The position numbers and the translations under genes were made by a program. A stretch of 64,000 bases of DNA. Source: Gammaproteobacteria bacterium (lineage in GTDB: Bacteria > Pseudomonadota > Gammaproteobacteria > Pseudomonadales > Azotimanducaceae). This document shows, piece by piece, positions 1 to 64,000 of this stretch. The notes under the pieces were generated by a model. The model was not told the origin of the DNA, ran no database searches, and saw only the letters and a list, made by a program, of their open reading frames with translations. Positions within the stretch are counted from its first letter, which is position 1. Each line of letters starts with the position of its first letter. The stretch is taken from assembly GCA_009837725.1 (NCBI GenBank), contig VXSY01000297.1, positions 1,278 to 65,277 on the forward strand, read 5' to 3'.

Positions 1-1761
1 TTGGGATGGGAACCGATTCCGGAGCAATGCAGGCAAGAACACGACCGGCCACTCTCGCCCCTTTGCTTGGTGAACAGTGGTGATCTGGACGGCGTCCGGC
101 GTGACGTACGCCGTGTCTTGCGAGCCTTCGCCGTATGTGTCGTCCCCGTCGTAGTAAAGGAACGCGGCGAATCCGTGAAATGAGCTCCAAGTTTGGTCTG
201 CGAAGTGAACGGTTTCCCAGTCGGTGATTGCCTCGCTAAAGCGACCAAGGTTGAAGAGGGCTGCCTGCCCACGGGAGTCGGCAACATTCTCCTCGCGAAG
301 CTGAATGAGTTCTAGGAACCTGAGGAAGACCGCCTGAATGCTCGGCAGCCCGTCCGATTCTTGCGCTACACCATCACGGATGCCCTCGGCGTACGTCAGT
401 GCGTCTGCCAGTTTGCGGGCGGGTGTTCCGAGACTAGAGCTCTTCCACGCGTTGCGGACCGAATCTCGCTCGGGCGCATTACGTTTGTTCTTTCCGTGCC
501 CGATCGGATGGCCACTAATGTAGTGGAAAAGCAGGCGCGCTGCATCTGCTTCTGGGGCTTCGAAGAGGTTGGCTATGCCTGCGACCACAAACGGGATGCC
601 CGCCTTAGCCAGGGCCTCTGCGATTATGGAGCCGTTGTTTCTGACGCTGCGCAGCAGGATTGCCATGTCGGACCAAGCCAATCCTCGACTTTCGCCACGA
701 TCTGTAAACCGGATCCCACGTAGGGACTTGATTGTGTCGGCAATGTAGGAGGCTTCTTGGGCGGGTGTATCGAACGACAACGCCACGATGTCCCCCTTTT
801 CGAGCTCCTGGCTGCCTCCAAAGGTCATCGACTTAGGCAAGCGATCATCGATCGAACCGACAAAGCGACTCGCTGTTTCGATCACGCCCACGCTGGATCG
901 GAAATTGTCCTGCAAGCGAATCTGTTGCACATCGGGATAGCGATCCTCGAAAGTGAGGATGTTGTCTACCGCACTGCCACGCCACTGATAGATCGTCTGA
1001 TCGTCGTCCCCAACCACACAAAGCCCGGCACCAAGATCGTGCAGGTGCTTGATGAGGCGCTCTTGGACGGGATTCACGTCTTGGTACTCGTCCACGATGA
1101 CGTATTTGATGCGCTTGGCAAGGCGCTTTCTGAGGTCTGCGTTCTTGTCCAGCTCTTGAGCTGCCAGATCGAGCAAACCGGAGAAGTCCAGATAGCCGTC
1201 ATCGTCGGTCTGTGCGCAATACAGTGGCAGGCCAACTTTCGCTACCGAGCAGTCGCGAAGGTAGCGTCGCTGGATGTCATCCTCGCGCAGAGCGCTCAAT
1301 GCTGCGGTGTAACGCTCCGTATCCACGTAACGCCGAAGAGGTCGGCCGTTCGCCGCCTTGCACTCCGTCAACCCCGTCTTTTTCGAGTTCCGATCCACAT
1401 AGAGCTTCTGCCTGATGGCGTCGAGCGGCTCGTGCTTGAGGTATTTCGGCACCTCGCTCTTGAGCAGTTCTTGGCAGAAACCGTGAATTGTACCGACGTA
1501 CATCTCGGCTGCGCCGATCGGCATTTCTCCAAGGGCGTCCTTCGTTCGCGCCAGGATCCGCTCCTTGAGTTCTGCGGCGGCCTTGTTGGTGAAAGTGAAG
1601 GCAATGATGTTCTCAGGCTTGAGCCTGGCTCGTCGGCGAGTGAGCAAATGTGCGACTCGGCGGGCGACGACCTCGGTCTTGCCTGAGCCCGCGCACGCAA
1701 TGAGCTGAAGGTTTCGGCCGCTGTAGCGGATCGCCTGTTGCTGCGGTTTGGTGAGCTTCAA
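1..1761 (-). CDS. UvrD/Rep/PcrA-type superfamily-1 DNA helicase. The C-terminal part runs off the left window edge, and the ORF is absent from the supplied track.
   Basis: My own minus-strand translation starts at TTG 1759-1761, with GGAGG about 11 nt upstream, and stays open to position 1. Motifs: IACAGSGKTEVVARR (Walker A), FTFTNKAAAELKERI (Ia), VDEYQDVNP (II), VVGDDDQTIYQWRGS (III), TVHQAKGREWPVVF (late helicase motif). Confidence 0.85.
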   Translation of the reverse strand, partial: MKLTKPQQQAIRYSGRNLQLIACAGSGKTEVVARRVAHLLTRRRARLKPENIIAFTFTNKAAAELKERILARTKDALGEMPIGAAEMYVGTIHGFCQELLKSEVPKYLKHEPLDAIRQKLYVDRNSKKTGLTECKAANGRPLRRYVDTERYTAALSALREDDIQRRYLRDCSVAKVGLPLYCAQTDDDGYLDFSGLLDLAAQELDKNADLRKRLAKRIKYVIVDEYQDVNPVQERLIKHLHDLGAGLCVVGDDDQTIYQWRGSAVDNILTFEDRYPDVQQIRLQDNFRSSVGVIETASRFVGSIDDRLPKSMTFGGSQELEKGDIVALSFDTPAQEASYIADTIKSLRGIRFTDRGESRGLAWSDMAILLRSVRNNGSIIAEALAKAGIPFVVAGIANLFEAPEADAARLLFHYISGHPIGHGKNKRNAPERDSVRNAWKSSSLGTPARKLADALTYAEGIRDGVAQESDGLPSIQAVFLRFLELIQLREENVADSRGQAALFNLGRFSEAITDWETVHFADQTWSSFHGFAAFLYYDGDDTYGEGSQDTAYVTPDAVQITTVHQAKGREWPVVFLPALLRNRFPSQ

Positions 1762-1793
1762 AGTTGGGCTTGCCTCCTTTTTGTGCTGCCCGG

Positions 1794-2237
1794 CTAAAGC
1801 AGCATGGTGTCGTGGCCAAGGACTTCGACGAGCTCCGTCTCTGCGGCCTCGGCAAGTCGAGCGTCGAATGTTGCGAGGGCGATTCCGCGGCGTTTGGCGA
1901 CCTCGAGATAGGCGGCGTCATAGACCACGAGGCTAAGGCGGTCTGCGAGGTCGACAATCTCGTCCATGTCTCCCTCGCTATCCTCGATCAAGCTGAAGTC
2001 CGCGAGTTCGGCGAGGCGAGACTCGAGCCCATGGTCGTCAATCCGCTTTCTCCGCTTCGCCATTAGCAGGATGTTGCGGACTTCATACGGGAACACGGTC
2101 GGCACGATGCCTTCTTGCGTACTGAGCCGGGCGAGAATTGGCTTCGCGCTAACGTGCTGCACCTCGTCAGGCAATAGCTGTGCCCCCATCACGGAGGCAT
2201 CGATCACGATGGCCACGTTAGGCGCGACCCTCTTCAC
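1794..2237 (-). CDS. vapC: PIN-domain ribonuclease, VapC-like toxin
   Basis: 147-aa ORF with conserved PIN acidic positions in VIDASVM, FPYEVRN, VVYDAAYLEVAKRRG and ATFDARL. Its start overlaps the res stop by 20 nt. No small antitoxin ORF lies upstream. Confidence 0.85.
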   Translation of the reverse strand: MKRVAPNVAIVIDASVMGAQLLPDEVQHVSAKPILARLSTQEGIVPTVFPYEVRNILLMAKRRKRIDDHGLESRLAELADFSLIEDSEGDMDEIVDLADRLSLVVYDAAYLEVAKRRGIALATFDARLAEAAETELVEVLGHDTMLL

Positions 2238-5052
2238 GCCATTCCCTGATTTCCTCTTGGGTAGTTGGTTTCGACTCGCGTTGGCGTGCCTCTGCCCGCT
2301 TGATGGCGCGATTCACCAAGAACTCACGGAACGTCTTGTCGTTACCGGTAAACTCGCTTTGGTTCACCCTAGTGTATCGCCACTCTTGGCCCGTTGCCTT
2401 GGTTACGCGACGGCACCAGGCCTCAGCGGCAGCGTCCTTTTCTTCGGTTCCCTCCCAAACTCGGCCTTTGGTTTCCACGAGCCAGTGCGTTTCCACGCCA
2501 TCTCGCTCCTGCACCATCACCCAGTCGGGGTAGTAGAACCCAATCGCACCACTCGGCTTCAGGTAGTCAATGCGGAACTTCGCAGCCGAGGCGCCTTGCT
2601 CGGTGGTCGCAAGGGCACCAAATCGCACCACGTCCTCTGCTCGTTCCAGGAATTGTGCGAACTGACGCTCGAATCGGTTGTAGGTGGCCACGCGGTTGAA
2701 GACGGTCTTCCTGGCCTGCCGCCAGAGTGGCAAATCTCGTCGCCACTTGAATGGCTTTGTTTCCGAGAGCTGATGGTACTGGATTTCCAACTCTATCGAC
2801 CGGCGCTCCACTGACAGCTTGCCCAACTCGGTGGCGAGGTACTTCGCGATACCCTCCCTAAGGTCCAAGCGCGAAAGATGGGAACGTACGGCATCGTTCT
2901 CCAAGTCGACATCGCGACCGAAGCATTGGTGCTCCACGTATTCGCGCACGATTGGATATACGCGCTGGAACTGCATGGGGAGGCCCGCCAAGGACAGTGC
3001 CTTGTTCGTAATGTCGGTTAGAAGATCGCTCGCCAACGAAGACCGAGGTTGGAACTCGTCCTGACCGACTCCCGCCTCGGGGGTTGCGAAATCCATTCTT
3101 AGTATGACACGATATGGTTCGCTTAGGTCCTCGCTCTCGAAAATGGGTCGCAAGGCTTGGGTGTCGATATCTTCTAGCCGTTGCACATTGTGAGTGAGAC
3201 TCGGTTTCGTTATGGGCAATCCGATGTCAAATCCCCTGCGTTGCTTCAATGGTTGCACAGTCTCCGGCGGGGTCGGATCGGTCGACTTGGAGATAACGCC
3301 CACACCTTCAGCTTCCAGTTGCTCCTGTAGAACCCGGAGCAGGTTGCGCGTTCCTAGAACCTCCAACGTCTGAGTTTTATCTGGGCTGACTCCTTCCATC
3401 AGGCGCAAGCCCCGCCCGACGACCTGCTCGGGCAGAATCTCAGAGCTCGCAGTGAATGGCCGCAAGCCCAATACGACCGAGACGTTGCGGACATCCCATC
3501 CTTCGCGGAGCATCATGACGCTTACGATTACCCTTGTTTCGTTTTTGGGCGCGTCGATGTCTTGGGCAACCCGACGTGCCTCCTCAAGGTCCTTCTTCCT
3601 CACGTCTCCTGCTCCGTCCGTGTGGATAACGAGGACTTCTGATGGCTTGAACGCCCCATTCTTGCGAAGGCTCTCGCCAATTGCATCAGCGAAGCTGTTC
3701 TTTTCTACCATGATGAAGAGAACGGGACGGATACCCAGCGGGGCGTAGGCCGCAGAGTGCTCCTGCAGCCGATGTACAGCCGCATCGATCCAATACGCGT
3801 ACTTCTCGACGACGTTTGTCCTATTGATGCCCTCTGGATCCTCGGCTGGTTGAGCCGAGTCGGCCTCCTTGGTCACGATGACCGGCGCTTTGACGATTCT
3901 GTCCTCCACCGCCTGTGCCAGCGGGTAGTCACAGACGGTCCAAGGGAAGTACATTCCCCCTTGATCCTTGGGGGTGGCGGAGAAGTCAAGCCACAGGGTC
4001 AAACCATCTGCCACGGCTTGGTGGGCCGACAGAAGCGACTGCGTCCACTTCAGTCTATGGTCATGGACGTGGTGCGCTTCGTCGTTTAGCACGATGAGAT
4101 CATTGAATGAGTAAGCGCGTTCAAGCAGGGACTTCTCGTGAACCGCGACCGGGTCTTTGGAGGGTCTTCTGCCCACGATCGCATCGACCGCATTGGTAGG
4201 CCCGGCCTCTTGTTGACGTTCGTACAGCTGCTGAATGTTGGCCAGGATCAGATTGCCCGATGGGTCAGGGTCTCCCGCATCTCCGCGCAATAGAACTTTC
4301 TGGCGGAACCGGCCTTTCCATTCTGGTGGCACCAAGGGAAGTTCGCGGAACACCCGATTGGCGGCAAAGTCCTTGGCGAGGCGTTGATACACGATTACGT
4401 TTGGGGCGACAATCAGGAAATTCGTAGAAAGCGGGGAGTTCGGAACGAGCTTCTTGTGGAGGTGCGACCAAACGACCACCATCGCCATCACCCACGTTTT
4501 GCCAGCACCAGTTGCCAGCTTGAACGCGAAACGACGTAGATTGTCTGGCGGAAGCTCTTGCTCCCCTGTTCGGTTCAACTCAGGCACGAAGCGCCGAATT
4601 CGCCTTGTGCCGTCGGGCCGGGTTTCGATTTCTACGTTCGGTGATACTAGATCGACGTTGAACGTCGTCGCGTACGAGTTGATTAAGGCGTGAGTATCCT
4701 CAACGGATGCGATCTCAACCAGCCACGCTAGAGTCTCAATCGCCTCTCGCTGGCAGAAGTAGTAGCGGAGCGTACCGTCGAATCCAGCAATGTCGTGATC
4801 CTCATCGAACCAATACCCGAACAAGCGGCGCGTGATGTCAGAGCCGCCTGGGTAGCCATCGTCGCGCCACTTGTCTACGGAAGCCCTGATTTTCGGTACG
4901 AGCAATAGGTCGCTATGCCGCCGGCCGTCTTCGACACGCCATCCTGTAGGGGCGCCATCGTCCTTGACTAGGTGCTCGGAAGGGGCCAACCATGCGCAAC
5001 GTCCACCAATCTCGGGCAGATCCTTGTCATATTTGATTACAGCTTGCGCCAT
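2218..5052 (-). CDS. res: Type III restriction enzyme Res subunit (SF2 helicase plus C-terminal nuclease)
   Basis: 944-aa ORF with LATGAGKTWVMA (Walker A), LNDEAHHV (DEAH) and a C-terminal PD-(D/E)xK-like FYYPDWVMV...WLVETKG. It starts 4 nt after the mod stop. Confidence 0.9.
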   Translation of the reverse strand: MAQAVIKYDKDLPEIGGRCAWLAPSEHLVKDDGAPTGWRVEDGRRHSDLLLVPKIRASVDKWRDDGYPGGSDITRRLFGYWFDEDHDIAGFDGTLRYYFCQREAIETLAWLVEIASVEDTHALINSYATTFNVDLVSPNVEIETRPDGTRRIRRFVPELNRTGEQELPPDNLRRFAFKLATGAGKTWVMAMVVVWSHLHKKLVPNSPLSTNFLIVAPNVIVYQRLAKDFAANRVFRELPLVPPEWKGRFRQKVLLRGDAGDPDPSGNLILANIQQLYERQQEAGPTNAVDAIVGRRPSKDPVAVHEKSLLERAYSFNDLIVLNDEAHHVHDHRLKWTQSLLSAHQAVADGLTLWLDFSATPKDQGGMYFPWTVCDYPLAQAVEDRIVKAPVIVTKEADSAQPAEDPEGINRTNVVEKYAYWIDAAVHRLQEHSAAYAPLGIRPVLFIMVEKNSFADAIGESLRKNGAFKPSEVLVIHTDGAGDVRKKDLEEARRVAQDIDAPKNETRVIVSVMMLREGWDVRNVSVVLGLRPFTASSEILPEQVVGRGLRLMEGVSPDKTQTLEVLGTRNLLRVLQEQLEAEGVGVISKSTDPTPPETVQPLKQRRGFDIGLPITKPSLTHNVQRLEDIDTQALRPIFESEDLSEPYRVILRMDFATPEAGVGQDEFQPRSSLASDLLTDITNKALSLAGLPMQFQRVYPIVREYVEHQCFGRDVDLENDAVRSHLSRLDLREGIAKYLATELGKLSVERRSIELEIQYHQLSETKPFKWRRDLPLWRQARKTVFNRVATYNRFERQFAQFLERAEDVVRFGALATTEQGASAAKFRIDYLKPSGAIGFYYPDWVMVQERDGVETHWLVETKGRVWEGTEEKDAAAEAWCRRVTKATGQEWRYTRVNQSEFTGNDKTFREFLVNRAIKRAEARQRESKPTTQEEIREWREEGRA

Positions 5053-5056
5053 TAGG

Positions 5057-7283
5057 CTATCGAACCGTTATGTCAACGGCTTGAGACGTGTCGTTGCCGA
5101 AGACATCCACCACTTTCACCAATATGCGGAAATCGCCACGTTGGTCATAGGTGTGTTCTGCCGAAACAACCGGCAATGAACGGTCCCTCCGCGTTCGATA
5201 CGCAACCCAGCCCTGCATGAAACTATCGTGCTGGAAATCCCAATCCACGGCCCAGTAGTCAATGTAGTCCGACCAGGAGTTGACCTTTTGTCGAACCTCA
5301 TCTGGTATAAGCTCCGGGCTGGGAATCACGAAATCTTGAAGGGCTAGGCGGACCGTCCTGCGCTTGCCACGGATTCTCTCCGTTTTCACATCCATATACG
5401 CAAGTTCAAAGAAGCGAACGTCGCCCCTATCTATCGCTTGTTGCTCCATAACTTCACGCGGAATGTAAAGTAATCGAAGCTTCACGCCTCGGTCCCTTGC
5501 GACCCGCTGCATCAGACCGCCTTGCCGAAGGTCACTCCGTCCGCCGAGCCCCATCTCCCATTCCCAGCCAAGCACATGAAGTTCGTGTGCCTTTAGATGT
5601 ACGCATTCTTCGACCGCACTTTGGATGTCGTCGATGGTAACGGGTGCATCGACTGCGCCGATATGCACCAAGGCATTGCCCTTGCGGCCATGAACATGTG
5701 CCAAGCCCGGAATAGGGTTGGCACCGTACAACCTGAGGATGAAGGTGAGATACTCGTACAGAGCACGTTCGGTGAGTGGTGTGTTCCGGCGCTTGGTGAA
5801 CGTGGCGCCTTGCCAGTGTTGGCGTTCGTACTTTCCGAGATTGAGTATCTCGAAGGGCTTGCAATCCTTGATGTCGAGCAGCCGCTTGCGGCTAACGTGA
5901 ACACCCCAGCGTCCAAGGTCGCAACCAAGCCAGCGGCGACCGAGTTTTTCCGCGACGGCTAGAGTGGTTCCAGAGCCGCAGAAGAAATCGGCAACTAGAT
6001 CACCCTCCACCGATGATGCCGTAATGGCCCGCTCCAACAGCGCTTCCGGCTTTTGTGTAGGGTATCCTGTTCTTTCGTGGCCGACAGGATTGATCATCGA
6101 TATATCCCACATATCTGGCATCGGTACGCCCTTGGTTGGCTCGTCCGTCAGGATAGAACGCCGAATCCCGTCTTCGCCGATTATGCTCTTCCACGACTTA
6201 CCTTGAGCGCTTGATTTTGCTGATTTGGGTATGTACAGCTGGTTGAATCGATGACGTCCTTTTTTCTTGGCGTAGAACAAAATCGTATCGTGGTTGCGGG
6301 CGAACATGCTCCCGGCGATGTTCCAACGTCGGTAGTACCAGGCAATCTGGTTAAGGAAATTTTCCGGGCCGAACACCTCATCCATTGCCATACGTACAAG
6401 CGCGTTGACATGCCAATCGCAATGAACGTAAATGCTGCCGCTCTCTGCTAGCAAATCACGCATCTGCTGGATGCGTACTCGTATCATGTCGATAAAGGAG
6501 CTTAGGCCTGCACCCCAGGTGTCTCGGTATGCCTTCTCCTCGATGCTGGTTCGCATCTTCTCCACCAATTTCTGCTTCAAAAGAGAAGTCTGCGCCCGTG
6601 GCGAATGGGGGATCTATGTAGATGAGGTCGATCTTCCCGGCGAATTTATCCTGGAGGGATTCCATCACCAGCAAATTATCGCCCCAGATCAGCTTGTTTC
6701 GCCAGCCTTCGTCGAAGGTGGTGCCTTCTGATCCGTGATATGTATCGAAGAGCGTAGGTTGTGCTTTGATGGTAGCATCGCGAGCAGCCCGGCTCTCGTT
6801 GACCTTTTCGATGACTTGAAATGGTAGCGCGACTCGCGGCGTCTCGCGTAGGGTTCCATCGTCATTGTACTTGCCCGGCCAGACCAACTCGGGCTTGGTT
6901 ACACGTACCATTCCTGGCGGCGGGTTAGGTAGATAGGTACCGGAGTGCTCGCGTTCTGCGTCCGGTTGAGGGACTTCGTTCATGGCTGGGCGGGAGTCCG
7001 GCTCGGAGTTGGGTGTTGCTGCGGCCTCGGCTGCAAGCAATCGGGCGATCAGAGCCCTTTTCCGTCCCTTCGAACTGATGTCCAGAGCGTCGCAGACGGC
7101 CTTGACGTGAATCTCGGAAAGATGTGGGAGCAGGGACCTGGCCGAAGCTCGCGGCGTACGAGACAGGCGAGTCCGCATGTCGTCGGCGCTCCGACGGTCG
7201 ATGTTCGTGAGGTCGAAAGACAAGATGGCCGCCTTCAGTTCGTCGCGGCTCATCGCTTGCAATACGGCGTGCTTCAGCTCCAT
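5057..7283 (-). pseudogene. mod: Type III-like N6-adenine DNA methyltransferase (Mod), split into two overlapping ORFs by a 1-nt frameshift
   Basis: ORF 6456..7283 carries the N-terminal region and motif IV (LIYIDPPFATGADFSF), then runs into nonsense. ORF 5057..6580 is one frame over and continues with the expected SIEEKAYRDTWG...GSIYVHCDW...YPTQKPEALLERAI...DFFCGSGTTLAVAEKLGRRWLGCD (motif I FxGxG). Confidence 0.85.
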
Positions 7284-7311
7284 CGAGCCGAAGCGTAATT
7301 GCCCATTGCCT

Positions 7312-8028
7312 TTATAGCAACCCTGCGTTGCGGAAGCTGAATGTCGTGGTGGAGGACACGATCACATGGTCGAGCACGCGCAATTCGACGGTGTCTGCCG
7401 CTAGGACAATGGCACGGGTGATCAGCTTGTCTCGGTCACTTGGATTGACGTTCCCGCTCGGGTGGTTGTGCGCCAAAACGAGCGCCGCCGCGCTTCGCCG
7501 AAGCGCACCTTCGACAATGCGGCGGGGATAGACGGCGGCGCGGTCAACCGTGCCCTCCTGCATTCGTTGGACACCGTTGGGCAGCAACCGGTGTGCTGTA
7601 TCGAGGAAGGCCACCTCGAACACCTCGTTCATCAGACTTCCGATCCGAAGACGCCAGAAATCGAGCAGGCGTTCTGTGGTTTGCGATGGCTCCGCCTGCT
7701 CCGTGGCTTGCTGGAGGTACACAGCCGCAACTCCTTGGACCATTGCGAGCGACGTCGCGGCCACCTCGCCGACTCCCGCCACGGTACGGAGTTCCTCGAT
7801 CGGTGCATCCAATGCGCCGCGCAAGGTGCCAAATCGAGCAAGAAGCGCTTTTGCGGCTGGCTTGGTGTCACGGCGCGGGATCGCGAGCGTTAACAGTAGT
7901 TCCAGGACTTCGTGCTCGGCGAAACCAGCAAAACCAGCTTTGAGAAAGCGCTCTCGCAGGCGCTTCCGATGGCCGTGGTAGTGCGGTCGATTGCCGGCCC
8001 GAGCCTTTGTCTGAGGTTGCATTGTCAT
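7312..8028 (-). CDS. radC: RadC-family JAB/MPN domain protein
   Basis: 238-aa ORF with an N-terminal HhH-like region (ELRTVAGVGEVAATS) and the JAMM motif LAHNHPSGNVNPSDRD. Confidence 0.85.
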   Translation of the reverse strand: MTMQPQTKARAGNRPHYHGHRKRLRERFLKAGFAGFAEHEVLELLLTLAIPRRDTKPAAKALLARFGTLRGALDAPIEELRTVAGVGEVAATSLAMVQGVAAVYLQQATEQAEPSQTTERLLDFWRLRIGSLMNEVFEVAFLDTAHRLLPNGVQRMQEGTVDRAAVYPRRIVEGALRRSAAALVLAHNHPSGNVNPSDRDKLITRAIVLAADTVELRVLDHVIVSSTTTFSFRNAGLL

Positions 8029-8064
8029 GCTGCGCTAGGAGCATCGCCCGAGGGCGGGTCCGCA

Positions 8065-9099
8065 TCATGCAAGTCGGGATGCTGCAAACTGGGCCAGGGT
8101 GCGTAGGCCCTCGCGGTAGGGGTTCGGTGGCAGGTTGTCGGTTGCTGCCAGTGCCCTTCGCAGTTCCATGCTGGCGCACTCACGGGTGTGGGCCAGGGCG
8201 CCGGTGCGGCGGACGGCGGTGAGGACTTCGGGGAGGCGGCTCGCGGAGCGGGATGCGATGGATTCGCGGATGAGTCGGGCCTCCGCGGCGCTGCCGTTGC
8301 GGGTGGCGTGGATCAGGGGCAGTGTCATCTTGCCTTCGGCGAGGTCGTTGCCGGCATCCTTGCCCATCACGTCGCGCTCGCCGGCGTAGTCGAGCCAGTC
8401 GTCCACGAGTTGGTAGGCGAGGCCGAAGTGCAGGCCGTAGTTCTTGAGCGCGGCGGTGGTGGCGGGATTCGCGCGGGCGAGGGCGGCACCCGTGTGGGCA
8501 GAAGCCTGGAACAGCATTGCGGTCTTGCGGCGGATGATCTCCATGTATTCGCGTTCGTCGATGTCGGCGTTGCCGATGTTGGCGAGCTGCATCACCTCAC
8601 CTTCGGCGACGCGGTTCGTCGCTTCGCTGATGATGGCCATGACCGGCATCGAGTCGAGCTCCACCATCAGTTCGAAAGCGCGGGAGTAGAGGAAGTCGCC
8701 TACGAGCACGCTAGGGCCATTGCCCCACAGTGTGTTGGCGGTGGCTTGGCCGCGGCGCAGGGGGCTGTGATCTACCACGTCGTCGTGCAGCAGGGTGGCG
8801 GTGTGCAGGAACTCGATCACCACGGCGAGGCGCACTGGCCCGTCCATTCCTTCGTGGCCGCATAGGCGAGAGGCGAGGAGTGCGATCAGCGGTCGCAGAC
8901 GCTTGCCGCCAGCGCTGACGATGTGGCGGCCAATCTCCTCGATGAGCGGCACTGGCGAGGAGAGCTGTTCCGGAATTAGGCGATTGACAGCCTCGAACTC
9001 GCCGCGAACGAGGCGGAAGACGGCATCGGGACCCGTTGCGGTGCAGGCAATCGCTGCATCTGGCGTGGCGAGTGGTTCGGCAACGGGGGACGCTGGCAT
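8065..9099 (-). CDS. ispB: Octaprenyl/polyprenyl diphosphate synthase
   Basis: Motifs LLHDDVVDHSPLRRG (first DDxxD) and QLVDDWLDY (second). I moved the start to ATG 9097-9099 (MPASPV...), because the 445-aa track ORF has an implausible R/P-rich extension. Confidence 0.9.
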   Translation of the reverse strand: MPASPVAEPLATPDAAIACTATGPDAVFRLVRGEFEAVNRLIPEQLSSPVPLIEEIGRHIVSAGGKRLRPLIALLASRLCGHEGMDGPVRLAVVIEFLHTATLLHDDVVDHSPLRRGQATANTLWGNGPSVLVGDFLYSRAFELMVELDSMPVMAIISEATNRVAEGEVMQLANIGNADIDEREYMEIIRRKTAMLFQASAHTGAALARANPATTAALKNYGLHFGLAYQLVDDWLDYAGERDVMGKDAGNDLAEGKMTLPLIHATRNGSAAEARLIRESIASRSASRLPEVLTAVRRTGALAHTRECASMELRRALAATDNLPPNPYREGLRTLAQFAASRLA

Positions 9100-9366
9100 G
9101 TACGAGGGCTCCGGGTCTCGTTCGCAATGTGGGTGCGGCGCTTGACCGCCCACGTGCGTTGTATTCGGCTCGTCGCATCCGTAGAATGCCGCGCCTTTGC
9201 CGGCAGGCTGATTCGGCGGTGCGATTGGCGTCAGGCCGGCATCCCGGCGGCGGCGCTTTGTCAAGGCGCGGGATTCTAATACACCTTGGCTGCGCAGCCG
9301 GGCGTTTGTCGCAGTTGTGAATGGGAGGCCCCGCCGGTGGAGGCTAGAGCGGCAGGAGCAGAACGC

Positions 9367-9681
9367 ATGTTTGCGGTATTCGAAAGCGGCGGAAAACAGC
9401 ATCGCGTGTGCGAAGGCGACGTGGTGCAGCTCGAACGACTGGCGGCCGATCCCGGTGACGAGGTGGTGTTCGACCGGGTGTCGCTCATCGCGAGCGGTGA
9501 CGACGTGCAGGTTGGCACGCCTTACCTAGACGGCGGGGCGGTTACCGGCCAAGTCGTGGAGCAGGGCCGGTCTCGCAAGATCCGCGTGATCAAGTTCAAG
9601 CGCCGCAAGAACTACATGCGCACCAAGGGGCACCGCCAGCACTTCACGACGGTGCGGATCACCGGCATTTCGGCAGCCTGA
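9367..9681 (+). CDS. rplU: 50S ribosomal protein L21
   Basis: [20 protein letters not shown]...; internal ATG chosen at 9367. Confidence 0.95.
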
Positions 9682-9707
9682 GGGCGCCGGCGGAAGGAGA
9701 GCCTGGG

Positions 9708-9968
9708 ATGGCACACAAGAAGGCAGGCGGCAGCACGCGCAATGGACGCGACTCGGAGTCGAAGCGTCTCGGCCTCAAGAAGTTTGGCGGCGAGGCTGTG
9801 CTGGCCGGCAACATCATCGTTCGTCAACGCGGCACGAAGTTCCATCCGGGCGCCAACGTCGGCTGCGGGCGGGACCATACGTTGTTCGCAACGGCGGACG
9901 GCTTCGTCAAGTACGAGCGCTTGGGTGGTCATCAGCGACGCACAGTCAGCGTCCTGCCGTCGCTCTGA
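9708..9968 (+). CDS. rpmA: 50S ribosomal protein L27
   Basis: [28 protein letters not shown]... Confidence 0.97.
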
Positions 9969-10066
9969 GGCGCGCCGCAAGGCGCGAGCACGCCCGCCCG
10001 AAGGCACGCTTCGACAAAGGCACTTGAGCAGAGGGTTCCTCGGTCCTTGCAGTCGGGTATGTACCG

Positions 10067-11194
10067 ATGCGGTTCGTTGACGAGGCCGTCATCGATGTCG
10101 AGGCGGGGAAGGGCGGGGATGGCCACCTGAGCTTTCATCGTGCCCGCAACGTCCCCCGGGGCCGGCCGGACGGCGGCAACGGCGGCGAGGGTGGATCGGT
10201 TTTGCTGGTGGGCGATGCCGCCCTCAACACACTGGTTGACTTCCGGTTCAACCGGGTCTTCCGCGCCGATGCAGGAGCCTCGGGTGGCGGAAACGAGCGC
10301 ACCGGCGCTGCCGGCAAGACACTGTGCGTCGCGGTGCCGGTGGGGACCACGGTCTTGGACGATGCCAGCCTAGAACTCCTGGGCGACGTGACGGAAGCGG
10401 ACCAGACGCTCACGGTCGCCGCCGGGGGTGGGCGAGGGCTCGGCAACGCGCACTTCAAGTCGGGCTCCAACCGCTCGCCGCGCCGCACTACCCCTGGACA
10501 CCCCGGCGAAGTGCGTCGCGTTCGGCTGCAGTTGAAGGTGATGGCCGATGTGGGCCTCCTAGGAGCGCCGAATGCCGGCAAATCCACGCTCATCAGCCGC
10601 ATGTCGGCGGCGCACCCACGCATCGCGGACTATCCCTTTACTACGCTCACGCCAAACCTCGGCGTCGTTCGGGTCGGGCCGGGCGCGAGCTTTCTCATGG
10701 CAGACGTGCCTGGGCTGATCGCTGGGGCCGCACAGGGAGCGGGTCTTGGCGTTCGGTTTCTGCGCCATCTCACACGCACGCGTCTCATTGCCCATCTCGT
10801 GGACATTGCACCCCTCGACGGCAGCGATCCGGTTCATGCGGTGGCAACCATCGAAGACGAGCTCTACGCCTTCAGCGAGGCGTTCCGCGAGCGCGACATC
10901 CTCATCGTCGCCACCAAGACCGACTTGGTCGCGGACGACTCCGCTTTGCGGCGCCTGCGCCAAGCCTACCCGTACCGCCGGGTGTTCGCGGTGTCGGCGG
11001 CCACGGGGGAAGGGGTGGACGAACTCGCCGAGGCGCTGATGCGCGAAGTTGAAACTCTCCGCCAGAGGCTTGTCGATGACGACGAGTTTGCCGTGCAGGA
11101 TCGGCGCATCATGGAGGCCATGCGTGCCGACGTGCTTGCCGGTGTCGAACCGCGACGACAGTTGTCGGCCGGCCAGTGGGACGACGACGAATGA
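10067..11194 (+). CDS. obg: GTPase Obg/CgtA
   Basis: MRFVDEAVIDVEAGKGGDG..., a Gly-rich Obg fold, and G-domain motifs GAPNAGKST and DVPGLI. Confidence 0.95.
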   Translation: MRFVDEAVIDVEAGKGGDGHLSFHRARNVPRGRPDGGNGGEGGSVLLVGDAALNTLVDFRFNRVFRADAGASGGGNERTGAAGKTLCVAVPVGTTVLDDASLELLGDVTEADQTLTVAAGGGRGLGNAHFKSGSNRSPRRTTPGHPGEVRRVRLQLKVMADVGLLGAPNAGKSTLISRMSAAHPRIADYPFTTLTPNLGVVRVGPGASFLMADVPGLIAGAAQGAGLGVRFLRHLTRTRLIAHLVDIAPLDGSDPVHAVATIEDELYAFSEAFRERDILIVATKTDLVADDSALRRLRQAYPYRRVFAVSAATGEGVDELAEALMREVETLRQRLVDDDEFAVQDRRIMEAMRADVLAGVEPRRQLSAGQWDDDE

Positions 11195-12372
11195 CGACGC
11201 GAGCGCGGAGGGTTCCACTCCGGCTCGAACGCGATGCCGAGTTGCGCCGGGCGCTAGCCGGGTCTGCAACCTGGGTGGTGAAGGTCGGCAGCGCGTTGCT
11301 GACCGGCGAAGGAGAGGGCCTGAACCTCGATCGGATTGCGGGTTGGTGTCGCCAGATTGGCGCGCTGATGGCCAGCGGCAAGAGGGTCGCGGTGGTGTCG
11401 AGCGGAGCGGTGGCGGAAGGCTGCCGACGCTTGGGCTTCCACGAGCGCCCCGGCACTGTGCATGACCTGCAGGCAGCCGCCGCCGTGGGCCAGATCGGTC
11501 TTGCGGAAGCCTATGAGCGCGGCTTTCGCGATGTTGGGCGCAACACCGCGATGGTGCTGTTGACGCATGACGATCTCTCCAGCCGCGAGCGCTACCTCAA
11601 CGCCCGCGCGACCCTCAGCACCTTGCTCTCCCTGGGCGTCGCGCCAGTCGTGAACGAGAACGACTCCGTAGCCACCGACGAGATCAAACTCGGCGACAAC
11701 GACACTCTGGCAGGGCGGGCAGCAAGCCTGTTGTCGGCGGATGCATTGGTGATCCTCACCGACCGCGACGGCTTGCACGAAGATGATCCGGCGAAGAACC
11801 CTGGCGCTCGCCTCGTGGTTTCGGCGGCTGCCGCGGACCCACGCCTGGATGCGATGGCCGGGGACGCCGGGCGTCTCGGGCGGGGGGGCATGGCGACCAA
11901 GTTGAAGGCGGCACGCTTTGCGGCGCTCTCCGGGTCGAGTACGGTCATAGCCAACGGCGCAGAAACCGACATCCTGCTGCGGTTAGCGCGGGGGGAGGCC
12001 GTCGGAACGCTGCTCGCGGCAGACGTTGCGCCGCTCGATGCCCGCAAGCGCTGGCTCGCCGGGCACCTGCGCGAAAAAGGTTCCGTGCAATTGGATGCGG
12101 GTGCCGTTCGCGCCTTGCGCGACGGCGGCAGCATCCTCCCGGTCGGCGTCACCGCCGCGACTGGCAAGTTCCGACGCGGCGACATGGTGCGCGTGCTGGC
12201 CCCCGATGGCGCAGAAGTCGCCAAGGGCCTCGCCAACTACGACGCTGGAGAAACCCGCCGCCTGCTCGGCCACAACTCGAGCGAAATCGAAAGCCTGCTC
12301 GGCTATGTGGACGAACCGGAACTGATAGGACGCGACAATCTGGTGGTATTGGCGGCGGGAAGCCCTGATTGA
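11191..12372 (+). CDS. proB: Glutamate 5-kinase with C-terminal PUA domain
   Basis: WVVKVGSALLT...VVSSGAVAEG...NENDSVATDEIKLGDNDTLA. The ATG at 11191 overlaps the obg stop (ATGA). Confidence 0.93.
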   Translation: MTTRARRVPLRLERDAELRRALAGSATWVVKVGSALLTGEGEGLNLDRIAGWCRQIGALMASGKRVAVVSSGAVAEGCRRLGFHERPGTVHDLQAAAAVGQIGLAEAYERGFRDVGRNTAMVLLTHDDLSSRERYLNARATLSTLLSLGVAPVVNENDSVATDEIKLGDNDTLAGRAASLLSADALVILTDRDGLHEDDPAKNPGARLVVSAAAADPRLDAMAGDAGRLGRGGMATKLKAARFAALSGSSTVIANGAETDILLRLARGEAVGTLLAADVAPLDARKRWLAGHLREKGSVQLDAGAVRALRDGGSILPVGVTAATGKFRRGDMVRVLAPDGAEVAKGLANYDAGETRRLLGHNSSEIESLLGYVDEPELIGRDNLVVLAAGSPD

Positions 12373-12387
12373 GCGGGGCGAGTGCGT

Positions 12388-12406
12388 GGGAACTCCTGGA
12401 GTTCCC
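12388..12406. terminator. Hairpin between convergent proB and rpsT (candidate bidirectional terminator)
   Basis: GGGAACTCCTGGAGTTCCC forms a 7-bp stem with a 5-nt loop. There is no U-tract, so support is weak. Confidence 0.3.
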
Positions 12407-12485
12407 AGCTCGCCGAATCGCCGCTCAGGGAACGGAGCAGCTTCCGCGCCACCGCCAACGCCCGTCTCGCGGGTCGAGGCTGGTG

Positions 12486-12752
12486 CTATGCGGCGAGTTT
12501 CTTGACCCGGGCCGTCAGGCGGGATTTGTGCCGGGCGGCCTTGTTCCTGTGCATGACTCCCTTGGTGACCATCCTGTCGATGACCGGGATTGCGCGGCCC
12601 AAGGCGGCGCGGGCCTCGTCGGCGTTGCCGGCGATGATGGCGGATTCGACCTTCTTGATGAAGGTGCGGTACATGGATCGCATGGCGGCGTTGCGCTCTC
12701 GGTGGCGCTCCGCCTGACGGACGCGCTTGCGCGCTTGGGCACTGTTGGCCAA
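12486..12752 (-). CDS. rpsT: 30S ribosomal protein S20
   Basis: (M)ANSAQARKRVRQAERHRERNAAMRSMYRTFIKKV... The start is set at TTG 12750-12752; E. coli rpsT also uses a UUG start. The 201-aa track ORF is an upstream over-extension. Confidence 0.9.
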   Translation of the reverse strand: MANSAQARKRVRQAERHRERNAAMRSMYRTFIKKVESAIIAGNADEARAALGRAIPVIDRMVTKGVMHRNKAARHKSRLTARVKKLAA

Positions 12753-12850
12753 AGGGGTTCCTTTCTTGCGTTGTGCGCGTGGGTGCGCGAAAGGGCGCGT
12801 AACATGCCACCGGCCCCCAATGATGTCAACGAGGCGTGCGGTGACTCGGA

Positions 12851-14479
12851 ATGGGAGCCGATGCATCGAAGCCGCACAGTCAGAGAAAGGAACTGCGTAG
12901 CTGGGATGATCTGCCCTTGAGCGAGTCTGCCGCCGAACACGACCGCACCCATGATGTCGCGGCCCAAGGCGGCGTGGTGGGTGCGATGACCGTGCTGTCG
13001 CGGCTGTCCGGCTTTGCGCGCGACGTGGCGCTGTCGCACCTGCTCGGGGCAGGCGCTGCGGCGGATGTGTTCTTCGTGGCCTTCCGGGCACCCAACTTCT
13101 TCCGCCGGCTGTTCGCGGAAGGCGCGTTCGCGCAGGGCTTCGTGCCGGTATTGGCGGAATACCGCGAGCGCGGAAGCAAATCTGCGCTGCGGGCCTTCGT
13201 TGCCGCGATGGGAGGCAACTTGGCGACCGTGGTGGTTGCCGTTTCCGCGCTTGGGGCGGTCGCGGCGCCGCTCGTCGTCTTCCTCTTTGCTCCGGGTTTC
13301 GCCGGCGACGCCCGATTCGAACTCGCCACCGACATGGTGCGGATCACGTTCCCCTACCTCGCGTTCATATCTCTCACCGCTTTCGCTGGTTCGCTGCTCA
13401 ACAGCGCACAGCGCTACGCCGTTCCTGCCTTTACGCCGGTGCTGCTGAATGCGACGTTGATTGCCGCGGCGCTGGTGGCCGCGCCGGCTTTCGACGAGCC
13501 CGCGATGGCGCTGGCCTGGGGGGTGCTGGTGGCCGGGGCTGCGCAGTTCCTGTTCCAGTTGCCGTGGCTCAAGCGGGTGCAACTCTTGGTGCCGCCCAAG
13601 CCTAGCTGGAAGCATCCCGGGGCACGGCAAGTCGGCAAGCTGCTGGTGCCGGCGGCTCTGGCGGCGTCGGCGGGGCAGGTGAACATCTTGATCGGCGGCA
13701 TCCTCGCTTCGATGCTCGTTACCGGAAGCGTGTCGTGGCTCTATTACGCCGACCGGCTGATGGAGTTGCCGGTCGGCATCGTCGCGGTCGCGCTCGGCAC
13801 GGTGTTGCTGCCGAATCTCTCCCGCCTGCATGCCGACGACAATGCCGAAGGATTTCGCACCGCTCTAGACTGGGGAATGCGCGCCGGCGTGCTGTTGGGA
13901 CTGCCGGCGTCGGCCGGGCTGTATGTGCTCGCGACGCCCATCGTCGCGACGGTGTTCCTACACGGCGAGATGCGCGAGACCGATGCGCTGATGGCGTCGG
14001 CGGCGCTCAAGGCATTTGCGATTGGCTTGCTGCCCCTGGTGCTGACGAAGATCGCTGCACCCGGCTATTTCGCCCGGCAAGACACCGCCACGCCGCTGCG
14101 CTACTTCGCGGCATCGGTGGCGGTCAACATCGTCGGGAGTCTCACGCTCATCGGCTGGCTGGGCCATGTCGGCATCGCGCTTGCGACGAGCCTTGCCGCG
14201 GTCGTTCACGCTTGGCTCCTGATTCGAGGGCTGGCGCAGAGGGGCGATTGCCGCCTGGAACGGCGTCTGTTGCGCGTGCTGATTGCCAGTTTCGTCGCGA
14301 CGGCCTTGATGGCACTGGCGCTGCACGCGTTGGTGGCAGATGCCTCGCATTGGCTAGTGGCGTCTATCTGGGAACGCGCAATGCAGCTTGCGCTGGCGGT
14401 GCTTGGTGGCGGCGCTCTTTACCTGGTCGTTGCGCTGGCGCTGGGCGTGCGCGCGGGCGACCTGAAGCTGCGCGTGTAG
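12851..14479 (+). CDS. murJ: Lipid II flippase MurJ (MviN)
   Basis: MTVLSRLSGFARDVALSHLLGAGAAADVFFVAFRAPNFFRRLFAEGAFAQGFVPVLAEY matches the MurJ N-terminus. The true start may lie downstream (GTG 12974/12977 or ATG 12986). Confidence 0.9.
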   Translation: MGADASKPHSQRKELRSWDDLPLSESAAEHDRTHDVAAQGGVVGAMTVLSRLSGFARDVALSHLLGAGAAADVFFVAFRAPNFFRRLFAEGAFAQGFVPVLAEYRERGSKSALRAFVAAMGGNLATVVVAVSALGAVAAPLVVFLFAPGFAGDARFELATDMVRITFPYLAFISLTAFAGSLLNSAQRYAVPAFTPVLLNATLIAAALVAAPAFDEPAMALAWGVLVAGAAQFLFQLPWLKRVQLLVPPKPSWKHPGARQVGKLLVPAALAASAGQVNILIGGILASMLVTGSVSWLYYADRLMELPVGIVAVALGTVLLPNLSRLHADDNAEGFRTALDWGMRAGVLLGLPASAGLYVLATPIVATVFLHGEMRETDALMASAALKAFAIGLLPLVLTKIAAPGYFARQDTATPLRYFAASVAVNIVGSLTLIGWLGHVGIALATSLAAVVHAWLLIRGLAQRGDCRLERRLLRVLIASFVATALMALALHALVADASHWLVASIWERAMQLALAVLGGGALYLVVALALGVRAGDLKLRV

Positions 14480-14531
14480 AATCGCGCGACGGACGCAGTC
14501 GGGCACGCTTACCTCTCGCAACTCGCCATCC

Positions 14532-15551
14532 ATGGAGATCATTCGCGGCCTGCACAACATCCGCCCGAGGCATCGCGGCTGCGTTGCCACGATCGGCACC
14601 TTTGATGGCGTCCACCATGGCCACCAGATGCTGCTCGCGCACCTCAAGGCGAAGAGCGAGGAACTTGGCGAGCCAAGTCTCCTCATCACCTTCGAGCCGC
14701 AGCCGCGCGAGTACTTCTACGCCCCCACGGGCACGCGCCCGGATGGTGGCGGTGCCGTTTCGGGGGGAAGTGGCAGGCCGCCCCCAGCACGCCTCACGCG
14801 CTTTCGCGAGAAGGTCGATGCGCTGCGTGCCACTGGCATCGACCGGGTTCTGTGCATCCCCTTCAACGAGCGCACGCGGCTGATCCCGGCGCGGGAGGTG
14901 GTGGAGCGCTTCCTCGTTGAGATGCTCGGAGTGAAATACCTCGTCGTCGGCGACGACTTCCGCTTCGGCCAGAACCGCGAGGGCGACTATGCGCTGCTGA
15001 AGGCGCTCGGCGACGAACTGGGCTTCGGCGTCAGCCACATGGGCACCCTCACGTTCGACAACGAACGGGTAAGCAGCACGCGCATCCGGACCGCGTTGGG
15101 CGAGGGGGACTTCGCGCTGGCAGAGAAGCTCTTGGGCCGGCCGTACTGCATGATGGGGCGCGTGGTGTACGGCCATCAGTTGGGTCGCACCATCGGCGTG
15201 CCGACGGCAAACATCCGCCTGCAGCGCTATCGTGCCGCCCTCGACGGCATCTTCGCGGTAACGGTGGATGGCCTGGGAGAACCCCTTGCCGGCGCGGCGA
15301 GCCTGGGCGTCCGACCCACGGTGCATGAAAGCGCCGAACCCTTGCTCGAAGTGCACATCCTCGACTTCGACCGCAGCATCTACGGCCGCCTTCTCACCGT
15401 GACGTTCCACCGCCGCATCCGCGAGGAGCGCAAGTATCCGAGCCTCGAAACCATGAAGGCGCAGATCGAGCGCGACATTGCCGACACGCGGGACTGGTTC
15501 GCTCGCCACCCGGTGCTGGCGGAACCGGTCCCACGACGCGAACCGTCGTGA
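14532..15551 (+). CDS. ribF: Bifunctional riboflavin kinase/FAD synthetase
   Basis: GTFDGVHHGHQ, VGDDFRFG and GRTIGVPTANI motifs. Relative to E. coli RibF there is a Gly-rich insertion of about 16 aa (PTGTRPDGGGAVSGGSGRP). Confidence 0.93.
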   Translation: MEIIRGLHNIRPRHRGCVATIGTFDGVHHGHQMLLAHLKAKSEELGEPSLLITFEPQPREYFYAPTGTRPDGGGAVSGGSGRPPPARLTRFREKVDALRATGIDRVLCIPFNERTRLIPAREVVERFLVEMLGVKYLVVGDDFRFGQNREGDYALLKALGDELGFGVSHMGTLTFDNERVSSTRIRTALGEGDFALAEKLLGRPYCMMGRVVYGHQLGRTIGVPTANIRLQRYRAALDGIFAVTVDGLGEPLAGAASLGVRPTVHESAEPLLEVHILDFDRSIYGRLLTVTFHRRIREERKYPSLETMKAQIERDIADTRDWFARHPVLAEPVPRREPS

Positions 15552-16033
15552 TTCGCTGGTACGCGTTGGCGACGGTCGTGCTGATCGCCGATCAGGCCAC
15601 GAAGCTCTGGGTCCTGATGGCTCTAGACCGAGGCCTGTCTGTGCCCGTGCTGCCGTTCCTTTCCTGGACCAACGCCTGCAATTCCGGCGTCGCCTTCAGC
15701 ATGTTCCGTGGCTATGGCTGGGTGTTCGCGCCGGTGGCGTTGGCGGTGAGCGGTTACCTTGCCTGGGAGATCTGGCGGCTCAGGCGGCGCGAGACCACGA
15801 CCCTGGTGCAGCTTGAGGGGGCGGCGTACGGGTTGGTGATGGCGGGTGCGCTTGGCAACGTGCTGGACCGGCTCACCCAAGGCTGCGTCGTGGACTTCAT
15901 CCACGTCCACTACGGCTGGTTCAACTTCCCCGTGTTCAACGTGGCGGACAGCGCCGTGACGGTGGGCGCGGCGACGTGGATCGGGCTGCTTGTCGCGCAG
16001 ATGATCGACGAGCGACGCCAGCGTGCCGCCTGA
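15548..16033 (+). CDS. lspA: Lipoprotein signal peptidase (signal peptidase II)
   Basis: 161 aa with IADQATKLWV and FNVADSAV motifs. The GTG start overlaps the ribF stop (GTGA). Confidence 0.9.
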   Translation: MIRWYALATVVLIADQATKLWVLMALDRGLSVPVLPFLSWTNACNSGVAFSMFRGYGWVFAPVALAVSGYLAWEIWRLRRRETTTLVQLEGAAYGLVMAGALGNVLDRLTQGCVVDFIHVHYGWFNFPVFNVADSAVTVGAATWIGLLVAQMIDERRQRAA

Positions 16034-16490
16034 CCGACCCTCGCAAGTAATCGCCCGCGAAGGTCAGCGCACCATTCGCCCAGGGGCCCGCGTCACGCTG
16101 CACTTCGCCATTCTGCTGGCCGACGGCCGCGAGGTGGACACGACCCGGCGCGGCAAGCCGGCAACGTTCACGATTGGCGATGGCAACGTGCCGGGCGGTT
16201 TCGAGGCGGCGCTCATGGGACTGTCGTCCGGCGACGACGAGCGGATTCCGATTCCGCCGGAGCGTGGTTTCGGCCTTCGTCGCGAGGAGAACGTGCGAAC
16301 GCTGCCGATTGCCGACTTCCGGGAAGCGGAGCCGCTGGAGTCTGGGCTAGTGGTGGCCTTCCATTCCCCGGACGGCGACTTGCCAGGCGTCGTGCAGGAG
16401 ATTCGCGGCAACGAAGTGGTCGTGGACTTCAACCACCCGCTCGCCGGGCGCGATTTGATCTTCGACGTGACGATCCTGCGCGTGGAGTAG
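16023..16490 (+). CDS. fkpB: FKBP-type peptidyl-prolyl cis-trans isomerase (FkpB/SlpA-like)
   Basis: VTLHFAILLADGREVDTT...FTIGDGNVPGGFEAALMGL...VDFNHPLAGRDLIFDVTIL. Confidence 0.85.
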   Translation: MPPDRPSQVIAREGQRTIRPGARVTLHFAILLADGREVDTTRRGKPATFTIGDGNVPGGFEAALMGLSSGDDERIPIPPERGFGLRREENVRTLPIADFREAEPLESGLVVAFHSPDGDLPGVVQEIRGNEVVVDFNHPLAGRDLIFDVTILRVE

Positions 16491-16659
16491 TGCCGCCAGG
16501 CTTCCTCGAGCGGGACAATGTTCACGGTCTTCATTGCGTTCCCGAGGGCTTCGTAGGGGCGGGGCTTGTCCCAGGGCTTGTCCCCCCGTGCCGCTTTCAC
16601 CGTAGCGTCTGAAGCAGTTTGCGCAGACCCTTGGCCTATTGCTCCTAGCTTGCGTCCGG

Positions 16660-16712
16660 AAAATATCCCATAAATATCTGATTATGAAAGATAAAATAAA
16701 CCTGTTCTGTTG
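16660..16712. other. AT-rich patch marking the left edge of the 16.5-20.8 kb insert
   Basis: AAATATCCCATAAATATCTGATTATGAAAGATAAAATAAACCTGTTCTGTTGA is strikingly AT-rich against the high-GC background. It lies directly after fkpB, where synteny breaks. Confidence 0.4.
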
Positions 16713-16852
16713 ACAAGGTTGCGGGCTATCGGCCGGCGCGTTACACAAGCCTTAAAATCCTTCGCCGTTGCGTCGCATATGACTCATTCACTCGGTCAAC
16801 GTACCACATGGCCTGCCGGAAGCGACCGCGCCCCCAAGAAGCCGTCGACAAT

Positions 16853-18063
16853 CTACAGTGTCAGTCCCTTGTAAACGTCTCCGCGCGGGCCGAAACGTAT
16901 CAGGCGAACGACCCGCCGGGCCCCATCAGGGTCGTACACCAACCTGTCGTCGCCCACGCGATACCGCCAGAGTCGCCCGCCGTGGCCTTCGAGACGCTTG
17001 AGGCGCGGGTTGGTTTGCGCGGCCAAGGGCGCTTGACAAATCTCCATCACGGCTCCGACCACTGTTCCGAAGTCCCTCCTGCCGCGCCTCTTCACATCGC
17101 CGAAGAAACGCGATCCCATTTCGAAGCCCCAAGCCGCCTCCTTCGCATCGGAAGCCACGCGGATTTCCGAGGGACCGGGGATTGCTCCCCTTAGAATCTC
17201 CTTGGCCTGGTCCGGCTGCCACACCTCGCGCGGATAGCCGCTCGGCGGAACCTCGTCTTGGTGCAGCGAACACGTCCCAATGCGTTCGCCTTGGCTCTCC
17301 AGTGCGAAGAGTTGCTCCGCATCCATTGACAGGAGCTTCCCAAAGACCCGCCCGAACGAGGTCAGTGCGTAGTCGCCCGCTCCGACCGTGTCGAAGGCAT
17401 GCACGACTCCCACGTGTCTGGCCAGCATGTTCCAGTCGATCAGGCGCCTGTACGCCTCCATCGCCGTCAGGTCGACCACACACGCGATGCCGCCTCGCCG
17501 CACGACGTCGCACAGCACGTCTGTGAGCAAGGAGTCCTCCTGCCAAATCTCCGCCACCCTAGGCGTCAATGGACAGCTGTAGAGCTGAATCGGCTCCCCC
17601 GAAGCAGCATGCCGTACAGACCCGACAAGACCAGAGTCCGTTTCTGCGCCTTGCACCGTCTCCTACTCTCGGTGTCCAACGCGACAAAGAAGCGCCCTTG
17701 GTACCTGTCGATCGCGGGCAGGTATTCGACCCTCCGGGTGCCGCCAAAGTCGTGGCCCTTTGCCAGAGCCCGATTGTGTGGATGATCTGCCAGAGGAACT
17801 CCCTGCCAGTCCGTGTCGCTGCCGCCCTTGACCAACTCACGGACAGCGTTTCTTCGGTCCAGCAGCACGCCGGCTTCGCGCCGTCCGACGCTGTCGAGGA
17901 TGGCCGCGCCGCCCTCATACTGGGCGACACCGCCCACCTCCTTGGTAAGCGAACAGGCGGTCACAAACAATGGCTCTGACACGTCCCCTCCGAACTGCTC
18001 CAACTCAGGCCATGAGCGGCATACCCAGTCGCGGTCGCCCTCATTTCTCGTTGCAGGCCACAT
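16853..18063 (-). pseudogene. YaaA/DUF328-like protein fused to a C-terminal RelE/ParE-like toxin domain; reading frame broken at a G5 run
   Basis: ORF 17566..18063 has FVTACSLTKE, PAIDRYQGRFFVAL and LVLSGLYGMLLRG. ORF 16853..17656 has EPIQLYSCPL..., VVDLTAMEAYRRL and C-terminal LKRLEGHGGRLWRYRVGDDRLVYDPDGARRVVRLIRFGPRGDVY. The two ORFs overlap by 91 nt in different frames. One extra G at 17596-17600 would join them. Confidence 0.6.
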
Positions 18064-18089
18064 TTCGCGGATGTAGGCTCGCCGGTGCC

Positions 18090-19139
18090 ATGTCTGCCGA
18101 CTTTGACGCGTCCGGTCAAATCGCTGGTCGCCCGAGAATCGCCAAAGCCTACCCGGAACGCGGGCCGCTTCAGCAGTTTCGTCTTGCAGAAACCATGGAG
18201 TTCACGTGCCTCCGATGCCACGTCACCAAGCGGTCGAGGCTCATCGCACCATCTGCCGGTGACTGGTCCAGGCTTTTGTGCAATGGCTGTTACGGCGAAC
18301 TGATCTCTCAGCCCAGCCTCGAAGCGCGGCCCGCCTCGACGACGAACAACGTGGTGGCCGACCCTAAGCTGTCCGCGGCCAACCGGAACCCGACGCCTCT
18401 GTTCGAGGACTACGTTTTACGGATGAAGCGGTTGCCCCAGGATCCCGACGAGGGCGATGTAGTCAATCGCCAGTTTCTGTTGGGTCGTTACCACGCGCAC
18501 CCCGCGCGACGCGGAACCCGACCGCGGCGGTTCGATGTCTACTACGCGCCACTGCACGGATTCCAGGACCAGGCCAAGGTCGTCCTCATTGGCGTCACGC
18601 CGGGAATCCAGCAGATGCTGGTCGCGTTTCGAGAGGCGCGCCGTCTACTTCACCAAGGCGCTGCAGCACCGGGAATCTACCACCTAATCCGACGCCGTAT
18701 GGCTTTCGCCGGCCAGACCCGTGTCAATCTGATCCGGCTCCTCGAAGCAGTCCAACTGCCCCAGATGCTCGGACTGTCGGGCGCCGGCGAGCTGTTCGGA
18801 CGAGCGAGCAGCCTGTTGCATTCGACGTCGGCGCTGAGATATCCGGTGCTCGTCAACGGAGCCAACTACACCGGACACAATCCGCCGATCCGGCGTCTGC
18901 CATCCGAGATTCGAAGCTACCTGCCGATGTTGTCCGATCAGCTCAACGGCCTACCTGACGCACTGGTCGTTCCACTCGGACCGGCCGTGGAGGAGGCCCT
19001 TCGCCTCATCGACTTCAACGAACGTCGCGTGCTCACGGGCTTCCCCCATCCCTCCGGTGCGAACAGGGGGCGCCACGCCACATTCGTGCGCCAGCGCGCC
19101 CCGGAACTACGACGGGTACTCGGGGCTGCGAGTCTCTAA
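18090..19139 (+). CDS. Zinc-ribbon plus uracil-DNA-glycosylase-superfamily-fold protein
   Basis: N-terminal CxxC...CxxC (FTCLRCHV...LLCNGCYG). C-terminal UDG-type motifs KVVLIGVTPG (motif A-like) and LTGFPHPSGANRG (motif B-like HPS). The start is moved to ATG 18090 (MSADFD) so it does not overlap the divergent gene. Confidence 0.6.
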   Translation: MSADFDASGQIAGRPRIAKAYPERGPLQQFRLAETMEFTCLRCHVTKRSRLIAPSAGDWSRLLCNGCYGELISQPSLEARPASTTNNVVADPKLSAANRNPTPLFEDYVLRMKRLPQDPDEGDVVNRQFLLGRYHAHPARRGTRPRRFDVYYAPLHGFQDQAKVVLIGVTPGIQQMLVAFREARRLLHQGAAAPGIYHLIRRRMAFAGQTRVNLIRLLEAVQLPQMLGLSGAGELFGRASSLLHSTSALRYPVLVNGANYTGHNPPIRRLPSEIRSYLPMLSDQLNGLPDALVVPLGPAVEEALRLIDFNERRVLTGFPHPSGANRGRHATFVRQRAPELRRVLGAASL

Positions 19140-19201
19140 GGCTCGCGTCAAGTCACCATAACCATCGGGAGCACACGACGACGACGGGAACCGTCTTCGT
19201 G

Positions 19202-19243
19202 TCCTGCTTCCAGCACCTCCTGCAGGAGGTGCTGGAAGCAGGA
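19202..19243. repeat. Perfect 42-bp palindrome
   Basis: TCCTGCTTCCAGCACCTCCTGCAGGAGGTGCTGGAAGCAGGA. I checked all 21 pairs by position. It lies 63 nt after the stop of the UDG-fold gene. Confidence 0.95.
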
Positions 19244-20848
19244 GATGACCGAGGCGCTGGGGGGGCGCAACACGGGCCGTGTACGGAGCGACCGGCCTCA
19301 TTGAAGGGCCGCTGCGCACCAATCCGAGAGTACTCCGCGGAAGGCTGCAAGGCCAAATGCGTCCCCATGCCGCCGCCAGGGGGGCTGAACCGATTGGAGT
19401 CGCACACGCCGTTTGGGGCTCGCGAGGTCGCCGTCCGGCATTGAAAAGGGCATGGGGCGCGGGGTCGGTTTCGTGCGTGCACTCACCGCGACCTTTGCCC
19501 CCTTGGCGTGTCGGGTGGCTTCGGCTGCTGCTGGCACTCCCAACGTTGCGGCTGTCGTAGTTCCTGCACCTGCACGAGCGGAAGGGAGAAGCCGATCAGG
19601 GCGGCGGCCTTGACCCGTCGCCTCGCCGTTCCCGCAATCGGTGGGGCTCCAGCGCCGCCAGCGTCTTCCGTGACGGGCGCGGCGTGCTGTATCCGCCCCG
19701 CCCAAGCCACGAGCACGATTCCAGGAAGGGCGTAGTTTCCCCGACGATCCGCAGCAGTTCGTCGTGGTCGAGGCGGTACAGGTTGCCGTCAACCGGGAAC
19801 TCCACCATCACGCCGCGTCCAATGTGCCTTTGGTCGATGCGCAGGCGGGTATGTTGAACGATCTTCACGGATGGGTGCGCCGCAGCTTCACTGCGGCAAG
19901 CGTATCTGTTTGAGTCCTGCCGGAACACCTGGGCTGGCCGTCGGTGTCCCTGAAGAACATGGACGGCTAGCCCTTGGGTTGAGGGCCAGAGGCTCGCGCG
20001 AATGCCCACATTTAGGAACCACTTCGCCAAGTCCAAGGCTGCAGCGGATGCTCAACGCTCGGCGCAGAACCGCCGCCCACGCTCGCCACAAGGAAGTCGC
20101 TCAAGGAGCAATCGCCATTGCGACTGCGCAGAACTGCACTCAAATCTGTCAGTTGATGACGGTCTGTCGCGAGCGACGGCGTACCGTGGCCGCCGAAGAG
20201 CCCTTGACGGGCTGCGACCCGCCGTCCCGCCGGCCGGTGGGATGGTCCGCGCCGCGGTCTGTGCGATCGCTCGGCACATGATCGCGATCCTCCGCAGCAT
20301 CCTCTCCGGAACGCCGCCACTACCTGCGCGATGAGTGCCACACCACCCGCACCGCACGGCGGCAGAATCGCCACGAAGCGCCGGGGATACGCACTGCCGG
20401 CACGGCTGACCGTCCTCCGTGCCGAAGTTCCGCAAGTTCCCGTCCGCCGAGCGGCAGGCCCCGGCCGCCGTCGGCGCTTGGTCAACCTCGGAGCCCTGAG
20501 CCGCAATCCCGGCAGGAGACCGTCCACCGGCACCGTCCGCAACGTCCGCCAGTGCCTAACCCACATCGCGCCCCGCCCGATGCGTTCGAGCGGCTGTGCC
20601 AACGGCTCCCCAGGGAGCACGGTTTCACGCGTGTCGAGGTGACTGGAGCGCAGCAACTGCCAACGCGCCCGCCAAGGTGCGCCGGGACGGACAAGCCGGC
20701 CCTACGGCCCTCGCACGTCGCTCAGGTGCGGACATCGCCGCCGTTGAGATGTGCGAGTTGACGGAAACCCGTGTGCGACATTCGCCATCGGCGTCACAAC
20801 GAGCTTTTCCCGTCGTAGTTTGGGCATCCACCGTTGCGGAGTACGTCA

Positions 20849-21331
20849 ATGCGCCCCTCGCGAGAACTGTTGCGCGCACAGTCGGGCCTTTCTCTTGTGG
20901 AGCTGCTTGTGGCGTTGGCGGTACTCGCCATATTGGCTGTGGTGGCGCTGCCGGTCTATCAGGTGTTGGGCGTGCGCGGCAGCAGGGCCGAGGCGCAGGC
21001 CGACCTCATGGCCTGCGCGCAGGGCATGGAGCGAGCTGTGGGCATGGGGTTCGGCTACGAGGGCCTCGTGGACTCGGACGCGGACGGCGTGGGCGACGCG
21101 GACACAGGCCCCGTGTCCGCGAACATCTGCTCCGTCACGAGCCTCGATTACACGCTCCATGTTCGCACCGCAAGCACAAGCGGCTTCACCCTTCGGGCGG
21201 TGCCAACCACCGCCGGCAACCGTGTGGACGGCGATGGCGCGCTGGAACTTGATAGCGACGGGACGCGTCGCTGGGACCGCAATGACGACGGCGACTTCGA
21301 CGACCAAGGGGAGCGTCGATGGAGCGAGTGA
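20849..21331 (+). CDS. Type IV minor pilin, PilE/FimU-like
   Basis: Prepilin-type N-terminal methylation motif QSGLSLVELLVALAVLAILAVVALP. An alternative TTG start exists at 20834. Confidence 0.8.
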   Translation: MRPSRELLRAQSGLSLVELLVALAVLAILAVVALPVYQVLGVRGSRAEAQADLMACAQGMERAVGMGFGYEGLVDSDADGVGDADTGPVSANICSVTSLDYTLHVRTASTSGFTLRAVPTTAGNRVDGDGALELDSDGTRRWDRNDDGDFDDQGERRWSE

Positions 21332-21900
21332 AGTTGGTCCGCTCGCTCAGCAAGGCGGGGATCTCTGGGTGGTGGTTCCGGCGAGGAGCCTCGCGAGCAA
21401 CTCGGCGAAGGGAGGCACGCGGGCATTCCATGATTGAGGTGCTGGTGGCCGCATTGGTCATGGCCACGGGCGTGTTGGGCGCGAGTGCATTGCAGACCGA
21501 GGGGCTGCGCGCCAATCGCGTCGCCCTGCAGCGCAGCGACTCGGTGCAACTCGCTTGGTCGATCATCGACCGCATCCGCGTCAACGCCGCAGGCGACTAC
21601 GAGGTGGCGCTGGGCGATGCCCCGCCGGCGTTCACCAACTGCATTGCGGTGACATGCTCCGCCAACGACCTCGCAACATTCGATGTCGCGGTGTGGAAAT
21701 GCTCGCTCGGCAACTGGTCCGAGACGAACTCCTGCGCTGCGGCGCAGAGTGCAGGCGCGATCCCGCCTCTGGAACTGCGACCAGGGTTGCCGGCAGGCGA
21801 CGGCAGCATTGAATACAACGGTGCGGAAGTGACGGTTGCGGTGCGCTGGCGGCCCGACGACGGCGAACCGCTGACGTTGCGCGTGAGCAGCCGTTCATGA
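21319..21900 (+). CDS. pilV: Type IV pilus minor pilin PilV
   Basis: RGHSMIEVLVAALVMATGVLGASALQ, typical of the PilV N-terminus. Confidence 0.8.
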   Translation: MERVKLVRSLSKAGISGWWFRRGASRATRRREARGHSMIEVLVAALVMATGVLGASALQTEGLRANRVALQRSDSVQLAWSIIDRIRVNAAGDYEVALGDAPPAFTNCIAVTCSANDLATFDVAVWKCSLGNWSETNSCAAAQSAGAIPPLELRPGLPAGDGSIEYNGAEVTVAVRWRPDDGEPLTLRVSSRS

Positions 21901-22937
21901 ACAGCCGCTCCCGACAGAAAGGACTTTCCCTTGCCGAGCTCCTGCTTGCACTCGCACTGGGAGCCGTGATCGTCGCGGGGTTCGGCCGCATGTTCGCCGC
22001 CAGCCGCACCACGCAGGCGATGTTGGAGGGACAGTCGCGGCTGCAGGAATCCGCTCGCGTGGCACTGGACCTCATCGCCCGATCTGCCCGCGGGGCTGGT
22101 TACGTTGGCTGTGACTCTAGTGCGGCGGTGGCGAATGGGCTGAACGGCGCCTGGCGCGATTTGCCGGAAGTGCGCGTCGCGAGTCCAGTCGAGGCGTTCG
22201 ACGGCGTCGGCGCCGACTCGGATGACGACGCATGGCAGCCGTCGCTCGCTGGCCTCAAGGCAACAGATGGTTCCGGTGGCCTTGGCACAGCACCCCGGCC
22301 GGGCACCGATGTACTCGTCCTGCGTCGCATGGAGGCACGACGGCCACTGGCGCGTTCCGTTGGCCCGCTGGACGCCGTGGTCGTGGATGCCGATGACCTT
22401 GACCTGCAGGACGACGACTTTGCCTTGCTGGCGGATTGCGCGCGGGCAATGCTCTTTCGCATCACTTCCATTGCTGAAGCGGCTGGGGTGGCGACGCTGG
22501 CACGGACGCCCGGCCCAGGGCCGTTCGGCAACAGGGCGGTGGCACTCGGTACCTCGGCTTGGGGTGGTGCTTCAGGCGCCGAGGGCGCTAGCGTCGGGCG
22601 CGTCGTCACAGATGTCTATTTCGTTGCCGAGGTTGGTGCGGGGAACAACCGGGGTGAACCGGTGTTCGCGCTTTGGCGCAAGGTTGGCGATGCTTCCGTG
22701 GCTGAGTTGCTGCGCGGCATTGACGACATGCAGTTGCTGTTGGCGGTGGATTCGACGCCGACGGACGCGGACCGGCGCGCGGACCGCTACCTTTCGCCGG
22801 CGAACTTGGGCGGCGAAGCGGTGCGCGCCGTCCATGTGGAACTCCTGGCGTCGAGCATCGACGCTACGGCTGGCGACCGGCCCTTGCGTCGCGTCTTCGC
22901 CCGCACCGTGGCCCTGCGCCCGCAACTGCTGCGGTGA
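21897..22937 (+). CDS. pilW: Type IV pilus assembly protein PilW
   Basis: QKGLSLAELLLALALGAVIVAGF...QSRLQESARVALDLIARSARGAGYVGC. The start overlaps the pilV stop. Confidence 0.8.
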   Translation: MNSRSRQKGLSLAELLLALALGAVIVAGFGRMFAASRTTQAMLEGQSRLQESARVALDLIARSARGAGYVGCDSSAAVANGLNGAWRDLPEVRVASPVEAFDGVGADSDDDAWQPSLAGLKATDGSGGLGTAPRPGTDVLVLRRMEARRPLARSVGPLDAVVVDADDLDLQDDDFALLADCARAMLFRITSIAEAAGVATLARTPGPGPFGNRAVALGTSAWGGASGAEGASVGRVVTDVYFVAEVGAGNNRGEPVFALWRKVGDASVAELLRGIDDMQLLLAVDSTPTDADRRADRYLSPANLGGEAVRAVHVELLASSIDATAGDRPLRRVFARTVALRPQLLR

Positions 22938-23515
22938 CGGTGCGCGGGCGTGGCGGCGAGTTGCCCCGTGCGCGGGGTGTGGTGCTGTTCACCACGCTGG
23001 TGCTGCTGGCGCTATTGACCATGGTCGGCATTTCCGGCGCGCTCGTGGTGCGCATGGAGCAGGGCATGGCGCGCAACGCCCACGACTCGATGCTGGCCTT
23101 CCAGGCCGCCGAGTCTGCGCTTCGAGATGCGGAGGACTGGCTCGCCGCCAACGCGACGGACCCTGCCGCAGTCTTTCCCGCGCCCGGCCAAGGTCGTCAC
23201 GGTGCGCCGGCATGGGGCACGGCGCCGGGTTGGCGTCAAGACGATGTGTGGCAGAGAGGCAGCGCAGAAGCCACAGCCCTTGGCGGCGTCGCCATGCCGC
23301 CGCGCTACGTCATTGAGTGGCTCACGTCATACCCCGACGCGGCGCCCCCCGACGGCAGCGGGGGTACGGTCGATGCCTTCCGCATCACCGCATTGGGCTA
23401 CGGTGGCACCGAGCGTGCTCAGGTTGTACTCCAGACGACCTTTGGCCGTCTGCGGGGCGTAGTGGGCGGGAGCCCAGGCCGGCTTTCGTGGATGGAGTTC
23501 GACAGCGTTCCGTGA
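22934..23515 (+). CDS. pilX: Type IV pilus minor pilin PilX
   Basis: ARGVVLFTTLVLLALLTMVGISGALVVRMEQGMARNAHDSMLAFQAAESALRDAE (PilX_N pattern). Confidence 0.75.
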   Translation: MTVRGRGGELPRARGVVLFTTLVLLALLTMVGISGALVVRMEQGMARNAHDSMLAFQAAESALRDAEDWLAANATDPAAVFPAPGQGRHGAPAWGTAPGWRQDDVWQRGSAEATALGGVAMPPRYVIEWLTSYPDAAPPDGSGGTVDAFRITALGYGGTERAQVVLQTTFGRLRGVVGGSPGRLSWMEFDSVP

Positions 23516-23547
23516 GGGGGCTGCCGACCCGGTCGAGGGTGTGGCGG

Positions 23548-24534
23548 TCAATGCAACGCGAGTGCCCGTTTCCAGAAAGCGATCATGTCCTCGCGGAACA
23601 TCTGCGCCTCGCCCGGGGCGCTGCCGATGTGGGCGCCGCGACGGCCGTGACCGGACTTGAGGGCGTGGACGAAGCCGTCTCGGTCCACGAGGTCTGGGTT
23701 GGCTGCGTCCGAATGGGCGAGGATCATGGCGCCGTTGTCGGCGAGGTAGGTGATGGGTGCGCCCGGAGCCACCCTTGCCTCCGCGACGAGTTCCAAGGGG
23801 GTGTCGCGGTCGTAGCTGTGGTGGGCGCCGGCGACCAGGTGCATCGTCGCCTTGCCGCCGGTCAGCCGGATCGCGTGGCATTGCGCCTGCACCTGCACCG
23901 GGGCACACCATTCGTCGGCGTCGCCCATGAGTACCAGCACCTCGGTGTCGCCCACCGCCGGGTTCTCGAACTGCTGGCCGCACCACGGGTAGGCTGCGAG
24001 GATGGCGGCTAGACCGTGGTGCCTTCCCAGCATCGCATCCGCAAGGCAGCGGCTCGCGGCCATCATCACCGCCGTGCCGCCTCGGCTGTGGCCTTGGGCG
24101 CCGATTCGCTGAGCATCGATGTCGTCCATGCCGGCGAGCACGCGATAGGCGGCTAGCACGTCGCAGGCGCTGGCCGCGAAAGAGAACTGGGCTTGGTTTG
24201 CCACGGTCGATATCACGCCGCGAGCGGCGAAACTATCGACGATGCAGGTGGCGAATCCGAGGTCGCAGAGGGTCTCGGCATGACGCACGTGGGACGGGGC
24301 GACGCCGAGGCTTCCGGGCACCACCAACACCGCGGCATAGGGTGGCCGCGCATCCACTGGCCGGAACAGCTTGCCGTCGATCACCGTGCGCGGCATTTCG
24401 TCGGGCGCGGTGATGAGTTGGTGATAGTTGATGGGCGATGCCGAGGGAATGGCGATGTTCACGCCCTTGGCGCCGCTTGCGAAGGTGATCGACCGCTCGC
24501 GCAGCGGTGGCGTTTCTGCATTGGCTGCCGTCAT
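23548..24534 (-). CDS. Alpha/beta hydrolase (dienelactone-hydrolase-like)
   Basis: Nucleophile elbow GAQGHSRGG. Start moved to ATG 24532-24534 (MTAANAE...). Confidence 0.7.
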
Positions 24535-24806
24535 GTCCGCGTCCTCAAGGATCCTGTACGTCGGCCGGCTTGGCAGCGTGTGTGGGTCACGCCGCGCGCC
24601 GGAAACCGCCCAACATACACGAAGGCGTGGCCGGCGCGTGGCGGGTGGCACGTTCGGACGAGCTGGATGGCAATTTTCTTGCTGTCTTAGTGGGGTTTAA
24701 TGCAACGATTTTGCTGTCCAGGTCCCACTTGCGCGTTCGTTTGGTGCCAAATTGCGCCGACCGAGGCGTACAGTGGCCCCGATGTTGGCCTCGTGAGGAT
24801 GACGTT

Positions 24807-25895
24807 GTGAACGGCAATCCGATGGGTCTCGACGGTTTCGAGTTCGTCGAGTTCGCGGCGGCGCAAGAGGGTGCCATCGAACCCGTGCTCGACATGCTCG
24901 GTTTCGTGCGGGTGGCTCGGCACCGGTCGAAACAGGTCGCGCTCTGGCGGCAGAACGACATCAACTTCGTGGTCAACCACGAGCCCCGGAGCCCAGCGGC
25001 GTATCTCGCAGCGGAGCATGGTCCCTGCGCGGCTGGATTCGCGTTTCGGGTTCGGGATGCGCACCGGGCGTTTGCGCGGGCCGTGGCCTTGGGTGCGGAG
25101 CCGGTGGACGTGCCGACCGGACCGATGGAACTCCGGCTGCCGGCGATTCGCGGTATCGGCGGGGCGCCGCTTTACCTGATCGACCGCTACGGCGAGAAGG
25201 GCTCGATCTACGACATCGACTTCGATTGGCTCGGCTGCCGGCGACCGGAAGGGATTGGTCTCCGCGTGGTCGATCACCTGACCCACAACGTCTATCGGGG
25301 TCGGCTGGCGCATTGGGCGGGCTTCTACGAACGACTGTTCGGCTTCCGCGAGTGTCGGCGCTTCGACATCGAAGGGCGGCACACCGGACTGGTTTCGCGC
25401 GCGATGACGGCGCCGGACGACAAGATTCGCATTCCCCTCAACGAGGATGCGGCGCCGGAGGGCGGCACAGCGGGGCAGGTGGAGGAGTTCCTGCGGCAGC
25501 ACAACGGCGAGGGTATTCAGCACATCGCCTTGGCTTGCGAAGACCTGCCGGCGGTGTGCGATCGGTTGGCGACGAACGGAGTGCCGCTATTGGAACCGCC
25601 ACCTCCGGCCTACTACGAGATGCTCGAGGAGCGTCTGCCGGGGCACGGGGAGCCCGTGGAGGAGTTGGCGGCGCGGGGCATTCTGCTCGACGGCAACACC
25701 GGCGGCGGCGAGGCGCGCCTGCTCTTGCAGATTTTCACCGCGCCGCTGATCGGACCGATCTTTTTTGAGTTCATCGAGCGCAAGCGCGATGAGGGCTTCG
25801 GCGAAGGCAACTTCCAGGCGCTTTTCGAATCGATGGAACGGGAGCAGGCGCGCCCTGGCGGGCGCGTTGGCAGTTCGCCTTCGGCGAACTGCTGA
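24807..25895 (+). CDS. hppD: 4-hydroxyphenylpyruvate dioxygenase
   Basis: [15 protein letters not shown]...[22 protein letters not shown]...[13 protein letters not shown]...[11 protein letters not shown]...[29 protein letters not shown] closely parallels Pseudomonas HPPD. GTG start at 24807 with GAGGA upstream. Confidence 0.93.
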
Positions 25896-25933
25896 AACTC
25901 GCGGAGCGCCCGAGAGGGCCGAGGAGACGCCAG

Positions 25934-26461
25934 ATGGAGATCAAGCGCATCCACCACGTGGCCTATCGCTGCAACGATGCCAAGGAAACCGTGGAGTTCT
26001 ATCGCGACGTGCTCGGCATGCGCTTTGAGTTGGCGTTTGCGGAGGACAAGGTACCGTCCACTGGCGCACCGGACCCCTACATGCACGTATTCCTGGATGC
26101 CGGCATGGGCAACGTGCTGGCGTTCTTCGAGTTGCCGGGCTCGCCGCCCATGGGCAAGGACCCGAACACGCCAAACTGGGTGCAGCACATCGCCTTTGAG
26201 GTCGCGAGCCGGCAGGAGCTGTTTGCGGCGAAGCAACGCCTGGAAGCCACCGGGCTCGACGTGCTCGGCCCCGTGGACCACGGCATCTTCGACTCGATCT
26301 ACTTCTTCGACCCGAGTGGCCACCGCCTCGAACTCACCTGCAACAAGGGCGGCGAGGAACCCCGCGCCCGTGCCCACGCGGTCGCGGAAGACATGCTGGA
26401 GGAATGGCACCGCACCAAACGCGCCCCCCGCCACGCCGCCTGGCTGCACGAAGGGGGATGA
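25934..26461 (+). CDS. VOC (glyoxalase/bleomycin-resistance/dioxygenase) family protein
   Basis: IHHVAYRCNDAKETVEFYRDVLGM...VQHIAFEV...IYFFDPSGHRLEL. Confidence 0.75.
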   Translation: MEIKRIHHVAYRCNDAKETVEFYRDVLGMRFELAFAEDKVPSTGAPDPYMHVFLDAGMGNVLAFFELPGSPPMGKDPNTPNWVQHIAFEVASRQELFAAKQRLEATGLDVLGPVDHGIFDSIYFFDPSGHRLELTCNKGGEEPRARAHAVAEDMLEEWHRTKRAPRHAAWLHEGG

Positions 26462-26619
26462 CCGGCCCCCATTAGGCGCGCCGCCACGATCTAGCAGCTC
26501 GCGCCAACGGACTACCGACGCGTCCCTTCAGGGCGCGCTACCCTCCACCGAAAGAAGCCGAGCAACTCCGGGCTTGCATTGACGTTCGTGGCACCACGGG
26601 CCATCCCGTAGGGGCTACG

Positions 26620-27891
26620 ATGCGTGTTGGATTGACGTGGAGGCGCCTCCGGGCCGGATTGCGCGTGTTTCGTCCCATTGCCGTGAACGTGGGTTTGCGC
26701 TATGCGCGCTCGCGGCGGAGCTTCGTTTCATTCGTGAGCGTGCTGGCGCTTGTGGGGCTGGCGTTGTCGGTGGCCGTGTTGGTGTTTGTGCAAGCGGTTG
26801 CGGAAGGGTTCGATCGAGAACTGGAAACGCGCATCTTGCGCCTGACGCCTCACGTAACGGCGATGGCGCGTGACCCTCGCCAGGACATGGCATCGGCGCT
26901 GGCTTCGGTGCGTGCCGTGCAGGGGGTGCAAGGCGCGGCGGCAGTGGTTTCTGGCGTGGCGCTTGCGGCGGCGGGAGAGCGCGTGGCCGGGGTGTTGCTC
27001 ACCGGCGTGGAACCCGATGAATACCTCGCCGTGTCGCGGGTCTTCGAGCATGTGGAGGGCGATGCCGGCTTGGCCGCAGGTTCCTTCCATGTCGTTCTGG
27101 GCGGCCTGCTGGCGGAACGGTTGGGCGTGGGGCCCGGCGACGCGGTGAGTTTGGCCGTGCCCCAAGGCTCGCTCAGCCCGCTCGGCGCATTCCCGCGTCA
27201 GAAGCGGTTCGTCGTGACGGGGCTCGCGCACACCGCCTCCCAGCTCGATGCATCCCTTGCCGTCGCCCATCGTGCCGATGTGGCAGCGCTGTTTCGCGTC
27301 AATACGGCTGGCACAAGCCTCGAGATTTCCCTTGAGCGACCCCTCGCGGTGCACGACGTGCTTGGCGACATCGCCCGGACGCTGCACGTGGGCCCTTTTT
27401 CGCTGCGGGTGTGGACGCAGTCCTTTGGGCCGCTGCACCGCGCCATCGCTACGACCAAGCAGATGCTGTTCCTGCTGCTGTCGCTGCTCGTGGCCGTTGC
27501 CGCCTTCAATCTGGTTTCATCGCTGGTGATGGTGGTGAACGAGCGTCGTGGCGACGTCGCGGTGCTGCGCACCGTTGGGGGACGCACCGGCCAGGTGGTG
27601 ACGGCCTTCCTCGTTCTTGGCGGCCTGGTGGCGCTGGTCGGCATTACGCTGGGTGTGGCGGGCGGCGTCGGGCTCGGATATGGGGCGGAGGCCGGCTTTC
27701 CGCTTCTCGAAGCCGTGCTCGATACGCGCTTGATGGCGGAATACCTCGTCACGGAACTGCCGGTGGCTTTCGTGGCGTCGGACATCCTGCGCGTTGTGGT
27801 TACCTCATTCGGGTTGTGCCTGCTCGCCTGTGTGTATCCGGCCTGGCGAGCGGCGAGGTTGAACCCGGCGGATGTGCTTCAGCATGAATGA
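26620..27891 (+). CDS. lolC: Lipoprotein-releasing ABC transporter permease LolC
   Basis: FRPIAVNVGLRYARSRR and C-terminal FtsX-type TM helices, with lolD following. An alternative GTG start at 26665 better matches the LolC N-terminus. Confidence 0.85.
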   Translation: MRVGLTWRRLRAGLRVFRPIAVNVGLRYARSRRSFVSFVSVLALVGLALSVAVLVFVQAVAEGFDRELETRILRLTPHVTAMARDPRQDMASALASVRAVQGVQGAAAVVSGVALAAAGERVAGVLLTGVEPDEYLAVSRVFEHVEGDAGLAAGSFHVVLGGLLAERLGVGPGDAVSLAVPQGSLSPLGAFPRQKRFVVTGLAHTASQLDASLAVAHRADVAALFRVNTAGTSLEISLERPLAVHDVLGDIARTLHVGPFSLRVWTQSFGPLHRAIATTKQMLFLLLSLLVAVAAFNLVSSLVMVVNERRGDVAVLRTVGGRTGQVVTAFLVLGGLVALVGITLGVAGGVGLGYGAEAGFPLLEAVLDTRLMAEYLVTELPVAFVASDILRVVVTSFGLCLLACVYPAWRAARLNPADVLQHE

Positions 27892-27939
27892 CGTGGCCGA
27901 ACACGCACGACGCACGCGTCGTACTGATGGAACCTAGCC

Positions 27940-28632
27940 GTGTCTCGAGGCGAGTCGGGCATTGCGCTGGCGGCACAGGGGCTTTTCAAGTCCTATCCCC
28001 AAGGGCGCGGGCGCCTTGCGGTGTTGCGCGGCGTGGACTTGACGGTGGCGTCGGGGGAACGGGTGGCGGTGGTCGGTCGCTCGGGTTCGGGCAAAAGCAC
28101 ACTACTGCATCTGCTAGCGGGCCTGAGCGATCCTGACGAAGGGGTGGTGACCGTCAGGGGCCAGCAGCTCACGGGCGCATCCGCAGCCGCCCGGGCCCGC
28201 ATCCGCAATGCCAACATGGGATTCGTCTATCAGTTCCACCACTTGCTGCCGGAGTTCACGGCGGCGGAAAACGTCGCCATGCCGCTCCTGGTGGGCGGCG
28301 TCGCGCCAGCGCAGGCACTGGAGCGGGCACATGCGTTGCTGAGGCAAGTGGACGTTGTCGAACGCGATGCGCACCGGCCGCATCAGCTCTCCGGCGGGGA
28401 GCGCCAGCGCGTCGCCGTGGCCCGGGCACTGGCTGCGCGACCTGCCGTGGTGCTGGCAGACGAGCCCACCGGCAGCCTGGATACGGCCAACGCGGAAGGC
28501 GTGCTGGAGGTGATGGCTGGCGCGAGTGCGACGGACAATGCCGCGTTGGTAATCGTCACCCACGACGGGGCGATTGCCGAGCGGATGGATCGCGTCGTCA
28601 CGCTGGTGGACGGCGTGGTGCGGCAGGCATGA
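27940..28632 (+). CDS. lolD: Lipoprotein-releasing ABC transporter ATP-binding protein LolD
   Basis: GRSGSGKST (Walker A), LSGGERQRVAVARAL (signature), VLADEPTG (Walker B). Confidence 0.9.
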   Translation: MSRGESGIALAAQGLFKSYPQGRGRLAVLRGVDLTVASGERVAVVGRSGSGKSTLLHLLAGLSDPDEGVVTVRGQQLTGASAAARARIRNANMGFVYQFHHLLPEFTAAENVAMPLLVGGVAPAQALERAHALLRQVDVVERDAHRPHQLSGGERQRVAVARALAARPAVVLADEPTGSLDTANAEGVLEVMAGASATDNAALVIVTHDGAIAERMDRVVTLVDGVVRQA

Positions 28633-29873
28633 AGGGCGCCGCACAGCGACACGCACGACGGTTCCGCCTGCCCCCGGCGGCGACGTGGATCACCCGGCGC
28701 TACCTGTTTGCGCGGCGGCATGGCTACGCCGCCTTCGTGAACTGGGTCTCGTTTGCTGGCCTCGCTCTTGGCGTGACGATCCTCACGGTCGTTGTCAGCG
28801 TGATGAATGGCTTCGATCGCGAACTCGTAGGGCGGCTTCTGTCGGCTTCGCCGCACCTGATCGTCCGCGGCGTGGCCGAGCTCCCGGCCGAAGTGGAAGC
28901 GCTGCCGGAGGTGCTTGCGGTGGGGCGCCACTACCGGGGCGAGGGCCTGTTGCTGCATCGTTACGGAAGCACGGCGCTCACCGTCATGGGGGTGGACGCC
29001 GCGGGCTCCGAGGCGCTGGCGCACATCGAGGATGAAGACGGCACGCCGGCATTGCCGCGCCTGTTCGAAGGGCAGGCCACTGTGCTGCTCGGCAATCGAC
29101 TGGCGCAAACCTTCGGCATGAACGTTGGTGACCCCGTGGTGTTGACGATGGCGTCGGCTCGGGGCGGCGGCGTACAGCCACGCATGGAGCGGTTTGCGCT
29201 CGCCGGCACGTTTGCGGTCGGCGCGGAGCCGGACTCGAGCCTGGCGTTGGTGCGTTACGACGATGCCCGTGCACGCGGGCTAGCTTCCCACGGCATCGCT
29301 GGCTGGCGACTGTTCCTCGCCGAACCTCTTGCTGCGCCGGTGCTGCTGCCCAAACTCGAGCCGATCCTGCCGCAACAAGCCCGCATGACTTCGTGGGCCG
29401 ACCAATACGGCGGTCTGTTCCGCGCGGTGAAGATCGAGAAGGCCATGATGTTCGTGCTGCTGCTGCTGATCGTAGCGCTGGCGGCGTTCAACGTCGTCTC
29501 TTGCCAAGCCATGCTGGTGAACGAAAAGCGGGCGGACGCGGCAATTCTCTCCACCATGGGTGCGAGCCGGGCCCTTCTCGCCACGGTCTTCTTCCTGCAA
29601 GGCGCTGCCGTTGCCGCTGCTGGCGTGGGTTCGGGGCTAGCACTTGGCGTCGTGACGGCGCTGCACGCCGATGCGGCGATAGCTGCCGTCGAAGGCCTCA
29701 TCGGCGCAAGCATCATCGATGGCACCTACTTCCACTCCATCCCATCGGATGTACAGATCGGCGACTTGGTGCTGATCGCGGTGCTTTCGCTCGGCCTTTG
29801 CGCCGCCGCTCTGCTGCGCCCGGCGCTGCGCATCACTGCCGAGGATCCGGCCGATGTGTTGCACTCACCGTAG
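28629..29873 (+). CDS. lolE: Lipoprotein-releasing ABC transporter permease LolE
   Basis: WITRRYLFARRHGYAAFVNWVSFAGLALGV and an FtsX-type C-terminus. Third gene of the lolCDE arrangement. Confidence 0.85.
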   Translation: MKGAAQRHARRFRLPPAATWITRRYLFARRHGYAAFVNWVSFAGLALGVTILTVVVSVMNGFDRELVGRLLSASPHLIVRGVAELPAEVEALPEVLAVGRHYRGEGLLLHRYGSTALTVMGVDAAGSEALAHIEDEDGTPALPRLFEGQATVLLGNRLAQTFGMNVGDPVVLTMASARGGGVQPRMERFALAGTFAVGAEPDSSLALVRYDDARARGLASHGIAGWRLFLAEPLAAPVLLPKLEPILPQQARMTSWADQYGGLFRAVKIEKAMMFVLLLLIVALAAFNVVSCQAMLVNEKRADAAILSTMGASRALLATVFFLQGAAVAAAGVGSGLALGVVTALHADAAIAAVEGLIGASIIDGTYFHSIPSDVQIGDLVLIAVLSLGLCAAALLRPALRITAEDPADVLHSP

Positions 29874-29879
29874 TGCTGC

Positions 29880-31409
29880 TCACCCCGTTGGCTTAGCGCC
29901 TGTCGCAGATTTGCGCTTGCGGGCTTCGTCGCCGAGCACGCGCCAGACCGCCAGGCAGATGGCGAGGAGGACTGCGGCGAAGGGCAAGCCGCTCGCCAAG
30001 GATGCTGTTTGCAGCGCGGTGAGGCCCCCGCCGGCCAGGAGTACGGCGGCGATGACGCCGAGGGTGACGGCCCAGAGGATTCGCTGAGCCGCCGGGGTGC
30101 CCTCCCGCCCACCGGAGGCCACGAAATCGAGCACCAACGCACCCGAGTCGGCGGAGGTCACGAAGAAAGTGACCACGATGATGACGGCTGCAAAGGTGGT
30201 CACCGTTGCGAGCGGCAGCTTTTCGAGCAGGAAGAACGTCGCCTCCGGCACGCTTTCGCTGGCGGCGGCTGCGAGGCCCGCCTCGCCGAACATTTCGAAA
30301 TGCAGGGCGGTGTTGCCGAAGATTGTGAGCCAGAGGAACGTCAGCAGGGTGGGTGCCAAGAGCACCCCTAGGACGAACTCCCGAACCGTCCGGCCACGCG
30401 AGATGCGGGCGATGAACATGCCCACGAACGGTGCCCAGGAAATCCACCACGCGTAGTAGAAAACGGTCCAGTCGTTCTGCCATTCGCCCCCCGTCCATGT
30501 TTCGTTCCAGGTGGCGAGGCGCGGAAGGTGCTGCAGGTAGTGGCCCGTGTTCTCCACCAAGCCGTTGAGGATGAAGAGGGTGGGCCCTCCGAACAGCACG
30601 AAGAGGCCCAGAATGGCTGCCAGCGACATGTTCAGCTCCGACAGGCGCTTGATGCCGGCACTGAGGCCGAGCGCCACCGACACCAAGGCAATCGCGGTGA
30701 TGACGCCCACCAGCACAAGCTGGACGCCGAGGGAGTTGTCGAGGCCAAACAGGCGCCCCAGGCCCGCGTTCACTTGCGTCGCGCCGAGACCCAGGGACGT
30801 GGCGATGCCGAACACGGTCGCGACGATCGCCAGCACGTCGATGGCATGGCGCAGGGCGTGGCTGCGCTTTGGCAGGATCGGCGCCAGCACGGCACCAACG
30901 GTGAGCGGGAGCCCTCGGTTGAACGCCACCAGCGCGAGGCCAAGGCCGATGACCCCGTAGATGGCCCAGGCGTGCAGCCCCCAGTGCAGGAAGGTGAAGC
31001 CCATCGCGTCCCGTGCCGCCGTGGTGGCTTCGATGGCGCTGCCGCCTGGCGGCGCTCTGTAGTGCAGAAGCGGTTCGGCCACCGCGTAGAACAACAGGCC
31101 AATGCCCATGCCGGCGCTGAATAGCATGGCGAACCACTCCCAACGGGAGAACTCCGGCCTCGCATCGGCGCCGCCGAGCCGCACCGAACCCCCGCGCCCG
31201 AAGGCTGCCGCCAACGCGAACAACAAAAGGGCATTGGCCGTGAACACGTAGAACCAGCCGAAGGACGAGGCGATGGCCGTCTGCAGCGACCCGAATGCCG
31301 CATTGGCGCGGTCGAGATTGGCGAGGGTGGCAACGGCAAAGACGAGGATGATCAACACGGCCGGCACGAACACGGGGGCATTCACGCGGTACTTGCCGGA
31401 CTCGAACAT
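29880..31409 (-). CDS. BCCT-family (betaine/carnitine/choline) transporter
   Basis: WTVFYYAWWISWAPFVGMFIARISRGRTVREF (BCCT signature). Start moved to ATG 31407-31409, which has GGAGG upstream. Confidence 0.9.
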   Translation of the reverse strand: MFESGKYRVNAPVFVPAVLIILVFAVATLANLDRANAAFGSLQTAIASSFGWFYVFTANALLLFALAAAFGRGGSVRLGGADARPEFSRWEWFAMLFSAGMGIGLLFYAVAEPLLHYRAPPGGSAIEATTAARDAMGFTFLHWGLHAWAIYGVIGLGLALVAFNRGLPLTVGAVLAPILPKRSHALRHAIDVLAIVATVFGIATSLGLGATQVNAGLGRLFGLDNSLGVQLVLVGVITAIALVSVALGLSAGIKRLSELNMSLAAILGLFVLFGGPTLFILNGLVENTGHYLQHLPRLATWNETWTGGEWQNDWTVFYYAWWISWAPFVGMFIARISRGRTVREFVLGVLLAPTLLTFLWLTIFGNTALHFEMFGEAGLAAAASESVPEATFFLLEKLPLATVTTFAAVIIVVTFFVTSADSGALVLDFVASGGREGTPAAQRILWAVTLGVIAAVLLAGGGLTALQTASLASGLPFAAVLLAICLAVWRVLGDEARKRKSATGAKPTG

Positions 31410-31554
31410 GCGTCGCTCCTCCCACCCAATAGGCCCCACGCCATTGTGACCCCACAAGGCAGCGAAGCACCAGCGGTCGGGGTTGTCGGCCCTTGAATCC
31501 GCGCCTTTGCGCCCCCACTTGCCGAGGTTGGGTTAGCCAGTGGGCCGTAAAGCC

Positions 31555-33435
31555 ATGACCGACGCCAGCGCAGCCGAAACCCTCGGCTTTCAGACCGAGG
31601 CGAAAAAGCTCCTGCAACTGATGATCAACTCCCTTTACTCGAGTCGGGAGATCTTCCTGCGGGAACTGATTTCCAACGCCTCGGACGCCATCGACAAGCT
31701 GCGCTTCGAGGCACTTGCCGACGATGCCTTGCTGGCGGACGACCCGGATTTCGGCATTCGCATTGAGTTCGACAAGGATGCCAAGACCCTATCGGTGAGC
31801 GACAACGGCGTCGGCATGACGCGCGAGGAGGTGGTGGCCAATCTCGGCACCATCGCCAAGTCTGGCACGGCCGAATTCCTGGAGCGCCTCACCGGGGATC
31901 AGAAGGGCGACGCCACGCTCATCGGCCAGTTCGGTGTCGGTTTCTACAGCGCCTTCATCGTTGCCAAGGAAGTGGAGGTGCTCACCCGGCGGGCGGGCCA
32001 GGAAGCCGGCGTGCGCTGGTCTTCGCAAGGGGAGGATAGCTTCACGGTCGAGGACGCCGAGGGCCTCGCCCGCGGCACGAAGGTGACGCTTACGCTCAAG
32101 GACGACGCGGAGGAGTTCGCCGACGGCTTTCGCCTGCGCTCCATCGTCCGGCAATACTCCGACCACATCGGCGTGCCGGTCGAGATGCCGAAGGAGGGTG
32201 ACGACGAGGAAGGCGAACCGGAGTTCGAGAGCGTCAACTCCGCCAAGGCGTTGTGGACCCGTTCCCGCAGCGAGATCGAAGACGACGAATACCGCGAGTT
32301 CTATCGCCATGTCTCGCATGACTTCGAGGATCCGCTGGTTTGGAGCCACAACCGTGTTGAGGGGAAGCTCGAATACACGAGCCTGGTGTATGTGCCGAAG
32401 CGCGCGCCCTACGACTTGTGGAACCGGGAGGCACCGCGTGGGGTGAAGCTCTACGTCCAGCGCGTGTTCATCATGGACGAGGCGGACGAGTTCCTGCCCT
32501 TGTACCTGCGCTTCGTGCGCGGCGTGGTGGATTGCAGCGACCTGCCACTCAACATCTCGCGCGAGATCCTGCAGAAGGACGAGCGCACACGCACCATTCG
32601 CAATGCCCTGACGCGGCGCGTGCTCGACACTCTGGGGAAGCTCGAAGCCGAGCAATACGGCGAGTTCTGGGACGAGTTCGGCCAGGTGCTGAAGGAGGGC
32701 GTGGCCGAGGACTTCGCCAACAAGGAAGCGCTCTTGAAGCTCTTGCGCTTCGCCTCCACTCACGACGAAGAGGCGAGCCAGCGCATTTCCCTTGCCGACT
32801 ATGTGGGGCGCATGGGCGAGGGCCAGGATCGCATCTACTATCTCATCGCGGAGTCCGACAGCGCGGCGCGACAAAGCCCGCATCTCGAGGTGTTCCGGGC
32901 CCGGGGCATCGAGGTGCTGCTGCTGACCGACCGAATCGACGAGTGGTTCATGTCGTTCGCCGGGGAGTTCGACGGCAAGGAATTCCAGGACGTGACCCGC
33001 GGCGAGCTCGATCTCGACAAGGCAGAGGAAGCGGCGGAGAAGGGCGACGAGGAAGAGTCGAAGGACGGGGAAGATGATCCTCTCGTCACCCGCATCAAGG
33101 AGGCGCTAGGGGAGCGGGTGAACGAAGTGCGCCGTTCCAGGCGCCTCACCGACTCGCCGGCCTGTCTGGTGCTCGGCGAACACGACATGGGCCTGCAGAT
33201 GCGCCGCATCATGGAGGCCGCCGGCCAGTCCGCGCCGGAAAGCAAGCCGGATTTCGAGGTCAACGCCGACCACCCCTTGATTCTCCGCCTCGATGCAGAG
33301 CCGGACGAAGACCGCTTCGGCGACCTCGTGTCGATCCTGTTCGACCAAGCGGCCCTGGCGGAGGGCAACGGCATCGAGCAACCGGGCGCTTACGTGCGGC
33401 GAATCAACGACCTGTTGGTGGAACTGCTCGGCTAG
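31555..33435 (+). CDS. htpG: Molecular chaperone HtpG (Hsp90)
   Basis: [42 protein letters not shown]; [11 protein letters not shown]. Confidence 0.97.
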
Positions 33436-33547
33436 GAGGCTGCGAAGCTCCTCGGCCTTGCGCCTCAAGCCGTGCCGATTTCGCGTGGAACCGGCGCCGC
33501 CCGTCGCCTATGCTTCCTGTGGCGTTTGTTCTGTGTAAGGCCTTCGC

Positions 33548-34564
33548 TTGAACGTTGCCATCGTCGGCGCCGGCAATTTCGGCACTGCCGTCGCGAGCCT
33601 CGTGGCCCGCAACGGTCATGCCGTGGACCTCTGGATGCGCGACGAGCAGCAGCTTGCGCAGATCCTCGAGCACCGGGAAAACCGGCGCTACCTGAAGGGG
33701 CATCGGTTGCCGGACAACATCCGCCCCACCACGGGCATCGACGTTGCCGGCAGGGCGGAGGTGGTCTTCGTCACCGTGCCGAGTGCGTCGTTCCGCGACG
33801 TCACGCACGAGCTCGTGTCGGTGGTGCCGGCTGGGACCCAAGTAGTGAGTGCCACCAAGGGGATCGAGGAAGACGGCTTTCGCCTGATGAGCCAGATCCT
33901 GGAAGAGCTGCTGCCGGCGGCGAAGGTGGGCGCGATCAGTGGGCCGAACCTCGCCGAGGAGATGGCCGACGGCCGCTACACCGGCACGGTGGTGGCGAGT
34001 CGGCATCCGACGCTGCGCCGCAGCGTCCAGGACGTGCTGACCCACGCCACCTTCCGCGTGTACACCAGCGAGGATGTCTATGGCGTCGAACTCGGTGGCG
34101 CGCTGAAGAACATCTACGCGATCATCGCTGGCCTTGCCACCGCTCTGCAGGTGGGGCAGAACACCCTGGCCATGCTCATCACCCGCAGTCTCGCCGAGAT
34201 GAGCCGCTTCGCAGTGGCGCTGGGCGCCAATCCCTACACGTTCCTCGGGCTTGCCGGTGTCGGCGATCTCTTCGTCACGTGCACCTCGCCGCTGTCGCGC
34301 AACTTCCGCCTCGGCACCAGGCTCGCGACCGGGCTTACGCTTGCCCAGGCGATGGACGATCTCGGCAAGCTGGCCGAGGGTGTCAACACCGTGCGAGTGG
34401 TGCGGGGCAAGAGCCGGGAACTGGGGGTGTACATGCCGCTTGTGGACGCGCTCTATCGACTGCTCTACGAACAGGTGGAGCTTGGCGCGGTCATCCATGA
34501 GTTGATGACGAGCGAGCAGCGCGTGGATGTGGACTTCGCGCCGCCAGTGGAGTGGAAAGCTTGA
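33548..34564 (+). CDS. gpsA: NAD(P)H-dependent glycerol-3-phosphate dehydrogenase
   Basis: VAIVGAGNFGTAVA...ENRRYL...GPNLAEE...ALKNIYAI. TTG start. Confidence 0.93.
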   Translation: MNVAIVGAGNFGTAVASLVARNGHAVDLWMRDEQQLAQILEHRENRRYLKGHRLPDNIRPTTGIDVAGRAEVVFVTVPSASFRDVTHELVSVVPAGTQVVSATKGIEEDGFRLMSQILEELLPAAKVGAISGPNLAEEMADGRYTGTVVASRHPTLRRSVQDVLTHATFRVYTSEDVYGVELGGALKNIYAIIAGLATALQVGQNTLAMLITRSLAEMSRFAVALGANPYTFLGLAGVGDLFVTCTSPLSRNFRLGTRLATGLTLAQAMDDLGKLAEGVNTVRVVRGKSRELGVYMPLVDALYRLLYEQVELGAVIHELMTSEQRVDVDFAPPVEWKA

Positions 34565-35517
34565 ATCCCTTACCGGCCCGCCCTTCGCGCGCATGGTTCC
34601 GCGCCTGGCTCGGCGCCACGTGCGCGAGCGCCGGCCTTGGCGTCCTGGCTGCGGAGCCCGACCTGCCGGGTTCGGCCGATCCGCCCGACTTCGCGCGTTT
34701 TCCGGGCGCCTGGATCGTCGCGTACTCGGCCCCCGATGCGGTGCGCGACTATGAGTTCATCACGGGTCCCGTGGACAAGATCCGCCGTGATGTGCGGATC
34801 GACAACAGCCTGCGCCTGTCCGGGACGCTCACCCGCGTCACGTGGCAGGCTCCGAACGGCACGCGGCTCGCCGACGCGGTGGCGCACTACCGCGGCCTCG
34901 CGCTCGCTGCCGGCGGGCGGCTGGTGTTCGAGTGCAGCGGACCGGACTGCGGACGCAGCACCGTGTGGGCCAACCACGTCTTCCGCGTGCCGGTGCTGGC
35001 GGCACCGAATCGGACCCAGCACTTTCTCGCGATGGCGGTGCCAAGTGGCGACGGTGCGCGCCTGCTCGCGACGATCTACGTCGTGCAGCGTGGCAACCGC
35101 CGCGTCTATGCCCATGTGGACACGTTCGCGCCGGATCCCGGTGCGGTGGTGGAGTTCGACCGCAACCGCGATCTCGCCCAGGTGCTCGCTCGGCATGGCC
35201 ACGCCGTGCTCGAAGGCGTGACGCCCGGGCGGCTGGGGCGACTGCCGCCGGAAGCGCTGGCCACGCTCCAAGCCATCGCATCATCGCTGGCGGCGTTCGC
35301 AGACCAGCCGCTCCACGTCGTCTGCCACCTTGGCGGCTCGGCACCGATGGACACGCTGCTGGCGCGATCGACGGCCTGTGCCGAGGAGGCGGCAGCAAAG
35401 CTGTCCGAGAGCGGCATTTCGGCGCTGGCGTTCGGCGCCGGGCCGCTGCTGCCGCGCGAAGATGCGCCGCTCGAACGGGTCGAGCTGGTCGCTCCAGAGC
35501 GCCTGCGGCGACGTTGA
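34552..35517 (+). CDS. Secreted hypothetical protein; resembles DUF4892-type proteins from memory
   Basis: Signal-peptide-like N-terminus (WLGATCASAGLGVLAA). FPGAWIVAYS...GTLTRVTWQAPNG...CSGPDCGRSTVWAN. No function can be inferred. Confidence 0.5.
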   Translation: MESLNPLPARPSRAWFRAWLGATCASAGLGVLAAEPDLPGSADPPDFARFPGAWIVAYSAPDAVRDYEFITGPVDKIRRDVRIDNSLRLSGTLTRVTWQAPNGTRLADAVAHYRGLALAAGGRLVFECSGPDCGRSTVWANHVFRVPVLAAPNRTQHFLAMAVPSGDGARLLATIYVVQRGNRRVYAHVDTFAPDPGAVVEFDRNRDLAQVLARHGHAVLEGVTPGRLGRLPPEALATLQAIASSLAAFADQPLHVVCHLGGSAPMDTLLARSTACAEEAAAKLSESGISALAFGAGPLLPREDAPLERVELVAPERLRRR

Positions 35518-36416
35518 CCCGAGACGAGCTGCGTCGCCGCTTCGCGGCGCGCCTGGCGAACGCAAGCGTCGCCTTCGGGCAGGGCACACACGACGCCGTG
35601 AGCGATGCGGCAGCGTTGGTGGACGGCTATCTGCTCGGGCTCGGTATAGCAAACGACGGGGCGCTGCCGGCAGGCGCCGAACAGGAGCTGGAGCAACTGC
35701 TGGCACGGCGCATTGGCGATCGGTTGCCGGCTGCGCATCTCACGGGCGTTGCTTGGTTCGCCGGCGAGACTTGGCATGTCCCGCAGGAGGTGATGATCCC
35801 CCGCTCTCCCATTGGCGCAGTCTTGCGAGATGGGCTGTCGCCGTGGCTGCGCAATGAGCCTGAGGCAATCCTTGATCTGTGTTGCGGCTGCGGTTGCCTT
35901 GGCCTCGTGGCCGCGGACGCTTTCGCCGGTGCGGAGGTGGACCTTGCCGACATCGATGCCTCGGCATTGGCCGCAGCAAGGCGAAATCTCGCCGCCCGCC
36001 CCCACCTCACCGAACGCGTCCGCATTGTGCAGGGCGACCTTTTCGCCAACCTTGGCGGGCGCCGCTACGACCTCGTGATCTGCAATCCGCCCTATGTGGC
36101 GAGTGCTGAGCTGGCCCGGGTGCCGGCCGAGTTCCGCCACGAGCCACGTCTGGGCCTCGACGGCGGCGACGATGGCCTGACCGTGTGGCGCCGCATCCTC
36201 GCGGACCTCGCCGGTCACCTGCGGCCAGACGCGGTCCTGCTCGGCGAAGCCGGTGGCGTCTCCGACAGGTTCGACGCCACCTTCCCGCACCTCGGCGCGA
36301 TCTGGCTGGACTTACCCGACGCCGAACAGCAGGCGGACGGCACCTACGGCGTCTTCGTCGCAAGCCTCGACGACTCGCCAGAAGGCTTCGCCGTAGAAAA
36401 CGCCGCTGGCTCCTAG
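35514..36416 (+). CDS. prmB: Ribosomal protein L3 glutamine N5-methyltransferase PrmB
   Basis: VMIPRSPIG...ILDLCCGCGCLG...VICNPPYV (NPPY). The TTG start at 35514 overlaps the previous stop. The upstream 224 codons of the track ORF are R/A-rich and lie over the previous gene. Confidence 0.85.
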   Translation: MTRDELRRRFAARLANASVAFGQGTHDAVSDAAALVDGYLLGLGIANDGALPAGAEQELEQLLARRIGDRLPAAHLTGVAWFAGETWHVPQEVMIPRSPIGAVLRDGLSPWLRNEPEAILDLCCGCGCLGLVAADAFAGAEVDLADIDASALAAARRNLAARPHLTERVRIVQGDLFANLGGRRYDLVICNPPYVASAELARVPAEFRHEPRLGLDGGDDGLTVWRRILADLAGHLRPDAVLLGEAGGVSDRFDATFPHLGAIWLDLPDAEQQADGTYGVFVASLDDSPEGFAVENAAGS

Positions 36417-36496
36417 TCCGCCCGCCAAAGGGAGGCCACCCACCCGCCGTCGGACAGTAGGGAGGTGCAGAGACGCAGGACCGGAACCGGTAAGCT

Positions 36497-37579
36497 TTGC
36501 AGATGGCTGGCAACACGTTCGGACAGGCGTTTTCCGTCACCACCTTTGGCGAGAGCCACGGGCCGGCGCTTGGTGCGGTGGTGGATGGCTGTCCGCCTGG
36601 GCTCGCGCTTTGCGAGGCCGATCTGCAACGCGACTTGGATCGCCGCCGTCCCGGACAGTCGCGCTACACCACGCAGCGGCGGGAACCGGATCAGGTGCGC
36701 ATCCTCTCTGGCGTCTTCGAGGGCGTCACCACAGGCACCGCCATTGGTCTTGCCATCGACAACGTGGACCAGCGTTCGCGGGACTACGGCGCCATCGCCG
36801 AACAGTTCCGCCCCGGCCACGCCGACTACACCTATCGCACCAAGTTTGGCCGGCGCGACTATCGCGGCGGTGGCCGTGCATCTGCACGGGAAACGGCGAT
36901 GCGTGTCGCTGCCGGTGCCATCGCCCGCAAGTACCTTGCGGATCGGGCCGGAGTCACCGTGCAGGGCCATCTGTCGCAGATCGGTCGGTTGCGGCTCGAG
37001 ACCGTGGATATGGATGCCGTGGATTCCAACCCGTTTTTCTGCCCCGACCCCGATGCCATAGACGCCATCGCCGGCATGATCGAGGCGCTGCGCCGAGACG
37101 GCGACTCGGTGGGCGCCGTGGTAACCGTGCGGGCGACCAACGTGCCGGTGGGGCTAGGCGAGCCGGTGTTCGGCAAGCTCGATGCAGCACTCGCCGGGGC
37201 GCTGATGGGCATCAACGCTGCCAAGGGGGTGGAGATCGGTGCCGGCTTCGCTGCCGTGGAACAGCGCGGCAGCGAGCACCGCGACGAACGCGACCGAACG
37301 GGCTTCCTCAGCAACCACGCTGGCGGCGTGCTCGGCGGCATCTCATCCGGCCAGGACATCGTCGCCCGCGTCGCCTTCAAGCCCACATCGAGCATCACCA
37401 AGCCGGGCCGAAGCCTCGACATTCACGGCAATGAAGTGGAAGTGGTGACAAAGGGTCGGCACGACCCCTGCGTCGGCATCCGCGCCACGCCGATCGTCGA
37501 AGCCATGGTGGCGCTCGTCCTGATGGACCACCTGCTCCGAGACCGAGGTCAGAACCTGGACGTCTCACGCGACGGCTAA
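36497..37579 (+). CDS. aroC: Chorismate synthase
   Basis: [33 protein letters not shown]...[14 protein letters not shown]. The start may be ATG 36503. Confidence 0.95.
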
Positions 37580-37627
37580 ACGGAAGCCACCGCGGCCTTT
37601 GCTTCTTCCTGCCTTGCCGAGGGACTG

Positions 37628-39403
37628 TTGAACATCCGCAACATTGCCATCGTCGCGCACGTTGACCATGGCAAGACGACGCTCGTGGATCGCTTGCTGC
37701 AGCAGACCGACCGAGATCGTCGCCTTGTGGGGCTCGAACGCGCGCTCGACCAAGGCGAACTCGAGCGCGAGCGGGGCATCACCATCCTCGCCAAGACCAC
37801 GGCCATCGAGTATCAGGGTTGCCGCATCAACATCGTCGATACCCCGGGTCACGCAGACTTTGGCGGTGAGGTGGAACGCATCCTGTCGATGGTGGATTCG
37901 GTGCTGCTGCTGGTGGACGCCGCGGAGGGGCCGATGCCCCAGACCCGGTTCGTCACCGCCAAGGCGTTTGCGGCCGGCCTCAAGCCCATCCTCGTTGTCA
38001 ACAAGATCGACCGCGATGGCGCCGAGCCCCATGCTGCGGTGGACAAGGTCTTTGATCTGTTCGATGCCCTCGGCGCCAGCGAGGAGCAGCTCGATTTCCC
38101 GGTGATGTTCGCATCGGCGCTGCAGGGCGTCGCCGGCCCCGATCCGGAGCAGCTCAAACCGGACGTGACGCCGCTTCTGGATCTCATCGTCGAGCGCGTG
38201 CCGCCGCCGACGGTGGATGGTGACGGACCGTTTCGGATGCAGGTGAGCACCCTCGACTACTCGAGCTACGTGGGCGTCATCGGCATCGGTCGAGTATCCC
38301 GTGGCCGCGTGAAACCCCGCGATCCGGTGAACGTGGTGAATGCCGAGGGCAACGTGCGCCGGGCGCGGGTGCTTGAGGTGCAGGCAAGCCGGGGGCTCGC
38401 TCGGGTGGACCTTGCCACCGCTGTGGCCGGGGACATCGTTGCCTTGAGCGGCATCGATGACATCGAGGTCTCAGACACCATCTGCGCCGCGGACTCGGTG
38501 GACCCGCTGCCGCGCCTGGCCGTGGACGAGCCGACCCTGACGATGACCTTCGTCGTCAACTCCGGTCCCTTCGCCGGCAAGGAAGGGCGCTTCCTTACGG
38601 CCCGGCACCTACGCGAGCGACTGTTTCGGGAAGCGACCCACAACGTCGCGCTGCGTGTGGCCGATACAGATCAGCCGGATCGGTTCCAGGTCTCTGGGCG
38701 TGGCGAACTGCACCTCTCCGTGCTGATCGAGACGATGCGACGGGAGGGCTACGAGATGGCGGTGACGCAGCCGTCGGTCATCACCCGCGAGGAGGAAGGG
38801 CGCACGCTAGAACCCTGGGAGGCGGTGGTCTTCGACATCGACCTCGCCCATCAAGGCGCGCTCATGGAGACGCTGGGCGAGCGGCGCGGCGATCTTCTCG
38901 ACATGGAAGCGGCCGGCGCCGGCCGCTTGCGCCTGCGCTATCGCGTCGCCAGCCGGGCCCTGCTGGGCCTGCGCTCGGATTTCGCCTCGTTCACTTCCGG
39001 CAGCGGTGTGATGACCTTCGCTCCGGACGGCTATCACCCCCGCGCCGTTGGTGTGCGGGGTGGCCGCGGCACGGGCGTCCTCGTATCCAACGCCACCGGC
39101 AAGGCCGTGGCATATGCCCTGTTCAATCTGCAACGCCGGGGCGAGCTCTTCATCGGCCCTGGCGACGCGGTCTATGCCGGCATGGTCATCGGCGCCCACT
39201 CCCGCAGCAACGACCTTGTGGTCAATCCGCTGAAGGAAAAGAAACTCACCAACATCCGCGCCGCCGCCAACGACGAGAACATCCTCCTGACGCCGCCGGT
39301 ACGGATGTCCCTCGAACAGGCTCTCAACTACATCGCCGGCGACGAACTCGTGGAGGTAACCCCGGCCGCCATCCGCATCCGCAAGGCAGATGCGGCGCGC
39401 TGA
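37628..39403 (+). CDS. typA: Translational GTPase TypA/BipA
   Basis: [19 protein letters not shown]...[14 protein letters not shown]...NKIDR, with colinear similarity to E. coli BipA throughout. TTG start. Confidence 0.95.
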
Positions 39404-39427
39404 CTTTGGTTGCGGTGGCCGAGTTTT

Positions 39428-40543
39428 CTATTCGACGTCGAGGACCGCTCGCTGCACCCGGCTGAGGCGTTCGAACACTGCAGGATCGAGGAGTGCAGGC
39501 ACCTCCGTTTGGGTGGGTCGTTCTGCCCGGGTGAAGAACGCGTGTTGGGCGCGGCGCAGGTGCGGCGAAAAGTTCTGCGTGCCGCTGTGCCACAGGTGGG
39601 CGTTGTAGGCGATGCAGCTTCCGGCTACGCCCGTTAGGTGTACTTCCCCGGGGACAGGGGCGACCAGGTCTCTGGGCGCGCCCCCCTCGGTTGAGCCCAT
39701 CGGGTGTTGGCGCCAGCGGTGTGAGCCCGGCACCACGCGGGTGGGGCCGTTTTCCTCGGTGAAATCGTCGAGCAGCCAGATGGCGTTCACCACTTCGGCG
39801 TCGCGCACGCCCCAGCCCCAGTCGGCGTGGATGGCTTGGTGGCCATAGCCGGGCAGCGGGCAGTGGAAGTTGGTGCTCGAGTAGCGGAAGCGCGGGCCAA
39901 GGACGTGCCGTACGGCGGCCAGCAACTTCGGATGGAAGGAGAATGGATCGAGCAGCCCATCGGTGTTCAGGGCCTTGATGACCGTGCCGGAGACTCTAGC
40001 GATGCCGCGGGTCTGAGACACTTCGTGGCCGGCGACAGTGCCTTCGCCTTCCACCGCGTTGCCCAGACGCTGACGCATCGCATCGAGTTGTGTCGCGGTC
40101 AGGATGGGGCCGAGGTTGACGTAGCCATCTTCGTCGAGCGCCTTGCGTTCGGCGGGGCTCAAGAGCGGGTTGTTCGCATCGTCGATGCCGAGCTCGCGGC
40201 AGGCGGCCTCGATCCGATCTGGGGGCAGGCGGTTCGCCGCGCCGCTCAGGTGGCGGTTCAACATCTTGCGAACGGGTTCGAGGGCAGCGGCTTCCGCGTC
40301 GCAATTGGCCAGCAGCTCCCGCCGTTCTGCGTCGGTGGCGCCCGCGCACCAGATGCGCGTCGCAAAAGCTACCCGCGCTTGGCCCGCGGCGCGAAGGGCG
40401 GGATCGATCGCCGGGAGACGTGGCGTGCTGAGATCGCCCGGAATCTCGGCTAGGTGTGCAGCCGTTAGGTAGCGGGCGATTTCGGCACCCCCACCTTGCT
40501 TTTCCGCTGCACTCGTACCGTTAGCCGATGCCTGCGAGTCCAT
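39428..40543 (-). CDS. Phytanoyl-CoA dioxygenase (PhyH) family Fe(II)/2OG oxygenase
   Basis: HADWGWG...GPTRVVPGSHRW...AYNAHLWHSG. Start moved to ATG 40541-40543. Confidence 0.7.
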   Translation of the reverse strand: MDSQASANGTSAAEKQGGGAEIARYLTAAHLAEIPGDLSTPRLPAIDPALRAAGQARVAFATRIWCAGATDAERRELLANCDAEAAALEPVRKMLNRHLSGAANRLPPDRIEAACRELGIDDANNPLLSPAERKALDEDGYVNLGPILTATQLDAMRQRLGNAVEGEGTVAGHEVSQTRGIARVSGTVIKALNTDGLLDPFSFHPKLLAAVRHVLGPRFRYSSTNFHCPLPGYGHQAIHADWGWGVRDAEVVNAIWLLDDFTEENGPTRVVPGSHRWRQHPMGSTEGGAPRDLVAPVPGEVHLTGVAGSCIAYNAHLWHSGTQNFSPHLRRAQHAFFTRAERPTQTEVPALLDPAVFERLSRVQRAVLDVE

Positions 40544-40611
40544 GCCGGGTGTCGTCCTTGGCCTCCAGTGTCCCGAGCATTGTGCCCTAAGGAGCCTCCG
40601 CGCGTGTCGGC

Positions 40612-41478
40612 GTGCGAGTCGAGAGCGCGTGGCAGAATGCCAAGATGGTGGTTGGACCTCTTCGCAGCCTCGATGCGGCGCACGCGTCGCCCATCGGCTA
40701 TTCACTGCACGTCGGCGAGGAAATCGTGCGGCTCAACGAGCGCATCGGTGGCGGGCTCAGGGTGGCGTTCGCTGGCAAGCACGAATGCAGGCATTGTGGG
40801 GAGGAAACGGATCGAGGATTCGGACGTGGCTATTGCTATCGGTGTTTCAAGCGCCTCGCTCGTTGCGACCTATGCATCGTCTCGCCGGCGCGGTGCCATC
40901 ACCATCTTGGCACTTGTCGGGAGCCGGACTGGGGCGAGGCGAACTGCATGGTGCCGCACACCGTGTATCTCGCCGATTCTGGGGGCCTCAAGGTCGGGCT
41001 GACGCGCCACACGGACGGGATCCCGCGCTGGATCGAGCAGGGCGCCCTCGCCGGCATTGTCATCGCTCGCGCGCCGACGCGTCGCGTTGCGGGAGAGTTG
41101 GAGGCAGCCATCGCCGAGGTAGTGCCGGACAAGAGCGATTGGCGGCGGCAGGTGCTCGGACACAGCGTCGTCGAGTCGATTGCCGACGAGGCGCGTCGCA
41201 TAGGTTGCCTCGTCGGCGAGGATGCGGCCAGACGGCTTGGCGCGACTTGGGGGGTCGGTGAGCCGGTGACGCTGCGCTACCCGATCAAGCGTCCGCTGCG
41301 TCGCCCCGTGCGTCTAAAGCTCCGCCAGGACTCGCCGATCGAGGGGCGCCTGATTGGCGTTGTCGGTAGCTTCGTGCTGTTCGACTACGGCGCGTGGAAC
41401 GTCGCCGAAGACATCGGTACTCACATCACCATTGACGACGTCGCCAACGTCGCCGACAAACAAGGAGAGCTGTTTTGA
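40612..41478 (+). CDS. DUF2797-like Cys-rich protein
   Basis: CRHCG...CYRCF...CDLCIV...CHHHLGTC cluster, directly upstream of pepN as commonly seen (recalled, not searched). Alternative start at ATG 40645. Confidence 0.6.
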   Translation: MRVESAWQNAKMVVGPLRSLDAAHASPIGYSLHVGEEIVRLNERIGGGLRVAFAGKHECRHCGEETDRGFGRGYCYRCFKRLARCDLCIVSPARCHHHLGTCREPDWGEANCMVPHTVYLADSGGLKVGLTRHTDGIPRWIEQGALAGIVIARAPTRRVAGELEAAIAEVVPDKSDWRRQVLGHSVVESIADEARRIGCLVGEDAARRLGATWGVGEPVTLRYPIKRPLRRPVRLKLRQDSPIEGRLIGVVGSFVLFDYGAWNVAEDIGTHITIDDVANVADKQGELF

Positions 41479-44153
41479 GTGACTCGCAAAAAGGCGAGAC
41501 GGCGCCAAGGGCGCAGCTTCGGCTGGATTACGAACCCTACCCCTTCGAGGTGCCCGAGACGCGCCTCAGGTTCGACATCCAGGCCGGCCAGACCACGGTC
41601 ACCAGCGAACTCGCCATCGAGCGGCGCAGCGAAGGCGACCTTGTCCTCAACGGTGCCGATCTGGAACTCCTGTCCCTCGGAATCGACGGTCGGGAACTCG
41701 GCGGCAACGAATACCGCATCGACGGCGAGACACTGACCCTTTTCGACGTGCCGGAGCGCTGCACGCTCTCGGTAATCACCCGCATCCGCCCGGAAACCAA
41801 CACGGCGCTCGAAGGACTCTACCGCTCCCGTTCCATGTACTGCACCCAGTGCGAGGCGGAGGGCTTCCGCAAGATCAGCTGGTTCCCGGACCGCCCAGAC
41901 GTGCTCTCCCGCTATACCACCACCATCGAGGCGGACGCCGCGACCTGCCCCGTGCTGCTCGCCGGCGGCAACCTGCTCGAGGAGCGCGAGCACGACGGTC
42001 GGCGCACCGTCACCTGGCAAGACCCCTTCCCGAAGCCAAGCTATCTATTCGCCCTGGTGGCTGGGGACCTCGCGCTGCTCGAGGACGAGTTCGTTACGAT
42101 GTCCGGTCGCCACGTGGGGCTGCGCATCTACTCCGAGCCCCACAACATCGATCAGTGCGGCTATGCCATGGGCGCGCTCAAGCGAGCCATGCGCTGGGAC
42201 GAAGAGCGATTCGGCCGCGAATACGACCTCGACAACTTCATGATCGTCGCCGTCGAGGACTTCAACATGGGGGCAATGGAGAACAAGGGCCTCAACATCT
42301 TCAACACCTCCTGCGTGCTCGCATCGCCCGACACCGCCACGGATGCCGCTTACCAGCGCGTCGAAGCGGTGGTCGCGCACGAGTATTTCCACAACTGGTC
42401 CGGCAATCGCGTCACTTGCCGCGACTGGTTCCAGCTCAGCCTCAAGGAAGGCTTCACGGTGTTCCGGGATCAGGAGTTCTCCTCCGACATGAACTCCCGC
42501 AGCGTCAAGCGGGTGGAGGACGTGAAGTTTCTCCGCGATGTGCAGTTCGCCGAGGATGCTGGCCCGCTCGCTCATGCGGTGCGACCGGACAGCTACGTCG
42601 AAATCTCTAACTTCTACACCACCACCGTGTACGAGAAGGGCGCGGAGGTGGTACGGATGTTGGCGACGCTGCTTGGCAGGGCCAAGTTCCGCGCCGCCTG
42701 CGATCTCTACTTCGAGCGCCACGACGGCCAGGCCGTGACCATCGAGGACTTCGTGGCGGCGATGGAGCGGATCTCGGGCCACGATCTCGGCCAGTTTCGG
42801 CGCTGGTATGCCCAGGCCGGCACGCCGGTGCTAAACGTCGAGGAAAGCCGCGACGGCGATCGCATCGAGCTCGCCATCGAGCAAACCTGCCCGCCAACGC
42901 CGGAGCAGGCGACGAAGGAACCGTTCCACATCCCCTTGGCGCTGGGTCTCGTGGCGGACGGTGGCGACCGGCTCGGTGCATCGGCTAGCCCTGCGTCGAT
43001 TCGCGCGGATGCAGATGTCGAGGAGGAGATGCTCGGCGCGGTCGTCCACATGCGCGGCAAGCGTCTCGCCCTTGCCTTCGAGAACGCCGGCGACGATGCC
43101 CAGGTGAGTTTCCTGCGCGGCTTCTCGGCGCCGGTCCGGGTGCGCTACGCGCGTTCTCGGGACGTGCTCGCGGAGCTTGCCGCCACGGACAGCGATGGCT
43201 TTGCGCGCTGGGATGCAGCGCAGGACCTGTTGGGGGAGTGCATTCTCGCCAGCGACGGCGAGGACTTGCTGGCGGGCGTGGAGGTGGTGGCGGGCCTGTT
43301 CGAGCGGCTCTGGCAGCAGGCGATGGAGGCGCCGGACGACGGCGAAGCCAAGGCGCTCTTGGCTGCGACCATGACGCTGCCACAGGTGGGTTACTTGCTG
43401 GAGACTTCGCCCGGGCGGGACATCATGGCACTCGCGGACGTGCGCGATGCGTTTGTCGACTCGATTGCCGATCACCTCGATTGGGAGGCGCTAGCGGCGG
43501 CGCAGGGCAACGGAGAGGCGTACAGCCCGGACCCGGTTTCGATCGCCCGGCGGCAGCTAAAGGCCACAGCACTGGGCTTTGCCGTGCGGAAGCTAGACCG
43601 AACAGACTGTGCGCGAGCGCAGAAGCTTCTCGGCAGCCTGCTCGACGGTGCCGACAACCTCACGGACCGGTTGCTGGGCTTGCAGGGGGTCCTTGGCCTC
43701 GACTCCATGCCGGAAGCCGCCAAGCAGGTCCGCATCGACGAGTTCCACGAGGCGTGGTCGAGCGAAGCGCTCGTGCTGGACGCCTGGTTCTCCTCGCAAG
43801 CCGGCAGCAGCGAGTGGGGGACGTTGTCCCGCATCCGCGCCCTGGCGGAGCACCCATCGTTCGACATCGCCAACCCCAACAAGGTGCGGGCACTGCACCT
43901 GCGCTTCGCCATCGGCAACGTGAGGGGATTCCACGCCGCCGACGGCGCCTCGTACCGCTGGCTGGCGGAAACGGTGGTGGAGATGGACCCATCCAACCCC
44001 CAAGTCGCCGCAAGAATGGCCCGCGCCCTGGCGCCATGGCGACGCCACAGCCCGGCCCGGGGCCGACTGATGCGAGACGCTCTGTCGTCAATCCGCCGCC
44101 CGGGGTTGTCCAAGGATGTAACCGAGGTGATCGAAAAAGCGCTGTCGGGCTAG
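41475..44153 (+). CDS. pepN: Aminopeptidase N
   Basis: GAMENKGLNIF and HEYFHNWSGNRVTCRDWFQLSLKEGFTVFRDQEF (HExxH...E zinc site). 892 aa. Confidence 0.95.
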   Translation: MSDSQKGETAPRAQLRLDYEPYPFEVPETRLRFDIQAGQTTVTSELAIERRSEGDLVLNGADLELLSLGIDGRELGGNEYRIDGETLTLFDVPERCTLSVITRIRPETNTALEGLYRSRSMYCTQCEAEGFRKISWFPDRPDVLSRYTTTIEADAATCPVLLAGGNLLEEREHDGRRTVTWQDPFPKPSYLFALVAGDLALLEDEFVTMSGRHVGLRIYSEPHNIDQCGYAMGALKRAMRWDEERFGREYDLDNFMIVAVEDFNMGAMENKGLNIFNTSCVLASPDTATDAAYQRVEAVVAHEYFHNWSGNRVTCRDWFQLSLKEGFTVFRDQEFSSDMNSRSVKRVEDVKFLRDVQFAEDAGPLAHAVRPDSYVEISNFYTTTVYEKGAEVVRMLATLLGRAKFRAACDLYFERHDGQAVTIEDFVAAMERISGHDLGQFRRWYAQAGTPVLNVEESRDGDRIELAIEQTCPPTPEQATKEPFHIPLALGLVADGGDRLGASASPASIRADADVEEEMLGAVVHMRGKRLALAFENAGDDAQVSFLRGFSAPVRVRYARSRDVLAELAATDSDGFARWDAAQDLLGECILASDGEDLLAGVEVVAGLFERLWQQAMEAPDDGEAKALLAATMTLPQVGYLLETSPGRDIMALADVRDAFVDSIADHLDWEALAAAQGNGEAYSPDPVSIARRQLKATALGFAVRKLDRTDCARAQKLLGSLLDGADNLTDRLLGLQGVLGLDSMPEAAKQVRIDEFHEAWSSEALVLDAWFSSQAGSSEWGTLSRIRALAEHPSFDIANPNKVRALHLRFAIGNVRGFHAADGASYRWLAETVVEMDPSNPQVAARMARALAPWRRHSPARGRLMRDALSSIRRPGLSKDVTEVIEKALSG

Positions 44154-44177
44154 TAGGTTGCGTGTCTTCTGAACAAG

Positions 44178-44297
44178 ACGGGCCTTTGGAGGGAAGGCAT
44201 TCTGCCTTCCCTCGCGCCGATAGGCGCGCTTCTTCGACCTCGGATGGCGCGCTACCGCGCGCCAGGGAAGGCAGAATGCCTTCCCTCCAAGGCCCGT
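44178..44297. repeat. 120-bp nested inverted repeat (REP/BIME-like) between convergent pepN and batD
   Basis: Arm 44178-44212 (ACGGGCCTTTGGAGGGAAGGCATTCTGCCTTCCCT) equals the reverse complement of arm 44264-44297 except for one extra T. Each arm contains the hairpin GGGAAGGCA-TTC-TGCCTTCCC. The 51-nt spacer holds two more GC hairpins. Confidence 0.9.
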
Positions 44298-44327
44298 TCA
44301 TGGCCAAGTCCCACAGGCCGCCAGCCC

Positions 44328-45677
44328 CTAACGTACTCTCCCGGGAGTCGTGGGGTACAGCGGAGGCAGTGGATCCATGGCGCTTCCGGCGTCCTCGTCT
44401 TGGGCGACGACGGCTCGCAGGAGGGATTCGAGGTCCTTCGGCTTGTCGGGCCGTTGTGCGTAGATGGGAGCGTTCAAGGCGTTGAGGAGGTCTTGGCCCG
44501 TTTCCGTGGACTGCAAGCGTTGCAGTGCTTGGACACCACCTTGGTGCCAATGTTCGCTGAGCCAATCGAGGATCATTGCCTTGGCTTCGGTGGGCGAGCG
44601 TTTGGGCAAGCGGCGCAGTAGTGCTTGCAGGCTTGGGGCGGTGCGGCTTGGCGGCTTGTTGTTTTCGGCGTGGCGCCGGTTCCGTCGATTCCGTGCGGCG
44701 AGGTAGATGGCGAGGCACCAGCCGGTGGGGGCGAGGACGGCGAGGACGAGCGTTGGCCACGGCATGTTGGGTGCGGCGTCCGGCGCTTGTGCGGGGCCTT
44801 CTGCGGTGAAGTCCTCGGTAGACGCCGTCTCGGCGGGCCGTTCTGGATCGGCTGTCGGCGCCGCTCCCGTGACGGTCAATCTTTTGACGGGTGCGATCGT
44901 GGTGGCAAGTGTGTCCGTGCGGGTGTTCCACCACACCACTTCGACGCTCGGCACCACGAATGCTCCGGCGCGGGTCGGGATCAGCGTGCGGCGTTCCACG
45001 CGTTCGCCGATGACCACGCGGTCGGCCCCTTCGTTGAGCTCGGCCGGCGCCGGGTAGCTGCGGAACGCGTCCGGCGAGCGGGCGATGAGCGGCGGAATCG
45101 CGGACGCTGGCGCGCCGCGCGCGGTCACCGTCAAGACGCGATCGATGGGCTTGCCGACGCCGAGGTCGCTCGTAGCGGGCCACTCGTCGCGTAGCGTCAC
45201 GTCTTCCGCCGGAAACCAAGCGCTGTTGGCAGGATAGGAGTCGGGCATTGGCATCACGTCGATGGCCATCGGCGGCGAGACGACCCGCAACACTTGGCCG
45301 CGATCACCGGGCGCTTGGCCCCTGGCGCTAAGGCGCACGTTGGCTTCGGGAATCACCAGCGGGCCGCTGCGTTCCGGGAACACGGAAAAACGCTGTCGGA
45401 CCCCTTCAAACGCAATGCCATCGCGTTCGAACTCCACAGGCTCAGGCGGCCCGTGCGGTACCACCATCGCACCGTCCACGTCCTCGAGCACCGGCAGTGC
45501 TTCGAGCAACCGAACCGGCGTCGAGTGCAGCAGCCGACGAGTGACGACGAGTTCCGCATGAACGTACGCCCGCTCGCGGTTGGTCACCGTTTCCAGGATG
45601 GGCTGCGCGGTTGCCAGCGAGGCTGAGGCCGCGGTGGCCACCGCCGCGGCAGCGAAGAGGTGGCGGCCTCGCGACAC
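44328..45677 (-). CDS. BatD-like (oxygen-tolerance family) membrane protein
   Basis: The GTG start at 45675-45677 gives a signal peptide, SRGRHLFAAAAVATAASASLATAQP. A C-terminal TM segment (WPTLVLAVLAPTGWCLAIYL) is present. It is the last gene of the MoxR/Bat operon. Confidence 0.7.
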   Translation of the reverse strand: MSRGRHLFAAAAVATAASASLATAQPILETVTNRERAYVHAELVVTRRLLHSTPVRLLEALPVLEDVDGAMVVPHGPPEPVEFERDGIAFEGVRQRFSVFPERSGPLVIPEANVRLSARGQAPGDRGQVLRVVSPPMAIDVMPMPDSYPANSAWFPAEDVTLRDEWPATSDLGVGKPIDRVLTVTARGAPASAIPPLIARSPDAFRSYPAPAELNEGADRVVIGERVERRTLIPTRAGAFVVPSVEVVWWNTRTDTLATTIAPVKRLTVTGAAPTADPERPAETASTEDFTAEGPAQAPDAAPNMPWPTLVLAVLAPTGWCLAIYLAARNRRNRRHAENNKPPSRTAPSLQALLRRLPKRSPTEAKAMILDWLSEHWHQGGVQALQRLQSTETGQDLLNALNAPIYAQRPDKPKDLESLLRAVVAQDEDAGSAMDPLPPLYPTTPGRVR

Positions 45678-45735
45678 GAGGGCCCGGGCAAGAATGCCCC
45701 CGAAGGCCCTCGCATGGTCGCAGTCGTTCGACGTG

Positions 45736-46005
45736 CATGGAGCAAATCCCGTAACACGTTGATAAACCCCCAATGTGCTTCGAAGCGGAGTCAACACCAA
45801 CATGCCGGCCAGATGGCGCGGTCCCACACGCCCTTCGGAGCGAGGGCCCTTCACGCTCCTCCCGCCGAAGGCGAAGAAACCAAGGTCCAGAAGCTGCAAC
45901 CAGCCCTCTCCCCGCGAGACGGGCCTGTCGGTGGCGGGGAAGGGCCCCTGTTCCCTGCCGTCCGCGGCCCGCCGTGCCCGCCGGAATGGGAACTTCCTTT
46001 CCCAC
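45736..46005 (+). repeat. Copy A of a ~270-bp dispersed repeat (possible structured RNA or REP-derived element)
   Basis: Hand alignment to the reverse complement of 60301-60567 shows long identical blocks. Examples: GGCGCGGTCCCAC, TTCGGAGCGAGG, CACGCTCCTCCCGCCGAAGGCGAAG, GAAGCTGCAACC, CCCCGCGAGACGGGCCTGT. I estimate 75-80% identity with small indels. Confidence 0.8.
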
Positions 46006-46019
46006 GTAGATCCCCGCAT

Positions 46020-48797
46020 CTACCAAACTCGCTCGGTTTGTCGGTAGCGGTAGTCGCCAGAGCGCAACCGCCGCCGGGTTTCGTGTTGGAACTTGCGGGC
46101 GAGCAGGCCCGTGGGGTCATCCGGGATGCGGCGCAGCCACTGCTCGGTGGCGGCGCGGGCTTCCTGACTGCGGCGGTGCTCGGGATTACCGGAATCGTCG
46201 GCGACCTGCTGGGCGGAGGGATTGTCCTCGCCGGAGGCGGGCTGGTCACTGGCGGCGTCACCGGCATTGCCTGTGCTGGAAGGGTCGGGGCGCGCTGCGG
46301 CTGTCTCGGATGGCATGCCCTCGCCGGTGCGCCGGTCGCTCGATGCATTGGGCTTGCCTTCGCTGGCCTCCTGCTGGCGCAACATCTCCTCCACCAGTGC
46401 TTTGTTGTGGGCAGAATCCTCGTGCCCGGGAGCCGCACGCAGCACCGCGTCGAAGGCGATCACAGCTTCCTCCAGGCGGCCGGCCCGCGCCAGCGAGTTG
46501 CCGAGATTGAAGCGTCCCGTTGGGGTGGGATCGACTGCGAAATCCTGAATCGCGCCGGTGTAGTCGGCGCTGCGATACCGTGCCACGGCACGCCAACTGC
46601 GATCCTCGAAAACACCCGCAGCACGTTCGGCGTCGCCGCCTTGGAGCAATCTGTGCGCGCGCTGGTCGGGTCTTTCCCAGAAATCTGCCCCGGCAGGCTG
46701 CGAACCCAGCAACGCACCGACGGTCACCAGGGCGGGAACCACCGCCAACGCGCCGCGTCGAAAGCCGCCCAGAACCAGCAAGGCGAGTGGAATGAGCAGC
46801 CAATAGCCAGCGTCACTCCAAATGTCGAACTGACGCTCCGCCTCGCGCGACTCGCCGCGCCTTGGCAGCGGAGTTTCGAGCAACTCCGCAAGGTCGCTGC
46901 CGTCGATGGCAAGGCTGCGGTAACGGCCGTGGCCGGCTTCGGCCACTTCCTCCAAGTGCTCGGCGTCGAGGCGCACGTGCACCACCGAACCGTCGTCGGC
47001 GCGCAGGAGCTGCGGTGCGCGCCCAGGCGTGCGAACCGGGATCGGTGCTCCGGTCGCGGTACCGACCCCGAGGATCGACACCGGAAAGGACGGCGTTGCG
47101 TGTTCGGTAACGTCCCGGGCCCTCTCCACGGCATCGGTGATAAGCAGAATCCGACCTTGTTCGATGCCAGCGTTGCGGTAGAGCTGGCGGGCGAGTTCAA
47201 GAGCGGCGGCGGGCCGACTGCCTTGCACCGGCATCATGGTTGGATGCAGGGCGCCGACGAGGTTGGCGATGGTGCGGGTGTCATCCGTCAGCGGCGTGAC
47301 CACATGGGCATCGCCGGCGTAGGCGACAAGGGCGGTCAATCCTTCCTGCCGCTCGCCGAGCAAGTCCGCGAGCTTGTGGCGTGCTCGCACCATGCGGGAG
47401 GGTTCGACGTCTTCTGCCAGCATGGACATGGATACGTCGAGCACTACCACTAGGCCACCCGTGCGTTGCGCCACCGGTTCGGGCAGTCGCTCCCAGGTGG
47501 GGCCGGCGAGGGCCAGAATCATGAGCAAGGCCGCTGCGACAAGGAGTTTGGTGCGCAAGCCGCGGCCTTGGTCGCGCTCCTCAAGGAGCACGCGCAAAAG
47601 CTCCGGCGCCACCGCCTCGCGCCAGCCGCCGGCACCGGCCAGGGCCAGCCGCCCGAGCCACCACAGGAGCGGCGCGACGGGAAGCGCGAACAGCCACAGC
47701 GGACGCAGGAAGTGGAAGTCCGCAAGTGCCGCCATCATCGGGCAACCGCCCGTGCGTGCGGGTGAGGCGTAAGCGCTCGCCGCGTGCGACTCTCCGCTCG
47801 GTCGCCGGCCTCGGAGACTTCCGATGGGCAGCATGGACATCGCTGCGGCCAGCAGCAGGACCGCGGCGGCGGTCAACGGAAGGTGATACAGCTCGCTGAC
47901 CGGGCGGTACGGTTCGGCGTCCTGCGCCACCGGCTCTAGCTCGTCGATGCGACGATAGACGGCGCGCAGGCCTTCGGTGTCGGCTGCGCGGAACGTGTCG
48001 CCGCCGGTGATGCGGGCGACGTCGGCGAGCGTTGCCTCGTCGAGGCCCGAACTCGGGCTGATGGTGCGACCGCCGCCGGCGGCGAGCTGCCGCGCTGATT
48101 CCCGGCCCACCCCGATGGTGTGGATGCGGATGCCGGTGACCGCTGCCAACTGCGCCGCCCGCCTAGGCGATACCGCCCCGGCATTGTTGGCGCCGTCGGT
48201 GAGAAGGACCAGCACGCGACCTTCGCTCGGACGGTGGCGCAGGCGCTTGACGGCGAGGCCAATGGCGTCGCCGATCGCGGTCTTGCCGCCGGCGATGCCA
48301 ACGGGCGCTTCGGTCAGCAACGTCTCCACGGTGTTGAGATCAAACGTCAGAGGCGATTGCAGGTAAGCGCGGGAGCCGAACAGCACCAGCCCCACCCGGT
48401 CGCCACGGCGTCGCTGAACGAACTCCCGCACCACGGTCTTCACCACAGTCAGACGATCGGCTCTGCTGCGGCCTAGCGTCAGGTCTTCCGTGCTCATGCT
48501 GCCGGATATGTCCACGGCCAGCATCAGGTCTCGGCCCGTGGTGGGCAGCAGCACCGGTTCGCCGGTGACTTGCGGGCGAGCCAAGGCGACGATGAGCGCC
48601 GCCCATCCCAGCCAAAGAAGGGCCTCACCCCAGCGGGTGCGTGTCGCGGCTGCGGCGTGGACATCGGCTACGGCGAAGGCGTTGGCGTCGGGTACCAGCA
48701 AAGCGCTTTCCGTCGTTTGCGCAGGCCGCGACAGCCAGCGCACAAGCAGCGGCAGCGGCAGCGCCGCCAAGGCAAGGGGCCAGGCGAGTTCGATCAT
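46020..48797 (-). CDS. Single ORF fusing BatA-like (VWA), BatB-like (VWA) and BatC-like (TPR) modules
   Basis: First VWA domain has LMLAVDISGSM...LLTDGANN. The second begins at MMAALADFHFLRPLW (about 47738) with VVVLDVSMSM...LLITDA. A C-terminal TPR-like region follows. No in-frame stop separates the modules. Confidence 0.75.
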   Translation of the reverse strand: MIELAWPLALAALPLPLLVRWLSRPAQTTESALLVPDANAFAVADVHAAAATRTRWGEALLWLGWAALIVALARPQVTGEPVLLPTTGRDLMLAVDISGSMSTEDLTLGRSRADRLTVVKTVVREFVQRRRGDRVGLVLFGSRAYLQSPLTFDLNTVETLLTEAPVGIAGGKTAIGDAIGLAVKRLRHRPSEGRVLVLLTDGANNAGAVSPRRAAQLAAVTGIRIHTIGVGRESARQLAAGGGRTISPSSGLDEATLADVARITGGDTFRAADTEGLRAVYRRIDELEPVAQDAEPYRPVSELYHLPLTAAAVLLLAAAMSMLPIGSLRGRRPSGESHAASAYASPARTGGCPMMAALADFHFLRPLWLFALPVAPLLWWLGRLALAGAGGWREAVAPELLRVLLEERDQGRGLRTKLLVAAALLMILALAGPTWERLPEPVAQRTGGLVVVLDVSMSMLAEDVEPSRMVRARHKLADLLGERQEGLTALVAYAGDAHVVTPLTDDTRTIANLVGALHPTMMPVQGSRPAAALELARQLYRNAGIEQGRILLITDAVERARDVTEHATPSFPVSILGVGTATGAPIPVRTPGRAPQLLRADDGSVVHVRLDAEHLEEVAEAGHGRYRSLAIDGSDLAELLETPLPRRGESREAERQFDIWSDAGYWLLIPLALLVLGGFRRGALAVVPALVTVGALLGSQPAGADFWERPDQRAHRLLQGGDAERAAGVFEDRSWRAVARYRSADYTGAIQDFAVDPTPTGRFNLGNSLARAGRLEEAVIAFDAVLRAAPGHEDSAHNKALVEEMLRQQEASEGKPNASSDRRTGEGMPSETAAARPDPSSTGNAGDAASDQPASGEDNPSAQQVADDSGNPEHRRSQEARAATEQWLRRIPDDPTGLLARKFQHETRRRLRSGDYRYRQTERVW

Positions 48798-49387
48798 GTG
48801 CGGCGAAGGCGTTGGAGCTTGGCGGACTGTGCAGCCACCGTCGCGCTCGCCCTGGCTAGAAACCGGTGGAGCAGGCGCAAGGCAGGCCGAACTAGCGTCC
48901 GCTCGCGCACAGCTTTTTGCAGGGCGTCGATTGCCGCGGTCGCAAGGCCCGTCGCGTCCACATCGAAGCGTGGTCGAAAACGGGCATCGCCGAGAGCCTT
49001 GCGCAGCGCAGCCAACTCCGGCTGCGGGAACCGTTCTTTCAGCGCTTGCGTCCAGGCATCCCCAGCGGCCGTTGTCGCGCGTTGCCGCCCCTCCACGCGC
49101 ACAAGCACGCGCTTCAGCACGTCGCTGATCCGGTCTGCCAAGGCACGGGTGTCGATCTCGCCCGCCGCATATTGACGCGCAGCAAGGCGGATGTGCCGTT
49201 CGGCGGCGATGTAAGGCATGCGCAGCCGAGCCCGATGCCGCAACCAGCGCTTAGCAAGCAAAGTGGCAAGGACGAGTGCCACCACGGCGATCCCAAACAC
49301 CACCCACCACCCCGGTGCTGGCGGCCAAAACCCGGGCGCGACGGGCTCGTGAATGTCCCTCAGATCACTCAAGAGATCGGGCGGCAC
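48794..49387 (-). CDS. DUF4381-like membrane protein of the MoxR/Bat operon
   Basis: DLRDIHEPVAPGFWPPAPGWWVVFGIAVVALVLATLL. GTG start chosen at 49385-49387. The stop overlaps the batA start (ATGA). Confidence 0.55.
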   Translation of the reverse strand: MPPDLLSDLRDIHEPVAPGFWPPAPGWWVVFGIAVVALVLATLLAKRWLRHRARLRMPYIAAERHIRLAARQYAAGEIDTRALADRISDVLKRVLVRVEGRQRATTAAGDAWTQALKERFPQPELAALRKALGDARFRPRFDVDATGLATAAIDALQKAVRERTLVRPALRLLHRFLARASATVAAQSAKLQRLRRT

Positions 49388-49580
49388 TCGGCGCTCCCCT
49401 GCACCTTTGCAGCAACGCCGGTCAACTTCCCACACGCAACGCGCCGTCGCAAGCCGTAGCTGCGAGCGAATGCGAGCGCGTTGGCAGTTGCTACGCAACT
49501 GCTGGCCGACGAGTTCGCTTACGCTCACCCTCCGGCTAGGAGCCAGCGCCGTTTCCTACGGCGCAGCTTCCTAGCCCGCG

Positions 49581-50516
49581 CTAGCGGCTTGGCCGGAACA
49601 CCTCGTCGAGCGAGTCGGCGTCGAGGACCTGGTCGGCCCAGGTCTCGAGATCTCCGGCGGATGCCCGACGCAGCCGTTCGGCGACGCGGGGGGACAGCAG
49701 ACCGAATCGACGCTGCAACTGTCGCTCCAGAACGGACCGTGTTCCTTCCTGCCGGCCCTGCTGCCGGCCTTCCTGTCGGCCCTGCCGCCGGCCTTCCTGC
49801 CGGCCCTCGTTGCGGGCTCTCTGGATGGCTCCTGCCATGGCGGTGCTCTCCTCGGCGTATTCGCGTTCGTAGCGCCGGTACTCGTCCTCGTCGAGGTCGG
49901 CGTAGGCGTCGATGAACTCCATGTATTTTGCCCTCCTGTCGAGGTCCGTTTCCACCGCCGCGAGGCCCCGCACCGCGTCCGCGTAGGCGTCCACCCGACG
50001 CTCCGGCGGAACGCGCATGTTCGGCAGGTTGACGAGCGCTGCGACGTTGCCGCTGTCGCGCCAGTCCTCGTAGGGGGTCTCGGCGAGGCGGCAGGCGAGG
50101 TGGCGGAACGTGAGGTAGGTGTTTCGCTCGGTGCCGAGCGCGAGCGATGCCGGCGCCGCACCGCTGCCGCGCAGGAAGATCGTCACCGGCACCACGCGGT
50201 TGGTGCCGAACATCTGCGCGAGGTCCAGGCAGTAGTGCGCGAGCCGGTGCGGCGAGAACCGCCGCGGCTGTGTCTCCTCCTCGACGACGAACAGCACCGC
50301 GTCGCGGCGGCCGTCGGCCCACTGCACCTCGAGCGGCGCGTCGAGTTCGCGGAAGCGGTCGCCGAGGCGCTCCTTGAGCTGCTCCTGGCGCAGCGGCGCG
50401 ATGTGCACGTCGTCCCCCGGTTCCGGCGCCTCCTCGGCGGCGAAAAAGGCCAGCGCGTCGCGGGGATAGTCAACGATGAGGTTCTTGAAGTTCTGGTCGT
50501 GGCTGACGTTCGCCAT
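49581..50516 (-). CDS. Rpn/YhgA-like PD-(D/E)xK recombination-promoting nuclease (putative transposase) with a DUF4351-like C-terminus
   Basis: SHDQNFKNLIVDYPRDALAFF; ADGRRDAVLFVVEEETQ (D...ExQ nuclease core pattern); C-terminal LERQLQRRFGLLSPRVAERLRRASAGDLETWADQVLDADSLDEVF. Confidence 0.7.
   Translation of the reverse strand: MANVSHDQNFKNLIVDYPRDALAFFAAEEAPEPGDDVHIAPLRQEQLKERLGDRFRELDAPLEVQWADGRRDAVLFVVEEETQPRRFSPHRLAHYCLDLAQMFGTNRVVPVTIFLRGSGAAPASLALGTERNTYLTFRHLACRLAETPYEDWRDSGNVAALVNLPNMRVPPERRVDAYADAVRGLAAVETDLDRRAKYMEFIDAYADLDEDEYRRYEREYAEESTAMAGAIQRARNEGRQEGRRQGRQEGRQQGRQEGTRSVLERQLQRRFGLLSPRVAERLRRASAGDLETWADQVLDADSLDEVFRPSR
49744..49815 (-). repeat. 3 x 24-bp tandem repeat inside the Rpn-like gene, encoding EGRQEGRRQGRQEGRQQGRQEG
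   Basis: Plus-strand units: CCTTCCTGCCGGCCCTGCTGCCGG / CCTTCCTGTCGGCCCTGCCGCCGG / CCTTCCTGCCGGCCCTCGTTGCGG. Confidence 0.9.
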
Positions 50517-50767
50517 GGCTTGTGCTTTGTATTCGGCTGGCGCAAATGGTGGCCCGAACGGGGCGCTGCGCGCTACGGCAGATGGCTTGCACGGGGACGG
50601 GCGGATCTCCTACAGACACGGCCGGGCACGGCGAAGTGTCTGTGTGTCGGGGAAGCCGCAAAGGCGCGCGGGGGAGTGTTGTCGGCGCGGACATCGCTGC
50701 CGTGGGCTGTGGGACGAGATGTTTGTGTGTCGGGCGCCGCACTGATGCACTCGCTGTGGCTGCGCAA

Positions 50768-50851
50768 GTGCTCGCGCGTCCTGCGGACGCGTTCGCGCGT
50801 CCTGCGGACGCGTTCGCGCGTCCTGCCGACGCGTTCGCCAGTCCTGCGGAT
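50768..50851. repeat. 4 x 21-bp tandem direct repeat upstream of the Rpn-like gene
   Basis: GTGCTCGCGCGTCCTGCGGAC / GCGTTCGCGCGTCCTGCGGAC / GCGTTCGCGCGTCCTGCCGAC / GCGTTCGCCAGTCCTGCGGAT. Confidence 0.9.
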
Positions 50852-50990
50852 AGGTTCACTCCAGCAAGTGCGCAGCTATGCGTTCGCCGTCCTCCACCGT
50901 GCCTCTTGGTACGTGTGCCCGCAACCACAGCGGCGCCTCGTCGCCCTCGCTACGAGGGCTGTTGAGAAATGCGGGCTAGCAACCGGGTGC

Positions 50991-51914
50991 CTATGGAATC
51001 GGGTCGTTTGTCGCGACGGTTGTGAGGTCGATGCCGGCGTCGCGGCAGCGGGCGGCGAGTAGGTCCACGCGATGAACGAAGCGGCGTTCGTAGTCGGCGG
51101 CGCTAAGGCTGGCGTCGAAACGAACGCGGCGCACGCCGTCGCTGACGTTGAAGGCACGGCGTACGCTCGGTAGGCGGCGTTCGAGTGGATCGAAGATGGC
51201 GACGAAAGAGGTCGCATTGCGGCTGGCGAGGGCCGTGACCGCATCGAGCCAGTCTTCCCTGGCAGCGAAGTCGCTGATGACGACGATGCGTTGATTGGCT
51301 GGTGCAAGTCGGGCAAGGGTCTCGGGCAGTCGCCCAAGGGAGTTGGCCGTGGCCCGAGCTGGGGAGAGCGCTTGATTGGCTTTCGCGACCGCCGCGAGGA
51401 ACCGTCCCACGGCGACGCTGGAGCGATGCGGTCGAAACGCCACCAGCTCGGTCTCGCCGATCACCACGCCGCCAACCCGATCCCCGGCCTGGAGCGCTCG
51501 CCATGCCGTCCGCGCAGCCACCTCCGCCGCCGCCACGGACTTCAGCCGCGTCACGCTGCCGAAGAACATCGAGCGAGTTTGGTCCACGACGATCAGCGTC
51601 GGCAGTTCGCGTTCCTCGCGGAAGACGCGAATGTGGGCGTGCGCCTTGCGCGCCGTGACCCGCCAATCGATGTAGCGGGCGTCGTCGCCGGGTTGGTATT
51701 CCCGCACTTCATCGAGGTCAATGCCGCGGCCCTTGCGGCGGGATTCGTGCATGCCGACGCGCCGGCCCTTGGCGCGACGGGGAAGGGCCGGAGCGCGCAG
51801 GTGGCGCAGCGCAAGGAGTTCCTCGAGGCTCGCATACACGCCTTTCAGGGCCGGCCCGTCGGCAAACGCCGGCCCTGTCTCGGTCGCCGCAGCGGCAGGC
51901 GATGCGCCCCTCAC
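50991..51914 (-). CDS. DUF58 (VWA-like) protein of the MoxR operon
   Basis: GIDLDEVREYQPGDDARYIDWRVTARKAHAHIRVFREERE...VVDQTRSM. The GTG start at 51912-51914 overlaps the moxR stop (GTGA). Confidence 0.8.
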   Translation of the reverse strand: MRGASPAAAATETGPAFADGPALKGVYASLEELLALRHLRAPALPRRAKGRRVGMHESRRKGRGIDLDEVREYQPGDDARYIDWRVTARKAHAHIRVFREERELPTLIVVDQTRSMFFGSVTRLKSVAAAEVAARTAWRALQAGDRVGGVVIGETELVAFRPHRSSVAVGRFLAAVAKANQALSPARATANSLGRLPETLARLAPANQRIVVISDFAAREDWLDAVTALASRNATSFVAIFDPLERRLPSVRRAFNVSDGVRRVRFDASLSAADYERRFVHRVDLLAARCRDAGIDLTTVATNDPIP

Positions 51915-52903
51915 GGCACCGGCACGTCGCCGAGCAGATCGTCGATCAGGACATCCATCTCGACGCCGCGCGCTTGCGCCTCGAAGGTGGGAATGAGTCG
52001 GTGGCGCATGACATCGTGCGCCACCGACTGCACATCCTCGGGCGAGGTGTAGTCGCGTCCTTCGAGCCATGCCGTGATGCGGGCGCATTGGTCGAGCGCA
52101 ATGGTGGCGCGGGGGCTGGCGCCGTAGTCGAGGTCCTCCCGCGACCGGGTTGCCGCCACCAGCTCGACGATGTAGCGCTCCACCGCCGGCGCCATGAACA
52201 CGTCGCTCGCTTCCCGCCGCGCCCGAAACACGTCCTCCTGCGACAGTCGGCCTTCCGGCTCCTCGCTAACAAGGCCAGCATGCTCTTCCCGGGCCAGCCG
52301 CAGAATCTCGTGTTCCACGGCTGGCGGCGGATAATCCACGCGCACCAGCATGAGAAAGCGGTCTAGCTGCGCTTCTGGCAGCGGATAGGCGCCCTCGTGC
52401 TCGATGGGGTTTTGCGTCGCCATCACGAGAAACAGCGGAGGCAGGGCAAGGGTTCGGCGTCCCACGGTCACCTGATGCTCGGCCATGGCTTCGAGCAACG
52501 CCGACTGCACCTTTGCGGGTGCCCGGTTGACCTCGTCCGCGAGCACCATGTTGTGAAACACGGGCCCCGGCTGGAACTCGAAGCTGGCGGTCTCGTTGCG
52601 GTAGATCTCGGAGCCAGTGATGTCGCCGGGCAGCAGGTCGGGGGTGAACTGGATGCGGTGGAAGTCGCCTTCCACGACGCGCGCGAGTTCCTTGATGGCC
52701 CGCGTCTTGGCGAGGCCGGGGGCGCCTTCGACCAGCAGGTGCCCGCCGCAAACCAACGCCACCACCAGGCGCTGCATGAGGCGGTCTTGGCCCACCACGC
52801 GCTGTTCGAGCCAACGCCGGGCGGCGCGCACGCGAGGAAGCACCGTGCTGTCGGTCACGGCAGGTCTGGCTGGATGGCGTGTAGATGGCCGAGCACTTTG
52901 CAT
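51911..52903 (-). CDS. moxR: MoxR-family AAA+ ATPase
   Basis: VVGQDRLMQRLVVALVCGGHLLVEGAPGLAKTRAIKELARV...FTPDLLPGDITG...LADEVNRAPAKVQSALLEAM. Confidence 0.9.
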   Translation of the reverse strand: MQSARPSTRHPARPAVTDSTVLPRVRAARRWLEQRVVGQDRLMQRLVVALVCGGHLLVEGAPGLAKTRAIKELARVVEGDFHRIQFTPDLLPGDITGSEIYRNETASFEFQPGPVFHNMVLADEVNRAPAKVQSALLEAMAEHQVTVGRRTLALPPLFLVMATQNPIEHEGAYPLPEAQLDRFLMLVRVDYPPPAVEHEILRLAREEHAGLVSEEPEGRLSQEDVFRARREASDVFMAPAVERYIVELVAATRSREDLDYGASPRATIALDQCARITAWLEGRDYTSPEDVQSVAHDVMRHRLIPTFEAQARGVEMDVLIDDLLGDVPVP

Positions 52904-53047
52904 CCCCTATGGATGGAACCGCACGGTAGCCGGCGCGTCGGCGATGTTCAAACGGGTGGGCGCGGGGGCTGTTGGCGCGTGGGCTATGGTGGCGCGTTCT
53001 TTGGGGCAACGCATGTGGCCCCCGTGTCGGTTCGAGGAGGAGTGACG

Positions 53048-54544
53048 GTGGAAATCGAGAGGCAATTGCGTGAGCGCTGGCTTGGGTTTCCGGGCGTGGT
53101 GGTGGCCGAGACGGGTAACGCCGGGAGTCGGGTGATCGAAGGCCGCGAGGGCGAGTATGAAGCCGTGCTCGTGTTCGAGGATGGCTTGAACGGTGAGGTG
53201 GCTGCGCTGCTCACCGAGCATTTCGTTTCCGGCAAGTCGAGCTGGGTTCGCCGGGCTGGGCCGGTGCGACGCGAGACGGTGGCTTCCGATGGCGGTCCGG
53301 CGTCCGTTTGCCTGATCGCGGGGGACGCGCCGATGCGGATGTTGGTGCGCAACTTTGGCTATGCGTCGGCGCGGATGCATGCGCGCCAGGGTGCCGATGC
53401 CCGGGGCCCGGCGCCTGACGAGCTCAACGCATCAGCCACCTTGCCGGCCTTGCTGAGCCACGCGCTGGTGGCGTTCACGCGGGAATACGGGGAAGCGCCG
53501 GCGGCTGGCGTTCCCTCGCTCCCGGTGTGGGCCAACGTACTGCGAGCGGTGGGGCAGGGCGGCACCGAGGCTGAGGTGCGGGAGCGAGCCATCATCTCTC
53601 GGCGGGTGATGCGGGTGGTGCTGCGGGAACTGACCGAGATGGGTTGGCTGGCCGTGGAAGACCCGACGCCCGGGATGCGAGGCAAGGCTCGAGTTCCCAA
53701 GCGGATTCGTCTGACCCGCCAGGGGCTTGCCATGGAGCGGGCAGGACGCGAGCGAGTGGCGGCGATGGAGTCTCGCTGGGAGCAGCGCTTCGGCAGTGAT
53801 GCGGTGGCGCGCCTGCGCGATGCCCTTGCGGGAATCGCGGCTGGCCAAGACTTGGAGTTGCCGCATTATCTCGTGGGCTATGGCATCGCGGATGCATCGC
53901 TCACCGGCGGCAGCTATGTGCCAGCGGAGCCGGGGCCGCCGCGTAAGCCGGCGCGGGGGGAGGAGTGGCCCGTGGTGCCACGTGACGCGAGCGCCGCGCC
54001 CTCGCTGACGTTGCCGGCCCTGTTGTCGTGGGCGTTGACGGCCTTCACCCTCGACTACGAGGCGCACGAGCTCGGCTCCCTCGCGTGGGCATCGGTCTTC
54101 CTCAAGCATGTGCCGGACGAGGGAATGCTCCTCGGCGAGGCGCGCAAGCTCTGCGACGTGGTCGGCAATGGCCGCTCTGGTCCGGAGCGCCATCTGTGCG
54201 TGGTGGTGACGCGAGGCAAGCCTTCGGACACCTCTCGCATGGTGTATCTGACGCCGAAGTCGAAGCATGTGCGCGACGCTTGGCCTAGGCTCGTGCGCGA
54301 AGTGGAACGCGAATGGCAGGAGCGCTTTGGCAGCGCCGTTGCCGACCTGCGACAGGCCCTGGAAGGGTTGGACGCCCAAGCATGGGCCGGCCTGCCCGAC
54401 TATCCGGACAGCACCTCGTGGGCATCAACCCTGCACCTGCGCAGCCAAGGCCAAGCCGACGCCCTGCTTGACCAGCGCGAAACCGGGAGCGGGATCAACT
54501 TGGCATGGCACGCCGGCCAACGGCCGGTCTCCACCCGGGATTGA
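53048..54544 (+). CDS. Hypothetical protein with two tandem winged-helix (MarR-like) modules
   Basis: Internal duplication: LPALLSHALVAFTREY...WEQRFGSDAVARLRDAL and LPALLSWALTAFTLDY...WQERFGSAVADLRQALEGL. The start is uncertain (GTG 53042 or 53048 after GAGGAGGA). The upstream part of the 715-aa track ORF is antisense to moxR. Confidence 0.5.
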   Translation: MEIERQLRERWLGFPGVVVAETGNAGSRVIEGREGEYEAVLVFEDGLNGEVAALLTEHFVSGKSSWVRRAGPVRRETVASDGGPASVCLIAGDAPMRMLVRNFGYASARMHARQGADARGPAPDELNASATLPALLSHALVAFTREYGEAPAAGVPSLPVWANVLRAVGQGGTEAEVRERAIISRRVMRVVLRELTEMGWLAVEDPTPGMRGKARVPKRIRLTRQGLAMERAGRERVAAMESRWEQRFGSDAVARLRDALAGIAAGQDLELPHYLVGYGIADASLTGGSYVPAEPGPPRKPARGEEWPVVPRDASAAPSLTLPALLSWALTAFTLDYEAHELGSLAWASVFLKHVPDEGMLLGEARKLCDVVGNGRSGPERHLCVVVTRGKPSDTSRMVYLTPKSKHVRDAWPRLVREVEREWQERFGSAVADLRQALEGLDAQAWAGLPDYPDSTSWASTLHLRSQGQADALLDQRETGSGINLAWHAGQRPVSTRD

Positions 54545-54668
54545 CGTGCTTGGGAGAGAGGGCAAGGCCATGGGAAGACCGTAGCAGGGCATCGCAATCG
54601 AGAGGGCGCGCGGCGCACCGTGTTCGGAGGCGATATGCTCACGAGGGTTGCGGGACGTCGGAGCGAGC

Positions 54669-55868
54669 ATGGATATCGAGGGTCGGTTTCGCGATGCGTT
54701 CGGTAGGCACGTCGAGGTCGAGGCGCCGTTGGCCGACAGCGGGGCTGGGGTGCGGGTTAGTGGCATCGACCTGACCGACGGCTTGTCGCCGGCGCAGGTG
54801 GAGTGCCTGCTCGACGCACTCGCGCATCGGCGCATCCTCTGCCTTGCTGGACAGAATCTCGCCACATTTTCGCTCCAGCACTTCGAGCGCTTTGCCAACC
54901 ATTGGGGGGCGCCGGTGCCGCATCCGAGCAACTTCCTGCGTGGGGGCAAGCCGGCGCAGATGGATGGCGACAGCCTTGGTGCCATCGAGTGGCGGCCGCT
55001 GGAACAACGCATGGTATCGGCGGTGAACGGAGCGTTTCCTGGTCAACTGCAGTGCCTGCCGCACGAGTCGCCGGCGGTCTTGGTGGTTGCCAACTTCCGC
55101 AAGCCGCGCACAGGGGGAGGTAGCGACGGCAACTCGCTGCGCATTGGCGGTGGTGGCTCGTGGCACACCGACATCGAATACGAGCCGCTGCCCATCTATG
55201 TCTCGATGTTTCTGGTGCATCGGATGCCGACAGCCTGCACCGGCCAGGACGACTGGATCGATGCAAGGGCCGTTGGCCAAGGCCCCTATTTCGAGGGCGC
55301 CGATAGAGCGCTGACGCAGCGACGCGAAGCCCTGCCCCGCAACGCCGAAACCTGCTATGCAGATACCGCGGCCGCCTTCGGAGCGCTGCCCAAGCCGCAG
55401 CAAGAACGGTTGCTCGGCGTGCGCGTGCGCCGTCGCCTCAACGAAGGCGACCCCGGCTGGCTCGCACCGCTCGTGCGCACCAACACGCGCTCTGGTCTGC
55501 GCTCCCTGCACAGCCCCGTGTGGGCATCGCGGCCCAGGGTGCGGCCGCCCATCGAGGTTGAGGGCATGTCGGCGGAGGAGTCCCGCGCATTCCTGGACGA
55601 GCTCGAAGCGCACGTGTTGAAGCCGGAGTTCCGCTACGACCACCCGCACGTGGCCGGCGACGTGACCATCTGGGACAACTACATGACGCTGCACAATTCG
55701 CCGCCGATGAAGGTTGGCATCGACGATGTGGCAGACGCGCGCCTGCTCTATCGGCTGAGCTGCAAGGGCGCGCCGGCGCTGCGGCTACCTCGCCGCGACC
55801 TGCCCGAGTGGCTGTCGGCGCACATTCCCGGCGGCTATGCGACGCCGGACCGGTTGCTGACGGCCTGA
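54669..55868 (+). CDS. TauD/TfdA-family Fe(II)/2-oxoglutarate dioxygenase
   Basis: GGGGSWHTDIEYEPLP (HxD) and VTIWDNYMTLHNSPP (distal His). Confidence 0.75.
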   Translation: MDIEGRFRDAFGRHVEVEAPLADSGAGVRVSGIDLTDGLSPAQVECLLDALAHRRILCLAGQNLATFSLQHFERFANHWGAPVPHPSNFLRGGKPAQMDGDSLGAIEWRPLEQRMVSAVNGAFPGQLQCLPHESPAVLVVANFRKPRTGGGSDGNSLRIGGGGSWHTDIEYEPLPIYVSMFLVHRMPTACTGQDDWIDARAVGQGPYFEGADRALTQRREALPRNAETCYADTAAAFGALPKPQQERLLGVRVRRRLNEGDPGWLAPLVRTNTRSGLRSLHSPVWASRPRVRPPIEVEGMSAEESRAFLDELEAHVLKPEFRYDHPHVAGDVTIWDNYMTLHNSPPMKVGIDDVADARLLYRLSCKGAPALRLPRRDLPEWLSAHIPGGYATPDRLLTA

Positions 55869-55890
55869 TCGCGGACCAAGCGGGGAGCCT

Positions 55891-56793
55891 ATGAACGACG
55901 AAGAGAAGTACCTGTTCGACCTGCGCGGCTACATCGTCGTGCGCAACGTCTTGTCGGCCGAGCAGGTGGACGATCTGTCTAGCCGCCTCGAGGCTCATCG
56001 GAAAACGCATGGCCGCCGTCGGCTGGGGTCGGACCGCACGATCTTCGCGGAGGAAAGCGCCACGGCCTGGGCCGCCCCCTCACTGCTCGAGTGGGGAGGA
56101 ACCTACATCGACCTCATAGACTTGCCGGCAGTTGTGCCCTATCTCGAGGCGCTGCTTGGCACCGGCTATCGACTCGACCACGACTACATCAACGTCGTCA
56201 ACGCCGAACACCCGAGCCAACTCTACCTGCACGGTGGCGGCCAAGGTGCCGGCGGGCCGCAGGATGTGGTGGGCCCCACTGACGGCGGCCAGTGCTACTA
56301 CCACCACAACAACGGTCGCTTCTTCAATGGCCTCGTCACAGTCGCCTTCGAGCTCAACGATGTACCGCCGGGGGCCGGCGGCTTCGCCTGCGTAGCCGGC
56401 AGCCACAAGGGCAACTTCCCACTGCCACCCGACTGGCGGGTGAGCAAGAGACAGGCCGAGATTCCCGATTGCGTCGATCGGGTGGCCGCCAACGCTGGCG
56501 ACGCCATTGTCTTCACCGAAGCCTGCGCCCACGGCACGGTGCCGTGGGAAGGCCCGGGCGAGCGCCGCACGATCTTCTACAAGTACTGCCCCCATGCGGT
56601 GGCGTGGGGCCCGTGCTACTACAACGCCGACCACTACGGCGACCTCACCGAACGCCAACGGGCAATCCTGATGCCCCCAAGCGCCTTCGGCCCCCACAGC
56701 CGAACAGCGGTGATCTGGAAAAAAGCGCAGCAAGAGCAGGCAGAACTGGCGCGCTTGCGGGAGGAAGTGGCAACGCTGCGAGCAAGGGCTTGA
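55891..56793 (+). CDS. Phytanoyl-CoA dioxygenase (PhyH) family protein
   Basis: EKYLFDLRGYIVVRNVLSAEQV...GGFACVAGSHKGNFPLP...AIVFTEACAHGT. Confidence 0.75.
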   Translation: MNDEEKYLFDLRGYIVVRNVLSAEQVDDLSSRLEAHRKTHGRRRLGSDRTIFAEESATAWAAPSLLEWGGTYIDLIDLPAVVPYLEALLGTGYRLDHDYINVVNAEHPSQLYLHGGGQGAGGPQDVVGPTDGGQCYYHHNNGRFFNGLVTVAFELNDVPPGAGGFACVAGSHKGNFPLPPDWRVSKRQAEIPDCVDRVAANAGDAIVFTEACAHGTVPWEGPGERRTIFYKYCPHAVAWGPCYYNADHYGDLTERQRAILMPPSAFGPHSRTAVIWKKAQQEQAELARLREEVATLRARA

Positions 56794-56828
56794 GCGTCGC
56801 TGGGCGCCTATGTTGAGGGTGCTCGCCC

Positions 56829-59800
56829 TTATGGCGTCCCGCAGCTTGCGCCCTCGTAAACCCCCACGTCGTCGATGTCCACGTCGGCGGAGCTTTGGGC
56901 GAAGTCGAAGGCGACGCGGCCGGTTAGGTCGGTTTCCTCCACCGTGAAGGTGTGGCGGAAGCGTGCGTAGGAGGTGGTGAGCTCGGCGCGGAACTGGCCG
57001 CCGGAGATGTTGCTCCAGTTGTCGAGGTTGGTGTCCATGTAGGCGGTGATGTGCCGGCTCGAGGTGGCCTTGGCGCGGTAGCAGAGGGTGTACTCCTGGC
57101 CGCCGATGACCATTACCGAATGGCTGATCTGGGCGTGCCAGGGCTGCTCGGAGGACTCGCGCAGATTCACTCGCACCGCGCCGTTTCGCACTTCGATGGA
57201 GTCTGTCGCGATCTCCACCGTGTTCCAGTTGTCGCGGAACTGGCCTTGGTTGTTGAACGTGCCGCCGCTGGTGATGAGGTTGCCGCGCCGTGGGCGCAGC
57301 ACCGTCTGTTCCGAGAAGAACAGCATGTCGTTGCTGAAGAGCCCTTGTGGGTTCTGCAACTGCAGGAAGTGCAGGCCGCCGTGCCTAGGCGCCCGGGCGA
57401 GCGTGACGAGGAACACTTCGTCGTCACAGGCCGGCAGGTCGCCGGACTCGCAAGCCAGGGTGGCGCTCGCCTTGCGCCCGTCCACGAAAACGGTTGCGCC
57501 CGACTCGATGTGACGGGCATTGAAGCGCAGCGTGAGTTCGCCCGTGAGGAATGGGATGTCCACGTCTCGGGTCTGCGCCTCGATCTCACCGATGGGCCAC
57601 AGCGCCGGCTGGGCGTGGTCTGAGGTAGCGTTGGTGCCGGCTCGGGCGGTGATGGTGAGCAGCAGGTCGCCGGCAGCGGCGTCGCTAACGATGCTGGCGC
57701 GGGTTAGGGCCAAGCGTGGATCGCCCGGCCGGTTGCGGTAACGCGACTTGCGGTAGTCGAGCGCAACCGGTGTCGCCACGCCGTCCTCGTCGAACCGTAG
57801 TCCTTCCGCCTGGAGCATCACCGCGCCCTGATTTGCGGAGCGTTCGAGCGCCCCGAGCATGTGCGCCGTCTGGGCAAGCTCTGCGGTGTCTTCGTTCAGC
57901 GTCACCTGGCGGGCGAAGCTGCCGGAGAAGCCGGTGCGGCCTTCGAGCACCATGTCCCAGATTTCGTCGGAAGCGCCGGCGAGGATCCACATGTCCCGTT
58001 CCGGAAAGCTCGTGTCCATGTTCACGAGCTGCAACAGGTCAATGATGTTGAGCCGGGCTTGGGGCGTGATCATCCAGCGCTCGTAGGCACCGCGCCAAGT
58101 CGGTGCCTCCATGCCGGTCCCCGGCGTGTTGGTGCTGACGAGGAACGGCATGCGATGGCAGGCGCCGCAGGTCTGTGTGCCGGTGTTCGGCTCGGACGTG
58201 TCGTTGATGAAGTTGAACTCGAAGAAGCCGTCCTGGGCGCTTTGGCTCAGCACGTTGTGGTAGGCGCGACTCGGAGCCGGTGCGAACGGCACGCTCAGGA
58301 GGTATTCGGCGAGGGCGTCTCGGTCTGCGGCATCGAGCAGCCCCAGCTTGCCCTCGTCGTTGGTCGGACAGTTGCCCACTTCGCACATGGTGGTGGCCAT
58401 GCTTCCGTCTACGAGCACGCGCGTGCAGCTTGCCGGGTCTTCGATGGAGCAGTTGGGCTCCACCGGTGCGTTGATGGACTGGGTGTTGTTGCCGCCGTAG
58501 GGGTCGCCGGGAATGCCGTCCCATTGGTAGGGCTGGGTGTCCCGCAGGCCTTTCGCCGGCATGGTCAGGCGGGGCGGAATCTGGGTGCAGCCGTCGACGT
58601 CGCAAACCGGCGTTTCCAGCACCCAGATAAGTTGGTCGGTGTGGTTGTCCGGGTGGCAGCTCTCGCAGGAAAAGGTGCCGGTGGAGGAAGCGTCGGCGTC
58701 GTTGAAGGCCATGCGGCCTTGCTTGACGATTTCCGGCGTCGGGTCGGCGAGCGTGACGGTGCGCAGCAGTGCCGGGTTGGCAGTGTCGGCTAGGTTGACC
58801 TGCGAGACGGTGTTGGCGACGGCGTTCAACACCCATGCGTGTCTCAGGGCTCCCGTTCGGTCTGACACCAGCGCAACGCCGCGCGGCGTGGATTCCACCG
58901 AGATTCGACCGAGCACATCGCCGGTGTCGGCGTCCATCGTGAAGAGCTTGTCGGAGCCGGCGGCGGTGACCACCAGGGTCGAGTCGTCGGCACTGATCTG
59001 GATGCCGAAGGGCGTTGCCAGCGCCTGTCCCGTCTCCGGGTGCGTGGGCGGCAGCGGTTCGAGATCGTAGAACACGGGCTCGCCGCAGCGCACCGAGCAG
59101 TCCACCCGCGTGATCTGGTTCAGGAAGGCGCGGTTCTCCATCTCGGCGAGGCCGTGGCCTTCCGTGCCAGCGCGGCCGTTCTCGACGTTGCGAGCGTCCG
59201 CCTGGGCGATGAAGACGCGCCCTTGGCTGTCGATGGCGAGGCCGTAGAGCAGGGTGCCCAGGGATTCGACGATCTGCTGCGGGCGATCCGTGCGGGTGTT
59301 GAAGACAAACATGTCCCGGTCCGGCAGTTCCGGGTTCTTCACGATGTCGGCGTCGTAGTGGGTGGAGAGCACGTTGTTGTTGGTGAAGACGTGCTCGACG
59401 GCATCGAACGTGCAGGTGTCGCCATCGATGTCGTCTTCGAGACAGCCGGAAAGCTGGCTCTGGTTGTTGGACTCGAACGGAAGCACGAACAGCCGGTCGT
59501 CGTGAACGGCGAGCGCCCGCGGCTCCTGGGCGCGAATGGGTAGGTGTCCGGTCACGGAACGCGTCGCCACGTCGATGATGGCGACGCGGTTGGCCGGCGA
59601 GAGCGCGACATAGGCTTTGCTGCTGTTGCTAGCGAAGGCGATGCCCACCGGCTCGTCGAAGTTGGTGGCGTAGGTGTCGGCGTCGAGGTCCTGAACCGTG
59701 TGCACCACCTGATGGAAGGTTGCGCTGGCCGGACGGGCGTCGATCACGCTCACAGAATCCGAGACGTGGTTGACGACCCACACTTCCCGCCGATCGGGGC

Positions 59801-60113
59801 GCACAGCCACGCTCACCGGATCGATTCCGACATTGATGCGGATTGCGACCGCGCCAGTTCTGGCGCGGATTACATCCAGCGTATCCGCCGGCGTGTTGAC
59901 CACATAGACATAGCCACGGCTGTAGGCGATGGGGTTCGCGTGCGGGCTGGCGAAGGTGGGGTGCCCCACATTGTCGCTGATGGCGAGCTGCACGCCGGCA
60001 TTGGCGTACGCGGGGCCAGCCCAGACGAGCGCAGCAACGAACCAAAGCAGACCACGACGGAGGGTTGTGAGGAACTCTCCGTCGATGGACTCGTCACTGG
60101 CGATCCGCAACAC
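56829..60113 (-). CDS. Secreted multidomain protein: YVTN-type beta-propeller, di-haem cytochrome c peroxidase-like domain and C-terminal CBM4_9-like module
   Basis: YVYVVNTPADTLDVI...VWVVNHVSDSVSVIDA (YVTN repeats). Two CxxCH haem sites (FSCESCHPD, QTCGACHRMPF), with YQWDGI between them as in CCP/MauG. The C-terminus has WHAQISH...EYTLCYRAKA...VAFDF...VDIDDVGVYE. The GTG start at 60111-60113 gives the signal peptide LRRGLLWFVAALVWAGPAYA. Confidence 0.75.
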   Translation of the reverse strand: MLRIASDESIDGEFLTTLRRGLLWFVAALVWAGPAYANAGVQLAISDNVGHPTFASPHANPIAYSRGYVYVVNTPADTLDVIRARTGAVAIRINVGIDPVSVAVRPDRREVWVVNHVSDSVSVIDARPASATFHQVVHTVQDLDADTYATNFDEPVGIAFASNSSKAYVALSPANRVAIIDVATRSVTGHLPIRAQEPRALAVHDDRLFVLPFESNNQSQLSGCLEDDIDGDTCTFDAVEHVFTNNNVLSTHYDADIVKNPELPDRDMFVFNTRTDRPQQIVESLGTLLYGLAIDSQGRVFIAQADARNVENGRAGTEGHGLAEMENRAFLNQITRVDCSVRCGEPVFYDLEPLPPTHPETGQALATPFGIQISADDSTLVVTAAGSDKLFTMDADTGDVLGRISVESTPRGVALVSDRTGALRHAWVLNAVANTVSQVNLADTANPALLRTVTLADPTPEIVKQGRMAFNDADASSTGTFSCESCHPDNHTDQLIWVLETPVCDVDGCTQIPPRLTMPAKGLRDTQPYQWDGIPGDPYGGNNTQSINAPVEPNCSIEDPASCTRVLVDGSMATTMCEVGNCPTNDEGKLGLLDAADRDALAEYLLSVPFAPAPSRAYHNVLSQSAQDGFFEFNFINDTSEPNTGTQTCGACHRMPFLVSTNTPGTGMEAPTWRGAYERWMITPQARLNIIDLLQLVNMDTSFPERDMWILAGASDEIWDMVLEGRTGFSGSFARQVTLNEDTAELAQTAHMLGALERSANQGAVMLQAEGLRFDEDGVATPVALDYRKSRYRNRPGDPRLALTRASIVSDAAAGDLLLTITARAGTNATSDHAQPALWPIGEIEAQTRDVDIPFLTGELTLRFNARHIESGATVFVDGRKASATLACESGDLPACDDEVFLVTLARAPRHGGLHFLQLQNPQGLFSNDMLFFSEQTVLRPRRGNLITSGGTFNNQGQFRDNWNTVEIATDSIEVRNGAVRVNLRESSEQPWHAQISHSVMVIGGQEYTLCYRAKATSSRHITAYMDTNLDNWSNISGGQFRAELTTSYARFRHTFTVEETDLTGRVAFDFAQSSADVDIDDVGVYEGASCGTP

Positions 60114-60300
60114 GAAGCCAGGGCCTTTGCCGAAGACGACCCCGGAACGTAGCACAAGTGGTTTGAAGCCGGCAAACGCGCCTTGCTGCCCGCGCTTGCT
60201 GGAGGGCGGGACACCCTCCATCCAGAGGTCCCGGTAGGCGCTGTGCAAGGCAGAATGAGACACCACCGCGGCAGTCTCACTTGACTTTGCGCACTCGGCT

Positions 60301-60567
60301 GCCGGTAGGTTGCCACCCCGTGGGGGATACCGGGCCGCGGCCGGAAGAGAACACGGCCGCTTCCACGCCACCAACAGGCCCGTCTCGCGGGGTGAGGGCC
60401 GGTTGCAGCTTCGGACCCCTTGGTCGCTTCGCCTTCGGCGGGAGGAGCGTGACGGAGCCTCGCTCCGAAAGGCGGGTGGGACCGCGCCGTCCGGCCCACG
60501 CGTTGCTGTTGGCTCGGCTTCGAGCCATGTTCTTGGTTTTCCAACGTGTTGCGCGTTTTGTTCCATG
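60301..60567 (-). repeat. Copy B of the ~270-bp dispersed repeat, inverted relative to copy A, within the 5' leader of the 1094-aa gene
   Basis: See copy A. The reverse complement begins CATGGAACAAAACGCGCAACACGTTGG and contains CACGCTCCTCCCGCCGAAGGCGAAG and CCCCGCGAGACGGGCCTGTTGGTGGCG. Confidence 0.8.
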
Positions 60568-60695
60568 GAGGCGGGAAGTGCAGTAGCAAAGCCAGCGCCG
60601 TGAGGCGGCGTTTCCGTGGTCACCGCACAGCCCGTGCGCGTCTTCGGCGTAGACGCAAGGTATAGTCTGGCCAGGCTCCTGGACTAGGTACGGCG

Positions 60696-61724
60696 TTGCG
60701 AATCGGCTTGATGGGGCTTGGGCATGTGGGGCGCCAGATCTACGGCTTGGCCCTGGCCCAGCCCGATTGCGAGGTGGTGGCGGTTTCGGACATCGGCCAG
60801 CCGGGAATCCTCCACCACCTGCTGGCGAAGACGCTGCCGAAGGGCACGTCGGTACGTCTTGCCGGGAACTACCTCCAAGGCAAGGTCGATGGCAAGGCGG
60901 ACCGGGTTGCCAGGACACGCCTGATGGCGGCGGAACGGCCGGAGGAGATTCCCTGGGACCTGCTTGGCGTCGACCTCGTGATCGACGCCACCGGCCGCTT
61001 CCGCTCCGCTGAGGAACTCGCGCCCCACCTCGACAACGGCGCTCGCCGGGTGTTGGTCTCCAGCCTCCCGGAGGGTGACGTGGATCGGGTCGTGCTGAGT
61101 GGCGTGAACGACGGCGAAGCGCAGAGCGAGGATCGCATCGTCTCTGCCGGCTCCGCGTCCACCACCGCTCTCGCGTTGGCTCTCAAGGTGCTGGTAGACG
61201 AGCGCCCCATCGTCCATGCCACGATGACATCGGTGCATGCCTACACCGGCGACATGAGCCTGCAGGACCATGCGGCGAGCGACTACCGCCGCAGTCGTTC
61301 CGGAGCGCGCAACATCATCCCCAACGACACGCTTGCGCCGGCTTGGGTGGAGCGTGCCCTACCGGCCGTGCGCGGCAGGCTAAGCGGGTTTGCGCTGAAC
61401 GTGCCGGTGGGCGAGGGCTCCCTGATGGATCTCACGGTGGCCTATCGGGAGACCGCGCCCGAGCGGGATGTCGTCAACGGTCTCTTCGCCGCCGCCGCCC
61501 GGAGAGACCCGCGCCGCATCGCCGTCACGGACGATCCCGTCGTTTCGTCGGATGTTCTCGGCAGCACCGAGTCGATTCTGGTGGACATGCAAGGCACGCT
61601 CCGTTCGGGCGGACGGCTGGTGAAGGTGCTCGGCTGGCACGAGAGTCTGGGCCATGCCCGTAGCATCCTGGACCTCGCGAGTCTCTACGCCCGGCTCGAC
61701 TCGGCTGCGGCGGCTTCGGGGTAG
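60696..61724 (+). CDS. GAPDH-family paralogue lacking the catalytic cysteine
   Basis: N-terminal Rossmann motif MRIGLMGLGHVGRQ, and SVHAYTGD is conserved. The active-site stretch reads IVSAGSASTTALALAL where GAPDH has SNASCTTNCLAP. TTG start. Confidence 0.75.
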   Translation: MRIGLMGLGHVGRQIYGLALAQPDCEVVAVSDIGQPGILHHLLAKTLPKGTSVRLAGNYLQGKVDGKADRVARTRLMAAERPEEIPWDLLGVDLVIDATGRFRSAEELAPHLDNGARRVLVSSLPEGDVDRVVLSGVNDGEAQSEDRIVSAGSASTTALALALKVLVDERPIVHATMTSVHAYTGDMSLQDHAASDYRRSRSGARNIIPNDTLAPAWVERALPAVRGRLSGFALNVPVGEGSLMDLTVAYRETAPERDVVNGLFAAAARRDPRRIAVTDDPVVSSDVLGSTESILVDMQGTLRSGGRLVKVLGWHESLGHARSILDLASLYARLDSAAAASG

Positions 61725-61734
61725 GGGGACAATC

Positions 61735-62736
61735 ATGCGAGTGGCCATCAACGGTTTTGGGCGCATAGGTCGGGCCGTGTTCCGCATCGCCGAGCAGCAA
61801 GGCGATGTCGAGGTGGTAGCGATCAACGATCTCTTCGACCACGACATGCTGGCTTACTTGCTGACCTACGACACCGTGATGGGGCGCTTCGACGGCGGCG
61901 TGGAAATCACAGACGGCGAGCTGCTGACGCCGCACGGCCGCGCCCGCATGGTTAGCGAAGCCGATCCGTCGCGGCTGCCTTGGGGTGAGTTGGAAGTGGA
62001 TGCGGTGGTGGAGTCCACCGGCGTCTTCCGCAAGCGCGAGCAGATCGCGAAACACCTCGACGCTGGGGCCAGGCGCGTGCTGCTGACCGTGCCGGCGGGC
62101 GACCCCATCGACTACACGGTGGTGCTTGGTGTCAACGACGACGGCTTGGTGCCCGAACATCGCCTCGTCTCCAACGCGAGCTGCACCACGAACTGTCTCG
62201 CGCCGGTGGCGCGGGTGCTCCACGACGCCTTCGGAATCCGCGAAGGCGTCATCAACACGGTGCACGCCTACACCAACGATCAGAGTCTCGCCGACGTGCC
62301 GCATTCGGACTGGCGACGCAGCCGAGCGGCGGCGGAGAACATCATCCCCACCTCCACGGGCGCGGCGCGTGCCGTGGGCGAGGTGTTGCCGGAACTCAAG
62401 GGCAAGCTCGATGGCATCGCCTCCCGCGTGCCGGTGCCGGACGGCTCGGTGGTGGACCTGTTCGCCGAACTAGAGTCGGAAACCAGCGTGGACGAGATTC
62501 ACGATGCCGTGCGCGCCGCAGCCGAATCACCCCGATTGCAGGGGGTGCTCTCCTTCACGGACGAACCCGTGGTGTCTTCGGATGTCATCGGCAATCCGCA
62601 CTCCTCCATCTACGATGCCTCCTTCACGCAGGTCAGCGAAGGCCGCTTCCTCAAGGCCCTCGCCTGGTACGACAACGAATGGGGCTACTCCAACCGCGTC
62701 TGCGACGTGCTGCGCCTGATGGCGGAATTCGACTGA
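61735..62736 (+). CDS. gap: Glyceraldehyde-3-phosphate dehydrogenase
   Basis: MRVAINGFGRIGR...VSNASCTTNCLAPVARV...TVHAYTNDQ...WYDNEWGYSNRV. Confidence 0.93.
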   Translation: MRVAINGFGRIGRAVFRIAEQQGDVEVVAINDLFDHDMLAYLLTYDTVMGRFDGGVEITDGELLTPHGRARMVSEADPSRLPWGELEVDAVVESTGVFRKREQIAKHLDAGARRVLLTVPAGDPIDYTVVLGVNDDGLVPEHRLVSNASCTTNCLAPVARVLHDAFGIREGVINTVHAYTNDQSLADVPHSDWRRSRAAAENIIPTSTGAARAVGEVLPELKGKLDGIASRVPVPDGSVVDLFAELESETSVDEIHDAVRAAAESPRLQGVLSFTDEPVVSSDVIGNPHSSIYDASFTQVSEGRFLKALAWYDNEWGYSNRVCDVLRLMAEFD

Positions 62737-62823
62737 AGACTGCCCTGCGCCGCGCGGGGAAGGCAAAATGCCGCCCGTCGAGGGCATTCGCAGGTCGATT
62801 GCGCACGTCGAAGGGGCCTCTTC

Positions 62824-63504
62824 TTGGGAGAGCATCTTGCGCTCGATGCGACCGGCGGTGCCGGCCGTGGGTTGGGTGTTAAGAGCAACGTAGCTGTGCC
62901 AGGAAACGTGATCGTGCTCGACGCGATGGGGGTGATGTATCGCGCCCGGGATGATGTGGCGGAGCTCCTCGCCCCGTTCGTGCAGCGGCATCGCCCGTCC
63001 ATTCCCGCCAGTGAAGTGACGGCGCGCTACACGGAGGCGAGCCTCGGCCGGATGGATGCAGACGCGTTCTGGAGGTCGCTCGGCTTGTCCCCTGGCGTCG
63101 AGGACGACTACCTGTCCGCCCACCGTCTCACCGACGGCGTGCTCGACTTCCTTGCGCTGGCACGAGACTCGGGAATCGACGTGTGGTGCCTGTCGAACGA
63201 CGTGTCGCGGTGGTCCATCAAGCTCCGCGAGCGCTTCGGACTCGACGGTCTCTTCTCGGGCTTTGTCATCAGCGGCGACATCGGCCACCGCAAGCCATCC
63301 CCGGCGGCATACCGGTGTCTCCTGGACCGCCTCGGTACGACACCGCAGCTATTCGTCGACGATCGGCCCCGCAACGTCGCCGCCGCCCGCAACTTGGGCA
63401 TTCCCTCGGTGTGCTTTGGCCCGGGCTGCGGCGAAACCGACTGCGTGGCAGACTTCGCGGAACTGGCACGGTCACGGAGGAGCATGTGGAGTCGTCGGGA
63501 TTGA
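62824..63504 (+). CDS. HAD-superfamily hydrolase (subfamily IA-like)
   Basis: VIVLDAMGVM (motif I variant), CLSND (II), HRKPSPAAY (III) and LFVDDRPRNV (IV). The start is uncertain and may lie downstream near 62878. Confidence 0.7.
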   Translation: MGEHLALDATGGAGRGLGVKSNVAVPGNVIVLDAMGVMYRARDDVAELLAPFVQRHRPSIPASEVTARYTEASLGRMDADAFWRSLGLSPGVEDDYLSAHRLTDGVLDFLALARDSGIDVWCLSNDVSRWSIKLRERFGLDGLFSGFVISGDIGHRKPSPAAYRCLLDRLGTTPQLFVDDRPRNVAAARNLGIPSVCFGPGCGETDCVADFAELARSRRSMWSRRD

Positions 63505-63642
63505 CCGGCATTCCGCAGTTGCCCGGCATTGGGCTGTGGCCCGCCTGCGGCGCATCCGCGCAGATGGGCGGCGGACGTTTCCTCAAGGCTCGCTTGGGAT
63601 GCATGTCAAGTCTCGGTTTGCAGCCTGCGGAGGCGTCAAGGC

Positions 63643-64000
63643 ATGGGTGAGTGGCTTGCGGGATTGAGCGCGTTGCAGCAGACGCTCCTGGGCGTTGCTG
63701 GCTTCTCGACGGGGGTCTATGCGATCCAGACCTTGCTGACGCTTACGGGCGTGCTTGGTGATGCCGATGGCGGCGATGCAGGAGCGGATGGTGACGGCAT
63801 CTCCTTCGGCGACCTGTTCACGGTTCGCAATGGCGTCTCCTTTCTCATGGGCTTCTCCTGGGGCGCGCTCATGGCCACCGGCTGGGGCGTTGCCAACGCG
63901 TTTCTGCTGGTGGTGGTGGGGCTGTTCGGCGGTTCGGCCTTCGTCGGGCTTAACCTCGGGTTGCTCGCATTGATGGCGATGCTTGAGAGTCGCGGCAATG
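63643..64000 (+). CDS. Membrane protein, partial (runs off the right edge); YqiJ/NfeD-like by composition only
   Basis: My own translation from ATG 63643, with GGAGG about 10 nt upstream: MGEWLAGLSALQQTLLGVAGFSTGVYAIQTLLTLTGVLGDADGGDAGADGDGISFGDLF...GFSWGALMATGWGVANAFLLVVVGLFGG. It is open to position 64000. Confidence 0.45.
   Translation, partial: MGEWLAGLSALQQTLLGVAGFSTGVYAIQTLLTLTGVLGDADGGDAGADGDGISFGDLFTVRNGVSFLMGFSWGALMATGWGVANAFLLVVVGLFGGSAFVGLNLGLLALMAMLESRGN

Follow-up and report, generated by a model that had tools for sequence, protein, structure and literature searches.

The minus-strand gene analyzed here encodes, once a single nucleotide is restored, a protein in which a YaaA-like domain is joined to a RelE-type domain, and lies in a 64,000-nucleotide stretch of gammaproteobacterial DNA (the window). 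We favor, with moderate confidence, the reading that this protein is a single-chain sensor-effector of an undescribed family, combining the YaaA-like domain with a RelE-type mRNA interferase. The family to which it belongs, in which a YaaA-like domain is joined to RelE or to other defense-type domains, is undescribed, and literature searches found no description of a YaaA and RelE architecture. Judged by its sequences, this is a genuine family that is subject to selection. The coordinates of the features are given in Table 1.

Table 1. Features of the fusion gene and its divergent neighbor (window coordinates).
Feature	Coordinates	Strand	Remarks
YaaA-like::RelE fusion gene	16853..17982	-	376 aa after restoring one G; 67 full-length homologues
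RelE-fold domain, residues ~283-376	16856..17137	-	Profile vs. PDB, Foldseek, hhalign to E. coli RelE
YaaA/DUF328-superfamily domain, residues ~1-265	17189..17982	-	PF03883 32.4 bits; Foldseek 5caj_A
Frameshift site, G5 homopolymer (L001: G6)	17596..17601	-	Sole gap in 8064-nt alignment
Divergent intergenic region	17983..18089	.	107 bp with a partner start at 18090
Putative N-terminal extension with CxxC...CxxC	18090..18386	+	Real domain or translation doubtful
Divergent UDG-superfamily domain	18387..19139	+	Motifs GVTPG, HPSGAN; AF2 pLDDT >90, Foldseek

The Frameshifted Fusion Gene and Its Intact Copy

The preliminary description of this DNA had placed two divergent open reading frames in the region, and both are present. 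In the present assembly the minus-strand gene is split into ORFs 17566–18063 and 16853–17656, and adding one G to the G5 run at approximately 17596–17601 restores a single frame. That a single frameshift separates the two halves, as had been claimed, is borne out by a metagenome contig (L001), which has G6 at this site and carries an intact gene of 376 aa (P0001, 99% identical). Over 8 kb this contig and the window are 99.78% identical, with 17 mismatches and one gap in 8064 aligned nucleotides. The length of approximately 405 aa proposed earlier does not stand; the protein starts at GTG 17982, preceded by GGAGG, a start that is shared by the homologues and gives 376 aa.

Because the gene is frameshifted here, the fusion may be without function in this window, the assembled copy being possibly inactive. 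The more radical reading, that it is a dead pseudogene and that no functioning feature exists here at all, appears possible but rather doubtful to us. The 1-nt deletion in the G-run does bring in a stop 11 codons on, and inactivation of toxin genes is frequent. However, the frame 3′ of the shift is otherwise open throughout, the gene is intact in L001, which was assembled independently from the same population and whose alignment with the window contains that one gap, and consensus sequences of metagenome-assembled genomes (MAGs) often contain erroneous homopolymer indels.

Domains of the Fusion and Their Exchange Within the Family

The repaired protein scores above the Pfam gathering cut-off for PF03883 (32.4 vs. 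29.6 bits, E 8.8e-8), a threshold below which each of the broken halves falls when taken alone. Its AlphaFold2 (AF2) model (pLDDT 91.5, pTM 0.90) matches E. coli YaaA (5caj_A) in Foldseek with an E-value of 1.5e-7 over 283 aligned columns (TM, target, 0.53), and thereby the “cantaloupe” α/β fold of that structure. The first part of the protein had been described as YaaA/DUF328-like, and the profile and the fold both support this. Within the N-domain, the columns C10-S11-x-x-K14, R93-Y94-x-G96-R97, S120-x-L122-Y123-G124, and Q133-x-Y135 are invariant in the two family alignments from which they were read (A1 and A2), and the pocket motifs CSxxK, RYxGR, and SGLYG are invariant across the fusion family. 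Identity to E. coli YaaA is only ~16%, but the two share the fold, the PF03883 assignment, and the RYxG and SGLYG motifs; the cysteine-containing CSxxK presumably faces ISPAKTL of E. coli YaaA, following the comparison made in the preliminary description.

YaaA/DUF328 is a widespread family, with reports of a link to peroxide stress and of DNA binding. Apparent mentions of DUF328 in papers on type VI secretion (T6SS) concern DUF3289 and have no bearing on it. Unlike YaaA, the fusion carries a toxin domain, and its gene belongs to mobile islands instead of the core genome. DpdC, another PF03883 member, hydrolyzes preQ0 in DNA and is, to our knowledge, the only YaaA/DUF328 member with an established enzymatic action on a base in DNA; no Dpd genes are found near the fusion. 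DUF6884 likewise has the YaaA fold. It carries the motifs CxxxK and LSAxxG, and one DUF6884 protein, YfjM, binds RNA lesions as well as abasic ones (PMC11701544). The N-domain of the fusion has CxxxK and LSxxxG-type motifs as described for DUF6884 (PMC11701544). By analogy with these three relatives, YaaA, DUF6884, and DpdC, the N-domain of the fusion would be expected to bind nucleic acid.

The C-terminal domain was recognized by searching the family profile against the PDB, which yielded RelE2 (3g5o_B, E 1.3e-7) as well as aRelE (1wmi) and RelE1 (9g12), and matches 2–24 of the fusion model in Foldseek are RelE, YoeB, YafQ, and HigB toxins (TM, target, 0.6–0.8). The RelE/ParE-like character proposed for this part thus holds at the level of both profile and fold. 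For this single protein the Pfam ParE_toxin family (PF05016) stays under the cut-off (18.9 vs. 23 bits), and several fusion homologues carry it. Residues R340, R342, R347, R367, and Y371 are conserved family-wide, being invariant or nearly so. The catalytic residues of E. coli RelE, which we take to be K52, K54, R61, R81, and Y87, can be compared with these by hhalign, which pairs R340, R347, R367, and Y371 with K54, R61, R81, and Y87, and R342 with R56; the K52 position is occupied by L338, which is variable in the fusion family. The match to the RelE toxins (E. coli RelE, M. tuberculosis RelE2/RelG 3g5o, and P. horikoshii aRelE 1wmi) covers fusion residues 279–370. The fusion shares with them the fold and conserved equivalents of K54, R61, R81, and Y87, but differs in that its RelE is not a free 90-aa protein, in that the K52 position is not conserved, and in that no RelB-type antitoxin gene lies beside it in any locus.

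Homologues of the whole fusion number 67 at 30–99% identity, almost all of 360–390 aa, and an exhaustive search returned 231 cluster representatives at E ≤ 1e-30; the genome scan for the family rested on an alignment of 13 sequences. The family is found mainly in proteobacterial MAGs. It is patchily distributed, occurs in MAG lineages only, and is tied to mobile islands, and frameshifted or truncated copies exist among its members. The same N-domain also occurs with other C-terminal domains, namely SLFN_AlbA_2 (12 proteins), HEAT (five proteins), TIR, NERD, DUF4145, and HEPN_SAV2148 (one protein each), the non-toxin domain TPR, and the C-terminal PLD-like domain of DruE (E 4.6e-32). The last corresponds to PLD2, which in DruE reportedly lacks catalytic activity and can be dispensed with (bioRxiv 10.64898/2026.05.12.722862), and therefore not every domain fused to the N-domain is an effector. 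An exchange of this kind can be followed in one orthologous locus: the DNA of L033 and L118 is 92–94% identical up to residue ~248 of the fusion gene, beyond which a PLD-like domain and a HindIII-type restriction-modification (R-M) system stand in place of RelE, so that the swap falls exactly at the domain boundary.

Neighborhoods, Proposed Mechanism, and Alternative Readings

No small neighbor gene that might be an antitoxin is conserved across 31 clustered fusion loci, and the ORF list of the window holds no adjacent antitoxin gene, as the preliminary description had remarked for this pair. The sole recurrent neighbor of the fusion homologues is a combination of DUF6884 and GIY_YIG_3 proteins, which match the PADLOC models PDC-M57A (E 5e-38) and PDC-M57B (E 6e-78), respectively. 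This PDC-M57 pair stands beside the fusion in eight loci, on the same strand in six and as a single fused protein in two; the arrangement is recurrent and closely spaced, and is found in about a quarter of the loci, three quarters being without it. Its A component is itself a YaaA-superfamily protein, but the fusion matches neither PDC-M57 model, and hmmsearch of all ORFs of the 64-kb window with HMMs built from four locus proteins of each kind did not detect the pair. PDC-M57 itself has the status of a candidate system only, and a literature search found no paper that mentions it.

The wider surroundings of the fusion loci include toxin-antitoxin (TA) modules, transposases, and R-M systems. 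GIY-YIG nucleases neighbor the homologues in 11 loci, an ATP-dependent ligase cluster lies near the homologue in L004, and a 247-aa neighbor in L005 is a weak EndoIII-like candidate (E 0.57), with another in L031. A separate gene for a YaaA of housekeeping size is located near the fusion locus in L033 and L118. A 348-aa protein near the L002 homologue, considered as a possible partner, proved unrelated. The 240-aa proteins of L031 and L037 show no relationship to one another.

One conserved YaaA-fold subfamily thus appears in interchangeable fusions with RelE, Schlafen/AlbA_2, TIR, NERD, HEPN, and DruE-PLD-like domains; together with the adjacency to PDC-M57, which itself includes a YaaA-like protein, this suggests that the YaaA fold serves conflict systems as a sensor of nucleic acids. 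The closest architectural parallel is Cami1, a type III CRISPR ancillary effector in which CARF is fused to RelE and whose structure has been determined on the ribosome (PDB 8phj). Cami1 is among the Foldseek matches of the fusion model, through its RelE part, and both proteins have an N-terminal sensor domain (putative in the fusion) and a C-terminal RelE in one chain, with no antitoxin. In the fusion, however, the candidate sensor is YaaA-like instead of CARF (no Pfam match to CARF at E ≤ 0.1), and it is not associated with CRISPR, the gene tables of the fusion loci containing no cas genes. The resemblance is one of architecture only. The fusion would be the second case in nature, after Cami1, in which a sensor acting in cis, and not an antitoxin, keeps a RelE nuclease under control.

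In the mechanism that we propose for such a single-chain sensor-effector, the N-domain, with its Cys/Lys/Arg/Tyr pocket, would bind nucleic acid, with specificity for a certain base or lesion. At rest, this domain would pack against the RelE domain and keep it inactive, this packing standing in for the missing antitoxin. Binding of a ligand, for example modified, damaged, or invading DNA, would release RelE, and the freed RelE would cleave mRNA on the ribosome, leading to translation arrest and hence to abortive infection or stress arrest. The protein may act alone or, in a quarter of the loci, beside the DUF6884 protein and GIY-YIG nuclease of PDC-M57. The pTM of the AF2 model points to a fixed inter-domain packing, and it is solely from this high value that we infer a possible autoinhibition of RelE by the N-domain. 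The idea that the fusion has a role in defense is supported by other evidence, which is independent but indirect.

The absence of a separate antitoxin gene, the conservation of the RelE residues, surroundings rich in TA modules and transposases, and the occurrence of frameshifted or truncated copies would also fit a fused TA addiction element, in which the N-domain is merely an antitoxin in cis and the whole a selfish or stabilizing component of mobile islands that plays no part in sensing or defense. We regard this as unlikely: an enzyme-like domain of 265 aa with an invariant pocket far exceeds what an antitoxin needs, the same domain is joined to non-toxin HEAT, TPR, and inactive PLD domains, and the same-strand, closely spaced arrangement with PDC-M57 recurs.

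Alternatively, the protein could be a factor in DNA repair or oxidative stress like YaaA, its RelE fold serving only as an RNA or ribosome adaptor or being catalytically dead. The patchy distribution over MAG lineages and mobile islands, the conserved basic and Tyr residues of RelE, and the conflict-type C-terminal partners (TIR, NERD, HEPN, and Schlafen) make this very improbable, even though the YaaA match passes the Pfam threshold, some loci lie beside the DNA ligase cluster or the weak EndoIII-like candidate, and two have a separate YaaA nearby.

A more elaborate form of the sensor-effector reading, to which we assign little probability, holds that the YaaA-like domain detects abasic or modified bases in DNA by base flipping and gates the fused effector (RelE here, and Schlafen, TIR, NERD, or HEPN elsewhere), while foreign modified DNA is turned into the sensed lesion by a variable DNA-processing partner. 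The partners would be the GIY-YIG and DUF6884 proteins of PDC-M57, the EndoIII-like proteins of L005 and L031, and, in the window, the UDG-fold protein encoded next to the fusion. If true, such immunity would follow a new logic of lesion sensing, the fusion and the UDG-fold protein would be one of its rare variants, and YaaA would gain a mechanistic frame.

The Divergent UDG-Fold Gene and Its Surroundings

Residues 100–349 of the plus-strand protein are modeled by AF2 with pLDDT above 90, and its top 15 Foldseek matches are all enzymes of the UDG superfamily, led by the family 4 UDG 4zbx (E 9.7e-4) and followed by UdgX, SMUG1, and TDG. The UDG fold proposed for this protein is thus well supported by the model. 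At the sequence level, Pfam UDG (PF03167) remains under the cut-off (20.0 vs. 24.3 bits), and no match was obtained in NCBIfam or among PDB sequences. There are at least 181 homologues, some of which carry PF03167. In motif A of this family (G168-x-T170-P171-G172) a nearly invariant Thr occupies the usual Asp/Asn position, and motif B (H320-P321-S322) is present. Compared with UDG families 2–4 (MUG/TDG, SMUG1, family 4 UDG, and UdgX), the protein has the same fold and the GxxPG and HPS motifs, but has Thr in place of the catalytic Asp/Asn and lies below the Pfam threshold.

A zinc ribbon had been proposed for its N-terminus. The CxxC...CxxC pattern exists, but the ribbon domain is unsupported: the N-terminal 111 aa have no homologue among 5.8 billion proteins, the pLDDT of the extension is 30–58, its codon-position (GC3) signal is weak, and it gives only a faint match to DUF7685 (E 0.03). 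The closest UDG-like relatives (65% identity) are without this stretch, and the NCBI annotation of the same gene is 238 aa long. If translation starts at GTG 18351/18354, the intergenic region measures up to ~370 bp.

The two genes had been put forward as a two-gene module, a claim that is unsupported because the two families do not recur as neighbors. No UDG-like gene was found within 6–10 kb of the fusion in ~35 further loci, and the 84 loci with a UDG-like gene (47 of them ≥6 kb) contain no fusion-family member. When the partner and 120 members of its family were compared with all fusion loci by tblastn, only L001 was matched, and L001 represents this very locus in the same organism. The closest relatives of the fusion (74–77% identity) have other neighbors, and those of the UDG-like protein adjoin cox genes in Gemmatimonadota MAGs. 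A defense or addiction module made of both proteins, in which, for example, the glycosylase makes abasic sites in foreign DNA that the YaaA-like domain then senses, is thus already largely refuted and scarcely credible, despite the divergent arrangement (the ENA gene call puts 107 bp between the genes) in one lower-GC stretch, the DNA-acting neighbors of other fusions (GIY-YIG in 11 loci, the ligase cluster of L004, and the weak EndoIII-like candidates of L005 and L031), and the binding of abasic lesions by the DUF6884 member YfjM (PMC11701544). This glycosylase partnership is not conserved, and is not to be taken forward as a system. The UDG-fold gene is independent, belonging to a large, widely distributed, and uncharacterized branch of the UDG superfamily, and stands beside the fusion by coincidence, having landed in the same lower-GC island in one lineage. 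The preliminary description knew of no described system with this architecture, and this holds at least for the PADLOC library of 2023, which neither protein matches; NCBIfam gave nothing useful for either.

Scans of the island detected no tRNA, no Rfam RNA family, no promoter or terminator signal beyond shuffled expectation, and no direct repeats bounding it. The ORFs of 19140–20830 have no Pfam match and look like shadow ORFs. The preliminary description had called the region an insert, for which no empty-site comparator was found; its GC content is lower, at 0.58–0.64 compared with 0.66–0.68.

Reading frame and domains of the fusion protein

At the frameshift the minus-strand sequence reads CTTCGGGGGAGCCG, and one additional G in the G5 run at approximately 17596–17601 merges both minus-strand ORFs into a single frame, in agreement with the single frameshift put forward in the preliminary description. 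Homology searches with the repaired protein recovered 67 proteins, nearly all of 360–390 aa. One of these (P0001, 376 aa) is 99% identical and is encoded by a whole gene in an 8-kb locus (L001) with the same gene order as the window: murJ, ribF, lspA, an FKBP gene, the fusion and the 349-aa gene. Alignment of L001 with the window shows 99.78% identity, 17 mismatches and a single gap, the G-run; the frameshift is therefore a strain variant or consensus error, not a feature of the family. That the copy in the window is truly inactivated, a matter separate from the choice among functional readings, is somewhat unlikely. Homologues begin at the position of the GTG at 17982, which is preceded by GGAGG, so that the protein comprises 376 aa rather than the approximately 405 first estimated.

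Features identified in the window and in related loci
Feature	Location	Strand	Remarks
Minus-strand ORFs	17566-18063; 16853-17656	-	ORF listing; overlapping, different frames
Partner ORF	17970-19139	+	ORF listing
UDG-like family	18387-19139; L034-L117		
PDC-M57 beside YaaA-RelE gene	L005:7576-11111; L007:8325-11086; L019; L020; L006; L009; L031; L032		Often same strand
DUF7662 gene	L033:4873-5748; L118:3070-3939; L011:11195-12010		Divergent in L033 and L118; just downstream in L011
C-terminal exchange	L033:6001-7122; L118:4190-5602		Identity ends at domain boundary
ribF/lspA	14532-16033		4-nt overlap
Palindrome	19197-19248		26+26 nt
Interval to first pilin gene	19140-20830		~1.7 kb
Minor pilin gene	20834-21331		First gene past the island

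The repaired protein passes the Pfam YaaA threshold (32.4 bits, threshold 29.6) and falls just below that of ParE_toxin (18.9 bits, cut-off 23). A profile built from 38 family members matched Mycobacterium tuberculosis RelE2 over residues 279–370 (E 1.3e-7), as well as archaeal RelE, RelE1, RelK and YoeB, and weakly YaaA (5caj). With the AlphaFold2 model (pLDDT 91.5, pTM 0.90), Foldseek placed 5caj at the top (E 1.5e-7 over 283 columns), ahead of some forty RelE, YoeB, YafQ and HigB structures; Cami1 (CARF-RelE) came lower in the list. The YaaA/DUF328-like N-domain and RelE/ParE-like C-domain proposed earlier are thus both confirmed.

Invariant or nearly invariant residues of the N-domain (C10, S11, K14, R93, Y94, G96, R97, S120, L122, Y123, G124, Q133, and Y135) form a pocket-like group. 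The C-domain conserves basic and aromatic residues of RelE, namely R340, R342, R347, R367, and Y371, which hhalign places on K54, R56, R61, R81, and Y87 of E. coli RelE; the position equivalent to K52 varies. In E. coli RelE, K54, R61, R81, and Y87 have a catalytic role.

Recurrent neighbors and exchangeable C-termini

Clustering of neighboring ORFs revealed no conserved antitoxin-like small gene beside the fusion, as had been noted for the window. One recurrent neighbor family consists of a DUF6884 and a GIY-YIG_3 protein, matching the PADLOC candidate defence system PDC-M57 (PDC-M57A, E 5e-38; PDC-M57B, E 6e-78). It adjoins the fusion in eight loci from several lineages, six of them co-stranded with a gap of 6–196 bp, and in two loci both components are joined as a single protein. 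A protein of 247–257 aa with weak EndoIII-like similarity (E 0.57) lies ahead of PDC-M57 in L005 and L031. In three further loci a DUF7662 protein adjoins the YaaA-like gene; its C-terminal half contains, by eye, a GIY-YIG-like ‘GVYAV...LAYVG’ motif. No DUF6884, GIY-YIG_3 or DUF7662 neighbor gene is present in the window. The Pfam update paper (PMC11701544) places DUF6884 among the relatives of the YaaA fold, notes CxxxK and LSAxxG motifs in it, and gives YfjM as a member that binds abasic and RNA lesions. DpdC, which belongs to PF03883, acts on preQ0 in DNA and turns it into ADG. Together, the activities of YfjM and DpdC indicate that the superfamily includes proteins acting on single bases in DNA.

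An exhaustive profile search yielded 231 cluster representatives at E ≤ 1e-30; among the best 150, most match the N-domain alone (profile positions ~2–257) at lengths of 370–720 aa. In the 92 representatives scanned, Pfam identified fusions to SLFN_AlbA_2 (12 members), HEAT (5), and TIR, NERD, DUF4145, and HEPN_SAV2148 (1 each), and PADLOC identified TPR (8), PDC-M34B (5), and a DruE C-terminus (3). The DruE C-terminal domain occurs in P0057, P0058, and P0059 (E 4.6e-32; PDB 9tu7_Y, E 6.5e-21); a Druantia structure preprint (bioRxiv 10.64898/2026.05.12.722862) reports it as PLD2, inactive and dispensable. L033 and L118 share 92–94% DNA identity in the genes upstream and over the initial ~248 codons of the YaaA-like gene, beyond which L033 has RelE and L118 a DruE-PLD2-like domain. 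The C-terminal module has thus been swapped in place, and in L118 the PLD-like version is followed by a HindIII-type R-M pair.

Functional readings of the fusion

The protein has two folds, a conserved pocket, conserved RelE residues, no antitoxin gene and modular C-termini in its family, and is associated with PDC-M57 and mobile or TA-rich islands. We lean towards a single-chain sensor-effector, in which the N-domain would sense a nucleic-acid feature and control RelE in cis, and RelE would arrest translation. Cami1 provides a precedent for a sensor and RelE in one chain. A plain fused toxin-antitoxin is unlikely, and a repair or stress factor is less probable still. No description of the YaaA-RelE fusion or of PDC-M57 was found in the literature searched, and PADLOC contains no model for the fusion; as a kind of single-chain sensor-effector or cis-regulated RelE, the YaaA-RelE version is new. 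Its significance lies in the N-domain family rather than in the gene pair proposed previously.

The divergent UDG-like gene and its surroundings

The preliminary description had joined the fusion and its divergent partner into one module. Fusion relatives occur in 26 loci (scan of one genome per species), nearly all in gamma- and alphaproteobacterial MAGs, and further loci were added by contig look-ups. When all fusion loci were searched by tblastn with the partner and 120 family members, L001 was the only match, and none of 84 UDG-like loci, taken from at least 541 confirmed stretches, contains a fusion-family gene. Among the matches listed, the closest UDG-like homologues come from other MAGs and have cox genes as neighbors. 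Only this lineage shows the pairing; homologues are not adjacent in the other loci searched, the finding named beforehand as refuting, and the two-gene module is highly improbable.

Residues 100–349 of the partner have a confident predicted fold, with conserved GxTPG and HPSGAN motifs. The best structural matches are exclusively UDG-superfamily enzymes, which upholds the fold assigned earlier, with a Pfam UDG match below threshold and no match in the PDB by sequence. The CxxC...CxxC pattern is present within the first 111 aa, for which no homologue was found. Relatives at 65% identity start at MPSPEPQFE and lack this stretch, its pLDDT is 30–58, its codon-position signal is weak, and the NCBI call is 238 aa; the zinc ribbon itself is therefore unsupported.

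The UDG-like family is a large, uncharacterized superfamily branch (at least 541 stretches in metagenomes of soil, sediment, gut, and marine origin). The Thr of motif A (G-x-T-P-G) is nearly invariant, and fusions to GNAT or PF24623 domains occur in part of the family.

A near-perfect palindrome (92% complementary, no loop) lies 58 nt 3′ of the UDG-like stop codon and may represent a terminator-like or REP-like element. For the interval up to the first pilin gene, neither Pfam nor Rfam gave a match; this stretch holds only Arg-rich, shadow-like ORFs and could be decayed island sequence. The usual gene order is ribF-ileS-lspA; in the window and L001, no ileS lies between ribF and lspA. The pilin belongs to the ComP/DUS-receptor type of type IV minor pilins (PF16732, E 2.3e-9) and carries an N-methylation motif.
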